Below, one piece after another: positions 1-29,852 of a stretch of DNA of 29,852 bases; positions within the stretch are counted from its first letter, which is position 1; every line of letters starts with the position of its first letter. The DNA comes from a virus. Its lineage: Duplodnaviria > Caudoviricetes. Position numbers and translations under genes: made by a program. The notes under the pieces are model-generated. The model did no database searches and had not been told where the DNA came from. It was given only the letters and a program-made list of their open reading frames with translations. Location of the stretch: positions 1-29,852 of the IMG/VR virus record IMGVR_UViG_3300036783_000352, one strand, 5' to 3'.

Positions 1-1014
1 TTACTCAGGTGTGGACGATGTGTGGACATTGTCCGCGCCTGCGCCACCGCGTAACGGGTTAAGCGTTATCGCGTCCTGAAGGTATTCGGGCGCAAAATGT
101 GCGTAGGTCATTGTCTGCTCAATTTTTGAGTGTCCGAGTATCCGTTGTAGCGTGATAATACTTCCTCCGTTAATCATAAAATGCGTGGCGAAGCTGTGCC
201 GCAGCGCGTGGGTAGCCTGGCCTGATGGTAAATCAGGTTTGACGTCTTTTAATGCTCTCCTGAATGAATCATAGGAGGCATCGGGGAACAAAAAACCTCG
301 CTTGCCGCTTACTAACATTTTGCAGACTTCTTCTGATACCGGAACGGTGCGCGGTTTGTTTGTTTTGGTTTTAACAAACGTGATCCGGTTCTGTATAACG
401 TGCTCAGCTTTTAGCAGTGCGGCTTCACCCCACCGCGCCCCCGTGCTGAGGCAAAGCACCGCAATCTTCCTGTTATCTCCGTTTAGTCGGGAGAGTAGCA
501 ACGAGATTTCATCCTGAGTGAGATAGCCGGTTTCCGGTTTTTCCTCTTTCAGTTTCTTCATGCCACGGAACGGGTTATCACCGCTGAATAACTCGGCATC
601 AATGAGGGCGGTAAACATCCCGCTCAGGCATGTCAAATCGCGGTTGATACTCGCGGGCTTAATTCCCCGGCTTCTGCGGGCGGTGCCGTACTGGCTGACC
701 AGCGCCCTGGTTATCTGGAATGCGCACGGGTCGGCGGTGATGCTGGTAAAGAGTTCTATCTTCCTGAGATAAGACTGGCCGTAAGCCTCGTGTTTTCCTT
801 TTAGATTCCACCATGCTTTTGTTAATTCAGACAGCCGACGCTTATCCGTTGGCTTTGATAACCATTCTTTGTTGTGGTGATTAAACTGAGTGTGCTTTTC
901 AAAAGCGACCGCCTCACTCTTTTTGTCGAACTTCCTGCGAATGCGCTTTCCGTTGCGCCCGGCAGGCCTGATGTCCACTTCATAACGACCATCATCGAGT
1001 TTCCTGATACTCAT
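1..1014 (-). CDS. int: Tyrosine recombinase, P2-type integrase
   Basis: 337 aa; STGARWGE, HALRHSFATHF, LGHS and catalytic Y (TMTYAH); P2 Int-like N-terminus MSIRKLDDGRYEVDIRP. Confidence 0.97.
   Translation of the reverse strand: MSIRKLDDGRYEVDIRPAGRNGKRIRRKFDKKSEAVAFEKHTQFNHHNKEWLSKPTDKRRLSELTKAWWNLKGKHEAYGQSYLRKIELFTSITADPCAFQITRALVSQYGTARRSRGIKPASINRDLTCLSGMFTALIDAELFSGDNPFRGMKKLKEEKPETGYLTQDEISLLLSRLNGDNRKIAVLCLSTGARWGEAALLKAEHVIQNRITFVKTKTNKPRTVPVSEEVCKMLVSGKRGFLFPDASYDSFRRALKDVKPDLPSGQATHALRHSFATHFMINGGSIITLQRILGHSKIEQTMTYAHFAPEYLQDAITLNPLRGGAGADNVHTSSTPE
10..28 (+). other. Integrase arm-type binding sites (left arm)
   Basis: TGTGGACG (10-17) and TGTGGACA (21-28), matching the P2 Int arm motif and the pair at 28261-28279. 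Confidence 0.75.
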
Positions 1015-1129
1015 CAGTTAACCCTCTGGTTTACGTTAGGTTTAGTTTTGTATACGCCTTTGTGGGTATGTGATGGATATTTAGCAATCAATAACGTGCA
1101 TTTAAAATGCATGTATTCATGGTGAATCG

Positions 1130-1429
1130 TTAACCAGTCTTTTGGCCTGAGTGCTGCGAGGTTGTTACACCTTGCCCATAGTGTGCGAGGGCCGGTGCTA
1201 TTTGCCCGGTTTCTGGTGATATCTGGTCAGTCATAAACCATAACGTGTACTTGGTAAATCGGGGGTGCTGAAGGATTTTCATTGCTACATCTGTCGGCGG
1301 GATGGTTCTTCCACTCTCGTAGTAAGTTAGTGAGCTATAGGGAACTCCTGTAATTTCAGCAAATTGCCTCCTGTTTAACCTTTCAGACTCGCGGATAAGC
1401 CCTAGTTTTTCGCTTATAGCTGTTGACAT
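1130..1429 (-). CDS. C: Immunity repressor C (XRE-type HTH), 99 aa
   Basis: Start MSTAISEKL at 1429 preceded by GAGGA; HTH segment RRQFAEITGVPYSSLTYYESGR; C-terminal IAPALAH; between int and cox. Confidence 0.92.
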   Translation of the reverse strand: MSTAISEKLGLIRESERLNRRQFAEITGVPYSSLTYYESGRTIPPTDVAMKILQHPRFTKYTLWFMTDQISPETGQIAPALAHYGQGVTTSQHSGQKTG

Positions 1430-1451
1430 GTTATCAATATCCTCTAATAAT
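1423..1451 (+). promoter_or_regulatory. Early lytic promoter Pe
   Basis: TTGACA (1423-1428) overlapping the C start codon, then 17 bp and AATAAT (1446-1451); same placement as P2 Pe. Confidence 0.65.
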
Positions 1452-1481
1452 TCACGAAGTGTTCTAGTGTATTTCAAGGTT

Positions 1482-1542
1482 ATCTAACTAACTTTCAGGA
1501 ACTCTAAAGAACACTGAAGAACCCTGAGTATGTTAGTTAGAT
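1482..1542. repeat. Switch-region repeats: 11-bp inverted repeat enclosing three 10-bp direct repeats
   Basis: ATCTAACTAAC 1482-1492 / GTTAGTTAGAT 1532-1542; GAACTCTAAA GAACACTGAA GAACCCTGAG 1499-1528. Confidence 0.7.
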
Positions 1543-1561
1543 CTAGATAAAAGGTTACCAG

Positions 1562-1837
1562 ATGAGCAAACAAATTGTCAGTCTCACCGATGCAGTTCCC
1601 TACAAGGAATTTGCACGCCTGATAGGCAAAACTCCGAAAGCAGTGAAAGGGATGATTGATAAAAAGAAACTTCCCACGATTGAGATGACCGATCCAATGT
1701 CGGCAGCGGGCTGTGTTGGTGAGTATTGGGTTTACCTGCCAGCCTGGAATGATGGTCTTAAGCTGGCCTATGAGAGCCGCCCGAAAGAAATTCGTGACGG
1801 TTGGTTAATGTGGTTGGGCCTGGGAGAACCAGCATGA
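1562..1837 (+). CDS. cox: Cox (excisionase / Pc repressor)
   Basis: 91 aa, DAVPYKEFARLIGKTP...WVYLPAWN...WLMWLGLGEP, resembling P2 Cox; divergent from C. Confidence 0.95.
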   Translation: MSKQIVSLTDAVPYKEFARLIGKTPKAVKGMIDKKKLPTIEMTDPMSAAGCVGEYWVYLPAWNDGLKLAYESRPKEIRDGWLMWLGLGEPA

Positions 1838-2187
1838 AAGAGATTATTGCAGTTGAGCATACGGAAACCGGCTCATTGCCGGAACGGCTGCAAGTAAAGG
1901 GTAGGTGTGGAACGATAATTTTTGAGGGTGATATGAAAAATGGCACCCTTTTAGGCACCATTGAACATAGCGGCTTATTAGACTCTGTTTCTATTGACAT
2001 GGTCCTGAAGGATTGCCGCCAGCTCCTCAACTTCATTCAATTGCAGGCCCACAAAGAAGCGATCCGTGATGGGGATGGAAATCTTCTCATCAAAACCGAA
2101 GCCGATAAAAGCAACACCATTTTCTCCCTCGGCGTAACCGTATGTTTGCGCGAGGACAAAAGGGTCCTTGCGAAGTTCTTTGTCTGA
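1834..2187 (+). CDS. Hypothetical early protein, 117 aa
   Basis: ATGA overlap with the cox stop, GGAG upstream; no family recognised. Confidence 0.7.
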   Translation: MKEIIAVEHTETGSLPERLQVKGRCGTIIFEGDMKNGTLLGTIEHSGLLDSVSIDMVLKDCRQLLNFIQLQAHKEAIRDGDGNLLIKTEADKSNTIFSLGVTVCLREDKRVLAKFFV

Positions 2188-2295
2188 CATGTAAAGCTCC
2201 TTGTGTTGGATAGGTGGTTGTTTTGGCGAACGAATCCTATCACAAGACCATGGTCCGGGCATGGATAAAATCCCGGCTTACTTCCAGGAGGATAT

Positions 2296-2469
2296 ATGCG
2301 TGAACCTCGTTGCATCGCCCAATTACTTCTCAACCATCAGGCAACCCGCCCGATGGATTTCTATATCACCCACGGCAAAGGCCGCCAGGGGGTCATCATT
2401 CGCCAGGCTCGCCGCCCCGGCAAAACTACCTTTGTCCGTTGGTTGAAATCGAAGGGGTTGCTCAAATGA
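2296..2469 (+). CDS. P2 Orf78-like small basic protein, 57 aa (not in the ORF track)
   Basis: AGGAGG RBS; MREPRCIAQLL...ITHGKGRQGVIIR; ATGA overlap with B. Confidence 0.8.
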   Translation: MREPRCIAQLLLNHQATRPMDFYITHGKGRQGVIIRQARRPGKTTFVRWLKSKGLLK

Positions 2470-2966
2470 CAGTAATGACGCTTGCCACTGTGAATAACCA
2501 GCCTGCGGGCTTGCGTGGCCTGATTGCCCAGCACGTAGCCCCGGCCCGCTGGAAAGAAAGCTGTGATTTTTATAACGGTATGCTCGAGCGCGAGCGCCTG
2601 ACTATTTGTTTTCACGCGCAGCTTAAGCAGCGCCATGCTGTTATGCGCCTGGAAGAAATGAACGATTGCGACCGCGAGCGCATAGTGTGCGCCATTGATG
2701 AGCTGCGGAATGCGTTCTCCAGATGCCGGAAAATTGGCCTTAGCAATTCTGGATTTATCGGCAAGCTAACCGTCAGCCTGCGCCGCACTTTATTCCTTCA
2801 TGCCAGGCTAACCGAGGATGAATTTAACGAGCCATTCTGGCGCATTGATAATGAGCAATGCATCTGGCGCGATGCTCTTCTGCGCGCCCTGCGTGAATTA
2901 TTCAATCTCTTTGAATATACGCCGAAGATATTAACGTCGGTCAAGCCTGAGCAGTATCTGCATTAA
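2466..2966 (+). CDS. B: Replication protein B (helicase loader)
   Basis: MTVMTL...RERLTICFHAQLKQRH...LTSVKPEQYLH resembles P2 gpB. Confidence 0.93.
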   Translation: MTVMTLATVNNQPAGLRGLIAQHVAPARWKESCDFYNGMLERERLTICFHAQLKQRHAVMRLEEMNDCDRERIVCAIDELRNAFSRCRKIGLSNSGFIGKLTVSLRRTLFLHARLTEDEFNEPFWRIDNEQCIWRDALLRALRELFNLFEYTPKILTSVKPEQYLH

Positions 2967-3029
2967 TTAAATAAAGATTGTTTCTTTCGCACTTGACTGT
3001 GCGGGGCTTTTTATTATCTGGAGATTGTT

Positions 3030-3362
3030 ATGGATGCTTTAGTTAAAATGATGGATGCAAGTAATTTAAGTGAAACGATTAAAATGTGGAGGCATATCGA
3101 AAAAACTAACGGTGTTCATGTTTTTAATGTGGATGTAAATATTATTATCCGAACGTTGTTAAAATCATATCTGATGGCCCCTGAAATGGGATATTTATTT
3201 TATCTGGCCTCAAATGTCCCTTCCCGCCCTGCAACGCATGAGTCCATATCTCTTTCTGTTAAAGATATAAAGAAAATCATTAAATACATATGCCGCGAGC
3301 AAAGACGTGAACTGAGGGAGCTTAGGATTTCAGGGTTATTTGATAACGGCTTGCCGTTTTGA
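3030..3362 (+). CDS. Hypothetical AT-rich protein, 110 aa
   Basis: GGAG RBS; stop abuts the next gene; no family recognised. Confidence 0.7.
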   Translation: MDALVKMMDASNLSETIKMWRHIEKTNGVHVFNVDVNIIIRTLLKSYLMAPEMGYLFYLASNVPSRPATHESISLSVKDIKKIIKYICREQRRELRELRISGLFDNGLPF

Positions 3363-3373
3363 AGGTGGCGAAA

Positions 3374-3601
3374 ATGAAATTTAACGAAGAAAAAAAGATT
3401 TCGGAATTTAATACCCTATTGGATATGGCCCGCCGTGAAGGGGTCAGGGATACTGCCGTACAAATCTCATCTCATCTTGATGGGCTAATTTGCCACGTTG
3501 TGCGCAGTGAGTTATCGGCTGTTGAGATTGTAGAGCTGCTGCAAGTGGAATCCCAGAAACTGCACAATGCGGGTCTGGGTATTGGGGGTGCGTCATGTTA
3601 A
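3374..3601 (+). CDS. P2 Orf80-like (DUF2732) protein
   Basis: LLDMARREG...LDGLICHV...ELSAVEIVELLQVES pattern; position after B; start may be 3359. Confidence 0.75.
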   Translation: MKFNEEKKISEFNTLLDMARREGVRDTAVQISSHLDGLICHVVRSELSAVEIVELLQVESQKLHNAGLGIGGASC

Positions 3602-3897
3602 CCGATTCGCCTCGCGTCATTATCAAAAAATGTTTCTCAATCACCAGAGGTTTCGACGGCGATTATGTGCTGGCTGATGTGCGTCAGGATAAAGAATTGG
3701 GTGAGATTTGTTATTTGACTCGGGCTATATATCAGAACCCGTTAACGCTTATTTCTGATGTGACGACGCTATTAATTAAACGTGCCGTTTTTTTCAAAAC
3801 CGTTACTAATCAGGATGAATTGCTTAAAGAAATGGCTTCGGTCGCGCTGACCTGTCGGGATGCTATCAATAGTCTTGAAAACCCTAAGGGGAAATAA
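3595..3897 (+). CDS. Hypothetical early protein, P2 Orf81-like by position
   Basis: 100 aa, overlaps both neighbours. Confidence 0.7.
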   Translation: MLTDSPRVIIKKCFSITRGFDGDYVLADVRQDKELGEICYLTRAIYQNPLTLISDVTTLLIKRAVFFKTVTNQDELLKEMASVALTCRDAINSLENPKGK

Positions 3898-4172
3898 TGT
3901 CTGTCAATATCGCTATTGGTGATAAATGGGTCATAACCAGCGACCCATTCCAGTTTATTTTAAATGAAAAGAAAATTGCTCAGTCTGGTAAGAATGCGGG
4001 CAAAGAGTGGCTGAATGCTGTCGGCTATTACCCGAAAATTAACCAGCTTGTGAGTGGTCTGATCCATCGCGAACTCCAGCAATCGGCGGCAACGTCCTTT
4101 GCTGAAATGGCGGCGGAAATTGACCGCATCGGCAAGGCTTGCGAGCAGGCTTTTTTTGCTCATGCTGGCTAA
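3897..4172 (+). CDS. P2 Orf83-like (DUF5405) protein
   Basis: IGDKWVITSDPFQFILNEKK...GYYPKINQLVSGL; immediately upstream of A. Confidence 0.8.
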   Translation: MSVNIAIGDKWVITSDPFQFILNEKKIAQSGKNAGKEWLNAVGYYPKINQLVSGLIHRELQQSAATSFAEMAAEIDRIGKACEQAFFAHAG

Positions 4173-6471
4173 CGTTAAGGGGCGCAGAGCCCCGGCTCCA
4201 TATCTGAAAAATACCAGCGCAGTAATGGCTGGTATTTACTTATCCGCAGCACCTCGCGATACACCCGTTTACGATCCGAATGACAGACCTCTTACGCGTG
4301 ACGAATACCGTCAGGCGCAAGACGTTTTCTCGCTGATTAATTCCCTGCCTCATAACCTGGCAACGCACTTTACTAACCGCTGGCTGACGAAGAAAAAAGA
4401 ACTCGGCCAGGTTGGCGGCCTGCGTTTCCTGACCCGGACGTTTAAAGACCGAACATGGCCGCGCCTTGAAAAGGTGAACGCCCGCCACGGTATGAACATT
4501 AACGCCTCTGTGTGTTTTCTGTCTGAAAGTGAGGAATATTCCCGCCTGCCGATGCTGAAAAGTAAGGAGCTGGAAAAGCTGGCCGGTCGTATCGCTGCGG
4601 CGCTTTTTTCTGCTTACGAGGAGCTGGCCGACGCCTTTGCCGCTGAGCATGAAAGCGAGGGGGATAAAAATGAGGTGTTATTCACGGCCAGCGCCCAATC
4701 GTATCTTTACGGCAAGGTGGCCGGGGCGGCTCGCGCTCTAAACGTCACTCCGTTGCACTGGGAAAAATACCGTAAGGGTAAGCTGACGATTGCTAATGCG
4801 TATTCGGCCATAGCCCGGCTTATCAGTGATGACTGGTGGCTCCGCCAGCTCAAGGCGCAGCGTACCCGCTGGAATGAAGCGCTGTTGATTGCTGCTGGCC
4901 TGGTAAATAAAACCTACTCCCCTTACGCCAGTAAACAGGCCGTGCGGGAAGTGCAGGCGCGCCGCCTGGCTAATCTGGAATACCTGAAACAATGCGAGCT
5001 GGAGAACGTCAATACAGGCGAGCGAATCGACCTGATTGATAAAGTGCTTAAGAGTATTTCTAACCCTGAAATACGCCGCATGGAGCTGATGAATACTATT
5101 GCTGGCATTGAGCGTTACGCGGGCAGCGTGGGCCACATCGGCATGTTTATCACCCTCACCACGCCATCAAAATATCACCCGACGCGCATCGTGGGGAAAG
5201 ATAAGACCGTTCAACTCAATCATAAGTGGAATGACGAGGCGTGCAGCCCCAAAGACGGCCAGCGTTATCTCTGCAACATATTCAGCAAAATGCGCACCGC
5301 GTTTAAAGATAACGACCTGCAAGTTTACGGCCTGCGCGTCGTTGAGCCTCACCATGATGGAACGCCGCACTGGCACATGATGCTGTTTTGCGAACGCAGC
5401 CAGCGAAAAGAGATTGTCGAGATAATGCGCCGCTACGCCATGAAAGAAGATGGTAACGAGCGAGGCGCGGCTAAAAATCGCTTTGACTGCAAGCATTTAA
5501 TCAAGGGTAAGGCTGCGGGTTATGTCGCGAAATATATCGCAAAAAATATCGACGGTTACGCGCTGGCCGGTGAAGTCGACCACGACACCGGCAGACCATT
5601 AACGGAAACCGCCGCAGCCGTTAACGCCTGGGCGTCTACGTGGCGTATTCCTCAGTTTAAAACGATTGGTGTGCCGACAATGGGCGCTTACCGTGAGCTG
5701 CGTAAGTTGCCGCGTGGTGTCAGCGTTGCCAGTGAATTTGACGAGCGGGTCGAAGCTGCCCGCGCTGCGGCTGATTACGGTGATTTTGATTTGTATATCG
5801 CTGCGCAGGGCGGGGCGAATGTTCCCCGCGATTCGCAGACCGTCAGGGTTGCCCGCAAAGTTCTGGAAGAGCGAAACGACTACGACGAGGAAGTTAAAAA
5901 AGTTGTTGGCGTTTTCGCCCCGCACCTCGGCGCGGATCGTGTCCACGTCACCCGCACCGAAGAGTGGCGCATTGTCGCTAAGGCCGTTGACGTTGACCTT
6001 AATCTTTTGACTTTAAAGGGCGGTTCATCCGCCCCTCGGAGTCCTGTCAATAACTGTGGGTCAGGTGGTTTTAACACCAGCGCAGATATGACACCTACAC
6101 CGTCTGAGCAAGCCGCAGCGGTGCTAAATCTTCTCGATAGCGGGGATGTGAGCTGGAGCGACGCAGACGTTAAGGCGGTGCTCAGGGGGGCTTTACGCGA
6201 ACAGTCACCGAGGGCGAAGTCGTCGCAGCAAAGCCATAACCCGACTAAGGCCAGCAAACACGCACCGTCAGCACGTTTAACCCGCCAGCAGCGCGACCGC
6301 ATTCCTCGCATTCGCTTTGAGCTTTCGCAGCAGGGCATAACCCCGCAGCGCTGGGAGCTTGAGGCGCTGGCGCGTGGGGCAACGGTTAGCTATGCAGGCA
6401 AAAAATTCTCTTATCCGGTCGCTGATGAGTGGCCGGGATTTTCTGGAAATGAGGAAGTGAAACTATGTTAA
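4162..6471 (+). CDS. A: Rolling-circle replication initiator gpA (HUH endonuclease)
   Basis: FITLTTPS, EPHHDGTPHWH (HUH), GYVAKYIAKNIDG (two Tyr); probable start ATG 4162. Confidence 0.96.
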   Translation: MLANVKGRRAPAPYLKNTSAVMAGIYLSAAPRDTPVYDPNDRPLTRDEYRQAQDVFSLINSLPHNLATHFTNRWLTKKKELGQVGGLRFLTRTFKDRTWPRLEKVNARHGMNINASVCFLSESEEYSRLPMLKSKELEKLAGRIAAALFSAYEELADAFAAEHESEGDKNEVLFTASAQSYLYGKVAGAARALNVTPLHWEKYRKGKLTIANAYSAIARLISDDWWLRQLKAQRTRWNEALLIAAGLVNKTYSPYASKQAVREVQARRLANLEYLKQCELENVNTGERIDLIDKVLKSISNPEIRRMELMNTIAGIERYAGSVGHIGMFITLTTPSKYHPTRIVGKDKTVQLNHKWNDEACSPKDGQRYLCNIFSKMRTAFKDNDLQVYGLRVVEPHHDGTPHWHMMLFCERSQRKEIVEIMRRYAMKEDGNERGAAKNRFDCKHLIKGKAAGYVAKYIAKNIDGYALAGEVDHDTGRPLTETAAAVNAWASTWRIPQFKTIGVPTMGAYRELRKLPRGVSVASEFDERVEAARAAADYGDFDLYIAAQGGANVPRDSQTVRVARKVLEERNDYDEEVKKVVGVFAPHLGADRVHVTRTEEWRIVAKAVDVDLNLLTLKGGSSAPRSPVNNCGSGGFNTSADMTPTPSEQAAAVLNLLDSGDVSWSDADVKAVLRGALREQSPRAKSSQQSHNPTKASKHAPSARLTRQQRDRIPRIRFELSQQGITPQRWELEALARGATVSYAGKKFSYPVADEWPGFSGNEEVKLC
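6031..6059 (+). other. Replication origin (gpA nick site) inside A
   Basis: GCCCCTCGGAGTCCTGTCAATAACTGTGG, near-identical to the P2 ori. Confidence 0.85.
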
Positions 6472-6749
6472 AAGCAAATATAAGCAATAACATCGAAGCG
6501 CGAAAGAATGTAGTGAATTTGTTAAGCGCTGGCGCAATGTTCCGTATGCATGCCCGTCAACTTACGTTATCCCGCAATGAAATTGACACTGATTCAATGC
6601 GGGAAAGCCTGGACGATATCTTTGATGGTTCGGGTATCCCATCGCAGTATGTCGAGCTGTTCAAGATGGTATGTGACCTTGAGTTTGTTGAGGCTGCCGG
6701 TTCGGCGATGGTCGATTGTTACTATGTTCGGGAGGCCCGCAATGACTAG
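6465..6749 (+). CDS. Hypothetical protein, 94 aa
   Basis: GAGG upstream; overlaps the A stop and the next start. Confidence 0.7.
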   Translation: MLKANISNNIEARKNVVNLLSAGAMFRMHARQLTLSRNEIDTDSMRESLDDIFDGSGIPSQYVELFKMVCDLEFVEAAGSAMVDCYYVREARND

Positions 6750-7086
6750 CGCTCTCGAAATGCCCACGCTACAGGAATTAATTATGTGCGAAATTGGCGA
6801 TTTTTTTGCAAGTTTTGGTCAGCCAGGCGAGCCAGAAACGCCAGAGGAAATGCAGCAGCAGTTATCAGCGCGAGTAGTGTCGCTCATGACCAATAGCCAC
6901 CAGACAGAGCCAGTATACCAATATCGCGAGATTGATTCCGGGCTGTGGGATGAGTGCGGGGAGGTGTGGTATAGGCATTGCTGCGTCTCGCCAGAGCATG
7001 AAACAAGAATCCTCTATACCTGCCCGTCGTTGTTTTCAGCGTCGGTAGAAATTAAGGGGGCTTTATGCACCAGTTGCCAAAAATGA
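6742..7086 (+). CDS. Hypothetical protein, 114 aa
   Basis: GGAGG RBS before ATG 6742 (internal start of ORF 6550..7086). Confidence 0.7.
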   Translation: MTSALEMPTLQELIMCEIGDFFASFGQPGEPETPEEMQQQLSARVVSLMTNSHQTEPVYQYREIDSGLWDECGEVWYRHCCVSPEHETRILYTCPSLFSASVEIKGALCTSCQK

Positions 7087-7322
7087 GCCCGATTCCGCCC
7101 AGACATTCGATCCAAAGCCTCAAGCTGATGGGTATCGTTAGCCGCTTGCAGCAGATTATGGTTAACGAAAATATCACCCCGGCGGAGCTGGTCGGGTGCG
7201 CCGAAGTCGTCAGAGATAACGCCGTTAAATATTATGAGATTAGTCACCCTGAGCCGGTGACATTTACACCGGCAAAGGGGCCGGAAATCCCACGGTATGC
7301 TCCGCCTCCGCGCTACCGATAA
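7065..7322 (+). CDS. Hypothetical protein of a type recalled downstream of A in P2-like phages, 85 aa
   Basis: AAGGGGG RBS; IVSRLQQIMVNENITPAELVGCAEVVRDN; followed by a terminator. Confidence 0.75.
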   Translation: MHQLPKMSPIPPRHSIQSLKLMGIVSRLQQIMVNENITPAELVGCAEVVRDNAVKYYEISHPEPVTFTPAKGPEIPRYAPPPRYR

Positions 7323-7331
7323 ATCACACTG

Positions 7332-7360
7332 AAACCGGCAATAAATTTGCCGGTTTTTTT
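7332..7360 (+). terminator. Intrinsic terminator of the early operon
   Basis: AAACCGGCAA-TAAAT-TTGCCGGTTT followed by a T run. Confidence 0.88.
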
Positions 7361-7518
7361 ATGCGTTTTCTGCAAAAATCCCCGTAATTAGCGTTGCATG
7401 CGCCAGGCGCATGCTTTTGCATCCATTCAGTAATTATTTTTAACCCTACAAGCGCCAGCCCTGGCGCGGCTCCGGGCGGCTCATGCACCTGCATTAAAAC
7501 CGACCCATAAAGCGGGCA

Positions 7519-7537
7519 GGCGTGGCGGGGATAGCAT
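7519..7537 (+). other. cos site (19-nt cohesive end)
   Basis: GGCGTGGCGGGGATAGCAT in AAGCGGGCA...TGCGCGC context, matching P2/186 cos; lies between early genes and portal. Confidence 0.92.
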
Positions 7538-7681
7538 TGCGCGCTGAGGCGCTTTTTATTTTATTTATTTAGCGTCTGAGTGCGTCATGGTGGCTGTGGC
7601 GTTGTTGTGGTAATACCAAGCGCGGGTTGTGCGCGTGCGCGGCGTGTGGCGCGTCTGGTGGCGTGTGCGAAAGGGTGAGAG

Positions 7682-7702
7682 AGCGCCATTTTTAGTGGCG
7701 CT
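7682..7702. terminator. Hairpin downstream of the leftward packaging operon, possible terminator
   Basis: AGCGCCA-TTTTTAG-TGGCGCT; weak pyrimidine tail on the minus strand. Confidence 0.45.
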
Positions 7703-7728
7703 TTATTGGGTGCAGAGTTAGCTGGCTT

Positions 7729-8100
7729 TTAGCAGTCGGTGAGTAAATGGTGGTGGCCGATAGGTAAGCGATAATTTTCACTCTTAACACAACCGGGGCA
7801 AGGGGTGCCGGTATTTTTGTTAACCCTGATAGCCTTATCATCCCATAACTCAATCATTGAGCTGTCCTTAACGTTGGTTACGCTAAGTTGCGGTAAGTTG
7901 TTATCTTTTAGCCACTGGCTAACAGCGCGCTTGCCTGCAAGGGTCTCGGCGCGGGCAGTAAAAATACGCACCTCCTGATTGACCTGATGCCAGTGCCTTA
8001 CTCGTTTTGCCATGTCAAACACCGGCTTTCCTATCGTCGAACCTTGCCCTGGCTGGTAACGGGCCAGAGTCCCGTCTAAGTCAACACCAATCCAACCCAT
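7729..8100 (-). CDS. Small capless HAD-superfamily phosphatase-like protein, 123 aa
   Basis: Motif I IGVDLDGTLA, motif II IFTAR, Lys (NVK), motif IV LWDDKA; GGAG RBS in the end of Q. Confidence 0.85.
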   Translation of the reverse strand: MGWIGVDLDGTLARYQPGQGSTIGKPVFDMAKRVRHWHQVNQEVRIFTARAETLAGKRAVSQWLKDNNLPQLSVTNVKDSSMIELWDDKAIRVNKNTGTPCPGCVKSENYRLPIGHHHLLTDC

Positions 8101-8103
8101 TGT

Positions 8104-9135
8104 TTACTCCTTCCGCGATTCAAGTTCGTAGGGTTTAAACCTGATAACTTCCATTCCGATCCAGTCGTTAAGCTCTTTCATTCGCTCCTGCAATGGCGTC
8201 AGCTCGTTACGCACAAAGACCTGTGCGGCTTTCACCACGTCACCAAATCCGCCGGTGTTGTTCGGCATTACGCCCATCATCTGCGGCGGTACGCGGTGCG
8301 CGCTCATTAAGTCCTCGGCGCTCGCTTTCTTGATGTTAAAGAAATCGTCTTTGGTAGCTACCTCGCTGAGCGGCAAAATCTTGATACCGTCGGGCTTGCC
8401 GTTCGGGGCATAGTAAAACAGATTCTTAAAGTTCCCCAGACCCTTTGAGCTGCGCATGGCCTTGCGTAGCTCGTCGACGTCGGTGCCGCTTTGTGCGGAG
8501 TCAGTGACATACATGATGTAACCTGCGTGTGCGCCGTTCTGGTAATACTTGCGGCGGAACAGCGTCGCGGATTCATTCAGCCAGGCTGAATTGAGCGCCG
8601 CCAGGTATTCCGGCAGACCGTAAATCTCCTGATTGATATCAGGCTCCAGCAGATGAAACACCGAGCCCGGCGCAAATTCATGCGGGCTGGTAAACGACTG
8701 CACAAACCAGTAAACCCCCTGGGCTACACCTTTTCGCGTGTACTTGGCCGGTGACGTCTCCAGCTTTAAGAGCCGGTTGGTCATGCTCAGACGCTTCTCA
8801 ATAAACGCGTTGCCAAACACCAGGAAATCCAGCGCGAAGCGGCTGAAATCCTGCTGCGAAAGCAACGGGTGCGGGATAAACGTCGAGGCGAGAATATTGC
8901 GCTTAACGTAAATCGGTGAGCTGTGATGAACGGCGGCGCGCAGCGTTTTCGCCAGGCCCGTAAAGCTGACCGGCGGCTCGTACCAGTCACCGTTAGCGAC
9001 GCATTCCGCATAATCCAGGATGTCGCGCCGATCCAGTACGGCTGACGGCTCGCCAAAGGTGAACGCCTCCATTTTTTGGGATGGGGCCGGGGGCGCTTCC
9101 TGCGCCGGGGTGTTGTGCTTTTTGCGCTTGCTCAT
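8104..9135 (-). CDS. Q: Portal protein
   Basis: 343 aa; EAFTFGEP, HHSSPIYVKRN, YYQNGAHAG, AHRVPPQMMG. Confidence 0.97.
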   Translation of the reverse strand: MSKRKKHNTPAQEAPPAPSQKMEAFTFGEPSAVLDRRDILDYAECVANGDWYEPPVSFTGLAKTLRAAVHHSSPIYVKRNILASTFIPHPLLSQQDFSRFALDFLVFGNAFIEKRLSMTNRLLKLETSPAKYTRKGVAQGVYWFVQSFTSPHEFAPGSVFHLLEPDINQEIYGLPEYLAALNSAWLNESATLFRRKYYQNGAHAGYIMYVTDSAQSGTDVDELRKAMRSSKGLGNFKNLFYYAPNGKPDGIKILPLSEVATKDDFFNIKKASAEDLMSAHRVPPQMMGVMPNNTGGFGDVVKAAQVFVRNELTPLQERMKELNDWIGMEVIRFKPYELESRKE

Positions 9136-9809
9136 TTCGCCGCCTTATTTTTTTCCTGCGGCCAGACAGCCGAAAACAGCATGTCAAAATCCTCTGCCGG
9201 ATACTGCGATTTAAGTGCGGGCAGATTCAGAATTGTGCTCTCCTGGGCGTGTGCGTCCTGGGCGGAGAGTCGCTGCTGGTTCTCCGGTTTTTCTGTCGCC
9301 CAAAGCCTGTAGGCCTCGTTACTTGGTGAGGGTGTTGTATAGGCGGTAAAGCGATATTTTGCTTGTGCTGCTAATCCCTTAGCCACCTTGAATAAATTGG
9401 CCGGTTTTTCCGCCCAGGCGTATTCACTGACATACACGTTTCCATGCTTCGCCGCAAAATGGTCGTACTCGCCCATAAAGCCAATTTCAGCACCGTTCGC
9501 CAGCTGGATAGAAGAGTTATCCGGGGGGATTTCTACGCCCGCAAGTGCGGCAAAGTGAACAATTCGTTGCCGGTTCTGCGCTACTGCGTGGTCTGCGGCG
9601 GGTGCCAGAAAATATTGATTGCGGCCCGTCTCGATGGCGTCAATCAATGCCTCAAGCGAGAAATACCAGTCGGCCCCGCACTGCCGGGTTTTAGTGATGT
9701 GGCGGGTGCGGCTCTGTGAAATAAACCAGCGGCGCTGGTACTCAAAGCCGGTGCGGGAAAGCAGGTTTTTTAACGTGGCGGCTTGCAGGCCGGTAAATTC
9801 ATAGCGCAT
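9132..9809 (-). CDS. Terminase ATPase-domain paralog lacking the nuclease domain, 225 aa
   Basis: Collinear with gpP of this window: FEYQ, KTRQCGAD, TGRNQYFL, NGAEIGFMG, VYVSE, YTTPS, AEDF; coupled to P (TAATG) and Q (ATGA). Confidence 0.85.
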   Translation of the reverse strand: MRYEFTGLQAATLKNLLSRTGFEYQRRWFISQSRTRHITKTRQCGADWYFSLEALIDAIETGRNQYFLAPAADHAVAQNRQRIVHFAALAGVEIPPDNSSIQLANGAEIGFMGEYDHFAAKHGNVYVSEYAWAEKPANLFKVAKGLAAQAKYRFTAYTTPSPSNEAYRLWATEKPENQQRLSAQDAHAQESTILNLPALKSQYPAEDFDMLFSAVWPQEKNKAAK

Positions 9810-11581
9810 TAGTTGAACTCCAGAATAGATACAGGGGCGGTGCCACTACCTGCGGTCAGCGGCTCATTTAAAAGGGCGTGCATGGTTGCCCATGCCACGT
9901 CTGCGTGGCTGGCTTCCTCGCTGCGGCTGGCGTCGTAAGTGGCGCTGCGGCCGCTGCTGGTCATGGTTTTGCGGATTGACATAAACGAGGCGGTGATGTC
10001 GGTGTAGCTGACGTCATACTCCAGGCAACCGCGGGCGATGGTGTCTTTGGCTTTCAGCACCATGGCGGTTTTCACCTCCGGGCTGTAGCGGATTTCACGC
10101 GCTGCGGGGTAGAAACCACGGACAAGCTGGTAAACCCCCTGGCCGATGCCGGTTGCATCGATGCCGATATACTCGACGTGGTATTTTTCGGTCAGCTTTC
10201 TGATGGACTCCGCCTGCGTGGCAAAATCCATCCCCTTCCACTGGTGGCGCTCCAGAATGCGGAACTTGCCCCCGGCGACGACCGGCGGGGCCAGCACCAC
10301 GCATCCGGCGCTGTCGCCGGTGTGCGACGGGTCGTAACCAATCCATACCGGACGATAGCCAAACGGGCGCGTCGCGAACGGTTGCCAGTCGTCAGCCCAG
10401 GCTTCCATGCTGTCGACCATACAGCGTTGCAGCTCCTCAAACGGGAATACGGACGCCTTATCGTCGACAAACTCGCACATGAAGAGATTGCGGAAATCCT
10501 CGGCGCTGTTTTCGCGCTTAAGCGTGTCCAGATTGAAAAGGTCGCAGCCGCCGGCGAGCGCGTCCTCAATCGTCACAATCTGCCGCCACTGACCATCCGC
10601 GCAGGCCATGCCGTTTTTTAGCGCAGCATGGCTGACGTCCAGGTCGACACGCTCGCTTTTATCTGCCCGGCCTTTGTTGAACAGCTCACCCGACCAGAAC
10701 GGGTAAGCCCCGTGCGCCAGTGTCGACGGGGTGGAAAAGTAGGTCGAGCGCAGGTGTTGCTGTGAGGCCATGCCGGAGGCGACCTTTCGCAGCTTCTGAA
10801 AGTTGGGTATCCAGAAAATTTCGTCGACCAGCAGGTCGCCGTTATGGCTCTGCGCTGTGTTGGAATTTGTGCCGAGAAAAATCAGCTTTGCGCCGTTGTT
10901 GCCGAGTACGATCGGGTCGCCGGTCAGGTCAACATCGACCAGTCGCGCAAACTGAATGATGTACTCGCGGAATACGTAGGCCTGCGTCTTGCTGGCCGAG
11001 AGGAAAATCTGGTTATGGCCGGTTTTCAGGGCGCGCAGCAGCGACTCGCGGGAGAAATAAAACGTCGCGCCAATCTGGCGGGATTTAAGAATGTTACGGA
11101 TACGGTGCGCCAGCCCGGCCCTGTGCCAGCCGAGCTGATACTCGAAGGATTCCGCAAAGAAAATCTCCTCGAGCTTTTCGATAGCCTCCTCGCTGAAATA
11201 GTTCTTTTTCGGCTTCTTGCGCTCCCCTTTGTTCCTGTTTGCCACGTTCGGATTCAGGTCGACCTCGTTACCCGTCTGGCCGTAGCGATTCACCCTGGCT
11301 AAACGCTCCATTTGTCGTGACAAAAAGTCAGCGACTTTGAAGTCGTGCGCGGTCAGGTCGGGCTTTGCATAGAGCTGAATTAATCGCGCCTCCAGCGTGT
11401 TTTCAACCCGGCTTATCGGGGCGGTTTCCTCCCACTGGTCGCGCTGTTTCCAGCTCTGCACCGTGGGGCGTTTGGTCTTGAGCATTTCCGCGATTTGCGG
11501 CACGGAAAAGCCCTGCCAGTAGAGCAGGGCGGCCTGCCGTCGTGGGTCGTTAAGAATGGAGGTGTCAGTGGTGATGGTCAT
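9809..11581 (-). CDS. P: Terminase large (ATPase/nuclease) subunit
   Basis: 590 aa; LKSRQIGAT, LLVDE, WIGYDPS, HADVAWA. Confidence 0.97.
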   Translation of the reverse strand: MTITTDTSILNDPRRQAALLYWQGFSVPQIAEMLKTKRPTVQSWKQRDQWEETAPISRVENTLEARLIQLYAKPDLTAHDFKVADFLSRQMERLARVNRYGQTGNEVDLNPNVANRNKGERKKPKKNYFSEEAIEKLEEIFFAESFEYQLGWHRAGLAHRIRNILKSRQIGATFYFSRESLLRALKTGHNQIFLSASKTQAYVFREYIIQFARLVDVDLTGDPIVLGNNGAKLIFLGTNSNTAQSHNGDLLVDEIFWIPNFQKLRKVASGMASQQHLRSTYFSTPSTLAHGAYPFWSGELFNKGRADKSERVDLDVSHAALKNGMACADGQWRQIVTIEDALAGGCDLFNLDTLKRENSAEDFRNLFMCEFVDDKASVFPFEELQRCMVDSMEAWADDWQPFATRPFGYRPVWIGYDPSHTGDSAGCVVLAPPVVAGGKFRILERHQWKGMDFATQAESIRKLTEKYHVEYIGIDATGIGQGVYQLVRGFYPAAREIRYSPEVKTAMVLKAKDTIARGCLEYDVSYTDITASFMSIRKTMTSSGRSATYDASRSEEASHADVAWATMHALLNEPLTAGSGTAPVSILEFN

Positions 11582-11648
11582 GAATGCCTCGCCGTTAATA
11601 AAGTAAAGGCAAGGCTAAAGAAATGACGGACTGCGCGCCGTAAGGTGC

Positions 11649-11670
11649 TGTTGTGTCAGGGGTTGCACTT
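11649..11670. promoter_or_regulatory. Ogr-dependent late promoter element between divergent P and O
   Basis: TGTTGTGTCA, shared as TGTTGTRYYA with the regions upstream of V (17489) and FI (21482). Confidence 0.55.
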
Positions 11671-11741
11671 CTGTAACGGGTGGTCGGGGTGGGGCGAGTC
11701 GGGAAAACTAGGCGTCTCAAACCCAACCAGGACAACCGAGA

Positions 11742-12593
11742 ATGGCAAAGACAAAGAAGATTTCGAAATGGTTTCGCATTGGCGTCGAGGGTGACACCTG
11801 CGATGGCCGCATTATCAGCGGCGCTGATATTCAGGAAATGGCTGACACCTACGACACCCGCGTTTACGGGGCGCGCATCAATCTGGAGCATATCAAGGGC
11901 CTGATGCCTGACAGTCCTTTCTGCCGCTATGGTGATGTGGCCGAGGTGAAAGCCGAGAAGATTTCCGACGACTCCGCGCTGAACGGCAAGCTTGCTTTAT
12001 TCGCCCGTATCGCCCCGCTGGATAACCTGGTCGAGATGGTCGGCAAGGGCCAGAAAGTTTATACCTCTATGGAAATTCGCCCGAATTTCTCTAACTCCGG
12101 GAAGTGCTATCTGGTTGGTCTGGCCGTTACCGACGACCCGGCAAGCCTCGGCACGGAATACCTTGAGTTTTGTTCCCGCGCCAGAACTAACCCGCTCGCC
12201 GGTCGCAAAGAGTGCCCGGAAGATTTGTTCTCTGTTGCCACGCTCGCCGTACTGGAATTTGAAGAGCAGGCCGACACCATGTTTACCGCCCTGGCCGACA
12301 AGGTGAAAGGTATTTTCAGCCGCAAGCAGGCCAGCGACGACGCCCGATTTACTGACGTGCATGAGGCGGTAACGGTGGTGACTGAGCAGGTGCAGGCCAA
12401 TCACGAAGCCACCGAGCAGCGCCTTGCGGCGGTGGAATTATCCCTCCAGACCCTGACGGCCAGCGTTGGCGAAAGTCAGACCGAGCTGACCTCGCTCAAG
12501 ACCACGCTGGATAAAACAGAAAACCAGACATATTCGCGCCGCCAGAAGAGCACCGGCGGGGAAGGTGACGAGACGAGTCTGACCGACTGCTGA
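11742..12593 (+). CDS. O: Capsid scaffolding protein/protease
   Basis: WFRIGVEGDTCDGR, RINLEH, YTSMEI, GLAVTDDPASLGTE. Confidence 0.96.
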   Translation: MAKTKKISKWFRIGVEGDTCDGRIISGADIQEMADTYDTRVYGARINLEHIKGLMPDSPFCRYGDVAEVKAEKISDDSALNGKLALFARIAPLDNLVEMVGKGQKVYTSMEIRPNFSNSGKCYLVGLAVTDDPASLGTEYLEFCSRARTNPLAGRKECPEDLFSVATLAVLEFEEQADTMFTALADKVKGIFSRKQASDDARFTDVHEAVTVVTEQVQANHEATEQRLAAVELSLQTLTASVGESQTELTSLKTTLDKTENQTYSRRQKSTGGEGDETSLTDC

Positions 12594-12639
12594 TAGCTCC
12601 GCTGGCCCAAAACAATGACTAAACAGGAAATCACGAATA

Positions 12640-13791
12640 ATGCGTAAAGAAACCCGCTTTGAATTTAATAAGTACCTGAGCCGTATTGCCGAGCTGAACG
12701 GCGTCGACGTTGCCGATCTGAATAAAAAATTCAGCGTCGAGCCGTCGGTGACACAGAAGCTCTTTGATAAAATTCAGCAGTCCTCTTCCTTCCTGAAACA
12801 AATCAATATGATTGTGGTGCAGGAGCTGACGGAGGAAAAAGTCGGTATTGATGTCACCGGTTCCATTGCCAGCACGGCGGATACCGACAACGGCGTCGAG
12901 CGTAAAACCGCCGATTTTGCAAAGCTTGATTCCTTCCGCTACTTCTGCAAGCCGGTCAACTTTGACTATCACCTGAAGTACAACAAGCTGGATTTATGGG
13001 CGCGTTTCCAGGACTTCCAGATCCGAATCCGTAACGCCATCGTCAAGCGCCAGTCGCTGGACTACATCACCATTGGTTTTAACGGCGTGAGCCGTGCCGC
13101 CACTTCAAACCGCACCGAAAACCCGATGTTGCAGGACGTCGCGGTCGGCTGGTTGCAGAAGTACCGCAACGACGCGCCGAACCGCGTGATGAGTAAGGTT
13201 GTCGACGACGAGGGCGCGGTGGTTTCCGACACCATCAAAATTGGCCCGAAAGCCAAAGGCGGAAACTACGCAAACCTCGATGCGCTGGTGATGGATGCGC
13301 ACGAATCCCTGATTGACGAGATTCACCGCGAAAACCCGGAAATGGTGGTCATTTGTGGCCGCCGTATCCTGACCGACAAATATTTCCCGATGATTAACAA
13401 GTTCCAGGCGAACAGCGAACAGCTCGCCGGTGAGCTGATTATTAGCCAGAAAACCATCGGCCAGCTCCAGGCGGTGCGCGCGCCGTTCTTCCCGGCCAAC
13501 AGCATTTTCATTACCACGCTGGATAATATTTCTATCTATCTCTACGAGGACGGCCATCGCCGCCACATCGTCGAGAATCCGAAGCTTGACCAGGTGGAAA
13601 ACTACGAGCAGGTGAAGGTCGATTTTGTTATCGAAGACTACGCCGCCGGCTGTCTGATTGAGAATATCGAGATTCTGGAGCAGGACGAAGCCGAAACCCC
13701 GGAAACGGCAAGCGCAGACGTCTTTGCGGCGGCGGTGGTCAATGCCCTGAAAGCGCTGACTTCCCCGGAAGATAACGGCGGGGCGGAGTAA
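12640..13791 (+). CDS. N: Major capsid protein
   Basis: MRKETRFEFNKYL, KFSVEPSVTQ, NPMLQDVAVGWLQKYR. Confidence 0.96.
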   Translation: MRKETRFEFNKYLSRIAELNGVDVADLNKKFSVEPSVTQKLFDKIQQSSSFLKQINMIVVQELTEEKVGIDVTGSIASTADTDNGVERKTADFAKLDSFRYFCKPVNFDYHLKYNKLDLWARFQDFQIRIRNAIVKRQSLDYITIGFNGVSRAATSNRTENPMLQDVAVGWLQKYRNDAPNRVMSKVVDDEGAVVSDTIKIGPKAKGGNYANLDALVMDAHESLIDEIHRENPEMVVICGRRILTDKYFPMINKFQANSEQLAGELIISQKTIGQLQAVRAPFFPANSIFITTLDNISIYLYEDGHRRHIVENPKLDQVENYEQVKVDFVIEDYAAGCLIENIEILEQDEAETPETASADVFAAAVVNALKALTSPEDNGGAE

Positions 13792-13794
13792 CTT

Positions 13795-14550
13795 ATGGCG
13801 AGCCCCGCGCAGCGTTACATGATGCGGGTCTCGGCCACGATGGCCGCGCAGCGGGACGATAACCCGCTGCGTCATGCCTCTGCTTACGAGCAGATGCTGG
13901 TCAAGCTGGCCGCCGACCAACGCACGTTAAAAACCATTCATTCCATCGAGCGCAAGGCCGACAAAAAGCGCGAGCTGCTGCCGTTTTACGCGCCGTGGGT
14001 CGCCGGTGTGCTGGCCGAAGGCAAGGGCGCGCAGGATGACATTGTGATGACCGTCATGCTGTGGAAGCTGGACGCCGGTGATATTGCCGGAGCGCTGGAG
14101 ATTGCCCGCTATGCGTTGCAGTACGGTCTCACTATGCCATCCCTGCACAAACGCACCACGCCTTACGTACTGGCCGAAGATGTTGCCCTGGCTGCCATGC
14201 GCGCCCACGGTGCCGGGGAGCCGGTCGACGTTGGCCCGTTACTGACCGCGCAGGCGCTGACCGCCGGAGCGGATATGCCCGACAAGGTGCGCGCTAAGCT
14301 GCACAAAATCATCGGTCTGGTGCAGCGTGACCACGGGCAGCAGGTTGAGGCACTGACGCAGCTCCGCAGGGCCATGCAGCTTGACCCGCAGGCGGGCGTT
14401 AAAAAGGATATTGAGCGACTGGAAAGCGCGCTGAAGCCTAAGCCCGCACCTGCGGCAAAACCCCGAACAACCCCGCGCCCGCGTAAGGCCGAAGTGAAAC
14501 CGGCCAGAAAACGTGGACGTCCAAAAAAGGCGGATAAGCCCGCCGGTTAA
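13795..14550 (+). CDS. M: Terminase small subunit
   Basis: MASPAQR, AYEQMLVKL, GVKKDIERLE, basic tail. Confidence 0.95.
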   Translation: MASPAQRYMMRVSATMAAQRDDNPLRHASAYEQMLVKLAADQRTLKTIHSIERKADKKRELLPFYAPWVAGVLAEGKGAQDDIVMTVMLWKLDAGDIAGALEIARYALQYGLTMPSLHKRTTPYVLAEDVALAAMRAHGAGEPVDVGPLLTAQALTAGADMPDKVRAKLHKIIGLVQRDHGQQVEALTQLRRAMQLDPQAGVKKDIERLESALKPKPAPAAKPRTTPRPRKAEVKPARKRGRPKKADKPAG

Positions 14551-14644
14551 CAGAACGCGCCCCGCGCCGGGCGGCACACCGGTTGAGACTGGATTTCATC
14601 CTCATCAATACCGGCGTCCACCGCCCACCTATTTAGAGGTTGTC

Positions 14645-15151
14645 ATGACGACTGTGATTATCAGTAAGCCTGGAGCGCCGCAGGCCGGGCAGGGTGTGGT
14701 TATTCCCCCGCTGCCGGTGGCCGAGGCGGTTATCCGCAACACGGCTTTTTTCCCGGATGTTGAGCCGGTACGTGTTCGTGAGCTGCTGCGACTGGAGCAC
14801 ACGGTAACGCCGGTGCGCCTGCGTCGGGCGATTATCGACGGTATGGCGGAAACCAACGCCGAGCTAAAAGAATATCGCGAAATACAATCCGCCCTCGGCT
14901 ATGAACGTCTGGCCGATGTTCCGGCAGATGAAATCGACGGCGAAAGTGTGCGCTGTTTTTACTACCTGCAAGCCGTTACGGCAATGGCGACTGCGAAGCT
15001 TTACGAGGGGTATCGCGGCGTGGATGCCAGCGCGAAGGGGGACAAAAAGGCTGACAGCGTGGAAAGCACTATTGATGAAATGTGGCGCGATATGCGCTGG
15101 GCGGTGTCCCGGTTGCAGGATAAATCGCGCTGCATCATCGGGCAAATCTGA
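14645..15151 (+). CDS. L: Head completion protein
   Basis: GAGG RBS; IRNTAFFPD...YRGVDAS...WRDMRWAVSRLQ. Confidence 0.92.
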   Translation: MTTVIISKPGAPQAGQGVVIPPLPVAEAVIRNTAFFPDVEPVRVRELLRLEHTVTPVRLRRAIIDGMAETNAELKEYREIQSALGYERLADVPADEIDGESVRCFYYLQAVTAMATAKLYEGYRGVDASAKGDKKADSVESTIDEMWRDMRWAVSRLQDKSRCIIGQI

Positions 15152-15354
15152 TGAAGGTTATCGCCCTCCAGGGCGACACGCTGGACGCGCTTTGCGCCCG
15201 CTACTACGGGCGCACCGAGGGCGTGGTCGAGGTTGTGCTGCGGGCTAACCCCGGCCTCGCTGAGCTGGGCGAAGAAATGCCGCACGGCACCGCCGTTGAG
15301 CTGCCCGATATCAATACTTCCCCGGTTACGGAGACGGTGAATTTATGGGACTGA
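15151..15354 (+). CDS. X: Tail protein X
   Basis: QGDTLDALCARYYGRTEGVVE...NPGLAELG...VNLWD. Confidence 0.95.
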   Translation: MKVIALQGDTLDALCARYYGRTEGVVEVVLRANPGLAELGEEMPHGTAVELPDINTSPVTETVNLWD

Positions 15355-15356
15355 CG

Positions 15357-15566
15357 ATGGAAAAAATTACGACGTTTGTCACTTACTGGCTGTCCGTCGC
15401 GCTGGCGTATTTTGGCGCGCAGATGCCGGAGAAAATGGCGCTTTATGTGGGCGTTGGTTGTGCAATTTTTACCGCGCTGGTGAATTTCTGGTATCGCCGC
15501 CAGACGTTCAATTATCTGCGCTCAATGGGACTGAATGAGGGGGTGATACGTGGCCTCAATCGTTAA
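15357..15566 (+). CDS. Holin (HP1/186-type)
   Basis: 69 aa, hydrophobic segments, TALVNFWYRR; precedes the lysozyme. Confidence 0.85.
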   Translation: MEKITTFVTYWLSVALAYFGAQMPEKMALYVGVGCAIFTALVNFWYRRQTFNYLRSMGLNEGVIRGLNR

Positions 15567-16059
15567 ACGTTGCAGCGTGGCCGCCGTGCTGGCGCTGGCG
15601 GTACTGGTGCCTGATTTCAGGCTGCTGCAAACCTCCCCGCAGGGGCTGGCGCTGATTGCTGACCTTGAGGGATGTCGCCTGCGTCCATATCAGTGCAGCG
15701 CCGGGGTCTGGACGTCGGGCATCGGTCATACGGCAGGCGTGACGCCGAAAGGCGATATCACCGAGCGCCGGGCGGCGGAGAATCTCGTTGGCGACGTGCT
15801 GAACGTTGAGCGCAGGCTTGCGGTCTGCGCGCCGGTTGCCATGCCGCAGCCGGTCTATGATGCCGTGGTCAGCTTTGCTTTTAACGTCGGCACCGGTGCC
15901 GCCTGTCGCTCGACGCTGGTCTCGTTTATCAATCGCCAACAGTGGGCGCAGGCCTGCGCCCAGCTCCCGCGCTGGGTGTATGTCAACGGCGTCAAAAATA
16001 CCGGGCTCGAAAACCGCCGGGCGCGGGAGCTGACTTATTGCCTCAAGGGGGCCAGATGA
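15550..16059 (+). CDS. Endolysin, GH24 lysozyme with probable SAR N-terminus
   Basis: EGCRLRPYQCSAGVWTSGIGHT, SFAFNVG, GLENRRARE; weakly hydrophobic N-terminal AAVLALAVLV. Confidence 0.93.
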   Translation: MASIVKRCSVAAVLALAVLVPDFRLLQTSPQGLALIADLEGCRLRPYQCSAGVWTSGIGHTAGVTPKGDITERRAAENLVGDVLNVERRLAVCAPVAMPQPVYDAVVSFAFNVGTGAACRSTLVSFINRQQWAQACAQLPRWVYVNGVKNTGLENRRARELTYCLKGAR

Positions 16060-16481
16060 AAACGCTGATTATTTTGCTGCTGATGGCCGTCGCGGGTCTG
16101 ATGTGGATGAAACGTGAGAACGGCCAGCTTGCCCGCTCTTTTGAGAAAGCGAACCGCGTCGCCGGTGAGCAGAAAACCCAGATTACCATGCTGAAAAACC
16201 AGCTTAACGTCGCCGCTGGTATCCGCCAGCGCAACGAGCTGGCGCAGGTGGATTTAATCAACAAACTGGCTACTGCCAGCGCGCTTGCTGCGAGGCGCGG
16301 CAAAACCATGACGAGGTTACTCAATGAAAATAAAGCACTGCGTGACTGGTACGAGTCTGAGCTGCCTGATGATGTTATCCGGCTGCACACCCGCCCCGCC
16401 TTCGCCACTACCGCCGATTATTTACAGTGGCTGTCCGAAAGTGGCGCTGTGCCAGCTCCCGGCCAGCACTCCCCAAATTAA
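16056..16481 (+). CDS. lysB: Inner-membrane spanin
   Basis: N-terminal TM MKTLIILLLMAVAGL, coiled coil, LLNENKALRDW...LPDDVIRLH. Confidence 0.9.
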   Translation: MKTLIILLLMAVAGLMWMKRENGQLARSFEKANRVAGEQKTQITMLKNQLNVAAGIRQRNELAQVDLINKLATASALAARRGKTMTRLLNENKALRDWYESELPDDVIRLHTRPAFATTADYLQWLSESGAVPAPGQHSPN

Positions 16482-16614
16482 TGGCGACCTGAGCGACGAT
16501 GTTCGCCAGCTCGAAAGCGCCTGGGTGAGCTGTGCCGCCCAGGTGGAAACGATAAAACACTGTCAGGATAAACTCGATGCTGAAACCGATGAGCCTGCGC
16601 AAAGCGCTTTGTGA
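16324..16614 (+). CDS. lysC: Outer-membrane spanin lipoprotein
   Basis: Lipobox LSGC, Pro-rich, CPKVALCQLP, CAAQVE; overlaps lysB. Confidence 0.88.
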   Translation: MKIKHCVTGTSLSCLMMLSGCTPAPPSPLPPIIYSGCPKVALCQLPASTPQINGDLSDDVRQLESAWVSCAAQVETIKHCQDKLDAETDEPAQSAL

Positions 16615-17044
16615 AGCCGTGCCGGTGCTGGATAAAAACCCGGAGATGATGCGCATTTTTATCGACGCCGGAAAAATCCGCTCGACGCTGGCGACCTCGC
16701 TGTCGTTTGAAAATCAGTACACGCTGAATATCAGGGTGACGGACTATCACGGCGATCTGGATTACCTCGTTGTGCCGATCCAGTCGTGGGTGCGGAAAAA
16801 TCAGCCCGATATTATGACCACAACGGCGGGCCAGAAGGGCGGCTTTGTCTACGAGGCCGATATCAACACCGACGAAAGCGTCGACGTGAGTATCAGCCTG
16901 ATGCTGACCGAGCGGGTTATCGTCAAAGAGGAGGGCGACGCGCTGCACGTCCGGCATGTACCTGAGCCGCCGGAGCCTGAGCCGGTGCCGCGTCCGGTGG
17001 AGCTGTACGTTAATGGTGAGCTGGTGAGTGCGTGGGATGAGTGA
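16577..17044 (+). CDS. R: Tail completion protein
   Basis: MLKPMSLRKAL, SLSFENQYTLN, NQPDIM, LTERVIV. Confidence 0.93.
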   Translation: MLKPMSLRKALCEAVPVLDKNPEMMRIFIDAGKIRSTLATSLSFENQYTLNIRVTDYHGDLDYLVVPIQSWVRKNQPDIMTTTAGQKGGFVYEADINTDESVDVSISLMLTERVIVKEEGDALHVRHVPEPPEPEPVPRPVELYVNGELVSAWDE

Positions 17045-17483
17045 TTTTAAGCCCTTTGAGGATAAGCTCGCCGGGCTTATTGCCAGTCTGTCACCTGCGG
17101 CGCGGCGTCGCATGGCGGCGGAAATAGCGAAGCGGATCAGGGCCTCGCAGCAAAGGCGGATTAAGCGCCAGCAGGCACCGGACGGCACACCGTATGCCGC
17201 CCGCAAACGCCAGCCGGTGAAAGCAAAAAAGGGCCGCTTAAAACGTGAAATGTTTGCGAAGCTGCGCACCAATCGCTACATGAAAGCCAAAGGCACCAAC
17301 GACGCGGCGGTCGTGGAATTTGCCGGGCGGGTGCAGCGCATGGCGCGGGTGCATCAGGAGGGCTTAAGGGATAAGCCGAACCGCTACGCCGACCCGGTGC
17401 AGTATGATGAGCGTCCGCTGCTGGGATTCAGCCAGGAGGATAAAAATATCATTGAGGAAATAGTGATTTCCCGTCTGTTGTAA
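17037..17483 (+). CDS. S: Tail completion / virion morphogenesis protein
   Basis: QQAPDGTPYAARK, MFAKLR, ARVHQEGL, RPLLG. Confidence 0.93.
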   Translation: MSDFKPFEDKLAGLIASLSPAARRRMAAEIAKRIRASQQRRIKRQQAPDGTPYAARKRQPVKAKKGRLKREMFAKLRTNRYMKAKGTNDAAVVEFAGRVQRMARVHQEGLRDKPNRYADPVQYDERPLLGFSQEDKNIIEEIVISRLL

Positions 17484-17488
17484 CCCGC

Positions 17489-17510
17489 TGTTGTGCTACC
17501 CCTCATAAAA
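17489..17510 (+). promoter_or_regulatory. Late promoter element upstream of V
   Basis: TGTTGTGCTA motif shared with the other late-operon leaders. Confidence 0.5.
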
Positions 17511-17556
17511 CGCTCATGCGTTGCCGCCCGTGGCCTCGGGCGGCATTCTTTCCACT

Positions 17557-18198
17557 ATGAATACTATCGCAAACATCCAGGAACTTGCGCGAGCGCTGCG
17601 CAACATTATCCGCACCGGCATCGTGACCGAAGTCGACACCGGGCGGGCGTTATGCCGTGTTGAAACGGGCGGGATTACGACCGACTGGCTCAACTGGCTG
17701 ACGGCCCGCGCCGGTCGCTCGCGCACATGGTGGGCTCCCTCTGTGGATGAGCAGGTTTTACTGCTGGCCGTGGGCGGTGAACTTGATACCGCTTTTGTCC
17801 TGCCGGGCATTTACTCCGATGATTCCCCCGCGCCGTCATCGTCAGCTGATGCGATGCACGTCTCTTTTCCCGACGGGGCCGTCATTGAGTACGAGCCAGA
17901 AACCAGCGCGCTAAAGGTGAGCGGCGTTAAAACCGCTGATGTCACCGCGTCGGAATCTGTCGTCGTGTCGGTGCCGGTGGTGACGGTCAAAGCCAGCCAG
18001 CAAATCACCCTGGATACCCCGGAAGTGGTCTGCACCAACAAGCTGACAACCGGCTCGCTGGAGGTTAAGCAGGGCGGCAAAATGACCGGCAATATTGAGC
18101 ATTCCGGCGGCGCGCTTACCTCCAACGGCGTTATTGTCCATTCACATAAGCATAGCGGGGTGCAAAGCGGCGGAAGTCAGACCGGGGGGCCAGTATGA
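17557..18198 (+). CDS. V: Baseplate spike protein
   Basis: NIIRTGIV, WWAPSVDEQV, FPDGAVIEY, HSHKHSG metal-binding tip. Confidence 0.95.
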   Translation: MNTIANIQELARALRNIIRTGIVTEVDTGRALCRVETGGITTDWLNWLTARAGRSRTWWAPSVDEQVLLLAVGGELDTAFVLPGIYSDDSPAPSSSADAMHVSFPDGAVIEYEPETSALKVSGVKTADVTASESVVVSVPVVTVKASQQITLDTPEVVCTNKLTTGSLEVKQGGKMTGNIEHSGGALTSNGVIVHSHKHSGVQSGGSQTGGPV

Positions 18199-18545
18199 CG
18201 GTGCGCTATCCCGGCATGAGCCGCGTTACCGGCCTGAGTCTGTCGGACGCGGAGCACATCAGTCAGAGTGTGCGCGATATTCTTATCACCCCAATCGGTT
18301 CCCGCGTCATGCGGCGAGATTACGGCTCGCTGCTGTCGGCGCTGATTGATATGCCTGATAACCCGGCGCTGCGCCTGCAAATTATGGCCGCGTGTTATAT
18401 GGCCATCCTCAAGTGGGAGCCGCGTATAAGACTGACGGCCATCAGCTTTGAAAGCACAAAAGCGGGCGAGCTGTATGTCGATATCACCGGCGCGCGTACC
18501 GACACCGGCGGCGCGTCATTTTCTCTAACCATTCCCCTGAGCTGA
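18195..18545 (+). CDS. W: Baseplate protein (gp25-like)
   Basis: HISQSVRDILITPIGSRVMRRDYGS, WEPRI. Confidence 0.95.
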   Translation: MTVRYPGMSRVTGLSLSDAEHISQSVRDILITPIGSRVMRRDYGSLLSALIDMPDNPALRLQIMAACYMAILKWEPRIRLTAISFESTKAGELYVDITGARTDTGGASFSLTIPLS

Positions 18546-18549
18546 GACT

Positions 18550-19458
18550 ATGGCAACCATTGACCTGAGCCAGCTACCCGCCCCGGACGTGGTCGAGGTG
18601 CTGGACTATGAAACCCTGCTGGCCGAGCGCAAAGCGACGCTGATTTCTCTTTACCCGGAGGATGAGCAGGACGCGATTGCGCGCACCCTGTCGCTTGAGT
18701 CCGAGCCCATCGTCAAGCTGCTGGAGGAAAACGCCTACCGTGAGTTAATCCTGCGTCAGCGGGTTAACGAGTCGGCGCTGGCCGTCATGCTGGCCTATTC
18801 CTCCGGCAACGACCTTGACGTCCTCGGCGCGAATAACAACGTAGCGCGGCTGGTTATTACGCCTGGCGACGATACCGCCATTCCGCCGGTGGCGGCGGTG
18901 ATGGAGTCTGACGGTGATTTTCGCCTGCGTATTCAGCAGTCGTTTGAGGGGCTGAGCGTGGCCGGGCCGGTCGGGGCTTATCAGTTTCATGGCCGCAGCG
19001 CTGACGGGCGCGTCGCGGATATTGCGGTCGAGAGCCCGTCGCCTGCCTGCGTGACCATTTCTGTGTTATCGCGTGAGGGCGACGGTACCGCCAGCGAGGA
19101 GCTTATCGGCATTGTTGATAAGGCGCTGAACGCGGAGGACGTGCGGCCTGTTGCTGACCGGGTGACGGTGCAGACAGCCGAAATTGTGCCTTACCAGATT
19201 GACGCGGTGCTGCATCTTTATCCGGGCCCGGAAGCTGAGCCAATTCAGCAGGCGGCTGAGCAGAAGTTACAGGCATACATTGCCACGCAGCACCGGCTCG
19301 GGCGCGATATTCGTCTCTCTGCCATCTATGCCGCGCTGCATGTTGAGGGGGTGCAGCGCGTGGAGCTGGCGAGCCCGGCGGCTGACATTGTTATCGCCAC
19401 CAGTCAGGCGGCGAGCTGCACCGGTTATGACCTGAGCGTCGGGGCGTCGGATGAGTAG
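18550..19458 (+). CDS. J: Baseplate wedge protein
   Basis: IDLSQLPAPDVVE, LSVAGPVGAYQFH, VRPVADR. Confidence 0.95.
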   Translation: MATIDLSQLPAPDVVEVLDYETLLAERKATLISLYPEDEQDAIARTLSLESEPIVKLLEENAYRELILRQRVNESALAVMLAYSSGNDLDVLGANNNVARLVITPGDDTAIPPVAAVMESDGDFRLRIQQSFEGLSVAGPVGAYQFHGRSADGRVADIAVESPSPACVTISVLSREGDGTASEELIGIVDKALNAEDVRPVADRVTVQTAEIVPYQIDAVLHLYPGPEAEPIQQAAEQKLQAYIATQHRLGRDIRLSAIYAALHVEGVQRVELASPAADIVIATSQAASCTGYDLSVGASDE

Positions 19459-20062
19459 CGTCCGGCTTTTGCCGGTTGGTTCATCCCCACTGGAGGTTGC
19501 GGCCGCGCAGGCGATGGCGGAAATAAGACGTGTCCCGGTGCCGCTGCGGATGCTGTGGAACTGGCGCACCTGCCCGCTGGCGTTGCTGCCTTATCTGGCC
19601 TGGGCGCTTTCGGTTGACCGCTGGGATGAGGGCTGGCCGGAGGCAACCAAGCGCAGCGTTGTCGCGGCGGCGCACTTTGTACACCGGCATAAAGGCACCA
19701 TCAGCGCGCTGCGGCGCGTTGTTGAGCCGCTGGGGTATCTCATTGAGGTGCGCGAGTGGTGGGAGCTTAACGAAGAGCCCGGCACGTTTCGCCTGGTCGT
19801 CGGTGTGCTGGATACCGGAATTACCGATGAAATGTATCAGGAGCTGGAGCGCCTGATTGCTGACGCAAAACCGGCGAGCCGTCACCTGACGGGGCTTGCT
19901 ATCAGCCTGAGCGCCGACGGCGAGTTTTATACCGGGGCGGGGTGCTACGAGGGTGACGCCCTGACCGTTTACCCCTGGACGCCGGAGGAAATCACCGTTG
20001 GCGGAGATTATTACCCCGCCTCGGCCATCCATTTAATTGATAACCTGAGAGTGAACGCATGA
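19451..20062 (+). CDS. I: Baseplate/tail protein I
   Basis: LLPYLAWALSVDRWD, HRHKGT, AKPASRHL. Confidence 0.95.
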   Translation: MSSVRLLPVGSSPLEVAAAQAMAEIRRVPVPLRMLWNWRTCPLALLPYLAWALSVDRWDEGWPEATKRSVVAAAHFVHRHKGTISALRRVVEPLGYLIEVREWWELNEEPGTFRLVVGVLDTGITDEMYQELERLIADAKPASRHLTGLAISLSADGEFYTGAGCYEGDALTVYPWTPEEITVGGDYYPASAIHLIDNLRVNA

Positions 20063-21009
20063 CCGCGAAATTCTTTGCCATTCTGACTAATCAGGGTGCT
20101 GCCCGCCTGGCTAATGCCGCGGCGCTTGGCATAAAACTGAACCTTTCCGAGCTGGCCGTAGGTGACGGGGGCGGAGTGCTTCCCATGCCTGATGCCGCCC
20201 AGACTGCATTGTTGGGTGAACAACGCCGCGCTCCGCTGAATATGCTGAGTGTTGATCCAACCAATACCAGCCAGATTATCGCCGAGCAGATTATCCCGGA
20301 AAACGAGGGCGGTTTCTGGATACGTGAAATTGGGCTGTATGACGATGACGGCGTGTTAATTGCCGTGGCGAACTGCCCGGAAACCTACAAACCGAAACTC
20401 CAGGAGGGGAGCGGGCGCACACAAACCATTCGCATGGTGTTGATTGTGTCGAGCACCGAGGCGGTAACGCTGAAAATCGACCCGGCGGTCGTGCTGGCAA
20501 CGCGCCAGTATGTCGATGATAAGGTTATCGAGGTGAAAACCTATGCCGATAATCTGATGAATGAGCATATCAAAGCAGCTCATCCGCATAAACAGTACCC
20601 TTTGATTGCAAACGCCCTTAAGGAAATAGCAGACGCCGGGCTTGTTTCAGAGGTTCTCGAAAACCTTCAATTGAAAGAAGCAGCAAAACGGGAGGTAGGG
20701 ACGGGTGCAAATCAGATCCCTGATATGAATGCATTTCCGTACGGTTCTCAGTGGTTTCAATTGCCGAGTGGCCATATAGTGCAAATGTTTCAGATGACAG
20801 TAAACGGTGCGGATGTAGGCGGGACATCAGGAAACTATCCTATCGTTTTTCCGTCTGCCATATTAGCAGCCACCGCCATTTGGTCAGATGGAACAACCTC
20901 ACCAGCACCAACATATAAGATGATGGGAACCGATCGAGCGAAAGTCACCTTGAAAGTTTCTTTGAATGCCGGTTCTTTCGGGACAATGATTATGGCAGTG
21001 GGGCGATAA
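20059..21009 (+). CDS. H: Tail fibre protein (short, 316 aa)
   Basis: P2 gpH N-terminus (GGFWIREIGL, KIDPAVVLATR, HPHKQY) plus a divergent C-terminal domain. Confidence 0.92.
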   Translation: MTAKFFAILTNQGAARLANAAALGIKLNLSELAVGDGGGVLPMPDAAQTALLGEQRRAPLNMLSVDPTNTSQIIAEQIIPENEGGFWIREIGLYDDDGVLIAVANCPETYKPKLQEGSGRTQTIRMVLIVSSTEAVTLKIDPAVVLATRQYVDDKVIEVKTYADNLMNEHIKAAHPHKQYPLIANALKEIADAGLVSEVLENLQLKEAAKREVGTGANQIPDMNAFPYGSQWFQLPSGHIVQMFQMTVNGADVGGTSGNYPIVFPSAILAATAIWSDGTTSPAPTYKMMGTDRAKVTLKVSLNAGSFGTMIMAVGR

Positions 21010-21010
21010 T

Positions 21011-21445
21011 ATGAATCAATATATTTATTCTCTTTCAGAAAATGCTTTTTATGCTGTTGCGTTAAAAAATACATATGAACTGAGTGGCACATGGCCTACT
21101 GATGCTGTTGAGATTAGTGATTCTATATTTAATGAATTTACAGGAGCGGCCCCGATCGGGAAAACAAGGGTTGCTGGCAGTGATGGTTACCCGACATGGG
21201 CCGATAAACCTGAACCAACGCATGAAGAACTTGTCGCTGCTGCCGACGCAGAGAAGCAGGAACGAATCGGCAAGGCAAATGATTACATGAGCAGTAAGCA
21301 ATGGCCCGGCAAAGCTGCGTTGGGGCGACTAAAAGGCGACGAACTTGAGCGATACGGGCTGTGGCTTGATTATCTGGATGCGCTGGAAGCTGTTGATACA
21401 TCCAGCGCACCAGGCATCAACTGGCCCGCCGCGCCCGAACAGTAA
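21011..21445 (+). CDS. G: Tail fibre assembly chaperone
   Basis: WPTDAVEI, WLDYLDALEAVDTSSAPGINWP (Tfa-like). Confidence 0.9.
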   Translation: MNQYIYSLSENAFYAVALKNTYELSGTWPTDAVEISDSIFNEFTGAAPIGKTRVAGSDGYPTWADKPEPTHEELVAAADAEKQERIGKANDYMSSKQWPGKAALGRLKGDELERYGLWLDYLDALEAVDTSSAPGINWPAAPEQ

Positions 21446-21450
21446 ACCCC

Positions 21451-21480
21451 GACGCCCTCGTATCGAGGGCGTTTTCTTTC
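21451..21480 (+). terminator. Intrinsic terminator of the V-G operon
   Basis: GACGCCCTCG-TAT-CGAGGGCGTT then TTCTTT. Confidence 0.85.
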
Positions 21481-21481
21481 G

Positions 21482-21503
21482 TGTTGTACCAGCTCCCTCC
21501 CAT
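21482..21503 (+). promoter_or_regulatory. Late promoter element upstream of FI
   Basis: TGTTGTACCA motif shared with the other late-operon leaders. Confidence 0.5.
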
Positions 21504-21574
21504 CCCCGATTGCTGTCCCGCCATCCCTGCAACCGCGAAAATAAACTCCCCTGAATACCTACGGAGTAATGCGA

Positions 21575-22762
21575 ATGGGTGATTTTCACCACGGCGTACA
21601 GGTCATTGAAATTAACGACGGTACGCGCACGATTTCTACGGTCTCGACGGCCATCATCGGGATGGTCTGCACGGCCAGCGATGCCGACGCCGAGACCTTT
21701 CCCCTTAATGAGCCGGTATTAATTACCAGCGTACAAACCGCCATCGGCAAAGCCGGGACAAAAGGCACTTTGGCGACCTCATTGCAGGCTATTGCTGACC
21801 AGTGCAAGCCGGTCGTGGTGGTGGTGCGCGTGGCCGAAAGTACAAATGACGACGAGGCGGCCGCACAGGCCGAGACGATTTCCAATATCATCGGCGGCAC
21901 GGATGAAAACGGCAAATACACCGGACTGAAAGCGTTGCTGACTGCCGAAAGCGTGACGGGTGTTAAGCCGCGGATTCTCGGCGTGCCGGGGCTGGACTCG
22001 CAGGAGGTGGCGGTCGCGCTGGCCTCGGTGTGCGTCAGCCTGCGCGCCTTTGGCTATGTCAGCGCGTGGGAGTGCAAAACACTCTCTGATGCCATCAAGT
22101 ACCGCGACAATTTCAGCCAGCGCGAGCTGATGCTTATCTGGCCTGATTTTGTGGCATGGGATACCACGGCCAGCGCCAGCGCGACGGCATACGCCACCGC
22201 TCGCGCCCTCGGCCTGCGGGCATACATCGACCAGACTGTCGGCTGGCATAAAACCCTGTCAAACGTCGGTGTGCAGGGTGTCACCGGCATCAGTAAATCC
22301 GTGTTCTGGGATTTGCAGGCATCCGGCACCGATGCCGACCTGCTCAACGAGGCCGGGGTCACCACGCTTGTTCGTAAGGACGGTTTTCGTTTCTGGGGAA
22401 ACCGTACCTGCTCGGACGATCCATTATTCATTTTTGAGAACTACACCCGCACCGCGCATATTCTGGCTGACACGATGGCCGAGGCGCACATGTGGGCGGT
22501 TGACAAACCGATTACGCCGGTGCTTATCCGCGACATTATCGACGGTATCAAGGCCAAAATCCGCGAGCTGGTTGCTAACGGCTATCTCGCCGGGGGTGAC
22601 TGCTGGCTCGATGAGTCGGCCAACGGCCAGGAGCTGCTGAAAGCCGGAAAGCTGGCGATTGATTATGACTTTACCCCCATTCCACCGCTGGAAAGCCTGA
22701 CTTTCCGCCAGCGCATCACCGGCCAGTATCTGGCGAATCTGGTTTCTCAGGCCAACGGCTAA
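21575..22762 (+). CDS. FI: Tail sheath protein
   Basis: DFHHGVQVIEINDGTR, KPRILGVPG, GFRFWGNRTC. Confidence 0.96.
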   Translation: MGDFHHGVQVIEINDGTRTISTVSTAIIGMVCTASDADAETFPLNEPVLITSVQTAIGKAGTKGTLATSLQAIADQCKPVVVVVRVAESTNDDEAAAQAETISNIIGGTDENGKYTGLKALLTAESVTGVKPRILGVPGLDSQEVAVALASVCVSLRAFGYVSAWECKTLSDAIKYRDNFSQRELMLIWPDFVAWDTTASASATAYATARALGLRAYIDQTVGWHKTLSNVGVQGVTGISKSVFWDLQASGTDADLLNEAGVTTLVRKDGFRFWGNRTCSDDPLFIFENYTRTAHILADTMAEAHMWAVDKPITPVLIRDIIDGIKAKIRELVANGYLAGGDCWLDESANGQELLKAGKLAIDYDFTPIPPLESLTFRQRITGQYLANLVSQANG

Positions 22763-22775
22763 GGAGCACTGAAAA

Positions 22776-23297
22776 ATGGCAATGCCACGCAAGCTTAAGG
22801 GCTTAAATATGTTTAACGACGGGCTCAGTTATCTGGGTGTCGTCTCTGCCGTCACGCTGCCGAAACTCACCCGCAAACTGGAGAACTATCGCGGCGGCGG
22901 GATGAACGGTGCCGCCCCGGTGGATTTTGGCCTCGACGATGACGCGCTGACGTTTGACTGGACAATCGGCGGCTTTCCTGACGAAACCCTGTGGGCGCAG
23001 TACGCCTTGCCGGGTGCATCTGCCGTGCCGCTGCGTTTTGTGGGCTCATACCAGCGTGACGACACCGAGGAGGAAATTCCGGTGGAGATTGTTGTCCGTG
23101 GGCGCCACAAAGAGTTTGACGGCGGTGACAGCAAGCAGGGTGAGGACACCGAGACAAAAATCAGCACCGTTTGCACGTACTACAAGCTGACTATGAACGG
23201 TAAGGAGCTGATTGAAATCGACACTATCAACATGATTGAGAAGGTGAACGGTGTCGACCGGCTGGAGCAGCGCCGCAAAAACCTCGGCGTCGTGTAA
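22776..23297 (+). CDS. FII: Tail tube protein
   Basis: MAMPRKLK, YRGGGMNG, IEIDTINMIEKVNGVD. Confidence 0.96.
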   Translation: MAMPRKLKGLNMFNDGLSYLGVVSAVTLPKLTRKLENYRGGGMNGAAPVDFGLDDDALTFDWTIGGFPDETLWAQYALPGASAVPLRFVGSYQRDDTEEEIPVEIVVRGRHKEFDGGDSKQGEDTETKISTVCTYYKLTMNGKELIEIDTINMIEKVNGVDRLEQRRKNLGVV

Positions 23298-23361
23298 TTA
23301 ACTGACCGGTCAGGCATACCCTGGCCGGTATTTCCTGAATAAATTCCCGGAGTAAAAAACC

Positions 23362-23670
23362 ATGAGCAAAGCAAAAGCTAAAATTGCTGAAACGACCACT
23401 AACCCGAATCTCATCACCCTGGACACGCCGATTAAACGCGGCGATGAGGTGATTAAATCCATCACTCTGACGAAGCCGACGGCGGGCACCCTGCGCGGCG
23501 TCAGCCTGGCCGACGTGGCAAGCTCGGACGTGAACGCGCTGATTAAAGTGCTGCCGCGCATGACGTATCCGGCGCTGACCGAGGCGGAAATTACCCGTAT
23601 GGAATTGCCGGATATGATGAGCATTGCCGCGAAGGTAATTGGTTTTTTGGCACCGAATGCGGGGGCTTAA
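23362..23670 (+). CDS. E: Tail assembly chaperone E
   Basis: LDTPIKRG, KPTAGTLRGVSL, VLPRMT. Confidence 0.93.
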   Translation: MSKAKAKIAETTTNPNLITLDTPIKRGDEVIKSITLTKPTAGTLRGVSLADVASSDVNALIKVLPRMTYPALTEAEITRMELPDMMSIAAKVIGFLAPNAGA

Positions 23671-23822
23671 CGTTTCCGCCGGGGTTAATGGTTGATGACC
23701 TGATGGCGGATATCGCGGTGATTTTCCACTGGCCGCCATCAGAGCTTTATCCCATGAGCCTGACCCAGCTCATTATATGGCGCGAAAAGGCGCTCCAGCG
23801 TAGCGGGAACTCAAATGAGTAA
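23362..23822 (+). CDS. E': E+E' product of a programmed -1 frameshift
   Basis: Slippery TTTTTTG at 23643-23649; the -1 frame reads ...VDDLMADIAVIFHWPPSELYPMSL...WREKALQRSG to TAA 23820-23822. Confidence 0.9.
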
Positions 23823-26262
23823 TAACGTAAGAATCGACGTGCTGCTTAAGGCCGTGGACCAGGCGACCCGACCGTTTAAAGCCATCCAGACAGCGAGCAA
23901 ATCGCTGTCGGGTGATATGCGCGACACGCAGAAAACCCTCAAGGAATTAAACGGCCAGGCCTCACGCATTGAGGGCTTTCGTAAAACGAGCGGCCAGCTC
24001 GCCGTCACCGGCCAGTCACTGAAAAAGGCGAAAGCCGAAGCCGAAGCGCTCGCCGCGCAGTTGACCAGCACCGAGCGTCCGACCCGCGCCCAGGCGAAAG
24101 CGCTCGCGACGGCAAAGGCGGCGGCGGAAGGGTTGCAGACGAAATATAACAGCCTAACCGAGTCCGTTAAGCGCCAGCAGCGCGAACTCGGGCAGGCGGG
24201 TATCAATACCCGAAACCTCACCCGTGACGAGCAGAGCCTGAAGGGGCGCATCAGCGAGACGACGAACCAGCTCAACCGGCAAAAGCTGGCGCTGGAGCAG
24301 GTCAGCGCTAAGCAGGCGAAACTTAATAGCGTTAAAGCCCGATATGAAGCCGGGCAAAAACTCGCCTCGGGGGTACGCAATGCGGGTATGGCGGGCGTTG
24401 GTGTTGCAACCGCGGGGCTTTATGGAGCCTCGCGCTTTATTGCGCCGGGTATTGGTTTTGATAAACAAATGTCCGGCACCCAGGCGATTCTGGGCCTTGG
24501 CAAGGATGACGACAAACTCGCTCTGATACGTAAGCAGGCGCGAGATATTGGGGCCGTCACAGCATTCTCGCCTGGTGATGTGGCGCGTACGCAAACGACG
24601 CTTGCGCGGTCAGGTTATAAGTCTGATGACGTGCTGGCCGCAACGGGGTCGACGGTTAATTTAAGTCTCGCCGCAGGCGTGGATATTGCCGAGGCGGCTG
24701 ACATTATCACTAATATGCAGTCGGCATTTAATTTACCCACAACCCAAATTCAGCGTGTTGCAGACGTGATGACTAAAGGTTTTACGTCATCTAATACGGG
24801 CCTTATTGAGCTGGGCGAGGCAATGAAGTATGCCGCCCCGATTGCTGAGGCGGCGGGGGCGAGTATTGAAGACACAACCGCGCTGCTGGGGATTCTGGCA
24901 GATAACGGTATCAAGGGGTCAATGGCTGGTACGGGGGCCAGCGCTATTTTCAGTCGCCTGCAAGCTCCGAGGGGTCAGGCTCCTGCCGCGCTGGATGAGC
25001 TCGGCGTGAAGACCCGCGACAGGAAAGGTAACATGTTGCCGGTCAACGGTATTCTTAACGCGATTAACACGTCGTTTAAGAGAAATAAGCTTGGGACTGC
25101 GCAGCAGGCCGAATATCTGAAAGTTATTTTTGGTGAAGAGGCGATGAAAGGCGCGGTTAAGCTGGTTGCCGCTGCCGGTAATGGTTCACTGAATAATAAA
25201 CGTGATGAGATTAAAAACTCGCTAGGTACAACGGAGCTTATTGCCAAAATACAGACGGATAATCTTGATGGTGATTTAAAAAATCTTCAGTCAGCATGGG
25301 AAGATGTGCAAATCGAGGTATTCGAAAAAGAAGATTCCTCTCTCCGTAAACTCACCACATCGGCGACGGAATGGCTTGGTACTGTGGGTAAATGGACAAA
25401 GGCCAATCCTGAATTAACGAAAACCTTGTTTACCGTCGTAACGGGTGCCCTGGCGTTTATTGGGGTTATCGGGGGTATTGGGCTTATTGCGTGGCCGGTT
25501 GTGGCCGGGGTGAATGCCATCATTGCCGCTGCCGGAATGCTGGGGACGGTCTTTAGCGTGGCCGGTAGCGCCATTATGACAGTTATCGGCGGCCTGACGT
25601 GGCCGATTGTGGCGGTCGGGGTGGCTATCGTGGCCGGGGCGCTTCTGATCCGGAAATACTGGCAACCCATCAGCGCCTTTTTCGGCGGTGTCGTTGAGGG
25701 GCTGCAAGAGGCGTTTGCGCCGGTGTCCGAACTGTTTTCCCCGTTGAGGCCTGTTTTTGAATGGCTGGGGCAGAAACTCCAGGATGCATGGCAATGGTTC
25801 AAAAATCTGATTGAGCCGGTGAAATCCAGCAAGGAAAGCCTCGATAGCTGCAAAAACGCCGGGGTCGCGTTCGGGCAGGCCATAGCCGGTGCGTTTCGCA
25901 TGGCTATGGCTCCGTTTAAGGCGCTGCGTGACGGTATCGACTGGATACTCGAAAAGCTCGGGCTGATTAATCAGCAGTCGGGCCAGCTCGACGAGCAGGC
26001 AGACAAAGTAAACGCCAGGGCAAGCGGTGCGGGTGGGATTTCCCCGTCGGGCGGTGTGCTGACCGGCGGATACGGGGCTTATCAGCCTGTGAAACCCGTT
26101 GCCGGCAAGACGTTCATCGACCAGAGCACGCCGCAGTACCACATCGCTATCGGTGGTGGTGTGCAGAACGGCGGCGAACTGGAGCGCCAGCTGCGCGACG
26201 GCCTGGATAAATACGAACGCGAGAAGCGGGCAAAACAGCGCGCCAGCATGATGCACGATTAG
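23815..26262 (+). CDS. T: Tail tape measure protein
   Basis: 815 aa, Ala-rich; LKAVDQATRPF N-terminus, LADNGIKGSMAGT core, DNLDGDL. Confidence 0.95.
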   Translation: MSNNVRIDVLLKAVDQATRPFKAIQTASKSLSGDMRDTQKTLKELNGQASRIEGFRKTSGQLAVTGQSLKKAKAEAEALAAQLTSTERPTRAQAKALATAKAAAEGLQTKYNSLTESVKRQQRELGQAGINTRNLTRDEQSLKGRISETTNQLNRQKLALEQVSAKQAKLNSVKARYEAGQKLASGVRNAGMAGVGVATAGLYGASRFIAPGIGFDKQMSGTQAILGLGKDDDKLALIRKQARDIGAVTAFSPGDVARTQTTLARSGYKSDDVLAATGSTVNLSLAAGVDIAEAADIITNMQSAFNLPTTQIQRVADVMTKGFTSSNTGLIELGEAMKYAAPIAEAAGASIEDTTALLGILADNGIKGSMAGTGASAIFSRLQAPRGQAPAALDELGVKTRDRKGNMLPVNGILNAINTSFKRNKLGTAQQAEYLKVIFGEEAMKGAVKLVAAAGNGSLNNKRDEIKNSLGTTELIAKIQTDNLDGDLKNLQSAWEDVQIEVFEKEDSSLRKLTTSATEWLGTVGKWTKANPELTKTLFTVVTGALAFIGVIGGIGLIAWPVVAGVNAIIAAAGMLGTVFSVAGSAIMTVIGGLTWPIVAVGVAIVAGALLIRKYWQPISAFFGGVVEGLQEAFAPVSELFSPLRPVFEWLGQKLQDAWQWFKNLIEPVKSSKESLDSCKNAGVAFGQAIAGAFRMAMAPFKALRDGIDWILEKLGLINQQSGQLDEQADKVNARASGAGGISPSGGVLTGGYGAYQPVKPVAGKTFIDQSTPQYHIAIGGGVQNGGELERQLRDGLDKYEREKRAKQRASMMHD

Positions 26263-26273
26263 GAGATACAACC

Positions 26274-26756
26274 ATGATGCTTGCCCTCGGTATGTTTGTT
26301 TTTCAGTTGCAGACCCTGCCGTATCAGAACCTGCAACGAAATGTTGATTATCGCTGGCCGTCAAACAGTCGCGTCGGGCAGCGCCCGGCGGTGCAGTTTC
26401 TCGGCGTTAACGAGGAAAAAATCACCCTGAGTGGAAGCCTGATGCCGGAGATTACCGGCGGAAAGCTGTCATTGCTGGCCGTAAACCTGATGGCTGACGA
26501 GGGGCGGGCATGGCCGTTGCTCGATGGCAGCGGCACGATTTACGGCATGTTTGTTATCAACTCGGTGAGCGAAACCTACAGCGAGTTTTTCGCAGACGGC
26601 ACGGCGCGCAAAATTGATTTTAACGTGAGCCTCACGCGGGTGGATGAATCCCTTGCGGCCATGTTCGGTGATTTAAAAAGCCAGGCTGACAGCCTAATCG
26701 GCAGCGCAGGCGAGATGGCCGGGAAGGTGCAAAGTGGTATCGGAGGACTGTTTTAA
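26274..26756 (+). CDS. U: Tail protein U
   Basis: MMLALGMFVF, QFLG, PEITGG, ARKIDF. Confidence 0.94.
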   Translation: MMLALGMFVFQLQTLPYQNLQRNVDYRWPSNSRVGQRPAVQFLGVNEEKITLSGSLMPEITGGKLSLLAVNLMADEGRAWPLLDGSGTIYGMFVINSVSETYSEFFADGTARKIDFNVSLTRVDESLAAMFGDLKSQADSLIGSAGEMAGKVQSGIGGLF

Positions 26757-27913
26757 TGCTGACGGGAATGACGATCGACGCGGGTGCCAGCATGGCCCCG
26801 GCGTTTATGCTGACGCTGAACAGCCAGGATATTACGCGCAACATCAGCGACCGGCTGATTAGTCTCAGCCTGGCGGATAACCGGGGCTTTGAAGCCGACC
26901 AGCTCGATATTGAGCTCGACGACACCGACGGACTGGTAGAGCTACCGACACGCGGCGCAGTGCTATCGCTTTTCCTCGGCTGGCAGGGGGCGGCGCTCAT
27001 CGGGAAAGGGCAGTTTACGGTTGATGAAATCGAGCACCGGGGCGCGCCGGATACGCTGACCATCCGGGCGCGCAGCGCGGATTTTCGCGGTACGTTAAAT
27101 TCCCGGCGTGAAACTTCATACCACGACACCACGCTCGGCGCGTTGCTGGAAACTATCGCCGGTCGTAACAAGCTGACGGCCAGCGTTGCGCCGCAGTTTG
27201 CCGGGATTCCTGTGCCGCATATTGACCAGTCGCAGGAGTCCGACGCGAAGTTTCTCACCCGACTTGCCGAGCGCAACGGGGCGGAGGTGTCGGTAAAAAT
27301 GGGCAAACTGCTTTTTTTGAAGGCCGGGAACGGCGTCACGGCCAGCGGCAAGCCCATTCCGCAGATGACTATCCAGCGCAGGGACGGCGACCGACATCAG
27401 TTTGCGATTGCCGATCGGGGCGCTTACACCGGCGTTACGGTGAAGTGGCTGCACACTAAAGACCCCAAAGAGCAAAAGCAGAAGGTGAAGCTTAAGCGGA
27501 AACCTAAGCCGCAGCACCTGCGCGCACTCCAGCACCCGAAAGCGCAGCCGGTAAAAGCCCGGCCAGAGACGAAGGAAAAAGAAGCCCGCGAGGGGGAGTA
27601 TATGGTCGGGGAGGACGATAACGTCTTTGCGCTGACGACCATTTACTCAAGCAAGGCGCAGGCCATTCGTGCCGCCCAGGCGAAGTGGGACAAGCTGCAA
27701 CGCGGTGTGGCGGAGTTTTCAATCAGCCTGGCAATGGGACGTGCGGATTTATATCCGGAAATGCCGGTCGCCGTCTCGGGCTTTAAGCGCGTGATAGACG
27801 AGCAGTCATGGACGATTACTAAGGTGTCCCACTCGCTCAGTAATAGCGGCTTCACGACGTCCTTAGAGCTTGAGGTGAGGCTTAATGACGTTGAGTATCA
27901 GGAGAGTGAATAA
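26756..27913 (+). CDS. D: Baseplate hub protein D
   Basis: DNRGFEADQLDIELDD, HIDQSQESD, WDKLQRGVAEFS. Confidence 0.95.
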   Translation: MLTGMTIDAGASMAPAFMLTLNSQDITRNISDRLISLSLADNRGFEADQLDIELDDTDGLVELPTRGAVLSLFLGWQGAALIGKGQFTVDEIEHRGAPDTLTIRARSADFRGTLNSRRETSYHDTTLGALLETIAGRNKLTASVAPQFAGIPVPHIDQSQESDAKFLTRLAERNGAEVSVKMGKLLFLKAGNGVTASGKPIPQMTIQRRDGDRHQFAIADRGAYTGVTVKWLHTKDPKEQKQKVKLKRKPKPQHLRALQHPKAQPVKARPETKEKEAREGEYMVGEDDNVFALTTIYSSKAQAIRAAQAKWDKLQRGVAEFSISLAMGRADLYPEMPVAVSGFKRVIDEQSWTITKVSHSLSNSGFTTSLELEVRLNDVEYQESE

Positions 27914-27999
27914 TGTGCGTAAAAGTTCATAACTCATTGTTAATAAATGATTTAATGCGTAAAATAACAACATCAGACGAAGCCATCCGAGGTGTTGAA

Positions 28000-28221
28000 A
28001 TGTTCCATTGCCCACTATGTCAGACTGCGGCCCATGCCCGCACCAGCCGTTATCATACAACGGTAACAAAAGAGCGTTATCACCAGTGCCAGAACGTGAA
28101 TTGTAGTGCGACCTTTGTCACGCTGGAGACGGTGAAGCATTACATCGTTAAGCCGGGCGAAAGAACGCCCGTTATGCCGCACCCGATACCGGGCGGACAG
28201 CAGCAAATTCACTGGATGTAA
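28000..28221 (+). CDS. ogr: Late transcription activator (Ogr/Delta zinc finger), 73 aa
   Basis: GAGG RBS; MFHCPLCQTAAHARTSR...YHQCQNVNCSATF. Confidence 0.96.
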   Translation: MFHCPLCQTAAHARTSRYHTTVTKERYHQCQNVNCSATFVTLETVKHYIVKPGERTPVMPHPIPGGQQQIHWM

Positions 28222-28226
28222 ACGAG

Positions 28227-28253
28227 AAGCCCCTCAGTCGAGGGGCTTTTTTT
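28227..28253 (+). terminator. Intrinsic terminator after ogr
   Basis: AAGCCCCTC-AGTC-GAGGGGCTT plus a T run. Confidence 0.9.
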
Positions 28254-28260
28254 ATGTCGA

Positions 28261-28279
28261 TGTGGTCAATGCGTGGACA
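28261..28279 (+). other. Integrase arm-type binding sites (right arm)
   Basis: TGTGGTCA and CGTGGACA with the same 11-bp spacing as the pair at 10-28. Confidence 0.75.
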
Positions 28280-28320
28280 CTGGTAGAAATAAATCCTTTT
28301 ATTTCAATGCTATAAACACC

Positions 28321-28347
28321 AAAAAGAAAGCCCGTGCAAGGGAGATT
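28321..28347 (+). other. att core at the right prophage boundary
   Basis: AAAAAGAAAGCCCGTGCAAGGGAGATT resembles the P2 27-bp core AAAAAATAAGCCCGTGTAAGGGAGATT; second copy not in the window. Confidence 0.85.
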
Positions 28348-28406
28348 GCGCGGGCCAAGGAGGTGGTTCCTGGTACAACTAGCATTTATGGGTTATGTTT
28401 TTCAGC
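28321..28406 (-). ncRNA. cyaR: CyaR (RyeE) sRNA
   Basis: GCTGAAAAACATAACCCATAAATGCTAGTTGTACCAGGAACCACCTCCTT... plus terminator; downstream of yegQ. Confidence 0.95.
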
Positions 28407-28412
28407 CCGCGA

Positions 28413-28455
28413 ACTATAACTTGCTCAAGCCGAGCGGTGTGTGATCGAATTCTAA
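28413..28455 (-). promoter_or_regulatory. cyaR class II CRP-dependent promoter
   Basis: -10 TATAGT (28418-28413); TGTGA-N6-TCTAA at 28440-28455, centred at -41.5. Confidence 0.85.
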
Positions 28456-28490
28456 GAATTGTCCCAGCGCGAAAAAATAACCCAAATTAA

Positions 28491-29852
28491 CTAGTTAGCG
28501 TGCGGATTGCGGGTGGTCTGACCGGCTAAATTGCGCATCAGTAGCGCATAATCCAGCGACACATCCTGCGGTACAGGCAACCATACGGTGTGACCGTCGC
28601 CAGGCGCCACTTCAATCGCCTGAGCCTTAGTGTTTTCAAGCACTTCGAGCGTGAAGGTGACGTTGCCCTGCGGGGTCATTAGTTCCAGACTGTCGCCGAG
28701 CAGGAACTTGTTTTTCACCGCGACCGCCGCCAGATCGCCCCGGCGTTCACCGGTAAACTCCCCGACAAACTGCTGGCGTTCTGAGATGGAATGGCCGTAT
28801 TCGTAATTTTGATGGCTGTCGTGCGTATGGCGGCGCAGGAACCCTTCGGTGTAGCCGCGGTGCGCCAGGCCTTCCAGCGTTTGCAGCAGCGTCGGGTCAA
28901 ACGGTTTGCCCGCTGCCGCGTCGTCAATCGCCCGGCGATAAACCTGAGCGGTGCGCGCGCAGTAGTAATAGGACTTGGTGCGGCCTTCGATTTTTAAGGA
29001 GTGAACGCCCATTTTGGTCAGGCGCTCGACGTGCTCAATGGCGCGCAGATCCTTAGAGTTCATGATGTAGGTGCCATGCTCGTCCTCGAACGCCGTCATG
29101 TACTCGCCCGGACGTTTGGCCTCTTCCATCATAAAGACTTTATCGGTTGGCGCCCCTACGCCCAGCGTTGGCTCAATGTTTTGCACGGGGATCGGCTCGT
29201 GGACGTGAACGATATTGCCGACCTCATCCTCTTTGCCTTCTTCAACCTTATATTCCCAGCGGCAGGCGTTGGTGCAGGTGCCCTGATTCGGGTCGCGCTT
29301 GTTGATGTAGCCGGACAGCAGACAGCGGCCGGAGTAAGCCATGCACAGCGCGCCGTGAACGAAGATTTCCAGCTCCATTTCCGGCACCTGCTCGCGAATT
29401 TCAGCGATTTCTTCCAGGGACAGCTCGCGGGAAAGAATGGCGCGGGTCAGCCCCATTTGCTTCCAGAACTTTACGGTGGCCCAGTTCACGGCGTTGGCCT
29501 GCACGGACAGGTGAATGTCCATCTCCGGGAAGGCTTCGCGCACCAGCATGATTAAACCAGGATCGGACATAATCAGCGCGTCCGGGCCCATTTCGACCAC
29601 CGGCTTCAGATCGCGGATAAAGGTTTTCAGCTTGGCATTGTGTGGCGCGATGTTCACCACAACGTAGAATTTTTTCCCCAGCTCGTGGGCTTCGTTGATG
29701 CCGAGCTGAAGGTTCTCGTGGTTGAATTCGTTATTGCGCACGCGCAGGCTGTAGCGCGGCTGGCCCGCATAAACCGCGTCCGCGCCATAGGCAAAGGCGT
29801 AACGCATATTTTTCAGCGTTCCCGCCGGCGATAAAAGTTCTGGTTTAAACAT
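28491..29852 (-). CDS. trhP: Prephenate-dependent tRNA uridine(34) hydroxylase (U32 family), host gene
   Basis: 453 aa; MFKPELLSPAG, HGALCMAYSGRC, CTNACR, SLKIEGR; equals yegQ. Confidence 0.97.
   Translation of the reverse strand: MFKPELLSPAGTLKNMRYAFAYGADAVYAGQPRYSLRVRNNEFNHENLQLGINEAHELGKKFYVVVNIAPHNAKLKTFIRDLKPVVEMGPDALIMSDPGLIMLVREAFPEMDIHLSVQANAVNWATVKFWKQMGLTRAILSRELSLEEIAEIREQVPEMELEIFVHGALCMAYSGRCLLSGYINKRDPNQGTCTNACRWEYKVEEGKEDEVGNIVHVHEPIPVQNIEPTLGVGAPTDKVFMMEEAKRPGEYMTAFEDEHGTYIMNSKDLRAIEHVERLTKMGVHSLKIEGRTKSYYYCARTAQVYRRAIDDAAAGKPFDPTLLQTLEGLAHRGYTEGFLRRHTHDSHQNYEYGHSISERQQFVGEFTGERRGDLAAVAVKNKFLLGDSLELMTPQGNVTFTLEVLENTKAQAIEVAPGDGHTVWLPVPQDVSLDYALLMRNLAGQTTRNPHAN

Follow-up and report, generated by a model that had tools for sequence, protein, structure and literature searches.

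A capless HAD phosphatase-like protein with a scaffold-like C-terminal tail in P2-like phages and in satellites of the P4 type

The HAD gene and its place in the late operon

The window analysed here (29,852 nucleotides, positions 1 to 29,852 of IMG/VR record IMGVR_UViG_3300036783_000352) is a P2-like prophage that carries a small HAD-superfamily gene directly after its portal gene (Table 1). The portal stop codon occupies 8106-8104 and, after 3 nt, the HAD reading frame opens with an ATG at 8100. Past the HAD stop codon stands a hairpin at the place of P2 tQ, the terminator after Q; its T run is weak and a terminator scan did not call it, and a hairpin followed by a T run was seen by eye after the HAD stop in 8 of the 14 related loci inspected. 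Taken together, this hairpin and the cos-like site place the HAD gene last in the late P operon and on the same side of cos as the portal gene. A promoter scan found no sigma-70-like promoter in 7300-11800.

Elsewhere in the window an extra terminase-ATPase-like gene of 225 aa (9132-9809, minus strand; PF03237, PHROG 3746) lies between P and Q. A similar P-Q gap of 750-820 bp is found in 5/48 loci (the window, L001, L013, L211 and L248), three of which have the HAD gene. The small ORFs at 1801-2187, 3030-3362, 6465-6749, 6703-7086 and 7065-7322, in the early region or post-A, have no Pfam family, and three of them match unnamed PHROGs.

Table 1. Features of the HAD gene, its neighbourhood and the head genes in the window
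Feature	Position	Strand	Basis
HAD gene, 123 aa; capless HAD-superfamily phosphatase-like protein with scaffold-like C-terminus	7729..8100	-	ORF, profiles, AF2 model
HAD motif I (D7-L-D9-G-T11), predicted nucleophile and acid/base	8068..8082	-	D7, D9 and G10 invariant in A1
HAD motifs II-IV	7837..7959	-	Invariant in A1
T48; K78; D87-D88	7959-7957; 7869-7867; 7842-7837	-	
CxxC (C101-C104), marker of the P2/P4-associated clade, tailed or untailed	7789..7800	-	
Variable linker, disordered from residue 110	7744..7788	-	AF2, linker comparison
Scaffold-like tail, LTDC-stop	7729..7743	-	
Portal gene Q, directly upstream of the HAD gene in the late P operon	8104..9135	-	PF04860
Shine-Dalgarno-like AAGGAG within the last portal codons	8107..8112	-	Sequence
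7-bp hairpin after the HAD stop, at the P2 tQ place	7682..7702	-	
cos-like site, 16/19 identical to P2 cosL	7519..7537	+	
Scaffold/protease gene O (tail LTDC-stop at 12579-12593)	11742..12593	+	PF05929, E 4e-102
Major capsid gene N, putative binding partner	12640..13791	+	PF05125

The protein is a capless, phosphatase-like HAD, with an activity that is predicted from motifs I-IV and the fold. In established HAD chemistry motif I supplies the nucleophile and the acid/base. The first-pass annotation, made from the letters of the window, had described motifs I-IV followed by a CPGC...HHH linker. The motifs hold: D7/D9, T48, K78 and D87/D88 are all invariant in alignment A1, and strict patterns of all four motifs are present in 35/44 tailed proteins. 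As for the linker, the CxxC is conserved, being invariant among the tailed proteins of A1, whereas the HHH is not. The rows of A1 (35 of 120 listed homologs, the query included) were picked out visually because they end in [TV][DN]C, and the conservation of the tail in that alignment is therefore a product of selection.

In profile searches the window protein matched PHROG 1238 (E 1e-8) and PHROG 415 (E 4e-6). Against PF24694 it scored 20.8 bits, below the 27.7 cut-off; it reached no curated profile cut-off for PNKP, BT0820, EcbF-BcbF, LNS2 or HAD-IIIA, and found no match in NCBIfam, where up to 13/35 family members have weak ones. The AF2 model (pLDDT 83.7) has a confident core with a Rossmannoid HAD fold and no cap domain; residues 110-123 fall below pLDDT 50 and the tail is not docked on the core. 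The top Foldseek rows are HADs at probability 1.0, with E 0.008 or worse in the PDB and 8e-8 to 9e-4 in BFVD. The nearest solved folds, which share the fold and motifs I-IV, are BT0820 (2obb), V. cholerae 1xpj, the T4 Pnkp 3'-phosphatase and AfhF (9iqw); all are weak neighbours (14-28% identity, Foldseek E >0.001), so no substrate is derivable from them, and the alignments shown contain no such tail.

The HAD tail and the C-terminus of the cognate scaffold

The HAD protein ends HHHLLTDC-stop and the gpO of the same prophage ends ETSLTDC-stop. The ORF translations thus bear out the LTDC end that the first-pass annotation had reported for both proteins, and the 13/15 nt match between the two stretches of DNA is also there, with both differences silent (a Leu codon and the stop codon). 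As a sign of DNA copying this match did not stand up: at identical residues the codons agree in 30/52 cases among cognate pairs and in 255/484 among non-cognate ones. Since codon agreement is no better within than between phages, the likeness of the tails points to retention at the protein level rather than recent copying of DNA. T281 and C283 of gpO are invariant in alignment A4, the rows of which were picked for this scaffold ending.

The co-variation of HAD tails with the cognate gpO tail, suggested earlier as a check, is seen throughout: HAD and gpO agree in their three final residues in 14/14 distinct phage pairs, the endings being TDC, TNC and, once, ADC. After near-duplicates had been dropped (L013, L278 and repeats), 12 phages had both tails, and the D/N state agreed in 12/12 (Fisher p 0.0013). 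Two further pairs were fetched after the hypothesis had been set, from records with the HAD gene far from O. In one of them (L144) the HAD ends QADC and its gpO KADC, a rare T-to-A change present in both; in the other (L190) both proteins end AVLTDC. Over the 14 pairs, and with kinship ignored in all of these p values, permutation gave p 0.0004 at position -2 and 0.07 at -3, where there is one event. Position -4 matches in 7/14 pairs, among them the rare Q/Q, E/E and K/K (permutation p 0.014, kinship again ignored), and at positions -7 to -12 the match is not significant (p 0.09, 14 pairs). In 3/14 pairs the HAD gene is interrupted (L045, L140 and L269), and in L045 gene O is split as well.

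Endings of this kind are rare in other proteins. Outside HAD and gpO, [TA][DN]C closes 1/3,326 M-started ORFs of at least 60 aa in 111 P2/P4-type loci and 2/5,641 M-started ORFs in 195 other loci; the LTDC ending of the HAD is more than chance. We also searched for gpO in 12 bacterial genomes or chromosomes, seven of which gave a match: the L144 phage itself, one fragment and five complete proteins. In these five genomes, where the HAD locus has no O gene of its own and a complete gpO is encoded elsewhere (four satellite cases and one split Sodalis phage), a gpO of the matching D/N state was found in 5/5. The Pantoea genome among the records (L318, G409) has a second, unmatched gpO that ends ADY, without the terminal Cys, and is an exception to the scaffold motif. 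The scaffold-like tail of the HAD is, in our judgement, a real and well-supported sequence feature.

How many independent events lie behind these matches is a separate matter. The HAD and gpO trees are incongruent: the window HAD is nearest to TNC-type HADs, and its gpO groups differently. The D-type capsid clade to which the window belongs is nested among N types, and the scaffold D/N state requires 2 changes on the gpN tree, 3 on the gpQ tree, 4 on the gpP tree and 6 on that of the gpO body, counts that come from trees built by different methods on different rows (49-57). The low count on the gpN tree and the nested D-type clade point to gpN as the partner of the tail; the 3' end of O adjoins N, so linkage would explain the counts too and they cannot by themselves name gpN. 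In an AU test a single clade of TNC HADs excluding the window protein was not rejected (p 0.22), so that the D of the window may be ancestral. The GC content of D loci is 0.50-0.61, against 0.48-0.53 for N loci. We count only about three independent matched events at -2/-3, plus the rare matches at -4.

Tailed and untailed members, the linker and the wider family

Among 263 proteins fetched, 38 combine the CxxC with the tail, 14 have the CxxC and no tail, six have a tail without the strict pattern and 205 have neither; the tail is thus present in 38/52 and absent in 14/52 of the CxxC group, which separates from most other homologs on the tree, with weak deep support. The 210 loci with a HAD match (a count that includes duplicates between scans) comprise 32 with a tailed HAD and P2/P4 genes, three tailed without detected context, three untailed with P2/P4 context and 172 with neither. 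The three tailed loci without detected context were later placed in P2-like tail operons, and of the three untailed loci with context, one proved to have a split gene and another an ADC ending. In L297 and L150, CxxC variants without the tail stand in the same late positions next to scaffolds that end TDC, from which it follows that the tail is not strictly required. Where it is present, it persists down to about 43% protein identity next to a scrambled linker.

The gene is a rare accessory. It is absent from 43/43 loci fetched with the gpO of the window, some of them too short to reach the slot, and one HAD type was found in 9/5,426 E. coli genomes. It occurs in at least six late positions, on the same strand as, and mostly within 60 nt downstream of, portal, tape-measure, D-like, S-like, Psu/Sid-like or capsid-like genes; the D-like and S-like labels are ones we presume from the sequences. 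In P4-like satellites of E. coli and Pantoea a portal gene is accompanied by a TNC HAD.

Several of the satellite loci have features of their own. In three P4-like satellites (L004, L306:5942-7363 and L307:5942-7363) the portal gene that accompanies the TNC HAD is full-length, and the HAD genes of the E. coli satellites share ~92% DNA identity with a copy from a P2-like phage. Tandem HAD paralogs, a tailed copy directly followed by an untailed one, occur in satellite-like elements (L290:3008-3767 and L302). In another such element (L301:7935-9313) a tailed HAD has immediately upstream of it the element's own gpN homolog (330 aa, PHROG 70), and a second, untailed HAD lies at 10801-11175. In one satellite an Ogr-like zinc-finger ORF just upstream of the tailed HAD itself ends TDC (L145:3975-4193), and P0125, an apparent fusion of an Ogr-like finger to the HAD, ends ADC; the late activator may here bear the same scaffold-like tag.

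The linker after the CxxC varies from 11 to 28 aa. P2 gpN is cut between residues 31 and 32, and the protease domain of gpO ends at residue 141 (PMC7552001). Both P1 residues, gpN31 and gpO141, are F, and the residue that follows this F in cognate proteins is mostly S, T, C or A. Among tailed linkers, position +6 after the CxxC is F, L or Y in 33/55. F[ST] occurs in 10/34 reduced tailed linkers against 4.0 in shuffled ones (p 0.001), a pattern that was noticed before it was tested and of which five variants were tried; control extensions have no such excess (8/100 against 6.8). Short untailed variants end 4-8 residues after the CxxC, about where a cut product would end. Position +6 is a candidate site for the gpO protease, imperfect in the window, where Y110 makes it Y-R rather than F-S/T.

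Beyond this group the HAD family is large, with 4,855 clusters at E 0.001 or better in a full-library search and no named function. N-termini resembling the T4 capsid targeting sequence (CTS; motif from PMC8442874) were found in 5/263 proteins, distant homologs of the window HAD, two of these with a cell-wall hydrolase and one with a weak SLT match. Among 55 long homologs scanned, four contain the InPase domain of polyvalent proteins and two combine 2H, LigD 3'-phosphoesterase and DNA ligase domains. Judged from the proteins alone, outside their genomic context, these homologs suggest repeated routing of the HAD into phage heads and a link to end repair. Some BFVD rows are HADs within proteins that go by the name of prohead or head maturation protease (one, at rank 5, has E 9e-4; the others are weak). 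Further fusions, to dUTPase, a sugar transferase and TerC, show that the family serves more than one purpose. P0059, P0063, P0067, P0070, P0085, P0105, P0107, P0136 and P0207 share another recurrent extension at the N-terminus, EA-x-x-L and then an acidic stretch, which is possibly another targeting signal.

Proposed capsid loading by scaffold mimicry and its alternatives

The first-pass annotation had proposed a capsid-loaded enzyme, and loading is the reading towards which we lean: the HAD tail would dock where the scaffold C-terminus docks, the enzyme would be taken into procapsids, and it would act early in the next infection. Placement in late operons, carriage by satellites, a linker that resembles a protease site and wider-family contexts of the packaging type all fit loading; the idea that the tail is indispensable does not survive the untailed variants. 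The starting point can be read from the sequence: a last gene of a late operon, with an intact HAD site, a flexible linker and the tail of the cognate gpO. From here the tail would very probably bind the same partner as the gpO tail, the capsid protein gpN being the best candidate. The procapsid would then, we think probably, take in a few HAD copies, which in many members the gpO protease would release by cutting at F-S/T; satellites would use the capsid of their helper in trans. That the HAD leaves the head along with the DNA, to serve in counter-defence or repair, is a step on which our confidence drops to a little short of an even call. A 3'-phosphate at the end of a nucleic acid, as the substrate, is a guess and seems rather unlikely; for end healing, which the first-pass annotation had suggested, the support is confined to the fusion contexts. 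For its other suggestion, removal of nucleotide defence signals, we found no support in this analysis.

To our knowledge no ejected protein is described for P2. A 2009 study by Chang is said to have found that the terminal Cys of gpO is needed for correct P2 assembly. The C-terminal domain of gpO is the scaffold, and no ordered gpO density is present in P4 procapsids or P2 virions (PMC7552001; bioRxiv 2026.09.14.750843), so that these structures do not define a docking site for the gpO tail.

The tail and the late-operon evidence would fit equally well if the enzyme docked on the assembling head and did its job in the producing cell, with no need of injection. It might dephosphorylate the capsid, the portal or another head-bound substrate (for example, by taking off a phosphate added by a host defence kinase), or it might compete with gpO, as CpmB does, and so tune assembly. 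Capless HADs often act on macromolecular substrates; satellites carry the HAD beside Psu/Sid-like, portal or capsid-like genes; and the untailed late variants imply an enzyme that is useful without its tag. However, if the protein did no more than compete, it would have no need of a catalytic site that is invariant, and the protease-site-like linker and packaging-type family contexts point to retention in the head; we consider a role confined to the producing cell to be improbable. We give considerably less credence to a prophage or satellite defence protein or decoy, the tail of which would sense or jam the capsids of superinfecting P2-like phages. Satellites do carry the HAD, and the gene lies in the A-Q interval, a known defence hotspot, for which Table S5A of PMC9122126 lists an E. 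coli homolog, and with it the window HAD family, only as 'hypothetical'. Yet the gene belongs to late operons and shares the portal's side of cos, with no sigma-70-like promoter in the stretch scanned, and its tail matches the scaffold of its own phage. Late operons are silent in a lysogen. PADLOC gave no match to a known defence profile beyond a weak one in 1/35 members.

Two further readings deny the tail a part in docking. In one, the terminal Cys pairs with the CxxC, for metal binding or redox chemistry, and the resemblance to gpO is a coincidence. The CxxC is indeed invariant in tailed proteins and 38 of the 52 CxxC proteins are tailed, but this leaves the D/N, T/A and -4 matching to the cognate gpO unexplained; the intervening linker is of variable length, CxxC proteins without a terminal Cys exist, and the AF2 model leaves the tail undocked. 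We regard such a pairing as very unlikely. The other reading, which we would credit least, is that the tail was copied once from gene O and that the later matches reflect shared descent and GC bias, with no present function. The small number of independent changes, the AU result, the GC trend and the interrupted copies are all what it would predict; retention of the tail to about 43% identity beside a scrambled linker is not, nor is the lack of shared silent sites, nor the movement of the gene among at least six late positions on incongruent trees.

For loading by scaffold mimicry the closest precedent is CpmB of the Staphylococcus aureus SaPIs, which likewise has at its C-terminus the same short motif as the phage scaffold and which, by cryo-EM, binds the scaffold's site on the capsid (PMC6893505). 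CpmB is an alternative scaffold, found in satellites only, that changes capsid size, whereas the motif here is on an enzyme and occurs in helper phages and satellites alike; the window protein has a HAD fold rather than that of a helical dimeric scaffold and so is not a member of the CpmB family, though it may dock like one. T4 internal proteins are small accessory proteins with a short loading peptide and a single prohead-protease cut, and one of them, IPI*, is injected as counter-defence (PMC3012670, PMC8442874). Their signal is N-terminal and of about 10 aa; the window protein starts at its HAD core, with no N-terminal capsid targeting sequence, and its tail is a C-terminal copy of the scaffold end, 3-5 aa long, for which loading is proposed here from sequence. 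Encapsulin targeting peptides also bring an enzyme into a protein shell by its C-terminus, as we propose for the HAD tail, and the P22 scaffold C-terminus loads cargo when artificially fused (PMC6387247); encapsulins are compartments of the host and the P22 fusions were engineered, and the HAD tail would be a counterpart that occurs naturally in phages. For polyvalent proteins that have InPase and 2H domains, packaging in virions is predicted (PMC5512222); the window HAD has a single domain, and its core recurs within multidomain proteins that bear InPase or 2H/ligase domains. The words 'haloacid' and 'phosphatase' are absent from the main text of that paper. A HAD-superfamily protein is also part of a P4-hotspot defence system with a transmembrane protein (PMC9122126), in a P4-like element as here. 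It is larger (to residue about 280, Table S3), has a membrane partner and lies between psu and int.

The literature searched has no report of this HAD family or its tail, although the supplements of PMC5512222, PMC13586616 and PMC13100340 may list it; the available parts of PMC13586616, PMC13100340 and PMC12749128 hold nothing on the family. A natural cargo route by copying of a scaffold tag was likewise not found in the papers searched for P2-type phages. If confirmed, loading by a scaffold tail would be a new form of peptide-directed capsid loading. It would give P2 and P4 a way of carrying internal cargo that is absent from the papers searched, provide a very short tag for putting proteins into their particles and yield a candidate injected counter-defence enzyme. 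Joined together, the observations could describe a natural loading tag of 3-5 residues, copied from the scaffold and paired with a release site for the maturation protease, by which a phosphatase is injected against host defence; satellites would use the tag on helper capsids, at least once on an Ogr-like activator, and scaffold tails, T4-type signals and polyvalent fusions would each independently have brought the HAD into heads. We offer this combined picture tentatively, as one somewhat less likely to hold than not.

Structures do not yet show in what way the C-terminus of gpO engages the capsid of P2 (PMC7552001). The HAD, whose end follows the same 3-5 residues, offers a minimal ligand and natural allele pairs (TDC, TNC and ADC) with which to find the site, and the E. 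coli member WP_001547634, with the P2 O/N procapsid system already in use, makes a direct test possible. This member is of the TNC type, and P2 gpO likewise ends TNC. On the side of gpN, F31 (the P1 residue of cleavage in P2) and C103 are invariant; C103, constant in 28 gpN rows, could partner the terminal Cys. The gpN of the enteric D-type capsid clade is also longer, at 383-390 aa against 352-371 aa in N types, one 421-aa ORF aside.

What the first reader, a model, noticed from the sequence alone, without database searches (positions are those of the whole stretch)
9132..9809. Degenerate stand-alone terminase ATPase paralog between P and Q: possible decoy or regulator
Seen: collinear with the ATPase region of the adjacent gpP (FEYQ/FEYQ; KSRQIGAT/KTRQCGAD; TGHNQIFL/TGRNQYFL; NGAKLIFLG/NGAEIGFMG; LLVDE/VYVSE; KVASGMA/KVAKGLA; FSTPS/YTTPS; AEDFRNLF/AEDFDMLF). 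It lacks the N-terminal region and the entire nuclease domain, and the Walker A Thr and Walker B Asp positions are substituted. It is highly diverged yet open and coupled at both ends, arguing for selection rather than decay. Known: Avs1-3 STAND NTPases detect the large terminase, and satellites redirect helper packaging. Inference: a catalytically dead decoy for terminase-sensing immunity, or a dominant modulator of the packaging motor. Similar 'terminase-like' ORFs are probably annotated in related prophages, but I know of no described function.
Basis: partly seen in the sequence, partly recalled or inferred. Interest (0 to 1): 0.82.

Follow-up and report, generated by a model that had tools for sequence, protein, structure and literature searches.

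The report
Swappable terminase look-alike, phage 186 W-family
This P2-like prophage carries an optional, swappable extra gene that copies only the ATP-binding half of its DNA-packaging motor, a relative of the still unexplained W gene of phage 186, and it likely works as a look-alike that would blunt bacterial immune sensors of that motor.

Summary
The ORF is real: 225 aa, 33% identical to gpP residues 137-375, overlapping P and Q. It is not new. It groups with phage 186 W, which GenBank annotates as 'similar to Orf12' in the same slot, and this scan noted the family before on other DNA (e1-371215, e1-396450).

It is accessory: 5 of 78 loci with gpP 82-100% identical carry it. It is under purifying selection (dN/dS about 0.2) and is swapped independently of gpP (99%-identical gpP, 36%-identical copies). 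The same P-short-Q layout arose again in a distant P2-related lineage (single origin rejected, AU p=0.0001).

'Dead' is unproven. Walker A T>D and Walker B D>S are reciprocal and the rest of the pocket is kept; 186 W keeps both residues. What every short lineage loses is a gpP loop that aligns with a known trans-acting finger, so it is unlikely to be a working motor subunit.

Best guess (0.4): an ATP-bound decoy against terminase-sensing STAND immunity. Against this, bare terminase ATPase domains activate Avs2 and Upx. Main rival (0.25): a cap on the motor ring. No function was tested.

The parts
9132..9809 (-). W-family stand-alone terminase ATPase+lid paralogue, 225 aa
9809..11581 (-). gpP large terminase (HTH, ATPase, nuclease), 590 aa, motifs intact
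8104..9135 (-). gpQ portal, 343 aa; its first ~50 nt appear to travel with the W cassette
9818..9821 (-). GGAG ribosome-binding-like site inside the 3' end of P, 8 nt before the paralogue's ATG (it precedes Q in phages without the gene)
   Evidence: sequence; compared
9143..9147 (-). TAAGG ribosome-binding-like site for Q, supplied by the paralogue's own 3' end
   Evidence: sequence; similar sites in the other loci printed
9735..9740 (-). Adenine-binding YQ motif (Y24-Q25), kept
   Evidence: Q in 30 of 30 core W rows; role of this Q from established terminase knowledge
9669..9692 (-). Walker A KTRQCGAD (K40-D47): K, R, Q, G kept, T replaced by D
9453..9470 (-). Residues 114-119, where gpP's conserved T-N-x-x-T-A-Q loop is lost; that loop aligns with the P74-26 trans-arginine loop
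9414..9434 (-). Walker B YVSEYAW (Y126-W132): D replaced by S, catalytic E kept
9162..9278 (-). Lid-subdomain segment (residues ~178-216), partly conserved
   Evidence: 'lid' label inferred from alignment with P74-26 and

Best explanation
The gene is an optional, selectively kept, freely swapped copy of the terminase ATPase domain in the phage 186 W family, and it likely acts as an ATP-loaded look-alike of gpP that would occupy terminase-sensing bacterial STAND (Avs-type) receptors without fully triggering them during late infection. Shown here: the anatomy, family membership, accessory status, purifying selection, exchange independent of gpP, a repeated origin of the layout, and loss of the gpP T-N-x-x-T-A-Q loop, nuclease and HTH. 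Inferred: co-expression with P and Q from one coupled operon; nucleotide binding, with the T>D / D>S pair rebuilding the Mg site; inability to drive or extend the motor ring. Speculative: that the partner is an immune sensor, and that sensor subunits loaded with the look-alike spoil the four-subunit active complex.
For: Behaves like a conflict gene: 5 of 78 loci with gpP 82-100% identical carry it; at least 7 gains or losses on the gpP tree; identity of the copies follows gpP poorly (Spearman 0.22, against 0.89 for P vs Q; L029/L033 gpP 99% over shared columns, copies 36%); dN/dS 0.20 against 0.04 for gpP. The residues kept in the core W rows (Walker A R 27/27, Q 26/27, catalytic E 26/27, adenine Q 27/27) match those that a published Avs2 structure reads in the terminase: R162, Q163, E256 and the bound ATP (section 7 of 10.64898/2026.08.25.746987). 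The changed loop matches, by my motif alignment, the R245/N247 region contacted by that sensor's C-terminal domain. SeAvs3 binds the nuclease domain extensively, and this protein has none. The layout arose more than once, as a general pressure would predict. Evans et al. suggest that terminase-like non-terminase activators such as T4 vs.8 may be anti-defence proteins (PMC13601566). A P4-encoded TIR-NLR system blocks P2 and four P2-like phages but not W-bearing 186 (PMC9122126 section 11); this is a lead only.
Against: Isolated terminase ATPase domains activate EcAvs2 more than 1000-fold, activate a second Avs2 and all Upx homologues tested; Walker B mutation mostly does not stop Upx; vs.8 itself triggers EcAvs2. 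The gene lies downstream of P, so it would be made neither earlier nor in excess. The kept residues are also simply the ATP-binding core. The younger copies do not keep them all (R168>H in L175/L182, Q169>I in L194). 186 W keeps normal Walker residues, so the swap is not needed by the family. The TIR-NLR trigger was not found in what I read, 186 and P2 were propagated on different E. coli strains, and I did not check whether the four other P2-like phages lack W. Part of the low correlation with gpP is saturation of distances near 35-40%.
Confidence: 0.4

Rival explanations
1. A cap or brake on the phage's own packaging motor. The protein would bind gpP with its ATP-pocket and lid face but, lacking the finger loop, DNA-pore motif and nuclease, could not extend the ring. 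It would hold gpP inactive or slow packaging, and might incidentally hide gpP's finger face from sensors.
For: Pocket and part of the lid are kept while the opposite face is lost. In P74-26 the trans finger and a lid arginine form the subunit interface (PMC5389665 passages). Dead subunits are tolerated in T4 motors but slow them (PMC8589836 abstract). New copies derive from the phage's own terminase (62-64% identity) and sit in its operon. Recalled, not read: Portelli et al. 1998 suggested a 186 late gene may modulate DNA packaging.
Against: Copies are swapped between nearly identical gpP proteins. No gpP residue tracks presence strictly (best 12 of 14 carriers vs 29-35% of non-carriers). Lid residues are only partly kept (gpP R333 in 22% of core W rows). 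Slowing one's own motor needs a benefit that was not identified. The trans finger lies elsewhere in D6E, so its place in gpP is inferred.
Confidence: 0.25
2. A weapon against rivals: it would poison or bias terminase complexes used by P4-like satellites or by co-infecting P2-like phages.
For: P4 uses the P2 terminase and shares the cos core (PMC9122126 passage). Patchy, diverse, exchangeable alleles fit phage-phage conflict as well as phage-host conflict.
Against: It lies in the late P-Q operon (P2 annotation; 186), not in a lysogen-expressed position, and has no DNA-recognition domain with which to tell satellite DNA from helper DNA.
Confidence: 0.17
3. An active ATPase with a rewired metal site that assists packaging or head assembly.
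For: K, R, Q, G, catalytic E and the T/S-T/S-P-S motif are kept; Walker A D never occurs together with Walker B D (0 of 44 short rows); 186 W has canonical motifs; removing the nuclease raised D6E kcat from 7.8 to 457.7 per min (PMC5727402 abstract passage). Recalled, not read: W was named from an amber mutant.
Against: gpP 96-99.5% identical occurs without the gene, including a 98.6% relative of 186 Orf12. None of 65 full-length terminases has the swap. The swap rests on only 2 independent tree contrasts. An amber in W could be lethal through polarity on the coupled portal gene (inference from the overlap).
Confidence: 0.13
4. A functionless duplicate drifting to loss.
For: Most relatives lack it; broken copies exist (L062; shortened CDS in NC_049342), both in records where a neighbouring gene is broken too.
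Against: dN/dS below 0.5 in 32 of 32 pairs; 11 invariant columns across 45 proteins as low as 26% identical; start, end and overlaps the same in 66 of 68 loci.
Confidence: 0.03

Closest known systems
Phage 186 W protein (U32222.1 1215-1961, AAC34147.1, 'similar to Orf12') and PSP3 gp2 ('similar to 186 W')
   Same: Same slot between large terminase and portal, same 1-nt and 4-nt overlaps, same ATPase+lid boundaries; 31% identical; one supported clade that excludes all full-length terminases in the trees.
   Different: 23 residues shorter; Walker A T>D and Walker B D>S, which W lacks but 27 of 30 core family rows show in some form; no closer to W by identity than to gpP (31% vs 33%).
P2-type large terminase gpP, ATPase domain (Pfam PF03237; fold of T4 gp17 and P74-26 TerL)
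   Same: Fold, adenine Q, Walker A K/R/Q/G, catalytic E, T-T-P-S motif.
   Different: No HTH, no nuclease; gpP S195-A196-x-x-x-Q200 and T238-N239...Q244 motifs lost; dN/dS about 3-5 times higher.
T4 vs.8 (stand-alone terminase-ATPase-like protein; PMC13601566)
   Same: Stand-alone ATPase-like copy in a phage that has a normal terminase; role unknown; proposed link to immunity.
   Different: Not next to the terminase; Walker motifs reported conserved; triggers EcAvs2; no alignment to this family (an insensitive test: it also failed for P74-26).
ATPase-dead subunits doped into the T4 gp17 ring (PMC8589836, abstract)
   Same: Model for how a dead or one-faced subunit would slow a motor.
   Different: Engineered full-length mutants, not a natural gene.

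Membership tests
Phage 186 W family | Gene between large terminase and portal, overlapping both | tested here: met
Phage 186 W family | Terminase ATPase+lid only, about 220-255 aa, no HTH or nuclease | tested here: met
Phage 186 W family | Common descent with W, apart from full-length gpP | tested here: met
   30-row clade at SH-aLRT 95 and 12-row clade at 99; quick trees with long branches, so attraction between fast rows is not excluded
Phage 186 W family | Canonical Walker T and D as in W itself | tested here: not met
   D47 and S128 here; W is the minority form, 2 of 30 core rows, so I do not treat this as defining
Functional large terminase (TerL) | C-terminal RNase H-like nuclease | tested here: not met
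Functional large terminase (TerL) | Walker A T/S with Walker B D-E | tested here: not met
   65 of 65 full-length rows have T/S + D; this protein has D + S
Functional large terminase (TerL) | ASCE ATPase fold | tested here: met
Functional large terminase (TerL) | ATP hydrolysis and DNA translocation | not testable with these tools
   needs assays
Anti-Avs decoy / anti-defence protein | Binds a terminase sensor without activating it | not testable with these tools
   no complex prediction obtained; needs co-expression and binding assays
Anti-Avs decoy / anti-defence protein | Accessory, patchy, fast-evolving gene | tested here: met
   not specific to this role
T4 vs.8 family | Sequence or profile similarity to vs.8 | tested here: inconclusive
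   hhalign probability 0.2, but the control with P74-26 also failed

The most novel reading that the evidence does not exclude
P2-related phages have repeatedly re-invented, by duplicating the ATPase half of their own terminase into the P-Q junction, a one-faced ATP-binding mimic that neutralises terminase-sensing STAND immunity, either by occupying the sensor or by capping gpP's sensed face. The classical gene W of phage 186 would then be the first natural terminase decoy, and part of why 186 escapes a satellite-borne STAND system that stops P2.
Probability: 0.3. Interest if true: 0.85.

Novelty: new variant of a known kind. Interest (0 to 1): 0.5.

Why it matters
Terminase is a main trigger of bacterial pattern-recognition immunity, and my paper searches found no natural terminase mimic shown to block it. 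This family offers a clean test in model phages: 186 has the gene, P2 lacks it, and their terminases are 88% identical. The repeated origin, the cassette-like swapping and the shared loss of one loop say which surfaces matter. If it is instead a motor cap, it would be a natural regulator of a viral packaging ring. The gene itself has been annotated since the 186 sequence, so the value lies in the mechanism, not in the discovery.

Tried and rejected
Complex prediction of the paralogue with gpP 122-590, ATP and Mg: never run, the queue was full; no verdict on binding.
Expression: no RNA holder listed; says nothing either way.
Walker A/B covariation: Fisher p 6e-9 over 44 short rows falls to 2 independent contrasts, p=1; I do not claim co-evolution.
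Fused or full-length forms carrying the swap: a 'longer' search scored 7991 candidates and returned 1 ordinary gpP; weak evidence of absence.
Context of P0059: no locus found, so that possible further origin is unverified, as are P0065, P0093 and the nine 'basal' short rows.
Motif Ia loss as a universal trait: rejected; Q200 is kept in 7 of 9 basal short rows.
PADLOC and NCBIfam: no match. Sigma-70 promoter scan of 7300-11800: 0 sites; P2-type late promoters are activator-dependent. Sequence search of solved structures with the gpP profile reached only nuclease and HTH domains clearly.
Literature on 186 W genetics: searches found no accessible text; Portelli et al. 1998 (PMID 9705261) was seen only as a citation. 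One supplement of PMC13601566 (file 10) could not be searched and bioRxiv supplements are closed; a P2-like terminase could be among those tested under another name.
First idea that the gene is clade-specific and essential: rejected.

Full report
Observation. The window is a P2-like prophage with integrase, replication, head, lysis and tail genes matched by PHROGs. ORF 9132-9809 (-) encodes 225 aa that align with gpP 137-375 at 33% identity, E 3e-28. It matches only Pfam Terminase_6N, while gpP also has the HTH and nuclease. The P stop overlaps its ATG by 1 nt and its stop overlaps the Q start by 4 nt. It uses the GGAG at the end of P and supplies a new ribosome-site-like motif for Q. The AlphaFold2 model is confident (pLDDT 92.1) and matches the T4 gp17 and P74-26 ATPase domains best, and also the terminase bound to Avs3 in 8dgc.

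It is a known, unexplained gene. A search with a distant homologue found a second terminase-like place in phages 186, PSP3, EtG, SW9, SI22 and Midge. GenBank U32222 annotates orf12 (P), W ('similar to Orf12', 248 aa) and orf2 (portal) in the same order; PSP3 gp2 is 'similar to 186 W'. The window protein is 31% identical to W. In a 109-row quick tree it falls with W in a 30-row clade (SH-aLRT 95) that holds none of 65 full-length terminases; a 46-row tree gives a 12-row clade at 99. These are quick trees with long branches. I recall that Portelli et al. 1998 proposed a 186 late gene may modulate packaging and that W was named from an amber mutant; I saw only the citation. This scan reported the family before on other DNA; I had reached the 186 W link, before seeing those notes.

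Conserved and selected. Of 73 viral loci found with the family profile, 68 parse as complete P-X-Q with X of 215-260 aa, 66 of them with the same overlaps. Of the other five, three have an intact X with P broken or cut off, one is cut by a contig end and one is frameshifted. In 32 non-overlapping pairs (chosen at 60-97% X identity and dS of at least 0.05, which favours higher values for X), dN/dS has median 0.20 for X and 0.04 for gpP; the highest X value is 0.46. In one 36-member clade, 100 of 241 X sites are invariant against 216 of 260 in the gpP ATPase, and variation clusters at residues ~70-105.

Accessory and mobile. Among the best 80 of 595 gpP relatives from a partial scan, 78 were complete and 5 carry the gene. 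Pairs with and without it have gpP 99.5%, 98.6% (a relative of 186 Orf12) and 96.4% (the window) identical. A FastTree of 80 gpP rows needs at least 7 gains or losses, and no gpP residue tracks presence strictly. In E. coli, 1241 of 5426 genomes match one P-X-Q query and 20 cover at least 80% of it; 21 hold that X and 8 hold the W type. Identity of X follows gpP poorly (Spearman 0.22; P vs Q 0.89), partly through saturation; L029 and L033 have gpP 99% identical over shared columns (L029 is cut at its N-terminus) and X 36%. In four with/without pairs the first 100 nt of Q are only 53-75% identical, against about 90% or more along most of the gene, so the unit exchanged looks like X plus the tip of Q, moved by recombination between P and Q (inference).

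Repeated origin. Searching with the short protein P0096 gave 80 loci whose gpP is about 41-48% identical to the window's; 10 carry a short ATPase copy between terminase and portal. Nine are 62-64% identical to their own terminase, evenly along the domain, and the three put in the tree are sister to it (97); L194 groups with its own terminase clade (89). An AU test rejects one clade for all 20 short rows (p 0.000123); the row set was chosen. Independent duplication or whole-gene conversion from the neighbour would both give this result. Other short rows lack verified context.

What is kept and lost. In 30 core W rows: adenine Q 30, Walker A K 29, R 30, Q 29, G 30, catalytic E 29. Walker A D with non-D Walker B occurs in 27; T with D in 2 (186 W among them); D with D in none; all 65 full-length rows have T/S with D. 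The swap rests on 2 independent contrasts and cannot be tested statistically. It may keep a hydroxyl-carboxylate pair at the Mg site (inference), so 'dead' is unproven. The more general loss is gpP Q244, present in 97% of 71 full-length rows, 0 of 27 core W rows, 0 of 9 basal rows and none of the younger copies; T238 behaves alike. That loop aligns with the P74-26 segment holding R139 (profile probability 96.9), the trans-acting finger (PMC5389665, passages). In D6E the finger lies elsewhere (PMC5727402, passages), so its place in gpP is inferred. Motif S195-A196-Q200 is lost in most core W rows and in the younger copies but Q200 is kept in 7 of 9 basal rows. The younger copies damage Walker A differently (R168>H; Q169>I). 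The common product is a domain that can probably hold nucleotide but is unlikely to work as a full motor subunit.

Mechanism. A swappable, fast-evolving, repeatedly born accessory gene points to conflict. Avs2 reads the terminase Walker A R and Q, the catalytic E and the bound ATP with its TPR region, and the R245/N247 region with its C-terminal domain (10.64898/2026.08.25.746987, section 7). The W clade keeps the first set and changes the second by my alignment. SeAvs3 also binds the nuclease (PMC13601566, parts 1-3 of 7). Activation involves a tetramer, so a co-expressed non-activating ligand could matter even at equal amounts (inference). A P4 TIR-NLR system stops P2 and four P2-like phages but not 186 (PMC9122126, section 11); its trigger was not found in what I read and the host strains differ. 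Against the decoy: bare ATPase domains activate EcAvs2, the second Avs2 and Upx, and T4 vs.8 triggers EcAvs2. I give the decoy 0.4, a cap on the own motor 0.25 (dead subunits slow T4 motors; PMC8589836, abstract), interference with satellites or rival phages 0.17, an active helper ATPase 0.13 and decay 0.03.

Other papers seen as passages only, none describing this gene in the passages shown: PMC13100340, PMC13581612, PMC13586616, PMC2771037, PMC3448106, 10.1101/2025.06.06.658234 (67), PMC9958956, PMC11564622. Ten searches of the open library found no functional study of W; subscription papers are outside it.

Verdict. A real, selected, accessory member of the 186 W family, in the common Walker-swapped form; a new variant of a known kind with an untested function. 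Interest 0.5.

Noticed in passing
window 7729-8100 (-): 123-aa HAD-like ORF starting just after the Q stop, in the A-Q accessory hotspot (phrog_1238, E 1.3e-8); not found in 156 related loci, whose flanks are limited.
   Followed up: partly
window 28491-29852 (-): Host tRNA hydroxylase gene trhP (NF011996) beside the late-activator-like gene at 27913-28221; the prophage appears inserted next to trhP. The attachment site was not mapped.
   Followed up: no
L175-L183 ~3501-4274 and L194 4904-5665: Younger terminase-ATPase duplicates between terminase and portal in a distant P2-related lineage, with Walker A damaged in other ways.
   Followed up: yes
window 8104-9135, 5' end; L012, L014, L085 vs L122, L119, L174: The first ~50 nt of the portal gene differ sharply between phages with and without the cassette.
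   Followed up: partly
window 9132-9809: Third-position GC is lower than in P and Q (0.59 vs 0.74 and 0.71), and likewise in 8 of 8 loci checked.
   Followed up: partly
window 6465-6749 (+), 3030-3362 (+): Small ORFs in the early region and after gene A with no PHROGs match at E 0.001.
   Followed up: no
L257 2501-4258 (NC_049342): Record with a shortened W-family CDS and a split portal CDS, and a TIR-domain gene in the adjacent hotspot; the breaks may be sequencing errors.
   Followed up: partly
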